A DNA stretch of 64,000 nt from Oopsacas minuta (GCA_024704765.1 JAKMXF010000111.1:698619-762618), one strand, 5' to 3'. Counted from the stretch's first letter, positions 1 through 64,000 are shown. The notes: generated from the sequence alone by a model not told the origin. Translations and numbers: made by a program.

Positions 1-3000
1 TTTTAATATTACAACTGAGTTGTTCTCTTTTAGACACAGAAAATAATTCTGGATACATTCGATAATCCGGAACAAGTAACTTCTGCTTTTGTGACTCAAG
101 TATTTGACAAGATAATCAAGGTAAGCCCAATACAAAATATGATAATGGTAATCAGTGAAACCTCCACAAACGGAGCCTGTGGAAAAGGGGAACTTAGAAA
201 TCCGCTCAATTTTTCACTCCTTGGCACGGAGTAAAAGTAGCGCGGATTCCTAGTCCCATACAAATGAACCTCCACAAAAGGCGGAATTTAGCAGAAACCG
301 GGTAGCATTTTCGGCGTCCTGACACTCAGTTTATGGCGGTTACACTGTATATTCAGATCTTATTTTCTATTAGACGCATGTAAAAGATGAGTTGAGGGAC
401 ATCAATAAAGAGACAGACATAGACGAGTATCTGTCAAAGCTGTCAGATCTATATGACAAGTATGTAACATTTATTCTATTATTTGTTATGTATTATTTTG
501 ATAACATTGTATAGGACAACATTATTGGGTCGAAAGTTAGTTGATTATGAAATGATTCAGGATACACCTACTGCCACCAAACAAATAAAGAACCTCTTCT
601 ATGACTATCTACATAATTATGCTGAGTGAGTTCATGAACTTTTTTATTTTCCCATGTTTTTAAACTCATAATTTTAGAGAGGAAATCCATAATTTCGGTA
701 CAAAAGGAAGGACTGAATTAGAAGAGTATTATAAGGTTCTATTTGACACTACAGGAATGCAGAAGAAAGCTACAACAACTTCAAGCGGAGGCTACAAACC
801 TAGGAGGGAGACAATAAGAAATGTTACTGTAGATGTCCTATTCGTTTCTCAGGATTTTATAACTAACATTCTCAGTGCAACTAAACAGTGTATCAACCGT
901 TGTAAAGTTGTACGTAGCAGATTTTTTATTATTTGTCTATCTCAATATCATCTAATTTATTCTTGTTACTAGCTGTGTAATCCTAATGAACTCTCTGTTA
1001 CTGTCAAGTTAATATACAAGACAATGATGGAGCTGATATGTAGAGATCATCTGGACTATGCAGTTAAACTCGCACTCACAGGCAAGTTCATACATCAATA
1101 AATATGAATATGAAATAATGAATTGTTGGATAACCGGAATGTCTGGATCCATTTCTCTACCTATCTATTATTCTATTATCAATTGACTTAATCTATGAAT
1201 GAGTCGCAACAAACATAACAAACAAGTTGCTTCTAGAAAGAGTACTCCTGCTCAGCTTCCTAATATTTGTATATTTCAGTTGGGATCGTCTGATACAGGA
1301 GAGGAACTCCCTAAACATGGTGTATATCTTTATTCACACTCCTCCTCTCCCTATCTTCTCTGTGTCTCACTGGATAAGCTACTAGTGATCGACAGTTCTG
1401 ACAGAGAGCTGTATGCAGAGTATAAAGCAACTGAGGACATGTTTAGCTCAGTAATAGAATATACAGGTCTCATATTGGTAGGCAGTGTACTAGGTTATGT
1501 ATATTCAATCAGTTTAGCAAACTTCCATTGCAGTCCTCCCATACATGTCCATGATGGTTCTGTTATTCAATTGATAGCTCATCCAGTAGAGAATACATGG
1601 ATTGCTAGTATTGGCGGAGACGGGTATCTGAAGCTGATAAATATGCAAGATGATATGAGCAAGTTCAAACGAGTACACGACAGGTTCTTACTTCAGCTAA
1701 AGATTTCGGGGGAAGCTAGTGCTATGTCATTCTCTCCTCAAGGAGATTGGTTGTTGACCAGCTACGATAATGGAATAAGAGCATGGGAGATTGAGAGGAA
1801 GAACTTGAGCAAGGATAAGCGGTTCAGAAAGACAGCTCCTCCTTTCTCTGTTCAGTTATATGGTAGTAAATTCCATCAGTCTACAGTGGAGCGTATCGTG
1901 TTTATAAGAGATGACGTAGTAGCTTCTAAAGACAAGATAGAACAGTGTGTCCTATTGTGGAAGTTTGACATTGATGCAGACGTATGGCGTATGAGTAGTA
2001 ACACGATTGAACACGAACCTACACTGCTATACACAGTAGCTTGTGACTTCTCTGCTTTCGATTATATACGCGAAACCAGCAAACTGGTAGTAGCCATGGA
2101 TAAGGGGGTTGTTAGGATATTACCCTTGTTGTTTGATGAAGAAATGGAGAGTGATAGTGACGTCACTGTTTCCGTAAGGTTTGGGACTACACAAGATCTC
2201 CCTGGGCCAGACCAACCAATAACTGGGATATATTGCCTTCACAATAAGATACTGGTGGGACTAGCTAATAATTGTGTTGTTGTTTATGCTAATTAGTTAT
2301 TATTCGTCATAGTATTCTATAGATTTTGTGTAATAGTGCTAGCTTAGAGATTTATCAAATACACTCGTAACTATTTGTAATATTTGTAGTTATGAAGAGC
2401 AGTGAAAGCAAGTCACCTCCTAATGGGATATTCTTCAGTCTAATCAATATGATAAATCTAAACTATCATTTGGTAGAGAATCAGTTCAGGGAAACAATGC
2501 TTCCCTGTCTGAGGTAATATAATATAATTATTCGTATATTTGTCTTCTAATCTTCATTCAATTCTGAAGCCCCTCTTAGCCTTATAAACTGGTCATCCTT
2601 CAGACTGTATCTACATTCTGCTTTAGTTGGAGTGCTAACTATTAATTTAAATGATTTCCCATCCTCTCTCTCTATCGTAATTTTGTGTGGTATCCACTTA
2701 CTAACCACAGAGTAGTATATCTCTGAGCATATGAATATAGGAATATTCTTATTGTCAGTCTGAATGCTCCAGAAGTTGGTAGCATCTCTTAGTAGAGCTA
2801 ATATCTTAGCTAGTTTGATGACGTCAGTATCCCCTCCTTCCCCTCTAGCATACACCTCTAAACAATCCAACAGTACTAAGCTCGGCTTTAAGTTGCTCTC
2901 ATGTACAGCAGCTAGTAGCTGTATCAGATCACTCTGTGTAGCTGGGTATTTGAGCTGTATGAATTTCAAATGTTCATGTTTAGGTGTACTGTCTGGAGGA

Positions 3001-4375
3001 AGAGCTGGCAATTTAGTGGGAGCTGTCGGACTTATAAACAGTACTTCGCTCTTGTTTTGACAAGTAAGGATTGCTTGATGGAATAATATAGAAGTTTTTC
3101 CTGTAGAGGAGTGTCCTTGTATTAAGAAGTAAGGATCTTTAGTCTGAGCTGCTAATGCCAGTAGATCTAGATAGTTATCTTCTGAGTTACTCGCCATCTG
3201 TTAATACTAATTTTAAATACAGAATATAATAATACAATATACAGTGGAACCCCCGTTAATACGAACACCATGGACGGTCAAATATTGTTCGTCTTATCCG
3301 GAGTTCATATTAACCGAAGTAATGCCAATTGAATAACCATGTATGTATCTGATTTTAAGTAAACATTTGTTCGTTTGATCGGGGAATTCGTATTACCGCG
3401 TTCGTATTAAGGAGAGTCACTTTAGTTTAGTTTAATTAATCTTATTTTGTAAAGTACATCAGCAGAGTACACAGCCTGTGTGAAGATCAAGAACGAAATT
3501 ACTGCTAGTTTAGATCGTAACATTGAAGAGGGATTAGACAAGTAAGTCAAACTTTCTAATAAATACTATTCTATAATCATAACTCGTTTAACTCATTAGG
3601 TATCTGAACTATACAATTGGCCATTTGAAGATGATCCTAACCACTGAACAGAAACGTTCAGATTTTAAGGTTGAGGATTCTGACGCAGATCTAAATTTAA
3701 GTGTTACATCGGTATGTATAATTCTTGTACTTTTCTAATTTATACTGATACTCCATATTCTTGTCACACACAGGCTTGTCAAAAGTCTACAGTATTCTTA
3801 CACTCTATAATGGTTTATATTAAAGAGAATTTGGATGGTCCTAACAAGAAAAATGTACTCACAGAACTTGGACTGAGATTCCACCGCTTACTAATGGAGC
3901 ATTTAGTATTATTTGTATACACTTACACTGGTATGTAACTTGTAAATATGTAGCTGGTATAACCTTATCTCCAACCCTTGATATAGGTGCTATTAAGGTA
4001 TTATGCGACGTCACAGAGTACAGAAAAGTGATTGAAATATTCGAGGTTTGTTATATTCTTAATACAAGCCTTCCTTATAGATTGTATAACAGTTGAACAT
4101 CACTGGTTGTAGATTCCAACTCTTCTCAACATCATGGAAGCTACTCACATGCTGTGTAACTTGTTGATAGTTCCACCAGAAAATCTCAAACAAGTTGCTA
4201 CTGATGCGCAATTGGTAATGCACCAGTGTTGATTTAAGAAATAACAATCTCACATAATTTATTGGTAACATTCTTTTACTAGACAACAGGAACCCTGGAC
4301 AAGAATGTGGTGATGTCATTCATACAACTACGTCATGACTTCAAAACGAAAATAGGAAAGAATTTCGTCTTATAA
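1..4375 (+). CDS. EXOC5: Exocyst complex component 5 (Sec10), multi-exon, 5' end outside the window; host of two nested genes
   Basis: Exons joined by eye give ...CRDHLDYAVKLALT|VMKSSESKSPP...ETMLPCL|STSAEYTACVKIK...GLDK|YLNYTIGHLKMILTTEQKRSDFK...|...LDGPNKKNVLTELGLRFHRLLMEHL...|CDVTEYRK...|MLCNLLIVPPENLKQV...|LDKNVVMSFIQLRHDF, matching the Sec10 C-terminus. Large introns at 1082-2389 and 2514-3454; stop at 4373-4375. Confidence 0.9.
153..347. mobile_element. MITE family A (Tc1/mariner-pogo-like termini), intronic
   Basis: Termini CAGTGAAACCTCC ... GGCGGTTACACTG followed by TA; internal blocks shared with 38796-38864 and 61199-61338. Confidence 0.7.
1199..2296 (+). CDS. WD40 beta-propeller protein, LRWD1/ORCA-like WD region only; intronless; nested same-strand in an EXOC5 intron
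   Basis: 365-aa ORF. VERIVFIRDDVVASKD...VLLWKF and terminal LANNCVVVY resemble LRWD1 motifs recalled as VDGLAFVNEDIVASKG...ICLWSW and LTDSNIVAIW. Confidence 0.6.
   Translation: MSRNKHNKQVASRKSTPAQLPNICIFQLGSSDTGEELPKHGVYLYSHSSSPYLLCVSLDKLLVIDSSDRELYAEYKATEDMFSSVIEYTGLILVGSVLGYVYSISLANFHCSPPIHVHDGSVIQLIAHPVENTWIASIGGDGYLKLINMQDDMSKFKRVHDRFLLQLKISGEASAMSFSPQGDWLLTSYDNGIRAWEIERKNLSKDKRFRKTAPPFSVQLYGSKFHQSTVERIVFIRDDVVASKDKIEQCVLLWKFDIDADVWRMSSNTIEHEPTLLYTVACDFSAFDYIRETSKLVVAMDKGVVRILPLLFDEEMESDSDVTVSVRFGTTQDLPGPDQPITGIYCLHNKILVGLANNCVVVYAN
2547..3197 (-). CDS. SWSAP1: ATPase SWSAP1 (RAD51/RadA paralog of the Shu complex); nested antisense in an EXOC5 intron
   Basis: Walker A GHSSTGKT, VLFISP, LKYP, Walker B LVLLDCLEVY; 216 aa. 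Confidence 0.8.
   Translation of the reverse strand: MASNSEDNYLDLLALAAQTKDPYFLIQGHSSTGKTSILFHQAILTCQNKSEVLFISPTAPTKLPALPPDSTPKHEHLKFIQLKYPATQSDLIQLLAAVHESNLKPSLVLLDCLEVYARGEGGDTDVIKLAKILALLRDATNFWSIQTDNKNIPIFICSEIYYSVVSKWIPHKITIEREDGKSFKLIVSTPTKAECRYSLKDDQFIRLRGASELNED
3242..3423. mobile_element. MITE family B (Tigger/pogo-like TIR)
   Basis: TA-CAGTGGAACCCCGTTAATACGAAC ... GTTCGTATTAAGGAGAGTCACTT-TA; related copy at 41019-41185. Confidence 0.7.
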
Positions 4376-4532
4376 GACAATCTAGCTATTTTATGACTAT
4401 GAGAGATAGTGTATAACAATAATTATCTGTATATGTTGTATTCTACAAGATAATTATGAAATTACAACATAAAGTGCCCCGAGAGTTACCTAGGTAAACT
4501 GTATGTTGGTATTATGACGTCATGTTTTTAGA

Positions 4533-5906
4533 ATGGCAAGTGGATTTAGTGGTGTTCTTAAACTGACAGATTTAGATGACTTTATAACTCCATCACAACA
4601 GTGTGTTAAGCCAGTACAGCCTCCTACAAGACTACCCGGCTCTACCAATTCTACCAAACTAGAAAAGGCTAAAATATCTCTAAATGATTGTCTAGCTTGT
4701 AGTGGTTGTGTCACGAGTGCAGAGAGCGTTTTGATTGGATCACAGAGTTTTGAAGAGTTCTTAAAATGTATAGAATCAGCTGATCAATCTAGCCCTGCTG
4801 ATTCTAAGATATTTATTCTGACTTTATCTCCTCAGAGCGTTGCTTCAATGGCAGCTGTCAGTAATCTGTCAATACAAGAAGCTACTCTTAAAGTCAGTGG
4901 AATGTTCAGGAGTTTTGGCGTTTCATTCGTATTTGATTCTAGTTTTGCTCGTTCATTTAGTTTAATTGAAACCGCGAATGAATTTATTTCACGATTCAAG
5001 TTGGGAGAGACACATCTTCCTCTCTTGGCTTCATCCTGTCCCGGTTGGATCTGTTACGCTGAGAAAACACACGGTAACACGATATTACCATTTATATCTA
5101 CAGCAAAATCTCCTCAACAAGTAGCTGGCTCTTTAATTAAGTCATACATTGCTTCTATGCTAGGTACATCAGCTGATAATATTTATCATCTGTCATTAAT
5201 GCCATGTTATGATAAGAAACTTGAAGCCTCCAGACAGCAGTTCTACTCTGATATATACAGAACCAGGGATGTAGATATGGTACTAACCTCTGTGGAAATA
5301 GGAGCTCTGTTAGAGGCGAGAGCTCTTAAATTAACGGACTATCCTTCTGTAGGATTGAACAGTTTCTCTGATTTGAAGTTAGAACCTGTAGCTGGGTTAA
5401 TAGGACATAAGGGAGGCGGAGCTGGTGGGTATCTGGAGCATACTCTAGTCAGAGCGGCTAAACAGCTGTTTAATATTGAAGTCAATGAGATTAGTTATAC
5501 AACTCTTAAGAATAAGGACATAGGAGAAGTAACAGTTGAGAAAGATGGCCAGACGGTATTGACGTTTGCATATGCTTATGGATTCAGGAATATTCAGAAT
5601 GTAGTTCAGAAAATTAAGCGAAAAAAGTGTCCTTATCATTTTGTGGAGGTGATGGCGTGTCCAAGTGGTTGTCTTAACGGAGGGGGACAAATGAGGGCCT
5701 CAGAAATGGAACACAAAGATCATTTAAATGACGTCATTAAATTATACGACACTATCCCATTGACAGATCCCTTCTTAGACCTGTCTGTTAAGAGATTATA
5801 TAGTGAATGGTTGGAAGGGGAGAATTCTGATAAAGTTGTGCAATACTTACACACCAGCTACAAGGCTATTGATAAAACTATATCACTGCTTAGTATCAAA
5901 TGGTAG
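4533..5906 (+). CDS. CIAO3: Cytosolic Fe-S assembly component 3 (NARFL/IOP1, Fe-hydrogenase-like), intronless
   Basis: LTDLDDFITPSQQC, ISLNDCLACSGCVTSAE, SSCPGWICYAEK, MPCYDKKLEASR, EVMACPSGCLNGGGQ. Confidence 0.95.
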   Translation: MASGFSGVLKLTDLDDFITPSQQCVKPVQPPTRLPGSTNSTKLEKAKISLNDCLACSGCVTSAESVLIGSQSFEEFLKCIESADQSSPADSKIFILTLSPQSVASMAAVSNLSIQEATLKVSGMFRSFGVSFVFDSSFARSFSLIETANEFISRFKLGETHLPLLASSCPGWICYAEKTHGNTILPFISTAKSPQQVAGSLIKSYIASMLGTSADNIYHLSLMPCYDKKLEASRQQFYSDIYRTRDVDMVLTSVEIGALLEARALKLTDYPSVGLNSFSDLKLEPVAGLIGHKGGGAGGYLEHTLVRAAKQLFNIEVNEISYTTLKNKDIGEVTVEKDGQTVLTFAYAYGFRNIQNVVQKIKRKKCPYHFVEVMACPSGCLNGGGQMRASEMEHKDHLNDVIKLYDTIPLTDPFLDLSVKRLYSEWLEGENSDKVVQYLHTSYKAIDKTISLLSIKW

Positions 5907-5998
5907 TTTTGGATTTGTATTTGTTTTAGTATATTTCTATCTTACATACTTGACTCTTGAAATTTGTGTTTGTATGTACATTTGTTTACAGCAATAAT

Positions 5999-16491
<10,493 letters not shown>

Positions 16492-17007
16492 ATTGGCAGA
16501 AAAGTTCATTTTGAATTTTAGTCATTCAATTATCTCTCATAGCTTAATAGATTTACACATTACTTCTCGATAGCTTGCAAATTATTCAGATTTAATTCTC
16601 AATAAATATATCTACCCTGTTAACCTACTCCTTTATTAACAGGATTATACGTACGTATAAATTGAGTTCCCTCAGTAACTACTTGACCAGTACCTTATTA
16701 AGTAATTACCTAGTACACTCTAGTAAATTTAACTTGTATTATTGTCGTTCTCCTAACTTATCCGTGTCCAAATTATAATATAAACTATAGTCACAGCGTT
16801 ATTTCATTGTTTTGTTTATTGTAAGACTCTTTAGTAGTTATTAGCTTCAATTATATAATTATAGCAGCAGTTTGCATACTGGGAATCTGCTTCAAACAAT
16901 ATGCTATGAATGAAATTGTGTGTTTCTAGTTAATACTAACCAAATCTAGATATATTTATCAATATTTGAATGAGAGGAGGTTAGACTAGAGCAAATAGCT
17001 ACACAGT

Positions 17008-20000
17008 ATGACTACAGATTCACAAGAACAGTTGTTACCCGTTTTAGAAGATGTTCACGGGGAAGGGATAAGTCCCATCATCTACGAGAATGAATCTCTA
17101 GACACATTACTCAGTACTCTACCAAAGACGTTAGGATTAATGAAAAATCAGCTGACTTATACATGTTTTGATGTTAGCAAGGATTACTTCGCTGCTGGTA
17201 CTAATCAAGGGTTAGTTTGCATGTACAGTTTCCAATCACAGAATATGCAATTTATACAAGTCAGTTTGCTAATCAAATTTATTTACTTTTTCATTGAAAT
17301 TATCTATATTATTCTGATAGAATAGATCAGATCCTATCACATATATTCTAATAGACAGCTATAGGAAATGGGTAGCAATGGGAGATAAACAGGGAGCTGT
17401 TTCTATGTTCAACTTTAACAAGGTATTTAAATCGTAGTCTGATTAATCCGTGTGTGTTATTTGTGTTTGTTCTTCAGGAAATGTTGTTTGCAACTCAGGA
17501 GAAATCTCACAACCCTGTAACCTGTCTAACCTGGGGAAAAGAATCTAATATATTATTTTCTGGATATTCTTCTGGAAAGATAATTGTCTCTCATTTTCAA
17601 TCTGATAAGGTATCAGACCTTGAAGTTATGTAGTATGTACCTTAGAGTTTATTTATGAAATATTATTGCCTCTATAGAATTCTCTATACTCTAAAGTCCT
17701 GATGGAGTCAGGGCCTGCTCTCTTCCAGATGAGCTATCTCAGAGGAGTGTTACTAGTCTCTAATCAGCAACGTTCCTTCTTGCTACGAGTAGGAGAGGAT
17801 CTGGTACTAGGTCCTATCGTTAATATTGGTAGTAAAGAGAGGAAGTCAGGGATGTATGGAGCTACATTCTTCCAGAATGAAAACAAAGAGACTAAAATAG
17901 CAGTAGCGCGTCCTGGTTTCAGGATTTGGTTTGTATCAATGGATGGATTGGTACGTAAGTTCGTACGAATCCTTTTTTGTAATATTGTTCTTTCAGGTAT
18001 TCAATCTTTTAGGTAGAATCCACAGTAAAATTGAAAGACCACCTATTCGTACCAGGAGCTCCTCCCATCTCCTTCATGGGACGTACTCAGCCCTCTCTCA
18101 TTCCATCCACTGAGTTACAATTCACATATCTAATGCCATTCCAAGGACGTTATCTGATCTCTTGGTGTCAGAACCATTTGTGGGTGATAGATCCGTTAGA
18201 GTTGAGAGTACTCGGACAGACATCTGGTCTAAGAAGTGTTAGATGGACGGTAGGGGATGAAGGGGACATGTATATATTCCATGATGGGTACCAAATATTC
18301 CGTAAGGTGTCTCTACACGCTGACTATCTGGTTATAGAGCCAACCCTTCCTCCTGCTAATCTATCAACAGCTGTAGCAGAGGGAGAAGTGCTGCAAGAAG
18401 TCAACTGTCAGTTGTCACCATCTACTGATAAACAGATGGATTTGTACCCTGCTCAACGAGCTGAATCGGATACAACATCTAGTCCCACTCAGGGTTTGAT
18501 CAAAACAGATAAATCATCTATGTCAGAGATTCAAGCCAGATTGAATAAGAAGCTCTTAATCAATGATGATATTCTACAAAAAACTAAACATTTCTTCAAA
18601 GAATCAGTCGGTCCTATCCTCGAGAAGACTAGTACATCTTTTCTCAGACCCCCTACTCCTACATGTTCTACACCAACTAAAGATACAGATGCTAACACTT
18701 CGAATGACTCAACAGCTGATAATGAGCCTACAGCCCAGCTGGAAGAACCTGAGAACCAAGATGATCAACCTTTAGCTTTCGCTAGCAAAACTGAACAGCT
18801 GAGAAGACTGGGATCAATCCAGCTGATGGATAGTGACGAGTTGGTAGTCAAGACGATACGAAAGAAGAAACGACACAGAAATAAAGGTAAGGTATCATCT
18901 TTTGAAATATAGTAGAATTCCTCTAATAGAATCACGAATACATAATGGCTTCTATTGCATCAGAGTTGTACCTAGATTACAACGTTATTGTACTTTCAAC
19001 GAATAAAGCAAGGCTGTTTGGACATAAATTAAGGGAATAAATTCATTGCGTATGAACTCGTGGTCATTTCTCTTTATTGATGTTTGTGTCTTTAATTCCT
19101 GGGAATAGCAATTGATTGGATTCTTATTTTGCAAAGATTCAATTTATTAATTAAATTACTTTTGAATTGTAAATAGGAAACCCATTTGTTTAATTTTCAC
19201 GTACAGAATGTGCTCACCATTAGATCTGTACTAATTAGGTTAGAAGAGGTACAGCTGACCTAATATTTCAGAATAGATATACAAATTCCTTAAAATTCAA
19301 TCATTCTAGCATTCACACTCTCTTCTTTCTTGTCTAGCTCGTGGTCCTTCTAGAGCTAGCAGCATGAGTTCCCTCATAACAGACACAACTTCTGACTTAT
19401 CTGAACAACCTGAGTTAGATATTATCACGCAGTTAGAAAGGGAAGCTGAACGAAATGCAGACGATAGCAATGATAATTCTAATACAGCTGATGAGTACAA
19501 ACCTCCTGATGACATAGTAGTAGCTAAAGACAAACAGAATAAAGAAGACATTTTAAAACTGAGAGACAGTCAAATGGAAGAATCAGGAGAAGTTAAGTTT
19601 GCCTACACATTTCTTTCTGAGAGCAGTCGTGCAATACAAATGAGAAAAACTGTTAATAGTGAAGAGATCAGTGATAGCAAATCTGAGGTAGATTTAACTA
19701 ACTCTCACAGCTCTCAGGAAGCTATTACACAGCCATTAGCACTACAAATTAAGGATACAACTCCCACACAAGATAATATAGCTCATACACAAGTCAGTTT
19801 AGCTGCTACAATAGACAACGCTTTTGATACACAAATCAACGATTCACTGGTGTTAGGAACAGCTGATAACTTAGAGAATAGCACCCAACTAACTGAGCTT
19901 ATTTCTCCAATTAAAGAAAGAGTCTCACAAATTGCATTCGAGGATATCGACTCTTTTACGTCTATAGATATTAAGGATGTGACGTCACCTGAAGATTCCA

Positions 20001-22471
20001 TATGCCCCGCAGAGAAAATTGGAGATTTTCAGCTCAGTGTAAATTACTTCAGTAAAGATAAGGTATTATCTCCTGAACTAGATTCCTATGACATTATTGG
20101 TGATGAAGTAGAAATGAGAGATCATGGTATGCCTAATGGTGATCTACTAGACTCAGAAGACACGCTAAACCCACAATATGCAGAGAAGCTGTCTCGTATT
20201 ATCAGTAGGAGGTCACGAGCCTTCTCGTTTGCACCTAACGATACATCAAAGTTTGTAAGCGGAGCTGATAACTCACTTGACAATAGCTCACCCAATCCTC
20301 ATAATGAAATGGTAACTAGTGTAACTATGGAAGAAGAACTACAGCCATCAACTACGAGACCTTTATCTGGTAACAACTGGTCTTCTTACCGTCTCAAATT
20401 CACACAATCTACCAAATCTCTGGCTGTATCAGATCGAGCTATTTGGATAGTAGAAGAGGGCAAAGGTTATGTATACTGGTGTAAGTCTGCTCAGCTCGAC
20501 TGGAAACGAGTGCTTGGGATAAGTGCTCAACAAGTATCTATCTCATATTGTGGACACATTGTTCTTGTTGTGAGTAAAGATAATCAGCTGTTCACGAGAA
20601 GAGGAATCAGTGATACTAATTTTGCTGGCAAATCCTGGCACAAGTTGCATGATGGTAAGTATAAGAATAATTCAACTAAAATATCTCGTATTAACCATAC
20701 GTATGTGTAGGAATAACGTATATAGGCTGTGGACTTACGACTTTCTGGGCTATATCCTTCACTGGAGACGTTCAGTTCAGTAATCACTCAGATCCTGTCA
20801 CATTCAAGACAATTCCCTCTGTTGTGCGATACAAACAGATAGACAGTAGTGACAGTACAACTGTAGCTTTAGGGATGGATAATATTGTGTATCTACGTAC
20901 TGGGATAACAGCTGATAATATGTGCGGGGATGCTTGGAGACCTGTAAGTCATTATGGAATGTGTATTTTGGTTATTTTAATGTTATACTTTAATTAGGTA
21001 ACACAGTTTGAAGTTGCTAGCGTATCAGTGTGTCTAACTACTGTATGGGTGATAAGCACTGATGGTAAAGTATATTTTAATCCAGAGCTCAGGATCTCTC
21101 GTACAACCTCCACACGCACTGCTCTTGAATCAGACCAGTCGTGGTTCCAGGTAATGCTATGTACAGAGAGATTGAGGGAAAATCAACGGAATAGCAGTCA
21201 TATGCCGAGAATACCTCTGATGTTCACACACACAGCTCACAGCATGTTCTGGCCAAGCATCAGCAGAGTACCTGGCTCTAACAAGATATCCTCATATGTA
21301 TTACCCACATGTTCTTTAGCAGTAGACTACGAATGTAACCATCTTATTAGCAGTAGTATACTGGGTGGAGTATGGGTTCTGTCTGGTAGTGGTATTCAAA
21401 AGTTGTATCATTGCAATACTCACATTATTGGGGTTAAATATCTGCCTATATTAGAGCAAGAGGAGATGGGATCACCTTTTATATCTGTATCAGCTGGATA
21501 TGCTTCAGGAGATCAAGGTTACTTATTTATTGAATTTTGTGGAATTGAAAATACATGTATTTCTATATAGGTGTAAGGTCAGATCATATATGGGCGTTAA
21601 AGGCCAATGGAGGTTTGGTCTCTTTCGATATGAATCGTAAACGTTACTCCATAGCTCCGGACAGATCCATGGAGCTGAAATCAGTGGCTATATGTGAGGA
21701 CTGTCTCTGGTGTTGTGACCTAGACAACAAATGTTGGGTTCGTACACCAATCACCTCACAAACACCTCTTGGTTCCAAGTGGATAGCTCCTGATATGGGG
21801 AACCTGATTGGTGAGCCAATACAGAGTGTCAGCTGTGGTTTGTTATCTATTTGGGCGGTTTCTACCAAAGGAGAGGTTTGGCTAAGATTCGGGAATTCTC
21901 CGACTCGGCACACTTTTGAGAAATCTCTATCTCCTGTATGGTTGAAACTTTATCCAGATTCGGATGGTCGTACCATTCTAATGAAACAGGTTAATATTTA
22001 TTCACAATTCTTACTATTTATATTCCTGCTATGTTATATCTTGTATCATTATAGGTAACCGTAGGACCTGGAGATTGGAAAGTGTGGGCTATCTCAGTAG
22101 ATAATAAGGTGTATATAAGGAAAGGAATCACACGGACCTTCCCTATAGGAAATAAATGGGAGCTGATACCTGATATGCTAGGGATAGAGCTAGCTCTGAG
22201 TGTATATCACGTATGGGTAGTGGATCCTTCTGGTAATCTACATTTAAGATTAGGTGTGTCACAGATGAATCCTGCTGGGAACTACTGGAAACCTGTACTA
22301 GGTAAGAACCTTAAGAAGATTACAGTTACACCATACGGACAGTTATGGTGTATTAATGATAAAGGAGAGTTATTCTGTAGACTGGAGAAGAACTACTTAG
22401 AAAATGATTTGGTGTCCTCTTGTATCTCAATTGTTAATAATCCACAAGTATCTGATTGGGAGGTTTTATAG
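17008..22471 (+). CDS. TECPR2: Tectonin beta-propeller repeat-containing protein 2, multi-exon
   Basis: N-terminal HPS5/TECPR2-type WD40 (LTYTCFDVSKDYFAAGTNQG, GSKERKSGMYGATF, IAVARPGFRIW), long acidic linker, and C-terminal TECPR repeats (LFTRRGISDTNFAGKSW, VWAISVDNKVYIRKGIT..PIGNKW). Confidence 0.85.
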
Positions 22472-22729
22472 CCAATTGTTGATATCTGCCCCTCAGGGCG
22501 TTTTGAATCACTTCTATTTTATTGTGTTCCTTCTTAATAACATAAACACAGACATGGGAACTATTGTTGCTTAGTTTTATGAGAGGCTATTCTTGGATAA
22601 GTGTAAATGTTTTGGTATATTTGTATATTAATATTATTTGCAATGAAATTTCTTTGCTTACACAAATACACAATTTTACTCTTTTCGATACATAATTGTG
22701 GACATTTTATTAGTATATACGTACAGGCT

Positions 22730-22830
22730 ATTCCCGTTATATCGAACACGGACATATCAAAATATTTGCATATATCGAAGTCTGAAATTCTACAAAATAT
22801 GGTACCAAACCGTCAAAGCAACATACTTTT
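22730..22830. mobile_element. MITE family C, partial copy
   Basis: TTCCCGTTATATCGAAC ... AATATGGTACCAAACCGTCAAAG, shared with 42102-42200 and 59446-59597. Confidence 0.6.
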
Positions 22831-22942
22831 CATTGGTTATATCAATCTAATTACTGCAGTCCATTTTTGCTTCGATAGACATGACAAAGTACTGTTATAT
22901 GTCTATTATTATAGTAATACAATCATTTACAAATTAGTTAGC

Positions 22943-23815
22943 ATGTTTCCAGAAGCTAGACACCATTCCTCTACAGCTACACCTACATCTCAGACTAACT
23001 ACCTTCCTGCTTATCTCTTAGGAGGAGGGTCTTCCCCCTCCATCCTATCTCCATCCCTATCCTCCTCTCAACAAAGTCCTCTCAGACAATCGCATCTAGT
23101 TTCCTCATCACATAATCTCCCCAAACCTGAGTCTACTAATTCAATGCTGAAACAAGACGGACCTCCAGTAGCTAGTCTCTATGAGAATCAAACTTGTCAG
23201 TACTCTACTCTGGAGAAGAAGAAGGTATTTCAAGAGAGTTATACAAATCAAAGTCTCACACAGACAAGCTTATTAGGTGTCAATACATCGCTAGATCAGA
23301 GTATTACTCTTAATCTATCAGCTGGTCTCAACAGTCTCCCTCCTTCTGTCCTCTCTCCTGCTCAAATGGACCCTTTCTATACTCAAGGGGAGGAGCTGAC
23401 CCCAGAGGACACTCTGGACCAATGTTGGGTCACAATATTTGGGTTTCCGCCCAACTCTGTATCCTTCATTTTAGACCAATTCTCTCAATATGGTACCATT
23501 CTACATCACGTGACTGTACCTGGATCAAATTGGCTACACTTGAAATATCACACTTCTCTCCAAGCTAAGAAGGCCCTCAGTAAGAACGGGAGAGTATTTG
23601 GATCTTGCATTATGGTTGGAGTTCAGCAGTGTATTGACAAAGCTGTGATGGGTTCGTATACCGGAGACTCACAAGTTATCAGAGGTACACCTATGCGACC
23701 TCTCACCTCAAATTATAAAGTACCAATTGGAGACAGTTCCCTTTCACAAGCTAATACACCACAGAAGAACACGGGAATAGTATCTAAGGCATTGGAGTAT
23801 GTGTTTGGATGGTAA
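22943..23815 (+). CDS. NUP35: Nucleoporin NUP35/Nup53
   Basis: YLPAYLLG, DPFYTQGE.L, WVTIFGFPP, GSNWLHLKY...AKKALSKNG, C-terminal amphipathic SKALEYVFGW. The ATG at 22943 is preferred over the longer computed ORF, which runs through a MITE. Confidence 0.93.
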   Translation: MFPEARHHSSTATPTSQTNYLPAYLLGGGSSPSILSPSLSSSQQSPLRQSHLVSSSHNLPKPESTNSMLKQDGPPVASLYENQTCQYSTLEKKKVFQESYTNQSLTQTSLLGVNTSLDQSITLNLSAGLNSLPPSVLSPAQMDPFYTQGEELTPEDTLDQCWVTIFGFPPNSVSFILDQFSQYGTILHHVTVPGSNWLHLKYHTSLQAKKALSKNGRVFGSCIMVGVQQCIDKAVMGSYTGDSQVIRGTPMRPLTSNYKVPIGDSSLSQANTPQKNTGIVSKALEYVFGW

Positions 23816-24095
23816 AGCAGGATTATTAGAGAAATGCTATCAATGAGATTAGTCATTTTATCAATGACTAGCTAAAGAACTGTTTAATGGTACTCTTAGT
23901 TGTGATGTACTGTTAGAGTTTAACAATTCATTATTTTTGTACTTAAAAGGTACATAAATCTATCAATTTAAATTCGCTTAGCTTTAATGTGCGCTACGTT
24001 TGGCCTGAAATTTGAAACAAAAAATGACTGAAATATTTGCACTAAATTTTAATAAAATTCAATTCAATTACGAATATTTGTGGTAGAAGGTTGTG

Positions 24096-24869
24096 ATGTT
24101 CCAATATGATTCTAAACCTTCAGAAATCGTTATTGATGAGGCTACCGGTCTCGTATTTACAGCTAATTTTAAGCCTTTTCCACGAGTATGCATCTTCTCA
24201 CCTACATTAGAATTTATAACTTGTTTCACACACAAATCACTATCTCCACCATACAGCTTAGCTGTGCTTAGAAATAATATATATGTATCTGACGGACAAT
24301 GTGGTCTGTTATTCCACTTCAGTGAGGATAGTGGTTACTGTAAAAGTGCATCAGTTTCATGTATGAGTTCACTCATTCCGCTATATGACAGTACATGTAG
24401 CATCGCTGTATCAGAACAGGAAGAAGTTTATGCTTGTTGTACTTGGAAAGACCAAATAATAGTTTTGGATGGTGATACCCTAAATCGGATAAGGACCATC
24501 ACTCACCGTTTAATCATGAGACCTATACAATTAAGACTTACTATAGATGAGATATATGTGATTTTGCTTCATGGCATTATGCTTGTGTTATCTCATTTGG
24601 GAGATATTAAATACAACTCAGATTCCATTCGATTTAGTGACATTAATGAGTGTTTATTCAATTCATTCTGTATTAACACGAATAATGGAAATATCATCAT
24701 ATTTGAAAATCAGTCTTCCCAGATACAAGTATTCACACATCAAGGCAAGCTTCTATATTCCCTTCCAACTGGGGGATCAGTAATTCGATCAGGACCTCTA
24801 GCAATTACCTGTGAATCCCGAATAATTGCCTTTTGTTCTGACTATGAAACTCTTGTATTTATACAATAG
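24096..24869 (+). CDS. Divergent NHL/6-bladed beta-propeller-like protein
   Basis: 257-aa ORF with NHL-like repeats (PSEIVIDE, PYSLAV..NNIYVSD, SQIQVFTHQGKLLY). Confidence 0.55.
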   Translation: MFQYDSKPSEIVIDEATGLVFTANFKPFPRVCIFSPTLEFITCFTHKSLSPPYSLAVLRNNIYVSDGQCGLLFHFSEDSGYCKSASVSCMSSLIPLYDSTCSIAVSEQEEVYACCTWKDQIIVLDGDTLNRIRTITHRLIMRPIQLRLTIDEIYVILLHGIMLVLSHLGDIKYNSDSIRFSDINECLFNSFCINTNNGNIIIFENQSSQIQVFTHQGKLLYSLPTGGSVIRSGPLAITCESRIIAFCSDYETLVFIQ

Positions 24870-25182
24870 GATGTAAGATACTCTCAACACATATATTGTA
24901 TATTAGTATTTGTTATCAAGAGAATTTTATTGAGCACTTAGTTATCTTCAAAATCGGTTGATATATCATATGTATGTATACGTAACGGAGATGGTCCCAT
25001 TGGTCAGGTTTCTACCGACCAACTTTAGTCAGTGAGCATGAACAACCAGACGAATATTTCCTTCCAGTAGGCTGACGTGTCTCTAGTGCCAATAACTTAC
25101 ACAAATATTGTTTAGATTTTAGAGTGAAACTGAATATTTATATGTTTGCATTATCTATCAATACAATAACTGTAGTTGATTA

Positions 25183-26898
25183 ATGGAGAGAATAGATCTT
25201 GCCACACACGGGAAAAAGATAGGAGCAGCATGTGAAGAAATTAGAAACGCAACATCCTCCAACACATGGGTAGTGTTTGGATATGAAGGGAAATCCCCTA
25301 CTATAGTTATAAAGGAGAAAGGAGAGGATTGGGAGGAGTTAGTTGATGAGATGAGTGCTTCTAAAATCCTCTACGCTTACGTACGTATAGTAGATCCGAA
25401 TACTGGTCTCAATAAATTTGTGTTGATAAACTGGTCTGGAGAAGGTGTACCTAGTTCTATCAAGGGACCCCGAGCTTACCACATTCCAGATATAGAGAGG
25501 TGAAAACCTGATAAATAGCATAAATGCATATTATATACTTATCGCATTTATATAGGCTGGTACATACGAAACATGTGATGATTAACGCACGTAACGAAGA
25601 TGATCTTGATGAAAAATATGTGAAGAATAAAGTTGCAAAGTCCTCAGGCTCAAACTACAGCTTCCACAAGGAGAAAGCTAAGGAAGCGGAGGCAGTTGGT
25701 CCTGTCGGGTCAAATTATAAAAAGACAGATGCTAAGGGGGAGATTACGTCATCTGGTAGGTCAAAATTCTGGCAGAAACAAGACACTGAGGTATTTAATA
25801 ATGTACCTCTTATTGGTAAATTTCTTTAGAGTTAATTATTTATTGTTTAATTCACAGGAACAAGGACGTATTCAAGGTGAGAATGAGCGTCTGACACGCA
25901 CTCGATCTGAAGCGGAGCGGTCTCAGAAGGAGAGAGACTCCCTTGAGAGCTCAGCTAGGGACCAGAGGATAGAGGAGCGTCAAAGAACTGTAGACTCTCA
26001 GAAAGCTCAGGAGAGAGACCAGTTGGCTAGACAGCAGGATGAGAGGAAGATGAGAGAGCAGGAGCAGTTTGATTTAGCAGGCAGAGAAATGGTAATTACT
26101 ACAGCTGTTACATAATGCTATTTTGATTTATAAACTTTTTAAAGATACAAGACAAGGAATCAGCTTCCCATCAGATACCTAACTACAGACAGGAGGCTTC
26201 TAACTTGCAAGGATCAGATCCCATGCAACAGTGAGTGTGTTTAACAAATGTCTTGTATTTTTAATTATACTCTGTGTTTTAAGGTACACTCAACAAGCAA
26301 CTCCTTCAGTTGTTCATCCTTCATATGAAGAACCTGAGAGAACTCCAATGCGACCCCCTCTCCCTCAAGAGGTAGACGATTCTCCTCGTAGAGGTGAGTA
26401 TGAGCCTGCTGTAGTATCAGACGAGGAGTTGACATACGACACAGCACAGGATATTATAGCTCCTTTAGCTACACAAGAGTATGACCAAGTTACCCAACAA
26501 TCTGAGTACAGTCAGGCTGTAGATGTGGAAATGTATGATGAGATTGGGGAGACTATAAAAGGAGTACATATACAAGAACCTGACCAACAAAGTAAGTAAC
26601 CAATTACCCTATTATATACGTTCATAGGAACGCGCCCTTGATAATTTCATACTATGTAGAAGACAGTGAAGATATCTATGACGAGATAGACACTACTGCA
26701 GTAGCTCCTACACAAGACCAAGCTGGATTCAGTGTAAGAGCTATCTACGACTACGCTGCTGCAGAGGAAGGAGAGATCTCATTCGACCCTGGAGATATCA
26801 TCACAAATGTAGATCCTATAGATGAAGGCTGGTGGCAGGGTACAGCTCCTAATGGAGAGTACGGTCTATTCCCTGCTACGTATGTAGAGCAGATTTAA
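25183..26898 (+). CDS. DBNL: Drebrin-like / actin-binding protein 1 (ADF-H, coiled coil, SH3), multi-exon
   Basis: ADF-H ([21 protein letters not shown]), [14 protein letters not shown], and SH3 ([39 protein letters not shown]). Confidence 0.9.
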
Positions 26899-27149
26899 TA
26901 TAGTAATGTACTGCAACTGATTAGAATATTTATAGTGTGATGTAGTTACTGATGTAAATATTCTGTTTCTGTTTGATTTTAGTGTTGTGCAGATATAGTA
27001 TCTCATGTCTAATATACAATTTATAACAATATACCATTCTGAACATATAAATGGTTGTATTTATCCCTAGTGGTCGAAACGTATTGAACTAGTAGTAATA
27101 ATTACTATAAGAACAAGCGATTACTCTATTAATATATTTGTTCAAGAAG

Positions 27150-30100
27150 ATGAGTGATAATAGAGATTTCTGTCGTTCTTCTCATGCCTCTACGCTAGGT
27201 GTTAACCTAGACGCAATAGGAGATGTGGAGCAGTACGATCAGCTGTCTGGAGATTTCCTGGGCCTATTGCAGAGTCATGATCATTACGATGTTATTTTCA
27301 AAGTTGAGGGACAGCTATTTCATGCACATAGAGTATTGCTAGCAGCTAGATGTAAATATTTTGATGCTATGTTGTATGGAAGTATGAAAGAGGCACAGGA
27401 TGCTGAGAAAGGAGAACCGATAGAAATACCGGACACTACAGCATCTGCTTTTCAAGTTTTGTTGGAATATATTTACACAGGAAAAGTCCTGCTCAGTGAC
27501 TTGTCAGAACAAGTAAGTAGCAGTTATTCATTTCATTATACGTAGACTTATCACTATCTATTAATGATATTTCTCCTGAAGCTAAATTTACCAAAATTTA
27601 TATAGAAGCATGTACGTGTATTGCATGAATGCTATTTTTTTACGATAACATCTTACACTACAAACAAATTCTATAATTAAGATTAAAATGTGAATAAATA
27701 AGTGTAAAATGGAATATAAAATGTAACTAAAATATTTCTGCTATCATGCAGCGAGCACTTCCTCCTCCTAGAGTCTCTATAGTAGTAAGATCTGATGAAA
27801 GGATTGTTCCATGTTTGCTTAGTCTCTGACACATGTCACTTGTCAATGCATTCCTAGCTTGTTCTGACATCACTATGAACAGCTGATTAGAACTATTCCT
27901 AACTTGCAAACAATTACCTAGCATCCTACTACACTGATCTATACTAATCTCTATAACTTCCTTCCTATCTTGTTCTAAACTCCTTAATACAAAAGTACGT
28001 TCTGATTTAGAGGAGATACTCTCCAAACAAATAATAGCAAACTCGGCTCCTACCGCCATCAATACATCTGTGTGGTAGATAGGAATGTCATTGTATTTAG
28101 CTGAGAATGTTATCGGTTGAAACCCCATTTCTGTACAAAACTTTTTAACAAGAGTTATATGTGTCCGGGGAGATATATTAGCATATGCTTTCCTGTTAAC
28201 TTTATCCAGCACGACACTACCTGTTCCTTCTAAGTACATTTCTTCTTCTTCATAAATACTGAAATCTATCAATTTCTTGCCTGGCATTTTGAAATCTTGT
28301 ACTATATCAATTCTCCTCTCCTTGCGTCTGTTCTCATGCCTTTGAGGGTATAACACTACCCCCTCTGGATGAAATGACACCCAATTACTAGGAAACACTG
28401 CATCTGGTTTAACAGGATCAGGGGTGTCAGTACGAACATGTACATTAATTCTGTGAGATCTGAGCAATGATACGAATGTATCGAATTCTCTGAGTGCTTG
28501 TGCATGTGCTTGTGTTGATTGCTTCTTAGGTTCCTGGAATGTATTGTCTATCATTGTCTGTTGGTTACAGGAGAAGTTAGCAGGCCGTATCATGAGGATA
28601 GAATCAGTTACTTGAGTGTGTAGAGCAGGTCCTCCCATTGTGTTATACTGTGATATCAGTTGATGATTAGAGAGATAAGATTTGCATACTCTCAAGGTGT
28701 TGATTACCCCCCTCATATACATCGTATGGTTTGTTTGTTTGTTTGTTTATCTGTCATTATTTGCGCTTTATACTCCTTTAACTGACAGTAAATATGTGAC
28801 TATATTATACTAATTAGTCTTTGCGGTTATACACTTCCAAAAAGAGGTCTATATATTTATGGAATGCCTTATCATACTGTGAGAGCTATTACTACTAGCT
28901 ACTTGCTATAATTATTGCTCACTGAGAAGCCACACTGTACTGTTCCATTAGTTTGCTGATTACATAACACATAATACTCACTTAGTACCAATTAAATGTA
29001 CCAAAATTTGTCCCATACGGTATAGCACTTAGCAATTTGGTAAGTTCTGCTGTATAAAAGTGAATAATACCTCACAGTAATGGCATTCAATGAATTTGTT
29101 ATTATCGTACCTGAATTTGTTATCTGAGAAAGAACTATAAAAGCGCAAATAATGACAGATAAACAAACAAACAAACAAACAAACAAACCATACGATGTAT
29201 ATGAGGGGGGTAATCAACACCTTGAGAGTATGCAAATCTTATCTCTCTAATCATCAACTGATATCACAGTATAACACAATGGGAGGACCTGCTCTACACA
29301 CTCAAGTAACTGATTCTATCCTCATGATACGGCCTGCTAACTTCTCCTGTAACCAACAGACAATGATAGACAATACATTCCAGGAACCTAAGAAGCAATC
29401 AACACAAGCACATGCACAAGCACTCAGAGAATTCGATACATTCGTATCATTGCTCAGATCTCACAGAATTAATGTACATGTTCGTACTGACACCCCTGAT
29501 CCTGTTAAACCAGATGCAGTGTTTCCTAGTAATTGGGTGTCATTTCATCCAGAGGGGGTAGTGTTATACCCTCAAAGGCATGAGAACAGACGCAAGGAGA
29601 GGAGAATTGATATAGTACAAGATTTCAAAATGCCAGGCAAGAAATTGATAGATTTCAGTATTTATGAAGAAGAAGAAATGTACTTAGAAGGAACAGGTAG
29701 TGTCGTGCTGGATAAAGTTAACAGGAAAGCATATGCTAATATATCTCCCCGGACACATATAACTCTTGTTAAAAAGTTCTGTACAGAAATGAAGTTCGAG
29801 CCAATAGTATTCTCAGCTAAATACAATGACATTCCTATCTACCACACAGACGTGCTAATGTCAGTAGGGGCGGAGTTTGCTATTATTTGTTTGGAGAGTA
29901 TCTCCTCTAAATCAGAACGTACTTTTGTATTAAGGAGTTTAGAACAAGATAGGAAGGAAGTTATAGAGATTAGTATAGATCAGTGTAGTAGGATGCTAGG
30001 TAATTGTTTGCAAGTTAGGAATAGTTCTAATCAGCTGTTCATAGTGATGTCAGAACAAGCTAGGAATGCATTGACAAGTGACATGTGTCAGAGACTAAGC

Positions 30101-33100
30101 AAACATGGAACAATCCTTTCATCAGATCTTACTACTATAGAGACTCTAGGAGGAGGAAGTGCTCGCTGCATGATAGCAGAAATATTTTAGTTATTCCATT
30201 TTCACTTATTTATTCTACTGTATTTTCATAATTTTTGTCGTAATGTAAAGTTAAGACACTCGATTTCCAACCTTCTACTCTCCAGATGCCTTTAATCAAC
30301 CTTATATATTGTTGCAGTAAAATATTTTCGTGTTTTCTCTCAATACCTTAATTTAATTTTATGCTGGATATGCTGGTCACTTGGGGTGTATGCAAAGGGA
30401 AATCGTTCCTATAGCAAGGAGCTATACAGTAGTACCTCCCATATGCATACGGAGTGTTCGGGAAGCATTTGCTGCAAGACTCTGCACCCCACTTCCGCAT
30501 TCGAATTTATGACTATTGTCGTTCATTATAATTATCAGTAATTACTCAAAAAAATAGAAATAGTAAGAAATAAATGTAAAATGGAATACAGAATGTAACT
30601 AATATATTTCTGCTATCATGCAGCGAGCACTTCCTCCTCCTAGAGTCTCTATAGTAGTAAGATCTGATGAAAGGATTGTTCCATGTTTGCTTAGTCTCTG
30701 ACACATGTCACTTGTCAATGCATTCCTAGCTTGTTCTGACATCACTATGAACAGCTGATTAGAACTATTCCTAACTTGCAAACAATTACCTAGCATCCTA
30801 CTACACTGATCTATACTAATCTCTATAACTTCCTTCCTATCTTGTTCTAAACTCCTTAATACAAAAGTACGTTCTGATTTAGAGGAGATACTCTCCAAAC
30901 AAATAATAGCAAACTCCGCCCCTACTGACATTAGCACGTTTGTGTGGTAGATAGGAATGTCATTGTATTTAGCTGAGAATACTATTGGCTCGAACTTCAA
31001 TTCTGTACAGAACTTTTTAACAAGAGTTATATGTGTCCGGGGAGATATATTAGCATATGCTTTCCTGTTAACTCTGTCTAATACTAAACTGCCAGTTCCT
31101 TCTAAGTACATTTCTTCTTCTTCTAACTTACTGAAATCTGTATATTTTTTCCCTTTCCCTATGAGCTCTTTTAATACATCAATTCTCCTCTCGTAACGTC
31201 TATTCTCGGCCCTCATAGGATATAACACTACCCCCTCTGGATGAAATGACACCCAATTATTAGGAAACACTGCATCTGGCTTAACAGGTTCAGGTGTATC
31301 CTTACGAACATATACGTTTATTCTATGAGATCTTAGCAATGATACTAAGGTATTGAATTCTCTGAGTGCTTGTGCCTGTGGATTTATTGGTGAATTTTTA
31401 GAGACCTGGAATGTATTGTCTGTCTTCGTCATATCGTTACAGTGGAAATTAACAGGTTGTATCATGAGGAGAGTATCAGTTACTTGAGTGTATAGATTAT
31501 CTTTCTTAGTAGTGTATCGTGCTGTTATTTGATGATTGAAGAAGATATGAGAAGAGTATACTCTCGAGGTGTTGATAACACCTCTCATAACCATCTTTCT
31601 ATTTGTTTGTTGTCTGTTTACTTTATTATCCTTCTATTGTGCATTATTTCTAATAAATGTATACATTCAACCACCGTTATATCGAAGCTCAGGGACAGCT
31701 ATAATTTCTTCGATAAAACCGATATATTTATGCACTTTTGACGGTTTGGCCCATATTTGTACAATAATCAGACTTCGATATATCCGTGTTTGATACAACG
31801 GAAGTTGACTGTATTAATGATAACATATTACACGAATATAGAATCACACATTCACTGATACTATTAGTTATACCAATCACTTACTCTAGGTGGTACTAGA
31901 AGTACTCGAACTAGTGAATAAGTATAACTTCACTTCTCTACTACACCCTCTGTCCTGTTACCTCAAGGCTACTCTCACTGTAACTAATGTATGTCACATA
32001 TTCGAGATAGCTAACGTGTACTCACTACACGAATTACTCACTACATCATGTACCCTAATGGACCTGAATGCTAAGGAAGTACTCAACACAGAGGGCTTCT
32101 TCTCTCTGTCAGAGCCCTCCCTCACCGAACTACTTTCCAGAGATTCATTCTACGCAGATGAAGTAGATATATTCAATGGAGTCATAGAATGGTTACAATT
32201 CAATGGTAAAACAAAAGAGAGTTCTCAACGTGTGTTAAGAACAGTTAGACTGAATCTACTAGACATGAAGGAGCTCCTCTCCCGTGTTAGACCCTCTGGA
32301 TTCTTCTGTCCTGACACCATACTAGATGCTATTGAAGCTAAAGTCAATGTGGATCCTCTTACACTGAATAGAAGAGGAATTCTGAGTAAGTACACTGCTA
32401 GTGACCTCGGTTAAATATTTATTGTAAACTCTCTAGTACCAGATGATAATGTAGCTAGACTACAGCACGCAGCTGAGGTTACAGAGGGTCAGCAAACACA
32501 ATGTCTGCTGGATGGAAACTCAGAGAACTATAATTGGGATCATGGGTTCACTCTACACAGAATTGATCCAGAAAAACCAGAGGGCATCACTATTAAGCTC
32601 GGGAGACCACATATAATCAATACAATACGTATGTTACTGTTTGATAGAGACTATCGTTCTTACTCATACGTCATACAAGTAAGTTATTATATCATATAAT
32701 AGTTATTGTTGGTATTATACGTAAATCGGTGTAATAGGTATCTCTTGACCAAGAAAAGTGGCTTAAAGTGGTAGACTACAGTAGTTATTATTGTCGCTCT
32801 TGGCAAGAGTTACATTTTCAAGCTAGAGTAGTTCAGTGAGTTAACAGTATACAATAATTCTTGAACAGTTGCTACATAGCATTATATTAGATATATTCGA
32901 GTTATTGGTACAATGAACACACACAACAGATCATTCCATCTGGTTGCATTCGAGTGTCTATACTCCACCAGACCTTTTATACTATCTCCACTGTTCAATG
33001 GACTAATAGGTGTGTAACAAATACAGTAAACTTCTGTTATATCGAAGCTCAAGGAACCGCGATAATTACTTCGATAAAACCGGTGTAATTTACATTACTT

Positions 33101-36100
33101 TGACTGTTTGAGACTATATTTGTATAATTTCATGCTTCGATATAAGCGAGTATTTCCATATATCCGTGTTCGATATAACAAGAGTTTACTGTTTACTGAA
33201 ATGACATACAGTCTAGTTGATACAAATTTATCCTATTAGTACCAGCAGAGAACGTAGCATCTGTTGCAGCTAGTGCTACAGTAATTGAAGGAGTGAGTAG
33301 ATCACGTAACGCACTACTTAACGGTAACATTAGAGATTATGACTGGGACTCAGGATATACTTGTCATCAGTTAGGGAGTGGTTCTATCGTTATACAGTTA
33401 GCTCAGCCTTATGTAATCGAGTCAATGAGGTAAGAATTGTGTAACTATAGATTCATATAATTATTACACCTATAATGACACACACGTAGTTAGGAAGATT
33501 CAATTATTACCACATAGCTATAATAATTATAACATTTGCAGACTACTCTTGTATGCAGCATCCATAGAGGTGATTAGCATCTTTAGTTCATCATGTGAGA
33601 GCTCCAATTGTTCAGTATTTCTCCCCTCATCTCCCTCCATATGCAATGTCAGGTTCAAAAGAGGTTGACGCAAACTCCCCATCGTATCGCTAGCCATTAC
33701 TACGTTAACAGACCAGTCAATATCCTTCAATACATTACCTACTCCAGTAATGCTATCTGTCTCACTGAGTAGATATTTGTGTAATTCCTCCTTTCTTGTT
33801 TCAAAGCATTCTGCTATAGCTGTCTGTATTTCTATGGTAGGCTTGCGATCTTCTGGGAGATCTGCTAGGTATTTGAGTACGATTGATTTCGCAAAGCCAT
33901 CAGCTTGACAAGCTTCTTTTAGCTTATTGAACTCTAGTTTGAAACTGCTCCACTCTTTAGATGTAAATATGCTCCTGTAATGCTCGAATTCAGGAGGTTT
34001 ACTCCATACTAACTCATTAATGAATAAGTGTACCAGTTTAAGAACTTCTTCAATTGGAGACAGTTTATTAAGCACTTCCATTATTCACTAATTGATCGAT
34101 AATAATATTAATTAAGTATATTTAGACTACAATAAGTATATAATAAAGTGGCCCTCTTGTCTATCAAGTGGTTATATAATCGGAATATTAATAATCTTAT
34201 GTTCAATACCCATTATAGTGCTATCTTAATTTTAAAACTATTTATCTCGTTCATATATTTAAGCCATTAGCTAATCTTATCAAATTGTGTTCTAAGTAGC
34301 CCAATAATTTCCATTGAAAACGCAAGGATGTTGTTACTATTTTCTAGACGGAGACGAGTACTGCTATAAACTTTTAAGAAAGATAACTATAAAGATATAT
34401 TCACTCTTAGAAGGAAGCCTCGAATACCCGTGCTACCTTATCTATACTCATTTATTCTTTCAAATATACTTTATTAATGAAGTTAAAATAACCTCAAACT
34501 CATTACAATTTCCTCTTATCTTAGATCTTTTGTATAACAACAGGCGCCTAACTATCAAATAAATTATGAATACATTTCCTAAACTGTTCTGTCTTCTCGA
34601 AACAAAACGGTATAAAGTATATAGGATTCTTATGGAGCATTAATCTTCTCTATTTGGTAATTATTCAACCAATTACATAACATAACTACATCATCTACTA
34701 CTAATTACCATACTAATAGCTATCAAACAGATTGACAGTTCTCCACTAACCAGTGATACAGTTTTAACCTGTTTTGTTCCTTCATAAGAGCTCCCAGTCT
34801 CTCCAGACATGTCTTATGGTATTCATTCAGCCATGCAATCTCCTCTCCTGTCAATAGATGGGTATTTATCAGTTTACGCTGAATAGGTACCAAAGTGATA
34901 GGGTCAAAAGTAACGAATTTCCTATCTTGGAATGTATATAGTGTTTGCTTTGGGACAACTAACTGCAAAGATTCTATTCTAATCCCGAATGATCCATCCT
35001 CGTAGAATCCAGGTTCGTTAGAGAGTATCATTCCGGGAGATAGTCCTCCATCTTCTCTCATTCTCGTACCAATACCGCAAGGACCCTCGTGTACATTTAA
35101 GAACATACCTACCCCATGACCTGTCCCATGCAAATAGTCTAATCCCACCTGCCAGAGAGGCTGTCTAGCTAATGTATCCAATCTCTCTCCTCCTACATTA
35201 TCTGGGAATACTATTCTGGCTAGACTGATGTGTCCTTTCAGGACAAGCGTGAACATCTCAATCTCCCTATAAATAACCATGGATTATACATTTAGTTAAT
35301 ATTACTCATATACATCTTACTTCTCACTGGGCTGTCCTAGGTGTACAGTCCTTGTAATATCCGTGGTCCCGTCTGTGTACTGAGCCCCTGAGTCCACTAG
35401 ATACAATTCCTTGTCAGTGATAGCTCTATCTGTCTCTGGAGTACATCTGTAGTGTATGATAGCTCCGTGTGGTCCTGATCCTGAAATAGTCTCAAAAGAG
35501 AGACTGACAAAATGAGCCTGTTCCTTCCTGAACTGTTCTAATTTATCCGCTCCACTGATTTCTGTTACTTTCTCTCCTCTCTTTACTGACTCTTCCAACC
35601 ACCGCACATACTCACAAACAGCTATTGCATCTCTCAAGTGGGATCTACGCATACAATCTATCTCAACTTCGTTTTTAATAGCTTTCATTCTCTGCACACA
35701 ATCCGGCAGTATGACAGTCTTCTCTTCAGGAATACACTTATAGAGTCCATAGGATATATCTGAAGATATCCATACCTTAGTGATAGCAGGATCTGTTGAT
35801 AACTCTCTCAGCTTTTCTTCAGCTTGTGAGTAAGGCAATACTATAATCTTATTATCCGCACAGCTAAGGTTAAGATGCTGTTCTATATCAGGGACGAATC
35901 TAAACGAGAATAAGGATAGCAACTAGCTAGCAATTACAATATAACCTACCGTGAGTGTTCTACAAAGAAGAATACTCTTTGTCTAGTCAGGAACAGATAC
36001 GAGAAAAATACTGGATTGAATGGAATATCACTTCCTCGTAGATTCAATGTCCAAGCAATACTATCAAGAGCACTGAGTATCTTCAGTTGACATTGTTTCT

Positions 36101-38500
36101 CCTCCATTTCCTCTCTCACTCGCTTCACTTTATCCTGCCAACTTTCCCCTGTGAATTCTAATGCAAGAGGGAATATAGGATTATTTGGAAACTCTGGTCT
36201 CTCCTTCCATACGTTATCTACCAAATTACAGGTAACAGACGTGAGCTGTATCTTATTAGATTTCAAACTTTTATTCAGATCTAAGAATCTAGGAGCTGAT
36301 ATAACATAAGGATCTATTCCAACTCGTGCGTTCTCTCCCAGCTCCTGTTTAAGCCAGTTCTCACTAGATGGTGTATCTGCCAGTCCTGACTTCATGAGAG
36401 TCCAGTTCTCATCCATTTGAGTTGTTGCTTGCAGATGATACCTAACATTCATATTAATCTTACGTCATAGTATTAATACTATTCATAAATACCTGCCATC
36501 TGTCCATAGAGCAGCTTTTCCAGGCGTGATAATAGCCGTACCAGCTGATCCGTCGAATCCAGAAATAAATGCTCTTCTCTTGTCACAGTTAGCAACATAC
36601 TCACTCTGATGAGCGTCTTCTGTAGGTACAATATAGGCTTGTAGGTTTGTATCTCCTCCTGCCATTAGAGCCCTCAACTGCTTCAGGAGATGTCCAGTTG
36701 GTTTACAACTCATGCTTAGCTAATCAACACAACAGTACCATTAAATTTGCGATAAAACTAATTTCTAAGTTACATATGACTGTTAATATCTGTTAGATTA
36801 GAAATGAATTTAATACTCATGCAGTGTAGTATAGGTGTAGCGGTATATTCACTTGCTGGTTGACATCAGGTTCTTTAATCTTACAGCTTCTCTCCTATCA
36901 GAATCTAGTCTAGCTTTCTCCCTCTGATTTTGTATACGTAGCAATCTCAGCCTGGTACTCTCCATCCCAGCATCAACTGGAGTCTCATACTCTTCAATGT
37001 TTCTCTTCAGCATATCAATCTGTGATAATGCATCTCCGTATTTACTCTTTAGTACTTCTATCTCTATCTGCATTTGTTGTATAATCTCTCTGCTACCTGT
37101 TCTCTCTTCTTCTTGTTTATCTGTCAAATATCTAATCTTATCTTCTAGTATTTTAAGAGTAGTTTTGTGTTGTCCGCTTTCATGTTTATACTTTTCCTCT
37201 AGAGCTACTTTCTCTCTTCTCAACTCCTCTTCCTTCGTTTTCCCTTCTTTCTTGATGTTCTGTATCTCTTCTAGAGTTTTTTCACATTTCAATTTCCATT
37301 TATTGACCTCTTGATGTAGTCTCATGCTCTCTTTGCTGTGCTTATCATTTGAGTCAAGTTTGATATTTTCTTTTTCCTTCTTCTTCATTTCCCGTTCCTC
37401 TTCAAGCTGTATTTTAAGATTACGAATCTCATCTGTGCTTTCTTTAGCTTTAGCACTCCAATCATTCTTAGCTTTCAAATAATTTTCTTTATCTACTTTT
37501 TCATTTGATACAAGTTCTTCTAGTTTTACTTTAAGCTCTTCCACTAGTTGTTCCAGAGAGTTAAGTTCTGTCTCAGTAGCTTGCTTACTACGACTCTTAA
37601 GTACTAGTTCAATGCTGAGTTGAGATTGTTGTTCCACTAGTCCTCTTTCCCTCTCTAGGAGAGAAGCAGCTCTGTTTTCTGCCTCCTCGTAACGATTCCT
37701 GAGTTCTATCATCTCGCTCTCTTTATTTCTCATTGCTCTCTCTACTGCATTATTTATCTCCTGGGACAGGCAATCTAATCGTGACGTAATCTGCTGTTCA
37801 GCTATGCGTGCTTGTTCTGCTACACTCTCTGTAGCTAGCATTATGTCATGCTTACCTCCTTCTAACACTTTACCAAGTCTTAACCTCATATCTTCATTCG
37901 GTACTTCAGGTATTGTTTTGCTAGTAGTCTCAATAGGGGGTAAGCGAGGAATGGAGCTGATAGAAGATGTGCTAGAGTGACTCCTGGTCATTCCTGTCTT
38001 TTCACTGGCAGCCTTGCCTTTCTTAGAATCCATGAGGAAATTAATTAGCTAACTACTACAATATTCATTAACTGTACATAAATGCTAATATTTGTAGAAT
38101 GCTATTGTGGGATTGTGATGAGAGAATATACAAATACACTATTTCAGTATCTGTGGATAATCAAACCTGGACTACGGTAGTTGATAAATCAAGAGAAGTT
38201 TGCAAGTAAGTTTAGTTCAATAATTACACAGATTATTAAAATTGATCTAAATTATATTATTTTATTTTCCAATGATAGATCATGGCAGAGCCTCAAGTTC
38301 GAACCAGTACCAGTAGTCTTCATTAAAATAGTTGGGACGTACAACTCTAATAATGAAGTAAGTATTCTAGCTCTTATATTCTTAAACTATGATTAATATT
38401 TCATTTTTAAAAGGTATTTCATTGTGTTCACTTCGAATGTCCTGACATGAGCAAACGCGATACTTTAAACCAAACAGCTGAAAGTTATTCAGAATCTTAA
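27150..38500 (+). CDS. BTBD9: BTB/POZ domain-containing protein 9 (BTB-BACK-two discoidin domains); host of six nested genes
   Basis: Exon 27150-27512 ([15 protein letters not shown]) joins 31890 ([14 protein letters not shown]). Exon ending 33429 ([12 protein letters not shown]) joins 38098 ([11 protein letters not shown]...), then SWQ...[12 protein letters not shown]|[10 protein letters not shown]; stop at 38498-38500. Confidence 0.93.
27727..28722 (-). CDS. Pentein/amidinotransferase-family protein (CtlX-like), copy A, nested in BTBD9 intron 1
   Basis: [49 protein letters not shown]; intronless. Confidence 0.85.
   Translation of the reverse strand: MYMRGVINTLRVCKSYLSNHQLISQYNTMGGPALHTQVTDSILMIRPANFSCNQQTMIDNTFQEPKKQSTQAHAQALREFDTFVSLLRSHRINVHVRTDTPDPVKPDAVFPSNWVSFHPEGVVLYPQRHENRRKERRIDIVQDFKMPGKKLIDFSIYEEEEMYLEGTGSVVLDKVNRKAYANISPRTHITLVKKFCTEMGFQPITFSAKYNDIPIYHTDVLMAVGAEFAIICLESISSKSERTFVLRSLEQDRKEVIEISIDQCSRMLGNCLQVRNSSNQLFIVMSEQARNALTSDMCQRLSKHGTILSSDLTTIETLGGGSARCMIAEIF
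29195..30190 (+). CDS. Pentein/amidinotransferase-family protein (CtlX-like), copy B, mosaic of A and C
   Basis: Protein identical to A except the C-like segment KFEPIV...MSVG. Confidence 0.85.
   Translation: MYMRGVINTLRVCKSYLSNHQLISQYNTMGGPALHTQVTDSILMIRPANFSCNQQTMIDNTFQEPKKQSTQAHAQALREFDTFVSLLRSHRINVHVRTDTPDPVKPDAVFPSNWVSFHPEGVVLYPQRHENRRKERRIDIVQDFKMPGKKLIDFSIYEEEEMYLEGTGSVVLDKVNRKAYANISPRTHITLVKKFCTEMKFEPIVFSAKYNDIPIYHTDVLMSVGAEFAIICLESISSKSERTFVLRSLEQDRKEVIEISIDQCSRMLGNCLQVRNSSNQLFIVMSEQARNALTSDMCQRLSKHGTILSSDLTTIETLGGGSARCMIAEIF
30599..31594 (-). CDS. Pentein/amidinotransferase-family protein (CtlX-like), copy C with canonical motifs
   Basis: [63 protein letters not shown]. Confidence 0.88.
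   Translation of the reverse strand: MVMRGVINTSRVYSSHIFFNHQITARYTTKKDNLYTQVTDTLLMIQPVNFHCNDMTKTDNTFQVSKNSPINPQAQALREFNTLVSLLRSHRINVYVRKDTPEPVKPDAVFPNNWVSFHPEGVVLYPMRAENRRYERRIDVLKELIGKGKKYTDFSKLEEEEMYLEGTGSLVLDRVNRKAYANISPRTHITLVKKFCTELKFEPIVFSAKYNDIPIYHTNVLMSVGAEFAIICLESISSKSERTFVLRSLEQDRKEVIEISIDQCSRMLGNCLQVRNSSNQLFIVMSEQARNALTSDMCQRLSKHGTILSSDLTTIETLGGGSARCMIAEIY
31664..31811. mobile_element. MITE family C, full copy
   Basis: TA-CATTCAACCACCGTTATATCGAA ... ATACAACGGAAGTTGACTG-TA. Confidence 0.7.
33024..33191. mobile_element. MITE family C, full copy in a BTBD9 intron
   Basis: TIRs CAGTAAACTTCTGTTATATCGAA / TTCGATATAACAAGAGTTTACTG. Confidence 0.75.
33527..34081 (-). CDS. COMMD8: COMM domain-containing protein 8; nested antisense in BTBD9 intron 33430-38097
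   Basis: [31 protein letters not shown] domain. Confidence 0.85.
   Translation of the reverse strand: MEVLNKLSPIEEVLKLVHLFINELVWSKPPEFEHYRSIFTSKEWSSFKLEFNKLKEACQADGFAKSIVLKYLADLPEDRKPTIEIQTAIAECFETRKEELHKYLLSETDSITGVGNVLKDIDWSVNVVMASDTMGSLRQPLLNLTLHMEGDEGRNTEQLELSHDELKMLITSMDAAYKSSLQML
34723..36713 (-). CDS. XPNPEP1: Xaa-Pro aminopeptidase 1, four exons; nested antisense in the BTBD9 intron
   Basis: [82 protein letters not shown]. Confidence 0.95.
36849..38033 (-). CDS. Uncharacterised coiled-coil protein; nested antisense in the BTBD9 intron
   Basis: 394-aa E/K-rich heptad ORF; no family recognised. Confidence 0.7.
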   Translation of the reverse strand: MDSKKGKAASEKTGMTRSHSSTSSISSIPRLPPIETTSKTIPEVPNEDMRLRLGKVLEGGKHDIMLATESVAEQARIAEQQITSRLDCLSQEINNAVERAMRNKESEMIELRNRYEEAENRAASLLERERGLVEQQSQLSIELVLKSRSKQATETELNSLEQLVEELKVKLEELVSNEKVDKENYLKAKNDWSAKAKESTDEIRNLKIQLEEEREMKKKEKENIKLDSNDKHSKESMRLHQEVNKWKLKCEKTLEEIQNIKKEGKTKEEELRREKVALEEKYKHESGQHKTTLKILEDKIRYLTDKQEEERTGSREIIQQMQIEIEVLKSKYGDALSQIDMLKRNIEEYETPVDAGMESTRLRLLRIQNQREKARLDSDRREAVRLKNLMSTSK

Positions 38501-38795
38501 CAGATAAGATTAATCTCTAAAAATATTTTATCTATGTACTAACGTTATGTAAATAATACATCGCATAGCTACACTACATACACGGTGCAATAACACCAAG
38601 CAACATATACCTTTTTATCTAATCAAGCCTCCCATTCCAAGATAATTGTTACCAGAGTGATCTCTACAACCCGATATTCTGTTATTAATCAAATGGACAG
38701 ATTGACAAAATATTATATATTATATTGTTATTATTATATAATAATTATTAAGAATACTGGGCCAATATTAAAATGATAAAACAATCTCATCACCA

Positions 38796-38864
38796 CAGCG
38801 GAGCCTCCACAAACGGGTTAGCATTTTCTGCGTCTCTAGTACCCCTTTAGTGGAGGTTACACTG
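38796..38864. mobile_element. MITE family A, internally deleted copy
   Basis: CAGCGGAGCCTCCACAAACGGG ... GTGGAGGTTACACTG-TA. Confidence 0.65.
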
Positions 38865-38891
38865 TACATGATTAAATAAATAGCTTATATA

Positions 38892-39890
38892 ATGTCTGGG
38901 TCACCATCTGGCCTGAATAATGCTATAGATCAAGACTGTCAACGAATCCTCTCTGCTTATGCTGAGCTACAAACAGTAAGGTTCGCTCAATTTGCAGAGA
39001 AATGGAGAGAAATTAATTTCGTGTATGCTCACTGTGCTGTGAAAGACGGTAGAGATAAGCAAGATAGAGATAGACACGACCTAACTATATCACTGTTAAC
39101 CTGTGCCTCTAAATATTTATCATCTGATTATCCATTTGAAGTCCGTATCGGTTCTCTATACCTCTTATATTGCTTATACTTTACACAGTTGAGCGATCCG
39201 AAAGCTAAAATCCGTCTTGATCCAGTTCTACTAGAAGACCTATCTAGTCTCCATCATAAGATAACATCTGATAAACATAGTGATGCTGACTACATATTGA
39301 GACGGTTGAAGGAAGATTATGCATTCCATATAGTTGCTACACTAACACAGATGTCAATGCGTTATCATGCTACAGTCCCTACACATACAGAAGAGTTGGA
39401 GCTATTTCTAAGAGACGATCACTCGTATATTAATCTATTGTTCAGTACTAATACGCTGCAGGCATTTCATCAGGTGCACTCTGAATATGAAGAAATAAAA
39501 TCACTAATTTCACAGCAACATCCCTCTCTCTTCTCTAGTAGTCACAAGGACTTACCAGAAAAGTTGTACTCAGATATACAGGCGTATATAGATTGGAGAG
39601 TACAACATAGAAATTCTCTAGCAGAGAATAAAGAGCACGAAAAGTTACACCTAACACCTCTCTGTAAGACCCCGGCCAAGAAGGATGCTGAGAAAGCTGT
39701 CTCTCCAACACTGAAGGAGGTTGTCCCGATTAAGACATCACTCCTTACCCCTCCGGGCAAGCCTGTTACACCGTCTGCTAAATTGAAAAAGACTACTCCT
39801 ACGAAACGTACTAAACCAAGGATGAGAATGAAGCTCAGAAGTAAGAAAGTATCAAGGAAGAGAGTGAAGAAAATAGAAAGCAAGAAATAA
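38892..39890 (+). CDS. SNAPC1: snRNA-activating protein complex subunit 1 (SNAP43)
   Basis: VRFAQFAEKWRE..F, VRIGSLYLLYCLYFTQ...KIRL, HSDADYILRRL...AFH. Confidence 0.85.
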   Translation: MSGSPSGLNNAIDQDCQRILSAYAELQTVRFAQFAEKWREINFVYAHCAVKDGRDKQDRDRHDLTISLLTCASKYLSSDYPFEVRIGSLYLLYCLYFTQLSDPKAKIRLDPVLLEDLSSLHHKITSDKHSDADYILRRLKEDYAFHIVATLTQMSMRYHATVPTHTEELELFLRDDHSYINLLFSTNTLQAFHQVHSEYEEIKSLISQQHPSLFSSSHKDLPEKLYSDIQAYIDWRVQHRNSLAENKEHEKLHLTPLCKTPAKKDAEKAVSPTLKEVVPIKTSLLTPPGKPVTPSAKLKKTTPTKRTKPRMRMKLRSKKVSRKRVKKIESKK

Positions 39891-40087
39891 TAATAATTTC
39901 ATAAATTCACTTCATTATTTTGTTGATCTCGAATATTAAAAATCCGCTTAATACTGCCACACAAGAATGTAGTACATAATTTTCCACTTTTTAGATGACT
40001 AGCGTACATTCTAAAAATAGTAACAACAGTTACGACAGATAAGATTAGTTGTATTTGGCTATAAATTGTAAATTAGTTGAGATGTGA

Positions 40088-43000
40088 ATGGTCTATACTT
40101 TGATCAAGGGGATAAGAAAGTTCACTAGTTTATATTCAATAAATACAAATACACCAGCAAAAATATACAAGAGAATGGCTACAAACGGAACAGATACAAA
40201 GCTGACATTGGAAGAAATTGAGAGGAAAAAGAGAAAAGAAATAGAAAAACAATTGAAAGCGGAAAAATTCGCTAAAAAACAACAAGCTGCTGCTAATATT
40301 GGTAGCGGTAAGAAAGAAGCAAAATCTAAGCCTGTTACTAAGAGCAAGGGTCCTGAAACTACAGATTACAAATGGAACCATCCCCCTGGAGAGAGGAAAG
40401 ATACTTCTAGGGAATTACCGACTACATATCAGCCTAGGTACGTAGAAGCCGCTTGGTATGAGTGGTGGGAAAAGCAAGGCTTTTTCAAGCCGGAGTACGG
40501 ACAAAAAGCCGATACACCAAATACAAAGGGTACATTTATGATATGTATCCCTCCTCCTAACGTCACAGGCAGTCTACATCTGGGACATGCTCTGACTCAG
40601 AGTATTGAGGATGCAATAGTGAGATGGCAGAGGAGTAAAGGGAAGATTACCCTCTGGAATCCTGGATGTGATCATGCCGGTATTGCTACACAAGTAGTGG
40701 TAGAGAAGAAATTAATGAGGGAGAAGAAAATGACTAGACATGACATAGGGAGGGAAGAGTTCCTGAAACTGGTGTGGTCCTGGAAAGAGGAGAAGGAGGG
40801 GAGGATATACGAGCAAATAAAGCGACTAGGAGCTTCCTGTGATTGGGACAGAGCCTTCTTCACTATGGAACCTAAGCTATACACTGCAGTTACTGAGACA
40901 TTCATTAGACTACACAGAGACGGTCTTATATACAGAGCTAATCGTCTTGTTAACTGGTCTTGTGAGTTAAGATCAGCTATATCAGACATAGAGGTAGATC
41001 CTTAAACTTAAACATATACATTAGAAACTCATTAATACGGATTTCCGGATTAGACGAACAAATATTTACGAAAATCAGGTATCTAGGGTGGTTATTCGAT
41101 TGCCTTTACACTGGTTAATACGAACTCCGGGATATAGGAAAAATTTTAAGCGTTCGTTGGTGTTTGTATTAATGAGGCTCCAATGTATTTCTATACTCTC
41201 TTGTATTATTGTATTGTTATAACAGGTCAATAAGAAAGAGCTAGCAGGACGTACACTGCTAAATGTACCTAACTATGATGATAAAGTAGAGTTCGGTATT
41301 CTATGGAGCTTTGCCTATCCTATAATAGGAGGTGGGGAGATAGTAGTAGCTACTACACGTCCTGAGACAATGCTAGGAGATACTGCAATAGCTGTTAACC
41401 CAAAAGATCCCCGATACACACAGCTAATAGGAAACTTGTGTCAACATCCGTTCCTGCCTAGACAGATACCAATTATATCCGATGATAGTGTTAATATAGA
41501 GTTTGGTACTGGAGCTGTTAAAATAACTCCAGCACATGATCATAATGACTATGAGCTAGGAAATAAACATAAACTTGAGTTCATAGAGGTTATTGATCAG
41601 TATGGTATCATGAAGGATATTTGTGGTCCTCAGTTTGCTAACAAGAAGAGGTTTGATTGTCGTACACTTGTAGTAGAAGCTTTGAAAGAGAAAGGATTAT
41701 ACAAAGACAGTGTGGAGCATGAGATGGTGGTACCTGTATGTAGCAGGTAAGGGATAACTACTTGTATAAATTTCATATTACAAACTTAACTAACTGTGAT
41801 TGTATTCAGGTCTAAAGATATAATAGAACCTTTATTGAAGCCGCAGTGGTATATGAACTGTGATGAGTTGTCTAAAGAGGCAATGCAGGTAGTGAAGGAT
41901 GGTCGATTGAAGATAATCCCATCCAGTCATGATAAGGTGTGGTACTCCTGGTTAGAGAACTGTAGACAGTGGTGTATATCCAGACAGCTATGGTGGGGAC
42001 ATAGAATACCAGCTTATAGTGTCACTATAGAGGGACAGAAACCATTAACAGATCAGGAAAGCTTAGCGTACTGGGTAAGTATTACATCATACAATTATCA
42101 CCTGTTATATCTAACACGGATATATTGAAGTCTCAAATTGTACAAATATGGTCCCAACCGTCAAAAGTAAAATAAATTGCATCAATTATATCGAACTCAT
42201 AAATGATTAATAGGTGAGTGGGAGGAATGAAGAAGAAGCTAGAGAATACGCAGCTGGTAAGTTTAAAGTAAGCGCAGACAAAATAACTCTAAAACAGGAT
42301 GAAGATGTGCTGGACACTTGGTTCTCATCTGGTCTCCTCCCTATGTCTATATTCGGTTGGCCTAATATAGAACAGAATTCAAATTACAAACAGTTTTACC
42401 CTGGATCTCTGCTAGAGACTGGACATGATATCTTATTCTTCTGGGTAGCTAGAATGGTAATGTTTGCTCTTAAGCTAACAGGAGAGGTTCCGTTTAAAGA
42501 GGTGTATCTACATGCTATGGTTAGGGATGCACATGGTAGGAAGATGAGTAAGAGTTTAGGAAATGTTATTGATCCTCTGGATGTGAGAAATGGAATTACG
42601 TTAGAAGTTAGTTAGATAACTCCAATTATTTCTCAATATTTATTATTATATTTCCAATGTAGGAACTCAATAAACTGCTGGAGGAAGGAAACTTAGATCC
42701 GAAAGAAATAGAGAAAGCGAAAGAAGGTCAAAAGCGAGACTATCCAGATGGGATAGTAGAATGTGGTACAGATGCTGTGAGATTCGGTCTGTGTGCTTAC
42801 ACCTCACAGGGCCGTGATATTAACCTGGATATTAAGCGGATTGTAGCTTACAAACATTTTTGTAACAAAATATGGAATGCTATGAACTTTATACGAGGCA
42901 AATTGGGGAATAATTTCATTCCCTTGAAAGAGGAAAGTGAACTTTACACTCGATTGGATGGTAAAATAAACTCATGGATAATGAGTAGATTAGCTGAGAC

Positions 43001-43865
43001 AGTTGATCTCGTGAACCAGGGATTCGAAACTTACAATTTCACCCAGGCCACCACTGCTGTATACAACTTTTGGCTATATGATCTATGTGACGTGTATTTA
43101 GAGGTTGTGAAGCCTGTTATGCTTGGAGACAATGAAGGAGAAAAGGAATGTATCAGACAGGTAATTTGAGTATAATACGCGATATTATTTGAGAGTTGAT
43201 ACTTGATTATATCATAGACACTATACACATGCTCTGAGACAGCATTGAGGCTATTCAGTCCCTTCATGCCGTTCATAACAGAGGAATTATTCCAGAGACT
43301 ACCCAGACGTAACTCTGATACAGATCCTCCTTCCATTTGTGTTACTCCATTCCCAGAGTCCCTCTCTACAAGGAGACCAGCTATTGAGATGGAGTTTACT
43401 CTTGTACAGGAGTTAGTACATGTTATCAGAAGACTTAAGAGCGAGTATCTAGACAATAAAACCAGACCTGCTATAATAGTACAGACACAAGATCCTGATA
43501 TAGCTAATCTCGTCGATAAATACATGAATGATGTTATATCTCTGGCTAAGATAGATCAATTGCAGTTAGACAGTTCTAATCAACCTCCTCCTGGTTGTAC
43601 AATGTCTCAGCTTAATGATAAATGTGCTGTGTTCTTAGTTGTGAAAGGAGTTGTAGATATACCCGAAGAGATAGCTAAACTAAACGTGAGGAGAGATAAG
43701 ACACTAACTCGGTTGCAAGATATAGTTAACAGGACACAACAGCCTGGATATGAGAAGGTACCCGAAGATGTGCGTGGTGAAAATAAGAGGAAACAGGGTC
43801 GGATAGAAGCTGAACTCGCTGAGCTGGATAAGGTGATACAATCTCTAGTTAACATTGACAAGTGA
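40088..43865 (+). CDS. VARS1: Valyl-tRNA synthetase, six exons, with a 29-aa N-terminal extension before a second Met at 40175
   Basis: [61 protein letters not shown]. Confidence 0.96.
41019..41185. mobile_element. MITE family B in a VARS intron
   Basis: TA-CATTAGAAACTCATTAATAC ... GTATTAATGAGGCTCCAATG-TA. Confidence 0.7.
42102..42200. mobile_element. MITE family C, partial copy in a VARS intron
   Basis: GTTATATCTAAC ... AATTGTACAAATATGGTCCCAACCGTCAAAAG. Confidence 0.6.
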
Positions 43866-44017
43866 CCTGTCAAACTATTAGAATAGCATTAGAATAGCAT
43901 TAGAATAGAATTTAGATATATTTCAATAGCACATACAAATGTATTTACAAGTTACACTAAATACGTATGACGAATTTGTTTCATAAAATTAATTAGCAAT
44001 CTGATCACTTATCTGAT

Positions 44018-44560
44018 ATGTCAGCATCTACCAGTTCTCTACCAGTATCAGGAGCTAGTCAGTTCGCTCACAAGAGTAGTTTATCAGCTGCTGCTAAGCG
44101 GAGGAAGAGGAAGGAGCTGAGTGAGGAGCAACGGCAAGAAATCAGAGATGCTTTTGAACTGTTTGATTCTGATAAAGACAGCTATATTGACTATCATGAG
44201 TTGAAGGTAGCAATGAGAGCACTCGGATTCGAAGTTAAGAAGCAAGATGTATTGAAGGTACTCAGAGAGTATGAAAGAGATGGAAACGGTAGAATATCAT
44301 TTGATGATTTCTACGAGGTTATGAGTGACTGGGTGTTAGGTAGAGATCCGAGGGAAGAAGTTATGAAAGCTTTCCAGTTGTTTGATGATGACGAAACTGG
44401 TAAGATAAGTTTGAGGAATTTGAGACGAATTGCAAGAGAACTAGGGGAGAATATGCCAGATGAAGAGCTGAGAGCTATGATAGATGAGTTTGATACTGAT
44501 GGAGATGGTGAAATACATCTGGATGATTTTGTGTCAATTATGACAGGTGACACTGACTAG
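44018..44560 (+). CDS. CETN3: Centrin-3
   Basis: [54 protein letters not shown]; four EF-hands. Confidence 0.93.
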
Positions 44561-44751
44561 TTATTGGGTAATAAACAATCTTATTAATTATTACAATTAC
44601 ATTACACGACAATACATTAATTAACCGCTAAGAAAGTATAAAATTTATTAACAGGCCCGCGAAAATTATCCGCCAAATTAGTAACTCCTGTGTATTCATT
44701 ATTTCGCGTTATATAAGAGAAATAGAATTGTTAGACTCATAAATCTCGCAA

Positions 44752-45459
44752 ATGGCAGAAACAAGCAAACCTATCTTTGAGAAGGGAGAAGAGTTGAAGG
44801 ATCAATGGAAGAGTACAGCTTCTGACTACAATGAAGCTGATACAGAACTTAAGATTTGTGGGAAACCTGTCATGGAGCGCTGGGAGACACCCTACATGCA
44901 CAAACTAGCTGAAGCAGCTACGAGCAACGGAGGTAAGATACTAGAGATTGGATTTGGTCTTGGTATTGCTGCTGGTCATATAGAGTCACAACCTAATATA
45001 ACCGAGCATGTAATCATTGAGTGTAATGACGGTGTGTTCAAACGACTGGAAGATTGGGGGAAAGAGCAGAAATACAAAGTTACTCCACTACACGGCTTGT
45101 GGGAGGATGTAGTGCCTAAACTACCTGATGGAGAGTTTGATGGTATACTGTATGATACTTATCCACTCAGTGAAGAAACTTGGCACACCCACCAATTCAA
45201 TTTTATCTTACCACACGCAATGCGTCTCTTAAAACCAGGTGGAGTCCTGACCTACTGTAACCTGACCTCTTGGGGAGACCTGCTTAAGGGTAAGTACTCG
45301 GATATAGAACTCATGTTCAAAGAAACACAGATACCCAAGCTAGTAGAAGCTGGTTTCCAAGAGGGGAATATCTTTACATCTACCATAGATATAGTCCCTC
45401 CCACAGAATGTGAGTACTATAGTCACAACAAGATGATAGTACCTCTCATCAAGAGTTAA
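44752..45459 (+). CDS. GAMT: Guanidinoacetate N-methyltransferase
   Basis: [67 protein letters not shown]. Confidence 0.96.
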
Positions 45460-45558
45460 ACTTCTCACTCTTACTCTCCTATTTATGCTAGTGAATCGCT
45501 TATAACTTGTAGCATGTATAATATATATTGTACTATTAACGAAATATCAAATACACTA

Positions 45559-46455
45559 ATGGTAAAAATTCTCCCATTAGCTGATATGCTGTATCGTATT
45601 CTGAGAATATTTCCCAATATTTTGTCATCTAACACTCCACTTAACCAACTTTTCTTGAGAACACTCACTTCTGAAAACTATAAAAGCCTGAAAGTTGAGA
45701 AGGTTGGTAGAAACAACTGTGTCCATCTAATCCAGTTAAACCGGCCTCATACACTTAATGCGCTATGTGATTCACTCCTCAGTGAGCTAACGAAATCTCT
45801 TCAATCAGCTGACATAGATAACTCAACAGCTGCTATTGTACTTACAGGGAATGATAGAGCATTTGCAGTAGGAGCTGATATAAGAGAGATGCAACATATG
45901 AATCTACAGAGTTGTTACAATAGAGAATTGCTAGTAGAATGGAGTATAGTAAGGAGTATTAGGAAACCTATTATAGCTGCTGTTAATGGATATGCATTAG
46001 GGGGAGGTTGCGAGTTAGCAATGATGTGTGACGTCATATATGCAGGGACATGTGCTAAATTCGGACAACCAGAGATCAATTTGGGGACTATCCCGGGCAT
46101 GGGAGGGAGTCAGAGATTGCCCAGAGTTGTAGGGAAGTCCCTGGCTATGGAGATGTGTCTGTCTGGGGGACCAATAGACGCGACACAAGCATTAAGCTTT
46201 GGATTAGTAAGTAAGGTATGTGAACCCGATTGTGTAGTGCAGGAGGCAATCAAATTAGCAGAAAGAATAGCTAAGAAGTCTAAACTAATGGTATCATTAT
46301 GTAAAGAGGCAGTTAGTAGTGCTTACGAATTGAATCTGCAGGAAGGACTGAATTGTGAAAGGAATTTATTCTATACAACATTTGCTACTAAAGATAACAC
46401 AGAAGGGATTAATGCTCATTTGAGCAAACGGAAACCTAAGTTTATAGATAATTAA
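45559..46455 (+). CDS. ECHS1: Mitochondrial short-chain enoyl-CoA hydratase
   Basis: LNRP..LNALC, AFAVGADIREM, AVNGYALGGGCELAMMCD, FGQPEINLGTIPG.GGSQRL; start codon choice uncertain. Confidence 0.9.
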   Translation: MVKILPLADMLYRILRIFPNILSSNTPLNQLFLRTLTSENYKSLKVEKVGRNNCVHLIQLNRPHTLNALCDSLLSELTKSLQSADIDNSTAAIVLTGNDRAFAVGADIREMQHMNLQSCYNRELLVEWSIVRSIRKPIIAAVNGYALGGGCELAMMCDVIYAGTCAKFGQPEINLGTIPGMGGSQRLPRVVGKSLAMEMCLSGGPIDATQALSFGLVSKVCEPDCVVQEAIKLAERIAKKSKLMVSLCKEAVSSAYELNLQEGLNCERNLFYTTFATKDNTEGINAHLSKRKPKFIDN

Positions 46456-46556
46456 TGTCTGATTCCATATAAGAAGCAGCTTATAATAATCCAACAATTT
46501 ATACCTACAAACAGCTAATATTATCAGTTCAATAAATTAGCTCATATTTCGGGGCA

Positions 46557-47021
46557 ATGGTTGTAGCAGGAGTACCAATGGGTAAGTTATTCTACTTGGT
46601 TATCAAACAAATATCTCGTCCTATCTCCAGGAGGATGCGGGTATTCGCGTTACAGAGTCAGTTCTTCAAGAAGTACATTTGTATGCCACCTGCTAATGTG
46701 TATAATTGGATAGTAACTAATGTTCGTATTAAGACTATGGGCAGTGAGGGAAAAGTTAAAGTCGTAAAGCTTACAGAAGAGAAAGCAATTGAGTTAGGAG
46801 CAGAGTTAATCGGAGAATTGACTATATTCACAATTTCTGCTCTACTTATTGCTGCAGAGTATTCTAGACAGAGTATGAAATCTCAGGCGAAGGAAGAAGC
46901 TCAAAATGAGAAGATTTCATCACTTAGATCTGAATTAGATACACTCAAATCACAAATTATATCACAAGAGAAGAAATTAGAAAAAATTCAACAACAAAAG
47001 GCAGAGAAATTATCCAAATAA
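46557..47021 (+). CDS. OPA3: Optic atrophy 3 protein
   Basis: MVVAGVPMGKLFYL.IKQISRP, LTEEKAIELGAELIGE, EYSRQ. Confidence 0.92.
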   Translation: MVVAGVPMGKLFYLVIKQISRPISRRMRVFALQSQFFKKYICMPPANVYNWIVTNVRIKTMGSEGKVKVVKLTEEKAIELGAELIGELTIFTISALLIAAEYSRQSMKSQAKEEAQNEKISSLRSELDTLKSQIISQEKKLEKIQQQKAEKLSK

Positions 47022-47304
47022 TCAACAGGTTAGTAGTATAGTATAGTAAATCTTAAAATTGCATTTGTATTATAATAGTATTGTGATAAATATGATTAAT
47101 CTGACAACATGGTGACGTCACGTTATAGAGCAAGGCCGCATGGACTGAGGGGAAGATATATGAAAATTCTCATCGAATAATAGATTATTAATGTAAATTA
47201 ATAAAATTGTATAGATAATATTAAGAGCATATTCGTCCATTGTATAATTGCATTTGTCTACGGAATTAAGATATTGATTATTAAACTAACTGATAAGTCT
47301 GTGA

Positions 47305-48738
47305 TTATTGTAGCATTGCAGCCGGACACTCCATGAATCTTTTGAATTCTTTCAGCCATTTAGCTCCTACAGCACCGTCCACTACCCTGTGATCACAGCT
47401 CATTTGTACATTCATTACTTTAGCGGTCTTATAACAGCCCTCTTCATCTGGTACCACTATCTCCTGGGTAGATCCTACTGCTAGTATGCATGACTGGGGT
47501 GGATTGATAATAGCAGAGAAGCTAGACACACCATACATACCTAGGTTAGATATTGTGAATGTTCCACCTTGAAATTCTTGAGGCTGTAAATTCCCTAGTC
47601 GTGCCTTCTCAGCTAGTTCTGCTACATCGCGGTTAATTTCTCTGAGTCCTTTCTTATCAGCTGTGAATACAATAGGTGTCAATAACCCTCCATCAGTAGC
47701 TACTGCCACACAAATATCAACATTATGATGCTGACGTATATAGTACTGATCATGAAATGATGAATTACATTCTGGTACTATTCTTAATGCAGTAGCTGCA
47801 GCTTTTATAACAAAATCATTAAGAGATAGTTTGGGTAGATCTGGACTGATATTGTTAAAATCCTGTCTTAGCTGTATAGCTGTATCCATACTAACTGCTA
47901 TTTGTAGGTAATAGTGAGGAATATTCTGTTTGGATTCTAATAGCCTCTTAGCTATTGTTCTTCTCATGCCAGACATTTCTATATCTGTGTATGTAGGAAG
48001 AGGAGCTTCAGTCTTAGGTCCAGTGTATACAGGGGTTTTGATAGGTTGTGTGATGTCATTGGCTATGACCCTACCTCCTGGTCCTGTCCCCTTGAGGGAT
48101 CTAAGATCTACTCCTCTCTCTGCAGCTAGCTTCCTCGCATAAGGACTCACCTTCAATCTATCATCTGTTTCTATACTCCTAATATCTGTAGTCTTATCCT
48201 GTGTGGGTTGTTTAGTCGGAGGAACAATGGATCCTAAATCTGGTGAGACAGGTACTGGTGTTTCCTCAGGTTCCGCTACATAGTTCGAAAACGATCCCAC
48301 ATCCTCCTCATCCTCCACCATGATACAAATATGAGTACCAAGTTTGATGTCTTTTGTACCCTCAGGTGCTATGATCTTAGCTAGATATCCTTCAGCTATA
48401 TGATCAGGACATGAGAACTCCATTACAGCTTTATCAGTCTCAATCTCAGCCAGTACATCTCCTTCATTGAGTTTGTCTCCTTCCTTAAGTTTCCAACCCT
48501 TGATAGATCCTACCTCCATGGTAGGAGATAGGGCAGGTAAAGTTATTTTGATGTGAGAGGGGAGATCGCTTAGCCATCTTACTCCAATAGATCGAGGTAA
48601 TCTTGGAGTAAGCATTGTTACTTGTGAGTATACTGTATTCCTTCCTGTTAACCTTCTGAGTTTATGTAACTGCCTGTAAGGTAGATAGGAGCTTCTAGCG
48701 AATAACCTCAAACATCTCAAGGTATTACTCCCCAGCAT
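47305..48738 (-). CDS. DLAT: Pyruvate dehydrogenase E2 (one lipoyl domain), intronless
   Basis: LPALSPTMEVG, AEIETDKA, VSPYARKLA, GTFTISNLGMYG, MSCDHRVVDGAVGA. Confidence 0.95.
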   Translation of the reverse strand: MLGSNTLRCLRLFARSSYLPYRQLHKLRRLTGRNTVYSQVTMLTPRLPRSIGVRWLSDLPSHIKITLPALSPTMEVGSIKGWKLKEGDKLNEGDVLAEIETDKAVMEFSCPDHIAEGYLAKIIAPEGTKDIKLGTHICIMVEDEEDVGSFSNYVAEPEETPVPVSPDLGSIVPPTKQPTQDKTTDIRSIETDDRLKVSPYARKLAAERGVDLRSLKGTGPGGRVIANDITQPIKTPVYTGPKTEAPLPTYTDIEMSGMRRTIAKRLLESKQNIPHYYLQIAVSMDTAIQLRQDFNNISPDLPKLSLNDFVIKAAATALRIVPECNSSFHDQYYIRQHHNVDICVAVATDGGLLTPIVFTADKKGLREINRDVAELAEKARLGNLQPQEFQGGTFTISNLGMYGVSSFSAIINPPQSCILAVGSTQEIVVPDEEGCYKTAKVMNVQMSCDHRVVDGAVGAKWLKEFKRFMECPAAMLQ

Positions 48739-48784
48739 TTATCAATAGCTAATCCATTAAACCCGAATTTATTAAATATAATCA

Positions 48785-51429
48785 TTAGGTTTCCATAATT
48801 ATATATGTGTTCCAATGCCCAGCTATCACATCAATGATCCTATATTTCTCATTAACCTCTACAGCTGGGAGATGGAGAGGTTTAGGTTGAGACTGACTAA
48901 TCAAATTTCCATGTCCCAACTGTCCATACTCTCCCCAGCCCCAGGTATATAAACTACCATCTCTAGTAAGAGCACATGAGTGTCTGGAGCCACACGATAC
49001 CTTCTTAAACTCTATCTGTTCGTCTCTCCCCTGCAGAGGTAGGAGAGTAGGAAAAGAGATAACCTGAAATAGTACCGAATAAATACATAATTAATAATTA
49101 GATAATATTGAAGGTTAGAATGGCAGAGCGTCTCTTTCACACTGATTACCCGATCTACTCACTCTGCCAGGTAGAACCTGGGAAGTTTGTAATCGGAGGT
49201 GGGGGAGGTGCGTCTAACTGTGGTATACCAAATGTAGTGGAATTATACTCTATCTCTGTGAGAGGGGGAGAGAAGAGAGACACTAAGAACCAGGGGAGGT
49301 ACTCTGCCAGTCTACTATGCCGTAAAGAGCTGGATAAAGAAGCCATGTGGCATCTAGAGCGACACAGTACTGATAGCAAATTATTAACTGGTAGTCTGAA
49401 TTCCAAATGTGTTCTCATGTTCCTAGGAAATCTGCCTACTACTGAGATTAGTGAGGATGGAGTACCTGCATCACTCCCAGTTATAGAATACAAAGGAGAA
49501 GTAGGTACAGGTTGTGGAGAGGATCTGAGACAGAAACAAGCAAGGTTCAGCCCCAAGGGAGATTTATTAGCGACAGTTTCAACTGAGAATGTAGTCCGCT
49601 TATGGACCCTACCTCAATTAGAACCTTGTGGGTTACTACAAGGACATACCAGCGAAATAACTGACATAGCATTTCACCCTGATGGTAGCAAGCTAGTCAG
49701 TATAGCAGAAGATAATATTATTAGAATATGGTTAATAGACACGTTTAGTGAGCTATTCAAGGTTGAGTGGCCAGTAGAGGGATGCAAACCTGGAATTAAG
49801 GAGAACTGTAGGAACTGTAGAGTAATTACTTACCTCGATAAGAAGGCTAAACTGACTAGAAGCATATTAATAACTACTCATAACAGAGCAGGTATTAGAC
49901 AGAGAGGGTCTACTATAGTTCAGTGGGACTTAGAATTGGGTAGCGTATTGAGGAGTATAAAGGCAGGAGTACATCCTCTATGTGCACTGGAGGTTTGTCA
50001 AGAAGCAGAGCTAATCGCTGTTGGGAATGTTGAAGGACAGATTCGTATCTACAACACTAGTTCTCTAAGATATCTACGGGGAATACAAGCACATTCTGTT
50101 TCTATTACAAGTATGCAGTTCTTGTCTTTATCTACAGACAACAAAAAACAGCCAGCTGAACTAATTCTTCTCACAACTTCTATTGATAGAACTTGCTGTG
50201 CTACAAGATGTAGATTCAGTGATTTGAAGAGATGGCTCTACTTTTTTCTACTTCCTCTCATTTTCTTGATTTTAGCGTACTTATTCCCTTATAACTTCAG
50301 ATATATATTTTAGGAGAAATTGAGCTATTCACTGTTTGAGATATTTTAGTAAATTATCGAATAATATAAAGTTTAACTCATACAAACATAAATACATTAA
50401 TTACATAGTTTTACCTGAATAAGAGATTCTAATCCAAGCTGACAAGATTCATTCCATCCCCATGAGTACACATCTCCACTTTCAGTTAAAGCTAAGTTAT
50501 GCCAGCCTCCAGAGGACAACTGAATAACCCTGAGGCCTCCTAAGGCTTCTAATTGGACAGGTTCCCTCCTCCCCTCAAGGTCCCCTAGTCCTAGTTCTCC
50601 TCTTGCACCTAGATAAATATTATATAGCCAAATAAGAAGGCACCAAATTACACAATTATAGATGTATAAACTAGTCAGAAATTATGAATTGTTATATTTT
50701 AAATGACAACACTATGAACAAGACGAGTATGACTCTGGTATTTATGACGAGATGCTTATACAGTGCTTAGCACTCCCTCCCAGTATAATCCCCCCTTCAT
50801 CTGATTTGCAGTTCGTAACGGATGAACTTACCATTGCCATACACATACACTGATGTATCAGCTGTGAGTATTACTGTGTGAGAATGTCCACATACCACCT
50901 GACTGACAGCTGTAACAATCTTCAAAGGAATATGTATAGAAGATATTGTAGTTCCTCGTAACTTGAGAATACTGTAGTATTTATTAGATTCTTGTACCAA
51001 CATACTTTCATGTGTTCTCCAAAAATCTTCAAATTTCTGACTACTTGTGTGCTTTGTAAAAACAGAAGAGAGATCTTTGCTCAGTACTAATATATTATCA
51101 ATTGTGAGTCCAACTAGAATATGGTCATGTGATACACATAGTTTCTTAATGCTGTAAGGGAGTTCAATAGTTTTATACTGGTGCTGACCTGAAGGCTCTA
51201 AACTTCCCTGTAACAACAAACTGGTATCTCTTACTAATACTGTATATCGCCATGTAGCGTATATTTGGTTAATTGAGTGTTTCGTAATGCATTCTTCTAA
51301 GGCAATTGGCTTACTAATCTTAGGCTTTCCATTAAGTTCAATCTGTCCAAAACCATTGTGTCCAGTTCCGTAAATTCTACAATCAAGTTTAAGAGTATTC
51401 GCTACCTCTGAACATCTAAATTCTGCCAT
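48785..51429 (-). CDS. RCCD1: RCC1 domain-containing protein 1, three exons (50832-51429, 50415-50608, 48785-49063); host of PREB
   Basis: VVCGHSHT...YGNG|ARGELG...SSGGWHNLALTESGDVYSWGWNESCQLG|...VSCGSRHS..LYTWGWGEYGQLGH...GHWNTY; GT-AG junctions in phase. Confidence 0.88.
49120..50313 (+). CDS. PREB: Prolactin regulatory element-binding protein / Sec12; nested antisense in RCCD1 intron 2
   Basis: YPIYSL...IGGGGGASNCGIPN K-loop, QKQARFSPKG, WD40 repeats, C-terminal transmembrane segment. Confidence 0.88.
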   Translation: MAERLFHTDYPIYSLCQVEPGKFVIGGGGGASNCGIPNVVELYSISVRGGEKRDTKNQGRYSASLLCRKELDKEAMWHLERHSTDSKLLTGSLNSKCVLMFLGNLPTTEISEDGVPASLPVIEYKGEVGTGCGEDLRQKQARFSPKGDLLATVSTENVVRLWTLPQLEPCGLLQGHTSEITDIAFHPDGSKLVSIAEDNIIRIWLIDTFSELFKVEWPVEGCKPGIKENCRNCRVITYLDKKAKLTRSILITTHNRAGIRQRGSTIVQWDLELGSVLRSIKAGVHPLCALEVCQEAELIAVGNVEGQIRIYNTSSLRYLRGIQAHSVSITSMQFLSLSTDNKKQPAELILLTTSIDRTCCATRCRFSDLKRWLYFFLLPLIFLILAYLFPYNFRYIF

Positions 51430-51750
51430 ACTAATTGTTAAAATAGATTTATTAAACCATAAGACCTCATAAGGCTTCTAAATGGTCAGGTTCCCTTCTC
51501 CCCTCAAGGCCTATTAGTTCTCCTTTTGTAAGGGAGATCATTGCAATGGACAGATCAAGTTACAACTTGTACAGTACGTATATATATAGTCACTATTACT
51601 CTGATAATTGTAATAATTGTAAAATTCATGGCAACCAATATTGTACAAGACGAGTACGACACAGATATTTATGACGAGTATCTTAAACAGTTCTTAGCAC
51701 TCCCTCCAGCTAGGATCATCCCTCCAGCTGATTTACAATTCACAGATGAT
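50524..51750. repeat. Degenerate ~300-bp direct repeat (50524-50830 versus ~51452-51750) flanking RCCD1 exon 1
   Basis: CCTAAGGCTTCTAATTGGACAGGTTCCCTCCTCCCCTCAAGG versus CATAAGGCTTCTAAATGGTCAGGTTCCCTTCTCCCCTCAAGG; ACAAGACGAGTATGAC...TTAGCACTCCCTCC versus ACAAGACGAGTACGAC...TTAGCACTCCCTCC, with matching spacing. Confidence 0.85.
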
Positions 51751-52287
51751 ATTACTCCTGAAATAAAAGGCATAGAACCTCGCTTCAGCTATGAAGCTAG
51801 AATTAAACCCTCAACTGACGAAGCAGAAAAAGAAAACAAAAGAAAAATTGAAAAAGAGATGGATTACAAAAGATTGCTCTGCTACGACTATCCTGACCCG
51901 AAAGATGATCCCCCAGAAGAATGGGAGACGCCCATCTATTGGATCAATAGTAGGATAGATACTCGCTTCCTACAGCAGGCTAGGTTCCCAAAGAGGCGAT
52001 ACGACCTTATAATTAAAGGCTACCTACCCCCTATTGAAGTCCCAAAGGTACAGTTTTACAATACACTACACAAACTCCTCAAGGATGAAGGTTTTGAGAA
52101 AGTATATGGTCGATTAGTGTACTATGGATTTACAGAAGTGGTCCATCTGTTCGATTGGGATATAGAAGTATGTGACTACCTTGTTGAAGACCTTTTTGGT
52201 AATGATGAGGATATGAACGACTGGGATACGTGGATGTCTACCGTGTTAGATATTCTCAAAAACTACAAACGTTGTGTATTATCATAA
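51628..52287 (+). CDS. Uncharacterised acidic protein (orphan)
   Basis: 219-aa ORF from the ATG at 51628; no family recognised; a decayed partial duplicate lies at 50703-50830. Confidence 0.6.
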   Translation: MATNIVQDEYDTDIYDEYLKQFLALPPARIIPPADLQFTDDITPEIKGIEPRFSYEARIKPSTDEAEKENKRKIEKEMDYKRLLCYDYPDPKDDPPEEWETPIYWINSRIDTRFLQQARFPKRRYDLIIKGYLPPIEVPKVQFYNTLHKLLKDEGFEKVYGRLVYYGFTEVVHLFDWDIEVCDYLVEDLFGNDEDMNDWDTWMSTVLDILKNYKRCVLS

Positions 52288-53388
52288 ATACGTAATTATA
52301 TACAATCAATCATAAGCCATTTATTATTGTGTTGAGCTAACTTTCTATGCGATGTGTCTGATCGTGTCTTAGAAATTATCATTTTTATACGTTATGCGGT
52401 GCGTCTATACAGGCGCATAAATTTTACCTAATATATCTCTAAGTGTACGAAAATTGGCCAGACCTTCTATATCGTAATACAATATGTATAGTGAAAAGAA
52501 CTAGAATGCTGATTAAGGCGTATGGCCCTGAGCTGGGGTTATCCAGGAATTCTGGGCCGGCACTCTACTGGAATGGCACATTTTCCGGCCGTAACATATT
52601 GATCCTGTACTAATTTGAATCTCACGTTCGGCACTCTGTGTCCTTCTTGGCTGCTGAATTCGCACTTTTAGGTACCCGCCAATCACCTAGAAACTCTGGC
52701 CCTGAGAACCTAGACGAAACCCTGGTTTACACATACACTGATGAATCAGATGTATTATAAATTACAGATTTATTCAAAATACGTAAATTCATATACGAAC
52801 AACAAAACCAGGTGTATATATTTACAATATTCAAATATGAATAATGATTAGTTATTTGTCAAATGTAGTTGAGTTATATTTGTAATTATATAACGGTAAA
52901 TAGCTTGTTTCTTTGCCTTGCAACTATTAACACACAGAATAATAGTTACAACTAAGTACGCTAATGTGAATACACAAGTACCGAGCACAACATCATAATT
53001 ACAAAACTACTCCATCCTATTTGCAATAAACTAGCTACAATACTCAAAGTTATTAATATTACTGCTGTCCCGATTGACAAACTATAATCCAATTTGGAGA
53101 TAACAAATGCAACTGAGTGTTCCATATTATGTATTTTCACAAATTACCTCTTATATACCTGAGCTGTGCTTACTGATATATTGCTCCAGGAATTTTAGAC
53201 GAGTTTAACAACCCAACCTACACACTAAAATTACTTGTAATCTATTTATAAGAAATTATATGTAAGAAAATAAGTAATTTTAAATTTGTACACGTAAATA
53301 TAATTATTTCTTATTCTTAGAAGATTACAGAAACTGATAACCTCGTTTTCGTTATTATCATGATTTAGCTGAATTGTAGAGTGATCTT

Positions 53389-54564
53389 ATGATGTCCCTA
53401 AATCCATTCAAATCTGACTTCATGAGTCGTCCTCAAGTCAAGCCAAGTCATTGCAAAAAGTACCTGGACATGGGTTCAGAAGATTACAGAATACCTACAT
53501 TCATCCTCAGCCATTCAGAAGGTGTTAAGAATGTAAAATTCTCTCCAGACGCCTCTCTACTTCTCTCCTGCTCAACAGATGGGAAGGTTTACCTATGGAA
53601 TGCTAGAGTAGGACAGCTCAATTATTGTCTCCTCACACACTTAGGAGCAGTCAGGAGCTGCGCATTCTCTCCTAAAGATGGTAGATTTGTAGCTTCGTGT
53701 GGAGATGACAGATGTATAAAACTGTGGGATGTGAAGAACTACTCAAAAGTTACTACTTTAAAAGGACACACTCAAGTGGTTTGGGATATAAACTTTTCTC
53801 CTGGAGGAACATTTATTGTATCATCATCTTCAGATAAAAGTGCTAAAGTCTGGGACACACGTGATTCCAAGTTTGTCATGTCCCTAGACGCACACACAGA
53901 ACCAGTCATCTACTCAAAGTTCTCTCCAGATGGTAGGTACATATGTACCTGTTCATGGGACAAGACCCTTAGGATATGGGACCTACAGACTCGGAAAACT
54001 CTCCACGTGCTCAAGGGTCATGATGACTGGATATCGCATTGCTCATTTTCTCCAAAAGGCAATGTGCTAGCTTCTAGTTCTCACGACTGTACGGTCCGTC
54101 TATGGAATTGTAAGGACGGGACTGAAATAGCTTTGTTACAGGATCATACTTCTGACGTCAACATGTGTCTATTCTCTCCTAACGGACAGCTGTTAGCATC
54201 AGCCTCCAGTGACAAAACAGTGCGTATATTCGAAATACAGGGGACAAGAACCGCAAAATCTACACTTGATGACAAGCACACACAGAGTCACGAGCTGAGA
54301 GGTCATCAAGAGTCTGTATCAGCTATTTCATTCTCTCAAGACGGAAACTTTCTCGTGTCTGCAAGTGACGATGGTACACTTAGAGTGTATGATGCTCATC
54401 AGATGCAATTATTCGAGATCTTAGGAGGACATAGTGACAGAGTGGTTGCATGTGACATCAGTCCACAGGGCCATCTAATCGCCTCAGCTTCTAAAGACGG
54501 TAATGTCCTGTTATGGGATATCTCCAGAGCTCAACACACATCCAGAACATGTAGTATATCCTAA
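53389..54564 (+). CDS. Multi-WD40 repeat protein (regular GH...WD repeats), orthology unresolved
   Basis: About eight canonical repeats, e.g. LKGHTQVVWDINFSPGGTFIVSSSSDKSAKVWD. Confidence 0.85.
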   Translation: MMSLNPFKSDFMSRPQVKPSHCKKYLDMGSEDYRIPTFILSHSEGVKNVKFSPDASLLLSCSTDGKVYLWNARVGQLNYCLLTHLGAVRSCAFSPKDGRFVASCGDDRCIKLWDVKNYSKVTTLKGHTQVVWDINFSPGGTFIVSSSSDKSAKVWDTRDSKFVMSLDAHTEPVIYSKFSPDGRYICTCSWDKTLRIWDLQTRKTLHVLKGHDDWISHCSFSPKGNVLASSSHDCTVRLWNCKDGTEIALLQDHTSDVNMCLFSPNGQLLASASSDKTVRIFEIQGTRTAKSTLDDKHTQSHELRGHQESVSAISFSQDGNFLVSASDDGTLRVYDAHQMQLFEILGGHSDRVVACDISPQGHLIASASKDGNVLLWDISRAQHTSRTCSIS

Positions 54565-54718
54565 CCAGCAAATCTATTACGCTAGATACAGCTCCACATA
54601 ACTCACTTACTTTATCTATTTTATATTTTATAATATTAAAATCATTTTATGACATTATTTACTGTAAAGTTATGTTTTCTATTCTTATCTCCTGTAAAAT
54701 TCATCCTGATATAGCTCA

Positions 54719-55471
54719 ATGAACCAATCCCTCGTATCTCAAAGTATCCCCTCATGTTCCGGTCTCCCCAGAGAAGTGCTCCGCTGGATGCATGCATTAG
54801 ATCTCAGCTCTTCTATAAAGAATCCTCGTAGAGACTTCTCTAACGGTTACCTTGTAGCAGAGATATTCTCCTGGTATTATCCTAATGAGATTGTACTACA
54901 CTCGTACAATAATGGAACTTCTCTACAGAGTAAGCTTGGTAACTGGTCTCAGCTGGAAAGATTCTTCCTCAAGAAGAAGATAGCTGTTCCCAAAGAACTA
55001 ATTGAAGGTACTGTCCACTCAAAACCTGGTGCAGCTAATGCACTGATTATTTGTGTATACAGTCTACTGACTAACCGTAGACTTAAGTATCTCCCTCCAT
55101 CCTCCCTCGCTTCTGACCTAACCGATAGGAAATATCAGAACTTATTACCAGCTTACGCTAGAAACACAGCTAGTCAAGCTGTTAAGACAAACCTTACAAG
55201 TACTGAGCTTACAATATCACCTGATCATCTGCACATACAGAATAAAGCTGAGACTATACTAGCTACTCATGCAGAGACAAGAAGACAACAGAAACAAGAA
55301 GACCCTATCAGATATGGTGTAGCTACTACTAGCGCTTCTAAGAGTAGAGTACCGCCTCTCCTACCTCCTACTTCTGATAAGAAGAATAAGACTGTAACAC
55401 AAATTGACATAGAAGGAGAAGTAATGGTGAAGCAGTTAGAGGTGATATCACATCAAGACGAGGATCATTAA
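54719..55471 (+). CDS. SPATA4: Spermatogenesis-associated protein 4 (CH-like domain, ciliary)
   Basis: LPREVLRW...LDLS..IKNPRRDFSNGYLVAEIFSWYYP, NGTSL..KLGNW.QLE.F. Confidence 0.88.
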   Translation: MNQSLVSQSIPSCSGLPREVLRWMHALDLSSSIKNPRRDFSNGYLVAEIFSWYYPNEIVLHSYNNGTSLQSKLGNWSQLERFFLKKKIAVPKELIEGTVHSKPGAANALIICVYSLLTNRRLKYLPPSSLASDLTDRKYQNLLPAYARNTASQAVKTNLTSTELTISPDHLHIQNKAETILATHAETRRQQKQEDPIRYGVATTSASKSRVPPLLPPTSDKKNKTVTQIDIEGEVMVKQLEVISHQDEDH

Positions 55472-56166
55472 CATGATAGTACATATAATTACGTATTTGA
55501 TAATTATCGCATACTACACATCACTTAATATATTGAAATTGCTAATTCTATGCAGTTTTAATAATAACGTCAAAAGACACATGGACTTACTCTCCACATA
55601 ATTTGCAACGATACATTAGATGCGTTCCTATAAATAAGTAATTTGCAATTACTAACTAACTTGAAAACATTAAACTATATGCATAATGCATAGACTTAGC
55701 TAGCTACATGTAAAAGGTCTGAAAATGTGATAAATCATATAAATAGAGATTTGAAAATATCAAATTTGGAATAGTCATACTCGCTTACCCCCAACTGGCC
55801 GCTGAAACGATTTCGGATTTCAGGTTTCTCATCTGTAAAAGTATTGTTGTCTTTATGAATTTTTAGTAAACAAATAGTTTTGAAATAACAGTAGAGACTT
55901 TCTCTTAACGCTCTTAACGGCTACAATGAGGTAACAAAGTCTTGGATCCGAATTTCGCATTTTTCTCATAAGTAATTTATTGTTGTTTTTATGAATCTAA
56001 AGTAAACAAACAAACAGTAGAAATAATAATTATTAATTATATTTTGCTATTTTATATTCGAGGCATGAAGTACCGAGTTCCATAAGAACGCAAAGTGTTC
56101 GAAAGCCGAATCGCCTCATATACTATAACCCTCCTATTATAATACGATATATAGAGAGTATATAGA

Positions 56167-56673
56167 ATGACTGAAGCAACCCTAACAAGCGGTCAGATCA
56201 AGTTAGAAAGTTCTGATGGAGAAACAGTGACAGTACCGCTAAATGTCATAAAACTATCAGCAACCATCAAGACAATGATAGAGGATCTAGGAATAGAGGA
56301 GGATAATGATGACGTAGTGCCTCTACCTAATGTAACTCATGTAATCTTGAATAAGGTAATATTCTGGTGTGACCATCATAAAGATGATATCCAGCCGTCA
56401 GAAGATGATGACAATAAGGAGAAGCGAGTGGATGATATTGATCCTTGGGACAAGGAATTTCTCAAAGTAGATCAAGGCACTCTATTCGAACTAATTCAGG
56501 CAGCTAACTATCTTGATATAAAGGGACTACTGGATGTAACATGTAAGACTGTAGCTAACATGATTCGTGGCAAAACTCCAGAAGAGATCAGAAAGACATT
56601 TAACATTAAGAACGACTTTACTCCAGAGGAAGAGGAACAGATAAGAAAGGAGAATGCTTGGTGCGAGGAATAG
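56167..56673 (+). CDS. SKP1: S-phase kinase-associated protein 1
   Basis: [62 protein letters not shown]. Confidence 0.97.
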
Positions 56674-57195
56674 ATCCTTATATTTAATGTTATAAGTGTT
56701 CAAACAACTTGATTTAGTGTGTGCTTTAATATTTACTCATGAACTAATCTTTAAGGCTCAACTTTAAACAACACATATATTATACAATAGGTCACTATAT
56801 AACCAACCTGTAAAATTATAGAATCTAACGTTTAGTTTTCCCAGAATTAATATCGATTTTGTGGAATTGGTTTGGGTGGCACAGTCATTAAATTCTGAAT
56901 ATTTCATTAAGAATATAATTGGTAACTTGAATAAGTGCAAATTTCTAGTCTATTCCATTGTACAGTATACAAGATATAGAAGATTCTAGAAGATTCTATA
57001 GAGAATTTCTAGAAGATTCTATATCTATAGTGAATACCTACAGCGCTATATATTATTAGCTAATGAACTATATTACTAAATCGGGAGGAGGATTTTCTAG
57101 AATTTTCTTCCTAACATTTTTTTGTATAAATAAAATTGGAATAACGGAAAAGGGAAATTCAATTAACGAAATAATATATCTACATTAATCTTACA

Positions 57196-58161
57196 ATGGG
57201 AAAAGATTACTACAAGATTTTAGGCGTATCAAGATCAGCTACTCCAGCGGAAATAAAGAGTGCTTATAGGAAACTAGCAATCAAGTACCATCCTGACAAG
57301 AACCATGAACCTGGAGCTGAGGAAAAATTCAAGGAAATATCAGTGGCTTATCAAGCGCTAACTGGCCCGAAGGAACCGCCAGAGCCTGCATCTGGTGGTT
57401 TCTCTAGCTTTTCCTACCAGACAGGTGGAGCTTTCAAAGACCCTTTCGACTTATTCAAGGAGATGTTTAACGGAGGAGTTACCTCTGGATTCTCTGGATT
57501 CTCTGGGATGCAGGATATATCTGGCATGTCTGACATGTCTAGCTTCTTTAGCTCAGGACCAGGTGAAAATGGGAATAGCTTTACTGTATTCTCAAGTATG
57601 CGGAGTTCCAAGAGAGAGAAAGATCCTGATATAGTCCATGAGGTAGGAGTAACGCTAGATGACGTGTACAGAGGTGCTACTAAGAAGTTAAAGATTGGAC
57701 GGAATATACTTACCCCAAGCGGAGAGCGTCTATACTCAGAAGAGACAGTTGAGGTTCACGTAAAACCTGGATGGAAAGAGGGAACAAAAGTAACCTTCAA
57801 AGAGAAGGGCGAGCAGAGGTCTGGAAGAATACCAGCTGATGTAGTGTTTGTGATTAAAGACCGACCTCATGAACTATTCACCAGAGACGGTAGCAACATA
57901 AGATACAAACAAACATTATCTCTGAAACAAGCTCTCCTCCCTCCTATACACCTAAACATTCCTACACTAGATAATACTCAAATACCAGTTAAATTAGATC
58001 AGATCCTTAGTCCTCATTCGCAACATACACTTACAGGACAGGGCCTGCCTCTGGTCAAACAGCCTTACAGAAGAGGAGACCTGATCATAGACTTTGATAT
58101 ACAATTCCCTCAGCAATTACCACAAGCTTCTACTCCATTACTTAATAATGCTTTGCCATAA
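57196..58161 (+). CDS. Class B J-domain co-chaperone (DNAJB1/4/5-like)
   Basis: [18 protein letters not shown]-rich region, [26 protein letters not shown]. Confidence 0.9.
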
Positions 58162-58393
58162 TTATCAATTCATTTTATTATAAGTTGTTATTAATAATTA
58201 TATTCCAATCCTTAAACTTACCAATCATTGTAATGGGGTATTACACCACTGAATATTACCTGCTGATAGGAGAAATGGGGCCATGTCTGTCTTGATAGTG
58301 TTAATTAAGAGTTATCATAGTACACTTAAGTACTTTCTCAAACTGTTATAATAAATACAATCACAGTCTATACTAGTATATTTACCTGATAGA

Positions 58394-58582
58394 ATGTATA
58401 AGAACTTCTACAAACTCGCCAGAGCTGGATACAAGATCAGACTTAAACCAGGTCAGCGTCCCACAGAATGGCGAAAGCGCTGTGTCGTCACTGGAAGAGC
58501 ACGGTCTGTTTATCAACAACCGAGGCTATCTAGAATAGTATGGAAAGACTGGATTGGGAGAGGTTGGACTGATCTTAAATAA
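58394..58582 (+). CDS. Short ribosomal protein uS14-family ORF (probable mitochondrial S14)
   Basis: RCVVTGRARSVY...LSRIVW resembles the S14 signature RC..TGRPRG....LSRI.F. Confidence 0.55.
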   Translation: MYKNFYKLARAGYKIRLKPGQRPTEWRKRCVVTGRARSVYQQPRLSRIVWKDWIGRGWTDLK

Positions 58583-58772
58583 TTCCTTAAATACAATAAT
58601 ATAGCTATTATTTACAATATCGTTTCGATTATGGAAATATTATTGTGCTATTATTTAGACTGCGGATAGATACGAAACGATCATCGATTATATTAGTTTA
58701 ATTATCAACACTATAAGGCTGTTAGTATAAGTTTGATATAACGTAAACAAATCACAGATATATTAATATAAT

Positions 58773-61700
58773 CTATATGACTCTCTGAAACAAACTCTTG
58801 AGTAGTCTAGCTTCATAAGCTACAGTATTCTTCCCAGCATGTAGCGGCCTCCTATCTAGCGGTTGCTCTATAACAGCAGGAATACTCTTGCCGTAAATCT
58901 CACAGCAATCAAAGAACTGTAGAACCTCTTGTATAGTTGTATCCTTCAGTATAATCATGTGTTTGGCTAGATTCTCAGTTAGAGATAGAAAGCATCTCTT
59001 CGTATAGAACCATGTATCAGTGCCCAGTTTCTTATTATAAGGCTCTAAGCTCTTCATAACCCGTGATATTCCAAACTCATAGTTACCCTTCGAGCAGTAT
59101 AGCGTACCAATAACAAGATTAACAATACATAAATGGTATATCTTCTGATCAGGATCTTGATAAGATAATTCTTCTTCTTCTTTCTCAATTTTCCTCATCA
59201 ATTCCTCTGCTTCTTCATTTTGATTAGTCATTATATAGCTAACACAGAGATTCGCTAATACTATAGCACTCACACTCAGAATATTGCTGTAATGCTTCTT
59301 TACGATTTGTTGATAGAATCCTATTGATTCCTTAAACTTAGTCTCCTGCATGAACAGTACGTGAGCTGTGTTTAACTTCCATACATCGTTATCATGACAG
59401 AACTCAACTGACTTCTTGAAGATTTTCTCTACCTAATAAACAATACAGTCAACTTCCGTTATATCTAAAGTCTGAAATTGTACAAATATGGTCCCAAACC
59501 GTCAAAGTAACTTAAAATATTTTATCGGTTATATCGAACTCAGCTCCGCTTATATCAAAGTAATTATTGCGGTCACTTAACCATCAATATAACGGGAGAA
59601 CAAAGATCCCCATCAACAGGCCACTGATCTCTATCACCAGCGCATCAAACAGCTGGATACTCCCACGAAACTCCTGCAGCCATTCTTCTCGTGTTTGACA
59701 CTATACAAACTACGAACTCATATCGCTGAGTTCGGAGAAGTGAAAGAATGCGTGGAATATTCTCTGAAGAATGAACCTATCCTAGCTGTTGGGAAGAGAG
59801 GGTCTGCTAACGACGAACTAGATGCTGGAGGTCTAGCTTTAGATGAGCCAAATCAGTTGATATACATAGCTGATTGTTACAACTGTCGTATCCAAGTTGT
59901 ATCATTCGTCGAAGGAAAGTTCTGAAAAGATTTGGACAAAGCATACTCAAGGAACCTTGTGTGATAGCTGTGACAGAAAATAACGTCTTCATTACGGACA
60001 TAGATCTCCACGCTTTGTTGCTGTTCAACAAGGATTACAAGCTAGTGAAGAGGACTGGTAATGAAGGAGCAGGAGATGGAGAGCTAAACAAACCACGTGG
60101 ACTATGTGTTGACTACAATGGAGACTTGGATGTTGCTGATTGTATCAATCACAAAGTTTCTATTTCGGCGTTGCTCGTGGGAAGATTGTGTGGTGCATTA
60201 TCCCATACTTTTGTTTGGATGAAGCAGGGAATATTCTCATTACTGATTTTATCCGTAGCAATATCAAGATACTATCTCCCCAGGAGAACTAAAACACACC
60301 ATAGGGAGGGAAGGACATGGAAGAGGAGACTGTTTTTATCCACACGGTATAAATATTTCTGCATTAGGAACTATATATGTTATATCTATTGATGATAATT
60401 TTTGTATCCAATCTTTCTAATTTGGTATTATTAAATATATAAATATCCTATAGTATAATTATTAATTAATCTACTGACCCTATGCTGTTAATTATATAAC
60501 TCACTTGTTGGTAGTTGTCCATATCCCAGTATATCTTAGCCTGTGCCATCAGTACTGGAATATAGTGGTCTAGTGTCTGGTCGAACTCGTCCACATATTT
60601 CTTGAGCAGCTCGTCTCCTTGTTGCTGTTGCCGGGCGTCTTGTACAGACTTGGTTATCTTTCTGAGTTGATCAGTCAGTCGGTTTTGTAGATCTTCAAAC
60701 TTCTGAAATGCCTCATAGGGAACAGTAGGAGCCATCAAACTAGCATCTAATAACACATAAGGAATAATTAGACAAATAAGTCATACAACTGTATGTATTC
60801 TAACCTAGAAAGTCGTAGAGATTCTGTGAGAGGTATTTATAGGTGAGGTGAGCATTCTCCGCCAGCACATCAGCTGCTAGATCGTAGTACTGATACTTAC
60901 AGTAGAGTAGAAGTAGGTTAGAGAAGGTTTCAGGTGGACAAGGATTCTGTTGTAGCAAGAACTGTAGCTTCTCAAATCCTTCTGTAGGATTAGTCCCCAT
61001 ATTGATTAGTGCTTGGTTGTGTAAAGTGATCGGGTCTAACTCCTCCTCTGTACGGGGAGGCATATCATTCAGAGCATCTTGTGCAGACTCAAAGTTCTTC
61101 ATTTGGTACTCAACAGCTGCTCGTAGGTTGAATGCCTGTACAAGTCCAGTCTCGTGTAGGATCTAGGAAGCAAGTTAATTAAATAATATATCATTATACA
61201 GAGAAACCTCAATAGTCGGAGCCTCTGGAAACGGAGTGTAAATACATAGAGAGAATTCATAGTCCCATTTTAATGAATCTCCACAAACCGGGTAGTATTT
61301 TCTGCATTCCTGGCACCTCGTTTGTGGAGGTTACCCTGTATTTAGAATATATTAGAAAATAAATGCAATCAGAGACAATAGAAAGAGATCCAGAGCTAGA
61401 GAGATTTGAGATAGAATTAGAGTTTGTACAGTGTCTCAGTAATCCTCATTATCTCAACTTTCTAGCACAACACGGATATTTCAGAGATACAGCTTTCATA
61501 AACTATCTTAAATATCTTCAATACTGGGCTCAACCTCAGTATATTATGTTTCTCAGATACCCACAGGCTCTCAAATTCCTAGAGCTACTTCAAGAGGAAG
61601 AGTTCAGAAAAGAGCTAGCTAGCTCAGAGAAGACTAAATACATCGACAGACAATTGTTAATGAGTTGGAATCATTACACTAAAAAGCAGAAAGAAGCTTC

Positions 61701-62084
61701 TGATAAGATTGCTCAATTAGCTGCTGACCTCGAACAATCTCAGAATTGAATATTTGTATATTTACCACATAAAAGAACTTTTTGTGTAGATTATTAAAAT
61801 AAACACATTCTAAATCATAGTCGTTACATATCCTACCTGTGTATTTCCAACACTCTTTGTTTCAAGACCTTCACTCTTTATCCCCACCCCTAGCTCAGGA
61901 TGTTCCCTTATTTCTTTCTCTAATATCTCATTGATGTACTTTATAGACATGGGAGTGTTCTTGAGTCTGTAGTGACACAGAGCTGTGTTGTAGAATAGAT
62001 TAGGTCTGAAACCTATTATCTGAAAAGCTTGATTGAATTTCTGTAAAGCTTCTTCATACCGTCCTTCTTTGCATAAGATGCAGC
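58773..62084 (-). CDS. IFT70: Intraflagellar transport 70 / TTC30; exons 61837-62084, 60805-61162, 60505-60746, 58773-59432; N-terminal exon(s) beyond the window
   Basis: GCILCKEG, HPELGVG, AFNLRAAVEYQ, DMPPRTEEELDPITLHNQAL, YIPVLMAQAKIYW, YHLCIVNLVIGTLYC.KGNYEFGISRV. Confidence 0.95.
59446..59597. mobile_element. MITE family C in an IFT70 intron
   Basis: TA-CAGTCAACTTCCGTTATATC ... ATATAACGGGA. Confidence 0.7.
59612..60400 (+). pseudogene. 5'-truncated, multiply frameshifted paralog of the NHL gene at 14434-15665; in IFT70 intron 59433-60504
   Basis: Near-identical DNA to 15390-14900 (CAGCTGGATACTCCCACGAAACTCCTGCAGCCATTCTTCTCG...), with stops, frameshifts and an internal deletion. Confidence 0.85.
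61199..61338. mobile_element. MITE family A in an IFT70 intron
   Basis: TA-CAGAGAAACCTC ... GAGGTTACCCTG-TA. Confidence 0.7.
61363..61749 (+). CDS. MED31: Mediator subunit 31; nested antisense in IFT70 intron 61163-61836
   Basis: RFEIELEFVQCLSNPHYLNFLAQHGYF...FINYLKYLQYW. Confidence 0.96.
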   Translation: MQSETIERDPELERFEIELEFVQCLSNPHYLNFLAQHGYFRDTAFINYLKYLQYWAQPQYIMFLRYPQALKFLELLQEEEFRKELASSEKTKYIDRQLLMSWNHYTKKQKEASDKIAQLAADLEQSQN

Positions 62085-62331
62085 CTATAATTATGACATA
62101 AAGTATCTGGTATTACTTATATATTCATTTATGAAAAAATTACACTATTTATACGCATAAATGCACTTAACACATAAGGGAAAATTTCGTTTGATAAAAG
62201 AATTATTCAGGAATACAACTATAATAAATTCAAAGATCAGCTGTAGAGCTAAATCAATCAATTAAAAGTCAAATTAAATTACAAGAAACAAACAAATTAC
62301 AGTTCTTAATTCAGAGAGTACAAATACTATT

Positions 62332-63951
62332 CTATTTCTCCTCAATTAGTTCTGCTGTAGGAGGGACATCTGATTCTCTTGGACTGTTGTCAGCAGAATA
62401 GTTACGCTCTTGTTTCTTGATACAGTGAGTGGGTATAGGTAGCCTACTGTTAGATGATGAAGATGGGATAGGGAAACTATTTTTAGGCTTGTACTCCTGT
62501 AAGCTAGGTTTTATGACAGTATTTGTCCTATAGAAGGGCTTATTGCTCTCAGATGTAGAGTTATTATTTGTAGATGGATTGTTTTTGCTAACTACCTTGC
62601 TACTAACCTTATTACAACCAATACTGGGCTTGTTTGCTGCTCGAGTCTCACTGTCCGCAGATTTGCCTTTCTTCACTGTAGTTCTTTTCGTCACGGTCCT
62701 TGAAGATTTTTGTATATCCATACTCGCTCCACGAATAGTCACATCTTCCCTCTGCTTACGAGGTGCCCTGTTGGTATGACGTATAAGAGAAGTAGGAGGT
62801 TTTGTAGTAGGCTTATCATCAAGACTAATAAACATAAATCCTTCATCATTAGATCTAGAATTAAGGGCTGATTGCTGTCGTAATCTGTGAATAGCATCTG
62901 TCTGCTTCTGTAATATATAAGGCAGCGATTTCCATCCTTCTGGATCATCTCTCTGAATTATTTGTACCATTCTACAGCAATAGTTTGTGCACTTATCATC
63001 AAGTACACTTAATCTACGTAGCACTGTTTCTTCATTCCACTGCACATCAGTTCCATGCTGGAGAATGGAATAGTTCGCTGAATAAATCTCACATATATTT
63101 TGTATGTTTAGATTAGCTCCAACGTATTTCAGTAGAGTACCCAGATTATCATAGAGCCATACAATCTTAGATACTTTTATGTCAGTTCTAATTAGACTCG
63201 TTATAAATTCTTTAAAGTTATTCAGTACATTTTCATTGAGCTCTTTTTGTAATTTATTCGCGAGAATGTATGCTTCAGATTTTGTGTTGGAACATACTGC
63301 AGCTTTTACCTTTTCTATTTCTTGCATATAAACTAAAGTTTTGCCATCTAACTTGTTTACCATCTTAACTACAATCTGGTATATCTCTTCCTTCGAGCGA
63401 GGAGATAGTCTAGTGTACTCAGACTTACTCCAAGCTTCTGAAAAATATCTTGCAAGCCAATCAACACATTTTGATTTTAGAGGTAGAAGTATACATTCAA
63501 AATCTCTTAGAACTGACATAACTTTTATTAGTTTATCTCGCGTTGGTTTGGTAAATCCTTCTATTACTTGGGTCTCATAATATTGGCCTGATTTATCTTT
63601 AAGCTGTTCTATATTGAAAAAGTCTGAAGCTTGAACGACTCGACTTATCTTCAACTTAGAATCAATCTCACAACATTCTGGGTTATTTAAGAATTTGAGT
63701 AAGAATAATAATACTTCGATATTCAACCAGTTAAAGGAAACTTTTCTTTCAATATTCTCCTTCCATAATGTAGAATGTTGAGACGATAATAGTAATCGAA
63801 AGAATTGACTGTTTTCTATGAGCATATTCTTTTCTACTCTACACGAACCATTATCTACTGCTATGATAATCTCATCTTCTCTCAGAACATTATTGAGAGA
63901 AAAAGCATTTTCTGTTGCAACTAAACTCATCGTGAATAATTCTAATCTCAT
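62332..63951 (-). CDS. BTB/POZ-domain protein with a low-complexity S/T/K tail; apparently nested same-strand in an IFT70 intron
   Basis: N-terminal BTB-like IIIAVDNGSCRVEKNMLIENSQFFRLLL...LLKFL...VVQASDFFNIEQLKDK. Confidence 0.65.
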   Translation of the reverse strand: MRLELFTMSLVATENAFSLNNVLREDEIIIAVDNGSCRVEKNMLIENSQFFRLLLSSQHSTLWKENIERKVSFNWLNIEVLLFLLKFLNNPECCEIDSKLKISRVVQASDFFNIEQLKDKSGQYYETQVIEGFTKPTRDKLIKVMSVLRDFECILLPLKSKCVDWLARYFSEAWSKSEYTRLSPRSKEEIYQIVVKMVNKLDGKTLVYMQEIEKVKAAVCSNTKSEAYILANKLQKELNENVLNNFKEFITSLIRTDIKVSKIVWLYDNLGTLLKYVGANLNIQNICEIYSANYSILQHGTDVQWNEETVLRRLSVLDDKCTNYCCRMVQIIQRDDPEGWKSLPYILQKQTDAIHRLRQQSALNSRSNDEGFMFISLDDKPTTKPPTSLIRHTNRAPRKQREDVTIRGASMDIQKSSRTVTKRTTVKKGKSADSETRAANKPSIGCNKVSSKVVSKNNPSTNNNSTSESNKPFYRTNTVIKPSLQEYKPKNSFPIPSSSSNSRLPIPTHCIKKQERNYSADNSPRESDVPPTAELIEEK

Positions 63952-64000
63952 TTAAAGGTATTTATATAAATCAAAGTGTGTAGAACTACCATCATAATCT

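Follow-up and report, generated by a model that had tools for sequence, protein, structure and literature searches.

How did three copies of a bacterial-type gene come to lie within an intron of an animal gene, and what may their products do? The question is raised by a stretch of 64 000 nt from the genome of the glass sponge Oopsacas minuta (the window), which contains three intronless, ATG-initiated ORFs of 331 aa (copies A, B and C; Table 1). All three carry the motifs DAVFP[S/N]NW, LEGTGS, YHT[D/N]V and GGGSARC, exactly as an earlier sequence-only reading had described them; that reading proposed a horizontally acquired enzyme retargeted to mitochondria.

Host gene and nested array

Exons encoding a BTB and a BACK domain flank the array and are followed by discoidin-like exons; by this architecture (BTB, BACK and a weak F5/8-type-C match) the host gene would be BTBD9-like. 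We observed that one contig of a cDNA-like run (X4) connects position 27512 to 31890, with GT..AG ends and the reading frame kept. Therefore, the array sits within the first intron of the host, where it had been placed from the sequence, and the host transcript is spliced across the guest genes.

Neither the nesting nor the absence of introns is out of the ordinary for a glass sponge: in the genome of Aphrocallistes vastus most genes are single-exon and nesting is common (PMC10282587). Because most glass-sponge genes are single-exon, the property ‘intronless’ is weak evidence. As in the nested genes described there, a single-exon guest lies in a host intron at a position kept between glass sponges; the difference lies here in the amplification of the guest, of which the intron contains three copies, otherwise nothing is unusual in kind.

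Copies A and B form, head to head, an inverted repeat of 1031 nt (98% alike), while B and C form, tail to tail, an inverted repeat of 901 nt (90% alike). The divergent spacer, which ends in inverted repeats with a (CAAA)n run immediately 5′ of the ATGs of A and B, is presumed to be their common promoter region. About 48 nt located 3′ of the stop codon are common to copies A and C.

Table 1. Features of the host gene and of the array, in coordinates of the window
Feature	Position	Strand	Remarks
Host exon 1, BTB domain	27150-27512	+	Pfam BTB 3e-18; donor GT at 27513
Host intron 1, 4377 nt	27513-31889	+	Contains copies A, B, C; GT..AG joint, X4 contig
Copy A	27727-28722	-	ORF, type 2
Copy A, Cys325	27748-27750	-	
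Copy A, D219	28066-28068	-	HTD; codon GAT
Copy A, S112	28387-28389	-	FPSN
Copy A, extension equivalent	28618-28722	-	
Copy A, internal Met29	28636-28638	-	
Divergent spacer, 472 nt	28723-29194	.	Between A and B start codons; inverted-repeat ends
Copy B	29195-30190	+	ORF, type 2
Copy B, extension equivalent	29195-29299	+	
Copy B, internal Met29	29279-29281	+	
Copy B, S112	29528-29530	+	FPSN
Homogenised 3′ part	29755-30190	+	CDS nt 561-996
94-nt patch	29779-29872	+	CDS nt 585-678; all 17 A-vs-B differences
Copy B, D219	29849-29851	+	HTD; codon GAC
Copy B, Cys325	30167-30169	+	
Convergent spacer, 408 nt	30191-30598	.	Between B and C stop codons
Copy C	30599-31594	-	ORF, type 1, canonical CtlX-like gene
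Copy C, Cys325	30620-30622	-	
Copy C, N219	30938-30940	-	Signature HTN
Copy C, N112	31259-31261	-	Signature FPNN
Copy C, N-terminal extension	31490-31594	-	Residues 1-35
Host exon 2, BACK domain	31890-32385	+	Pfam BACK 3e-20
Host intron after exon 2, 51 nt	32386-32436	+	Joint 32385->32437
Host discoidin-like exons	32437-32696, ~32880-33014, ~33221-33430	+	Discoidin clusters in Atlas; weak F5_F8_type_C 0.011

Integration and expression

The array lies in a spliced animal intron on a contig of 1.9 Mb, the GC content of its genes is that of the flanks, its position is kept in five other genomes (see below) and its proteins are at most 52% identical to any bacterial protein. DNA-like contigs (runs X1-X3) cover the unique junctions 27222-27753, 28762-29149, 30164-30633 and 31230-31807, as well as the 94-nt patch private to A, without mismatch; therefore, the triplication is no obvious assembly artefact, with X1-X3 coming from one sample, possibly the assembled one. 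Against these observations, the Bacteroidota affinity of the best named non-sponge matches (44-50% identity) and the origin of the supporting runs from one sample leave bacterial contamination or an assembly artefact with hardly any probability. These are physically integrated and transcribed genes of the animal genome; the earlier reading was right in setting contamination aside.

Evidence for expression, a check which that reading had asked for, came from two species. In run X4 we observed word depths of 450-16,000 in the gene bodies and of 17-134 in the spacers (20-134 in the divergent spacer versus thousands in gene bodies), and one X4 contig, 31359-31651, spans the first ATG (ATG1) of copy C and 57 nt upstream of it. 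In the metatranscriptome of Aphrocallistes beatrix (SRR29297749) a contig of 1081 nt contains a whole 338-aa ORF together with the extension. The genes are expressed in both species. The greatest cDNA word depth of the locus was seen in the 5′ part specific for type 2 (A and B), and type 2 appears to be more highly expressed than type 1, bearing in mind that depth from contig-based runs is a poor gauge of expression.

Assignment to the CtlX family

The NCBIfam equivalog for CtlX (NF046062; cutoff 334 bits) matches copies A and C over the full length (profile positions 2-299 of 299), with 359.2 and 365.8 bits, respectively; the scan took in A and C, B being 98% identical to A. The CtlX-like assignment previously made from motifs was thus confirmed. 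The family is defined by the changes of FTRD to FPNN and of HLD to HTN, in which Asn replaces both guanidinium-binding Asp residues (PMC9007349), and we saw these signatures conserved family-wide (FPNN in 369 out of 374 and HTN in 405 out of 413 proteins). Copy C has both, as do all but one of the seven orthologue proteins of glass sponges; the exception, P0005, is missing one Asn of FPNN due to an indel, and the other sponge orthologues carry both. Copies A and B, having FPSN and HTD, carry neither.

Apart from the N-terminal extension (∼30 aa), the sponge proteins are of the same length as CtlX and share its catalytic Cys (in GGGSARC) and His; Cys325 and His217 are invariant, copies A and B included. 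They differ from CtlX in having an animal host, in three small deletions relative to Bacteroidota that are common to all glass-sponge copies and, in A and B, also in M127Q and R174K. No ocd, aruFG or ADI gene was found beside the sponge genes; unrelated animal genes lie next to them, as one would expect of a eukaryotic genome.

The AF2 model has a pentein fold (pLDDT 77.9), with Foldseek probability 1.00 to ArgZ, DDAH-1, GATM and agmatine deiminase; together with the C-terminal catalytic Cys and the His, the modelled fold points to the pentein superfamily. The nearest solved structures are the arginine dihydrolase ArgZ/AgrE and DDAH-1 (TM 0.6-0.78, 14-19% identity). Still, phmmer gave no match to any solved DDAH, GATM or ADI structure among PDB chains, and a profile of 14 sequences found no significant PDB chain, its best matches being unrelated proteins (E ≥ 0.33). 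The likeness to DDAH, GATM and ADI is that of the pentein fold only: animal DDAH-1 (3i2e, 2jai) and GATM (1jdw) share the superfamily fold but have no detectable sequence similarity, carry Asp instead of Asn in the pocket and belong to another subfamily, in agreement with the earlier statement that the enzymes are not animal DDAH or GATM.

ArgZ passes via a citrulline-like intermediate to ornithine; therefore, a pentein is able to do the ureido hydrolysis proposed for CtlX. The cyanobacterial ArgZ/AgrE (6juy, 6jv1, 6lrg), titled in the PDB entries arginine dihydrolase of the ornithine-ammonia cycle, was the best structural match (TM 0.61-0.78) and shares the pentein fold and the Cys nucleophile; however, identity is 16-19% without a sequence-level match, and ArgZ starts from arginine and has a large extra C-terminal domain.

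For CtlX itself the reaction was deduced from fitness data on bacteria, and a biochemical demonstration has never been given (Price et al. 2022, PMC9007349). One could argue that the sponge enzymes hydrolyse guanidino compounds, in the manner of DDAH or arginine deiminase, rather than citrulline, as the matching Pfam family PF19420 (1e-90) bears the title ‘eukaryotic DDAH’ (DDAH_eukar), the best structural matches include DDAH-1 and type 2 has regained the H-x-D Asp typical of guanidino-acting penteins. We consider this improbable: no DDAH, ADI or GATM chain was significantly matched, whether by a single sequence or by a profile; Asn occupies both guanidinium-binding positions in type 1 and in almost all family members, as would suit an uncharged ureido group; and the bacterial family tracks citrulline use (PMC9007349), with one bacterial CtlX gene (locus L089) following a gene of the ADI family in an operon-like arrangement.

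Distribution, age and origin

Five other glass-sponge genomes have one copy each, antisense, between the BTB and BACK exons and with the same neighbours; three copies were found only in O. minuta among the glass-sponge genomes examined. With dN/dS of 0.13-0.23 between orthologues, the gene is under purifying selection in glass sponges. Related single-exon genes of demosponges (Amphimedon LOC105314247 and Geodia GBAR_LOCUS5651) lie at other genomic sites in eukaryotic context, beside a MOV10-like helicase or in other places. The gene, common to Hexactinellida and Demospongiae, is an old one; neither a recent acquisition nor one limited to this species fits.

CtlX is a very large family (3111 homologue clusters at 50% identity, E ≤ 0.001), and the clusters with Atlas taxon records, as well as every named non-sponge match listed, are bacterial; nearest by identity among the named matches outside sponges are, again, the Bacteroidota. 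A sponge representative scored 418 bits and the next match 296. Broad presence of orthologues across animals and opisthokonts, named in the earlier reading as the finding that would contradict a horizontal origin, was not what we saw: in the best 120 matches of each of three lists (360 matches, most of them unnamed) the only named eukaryotes were Amphimedon and Geodia, and no non-sponge EukProt or NCBI eukaryote was named among the matches listed at scores where Amphimedon appears.

In phylogenetic trees we observed a hexactinellid clade (support 100) and a demosponge-like clade (99), both located in a polytomy with unlabelled bacterial sequences; the tree is unrooted, its backbone is without resolution and no donor can be named. 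The two clades were not sisters in free quick trees, which, along with the differing sites (the BTBD9 intron in glass sponges, the neighbourhood of a MOV10-like helicase or other places in demosponges), would fit two independent transfers of a CtlX gene from bacteria. Such a scenario is very improbable, as the tree with one all-sponge clade is likelier than the free tree by 33 lnL units and is not rejected (p-AU 0.80), and presequence-like extensions, absent in bacteria, occur in both clades. Since the gene is common to two sponge classes and a single clade is not rejected, any transfer must have been ancient.

The bacterial affinity is consistent with a horizontal origin. Vertical descent, with an ancient gene of eukaryotes or opisthokonts surviving in sponges alone after all other lineages had lost it, would require many independent losses. 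It could accommodate the orphan transcript-like proteins with long N-termini from unnamed organisms (P0189, P0253), and sponges do form one side of a branch in the unrooted tree, so that a root between sponges and bacteria is allowed. Nonetheless, with two demosponges as the only named eukaryotes in the lists, with all taxon-bearing or named members of so large a family outside sponges being bacterial and with sponge proteins exceeding a bacterial equivalog cutoff, we find descent of this kind unlikely to a considerable degree. A putative acquisition in ancient times is what we retain of the earlier proposal; an acquisition local to this genome is not.

We found no mention of the CtlX gene in the text and part of the supplements of the Amphimedon survey (PMC4784904), and the texts of three further papers (PMC13342648, PMC10280926 and PMC10282587) do not mention it either. 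The old bacterial-type sponge genes described in the Amphimedon survey are likewise single-exon, located among animal genes, expressed and common to sponge species; compared with them, the CtlX gene occurs in two sponge classes and has a targeting-like extension.

Two types of paralogues

The three copies are paralogues of two types, a lineage-specific split that is new here, and make up no multi-part system as had been suggested for guanidino/ureido modification. Within the 94-nt patch B equals C, save the first base of codon 219, and the M199L difference between B and C is located just before the patch. Throughout the homogenised 3′ part B and C differ in 3 of 436 nt (M199L, D219N, F331Y), too few for a statistical test; from CDS nt 679 to 991 all three copies are identical. 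D219 was retained in B within a tract otherwise identical to C. Thus, the FPSN/HTD state, near-unique within the family, has outlasted gene conversion.

Positions conserved at 92-100% are affected by the type-2 changes N112S, M127Q, R174K and N219D; the sole change in type 1 is F331Y. In the unconverted 5′ part dN/dS between the types is 0.52 (dS 0.34); the nonsynonymous excess in type 2 could indicate relaxed constraint. If so, A and B would be drifting, redundant or decaying duplicates; the loss of signature residues often inactivates enzymes, and four near-invariant residues have been replaced. On the other hand, both ORFs are intact, Cys325, His217, GGGSARC and LEGTGS are kept, the 5′ part specific for type 2 leads the locus in cDNA word depth, type 2 has itself been duplicated recently, and D219 is present in both copies with different codons, in B inside the C-converted tract. 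We regard decay as a doubtful explanation, though one to be taken seriously.

The array is a natural experiment: its paralogues, while converting elsewhere, differ at two near-invariant residues of the pocket; therefore, comparison of C with A and B, and swaps at positions 112 and 219, should be informative on the roles of these positions.

N-terminal extension

In A, B and C 41 residues precede the conserved LM(I/V)xP anchor; the corresponding medians are 8 for bacteria (78 homologues) and 46 for demosponge-like proteins. The first 20 residues of the three copies contain no acidic and two to three basic residues, and residues 1-32 have pLDDT <50 in the AF2 model. Most sponge homologues have basic, acid-poor extensions resembling mitochondrial presequences, as judged by heuristics of length, charge and hydrophobic moment. 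The presequence-like character attributed earlier to ∼35 residues is strengthened by the similar extensions of most demosponge homologues, and mitochondrial import seems plausible from this character. Animals have a mitochondrial pentein enzyme in GATM, and there is therefore a precedent for a pentein in that compartment.

Short N-termini were seen in four of the seven other glass-sponge orthologues, with L001 and L002 having no upstream ATG. In copy C the sole upstream start codon is ATG1. A public gene call (P0002, 303 aa) starts at Met29; such a start in A and B would leave out the extension and may be the one in use.

Proposed history and function

The ancestor that glass sponges and demosponges have in common would have acquired the gene or possessed it already, and the gene would have gained a basic N-terminal extension that probably directs its product to mitochondria. 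Within the lineage of glass sponges, the gene may have come antisense into intron 1 of the BTBD9-like gene and stayed there under purifying selection. In O. minuta a duplication presumably gave type 1 (C) and type 2 (the ancestor of A and B), a second duplication of type 2 gave the inverted pair, and gene conversion would have made the 3′ third uniform across A, B and C. Type 1, which kept the pocket signature FPNN and HTN, presumably has the ancestral activity, that of a putative citrullinase converting citrulline to ornithine, CO2 and NH3; type 2, with Cys and His kept and four near-invariant residues replaced, N112S and N219D among them, probably has another head group or substrate as its target.

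The anatomy, the family membership of type 1, the synteny, the selection, the expression and the residue changes were observed; the reaction, the import into mitochondria, the horizontal origin and the new specificity of type 2 are deduced. We hold the descriptive part to be highly probable. The whole account of three paralogues of an old sponge CtlX-family pentein hydrolase, with this history and two types, is in our judgement somewhat favoured, and a citrullinase working in mitochondria falls slightly below even chances. We know of no animal enzyme hydrolysing citrulline to ornithine. If the assignment holds, sponges own an arginine/citrulline enzyme not known from other animals, retained for hundreds of millions of years in two sponge classes with an organelle-targeting-like leader. 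It would be a clean, testable example of how an old gene of bacterial type was domesticated in an animal lineage that branched early, and a eukaryotic handle on CtlX.

A more extended reading, unlikely to hold in full, may be considered. A sponge step from citrulline to ornithine and ammonia, probably mitochondrial, would be complemented by re-tuned A and B, in which restoration of the H-x-D Asp and changes at N112, M127 and R174 might create a second activity towards a charged guanidino or other head group, while starts at Met1 and Met29 could partition the enzyme between mitochondria and cytosol. The enzyme could then be one source of ammonia in those holobionts where archaeal symbionts live on ammonia derived from the sponge (PMC11525543).

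Array and host gene

The sponge gene adds a new, previously undescribed animal member to a known family of bacterial enzymes, and in the window it is present as an array of three copies (A, B and C). The three 331-aa ORFs noticed in the sequence-only reading were recovered in the interval it gave and with its motifs: DAVFP[S/N]NW, LEGTGS, YHT[D/N]V and GGGSARC are present in all copies, and key codons were verified base by base. A and B stand head to head and make up an inverted repeat of 1031 nt with 98% similarity, its arms 408 nt apart; B and C stand tail to tail as a 901-nt inverted repeat, 90% alike. The GC content of the array (0.36-0.37) equals that of its flanks. Contigs of three DNA-like sequencing runs with Nextera adapters (X1-X3) span every unique junction, and the private patch of A, with zero mismatch.

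Features of the CtlX-like array and of the host gene around it (window positions)
Feature	Position	Strand	Remarks
Copy A ORF	27727-28722	(-)	ATG start, no internal stop, 331 codons
Copy B ORF	29195-30190	(+)	ATG start, no internal stop, 331 codons
Copy C ORF	30599-31594	(-)	ATG start, no internal stop, 331 codons
Host BTB exon	27150-27512	(+)	Pfam 3e-18; 5' of array
Host BACK exon	from 31890	(+)	Pfam 3e-20; 3' of array
Host discoidin-like exons	3' of BACK exon	(+)	weak F5/8 type C match

A fourth run, X4, is cDNA-like, with TruSeq adapters and spliced joints. Its contigs contain the joints 27512 -> 31890 (GT..AG, 4377 nt skipped) and 32385 -> 32437 (GT..AG, 51 nt skipped), and the host frame stays open through both. 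As the first joint splices past the array with the frame kept, A, B and C all lie within host intron 1 (27513-31889). That the ORFs are embedded in an animal gene, as had been proposed, is thus borne out, and five glass-sponge loci have the identical placement. The BTB-BACK-discoidin architecture is presumably that of BTBD9; Atlas feature look-ups for the host returned generic BACK and discoidin clusters only, with no BTBD9 name.

Nesting and missing introns are ordinary properties here. Single-exon genes number 12,409 of 19,578 in A. vastus and 9,872 of 16,340 in O. minuta, and nesting affects ~12% of the genes in A. vastus and is often conserved (PMC10282587). With single-exon genes so common in glass sponges, the intronless state of the copies adds little evidence.

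Some minor features of the region were observed as well. The host intron at 32386-32436 is very short (51 nt), which matches the compact genome. In the region 33221-34081 the second discoidin-like repeat of the host ends at ~33430, 97 nt short of an antisense COMMD8 gene (33527-34081); the last host exons may sit past COMMD8, which would make it a second guest gene. A (CAAA)n-type microsatellite lies directly 5' of the ATG of A and of B (28723-28769; 29140-29194), with a degenerate version 5' of C (31595-31640). X4 has single-base mismatches to the assembly and to X1-X3 at 28792, 28956, 29025, 30266, 30377 and 31490, mostly in spacers, which could reflect allelic variation or a different individual.

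Enzyme family

All three proteins match Pfam PF19420 over the full length (E ~1e-90), and the NCBIfam equivalog CtlX ('citrulline utilization hydrolase') is passed by A with 359 bits and by C with 366 bits (cutoff 334). Among solved structures in PDB neither phmmer nor a 14-sequence profile gave a meaningful match. An AF2 model has the pentein fold (pLDDT 77.9, with residues 1-32 below 50); its top Foldseek matches are ArgZ/AgrE arginine dihydrolase and DDAH-1 (TM 0.6-0.78, identity 14-19%), with GATM, SxtG and agmatine deiminase at lower ranks. Given the Pfam and NCBIfam placement, the lack of a PDB sequence match and the modeled pentein fold, the earlier assignment to CtlX-like proteins rather than to animal DDAH or GATM is correct. 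CtlX is a putative citrullinase defined from bacterial fitness data, for which its authors still require biochemistry; its hallmark is the change of both guanidinium-binding Asp to Asn (FTRD to FPNN, HLD to HTN) (PMC9007349).

Distribution and origin

A first word search returned seven proteins with 56-68% identity, encoded on contigs that range from 36 kb to 2.5 Mb and, with a single exception, exceed 0.3 Mb; these were followed by matches of at most 52% identity, mostly from Bacteroidota. Five of the seven loci, all from glass sponges (L001-L005), were inspected; in each we observed one single-exon copy, antisense to the same host gene and flanked by its BTB and BACK exons, with the same neighbours as in the window (Tectonin, Nup35, cofilin, COMMD8, M24 peptidase and SNAPC1). 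The L005 protein matches, residue for residue, one encoded on a 1081-nt Logan contig; that contig comes from SRR29297749, one of the Aphrocallistes beatrix (glass sponge) metatranscriptomes (PMC11525543). An exhaustive HMMER search (E <= 0.001) produced 3111 clusters at 50% identity, the sponge representative scoring 418 bits and the next match 296.

The nearest rows in a first tree were two proteins with ~55-aa N-terminal extensions, one of which (P0233) is encoded on a eukaryotic contig and adjoins a many-exon MOV10-like helicase gene. A search with P0233 led to a large clade of proteins of 340-395 aa, many on Mb-scale contigs, including Geodia barretti GBAR_LOCUS5651 and Amphimedon queenslandica LOC105314247; the gene is therefore held by both Hexactinellida and Demospongiae. 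Geodia and Amphimedon were the only named eukaryotes among the matches listed (three lists, best 120 each). The texts of PMC13342648, PMC10280926 and PMC10282587 make no mention of this CtlX-like sponge gene, nor do the text of PMC4784904 and those of its supplements that were covered. Two orphan CtlX-like proteins with long N-terminal regions, P0189 (429 aa) and P0253 (356 aa), are encoded on transcript-sized Logan contigs of 1.6-1.7 kb and might represent additional eukaryotes with a gene of this family; among the best 120 matches no close relative of P0189 was found. Tandem pairs of CtlX-like genes occur in demosponge-like genomes, P0333/P0344 on one 569,817-nt ENA contig and P0328/P0334 on one 129,781-nt contig.

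The phylogeny against bacterial and eukaryotic homologues that had been suggested was run on 130 rows (IQ-TREE, LG+C20 PMSF, quick search). It recovered ten glass-sponge rows as a clade (support 100) and 34 demosponge-like rows as a second clade (99); the place of neither on the bacterial backbone was settled, and a 72-row tree behaved alike. In an AU test (72 rows, LG+G4) a single sponge clade was not rejected (p 0.80), the tree constrained to it having lnL 33 units above the free-search tree.

A recent transfer from Bacteroidota was suggested by ~50% identity to Flavobacteriia and Sphingobacteriia after the sponge-like matches; it was rejected in view of the large demosponge clade, seen in the representative search and in the P0233 search, and of trees that did not put sponges within Bacteroidota. 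Ranked by identity, the top 80 among no fewer than 595 loci from species-representative genomes come almost entirely from Bacteroidota. Because the trees do not place sponges inside this group despite the identity ranking, it is not possible to name a donor. The most economical reading is a single ancient origin in the stem of sponges, or at least of Silicea, followed by vertical descent. A horizontal origin is favoured, though unproven, by the huge size of the bacterial family and by the absence of other named eukaryotes among the matches listed. As a whole, the earlier observation stood, and its interpretation is partly supported; the gene is old in sponges.

Copy history and pocket divergence

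The CtlX-like genes of glass sponges are under purifying selection: NG86 dN/dS is 0.13 for L001-L002, 0.23 for L003-L004 and ~0.18-0.21 for the window against L001 or L002 (dS ~1.1-1.2). Within the array, A and B show no difference in CDS nt 1-584 and 679-996; the 17 that separate them are confined to nt 585-678, a stretch in which B matches C. Before nt 561, B can be told from C at 124 sites, but after it at only three (M199L, D219N, F331Y). In the unconverted 5' core, type 1 (C) and type 2 (A and B) differ with dS 0.34 and dN 0.175 (dN/dS 0.52). From the identity tracts, the 5' core divergence and the dS values we infer that the two types arose by a duplication after this lineage had separated from the nearest species sampled, that type 2 was duplicated later, and recently, as an inverted pair, and that gene conversion homogenised the 3' third of all three copies.

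The pocket signature FPNN (112/113) with HTN (217-219) is found in C, in each of the other seven proteins from glass sponges (an indel affects one: P0005, L002:8001-8915, reads FP-NW, one Asn of FPNN being absent) and in bacteria; A and B have FPSN and HTD. HTN occurs in 405 of 413 family proteins and HTD in only two; FPNN occurs in 369 of the 374 proteins in which FPxx was readable, and FPSN in A and B only. In the 130-row alignment type 2 is derived at N112S, M127Q, R174K and N219D, positions conserved at 92-100%; for type 1, F331Y is the sole derived state at a position conserved at >70%. At codon 219 A reads GAT, B GAC and C AAC; B, lying here in a tract with C-type sequence, retains only the G giving Asp. 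The catalytic Cys325 and His217 are kept in all copies. The pattern in type 2 fits retained, altered function better than decay, a comparison resting on few sites that is not statistical proof. The lineage-specific array of two types is of real interest.

Expression

Expression is seen in two species: cDNA-like X4 contigs cover A, B and C, and the A. beatrix transcript contig from SRR29297749 holds the whole 338-aa ORF with 33 nt upstream and 31 nt downstream. Summed X4 word depth was 300-1470 in host exons, 17-134 in the two spacers, 450-840 in the C-specific 5' part and ~2,100-16,100 in the A/B gene bodies (5,900-16,100 in their type-2-specific 5' part). One X4 contig (31359-31651) spans ATG1 of C and 57 nt upstream. 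The repeated stretches 28721-28759 and 29150-29196 were left out of mapping, and adapter-tailed contig ends near the A/B starts are ambiguous. As contig depths are a poor measure of expression, we claim only that the array is expressed, type 2 apparently at a higher level than type 1.

N-terminal extension and possible targeting

Ahead of the conserved LM(I/V)xP anchor there are 41 residues in the window proteins, 40 in A. beatrix, a median of 46 in demosponge-like proteins and a median of 8 in bacteria. Acidic residues are missing from the first 20 positions, where most sponge proteins have 2-5 basic residues and the highest count is 6; many of the leaders in demosponges resemble classical presequences. 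Other glass-sponge gene calls are short. At L001:9911-10000 and L002:7917-8000 an open frame continues for 84-90 nt 5' of the called Met; it lacks an ATG and is homologous to the window extension (..IIRFQYTIT|M vs ..LISQYNT|M); the leader may be lost there, use a non-AUG start or reside in an upstream exon. The public gene call for A/B begins at Met29 (303 aa), and C is without such an internal Met. In both demosponge-like tandem pairs a basic leader of 45-46 aa is present on one protein and missing from its partner, so that paralogues may divide the enzyme between mitochondria and cytosol. Mitochondrial targeting, possibly with additional cytosolic isoforms, is a reasonable inference from basic, acid-free leaders that are absent in bacteria; the short calls, Met29 and the leaderless tandem members cut the other way.

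Possible activities

Judged from the family signatures, citrulline would be the substrate of type 1, its ureido group being hydrolysed by the Cys-His pentein mechanism, yielding ornithine, CO2 and NH3, probably in mitochondria; mitochondrial ornithine aminotransferase could process the ornithine further. On the same grounds, type 2 probably accommodates another head group. At a bacterial locus (L089:6493-8960) the start of ctlX lies 4 nt inside an ADI-family gene of 503 aa, beside a gene with a Glu-synthase domain; this operon-like pair would fit a route from arginine through citrulline to ornithine.
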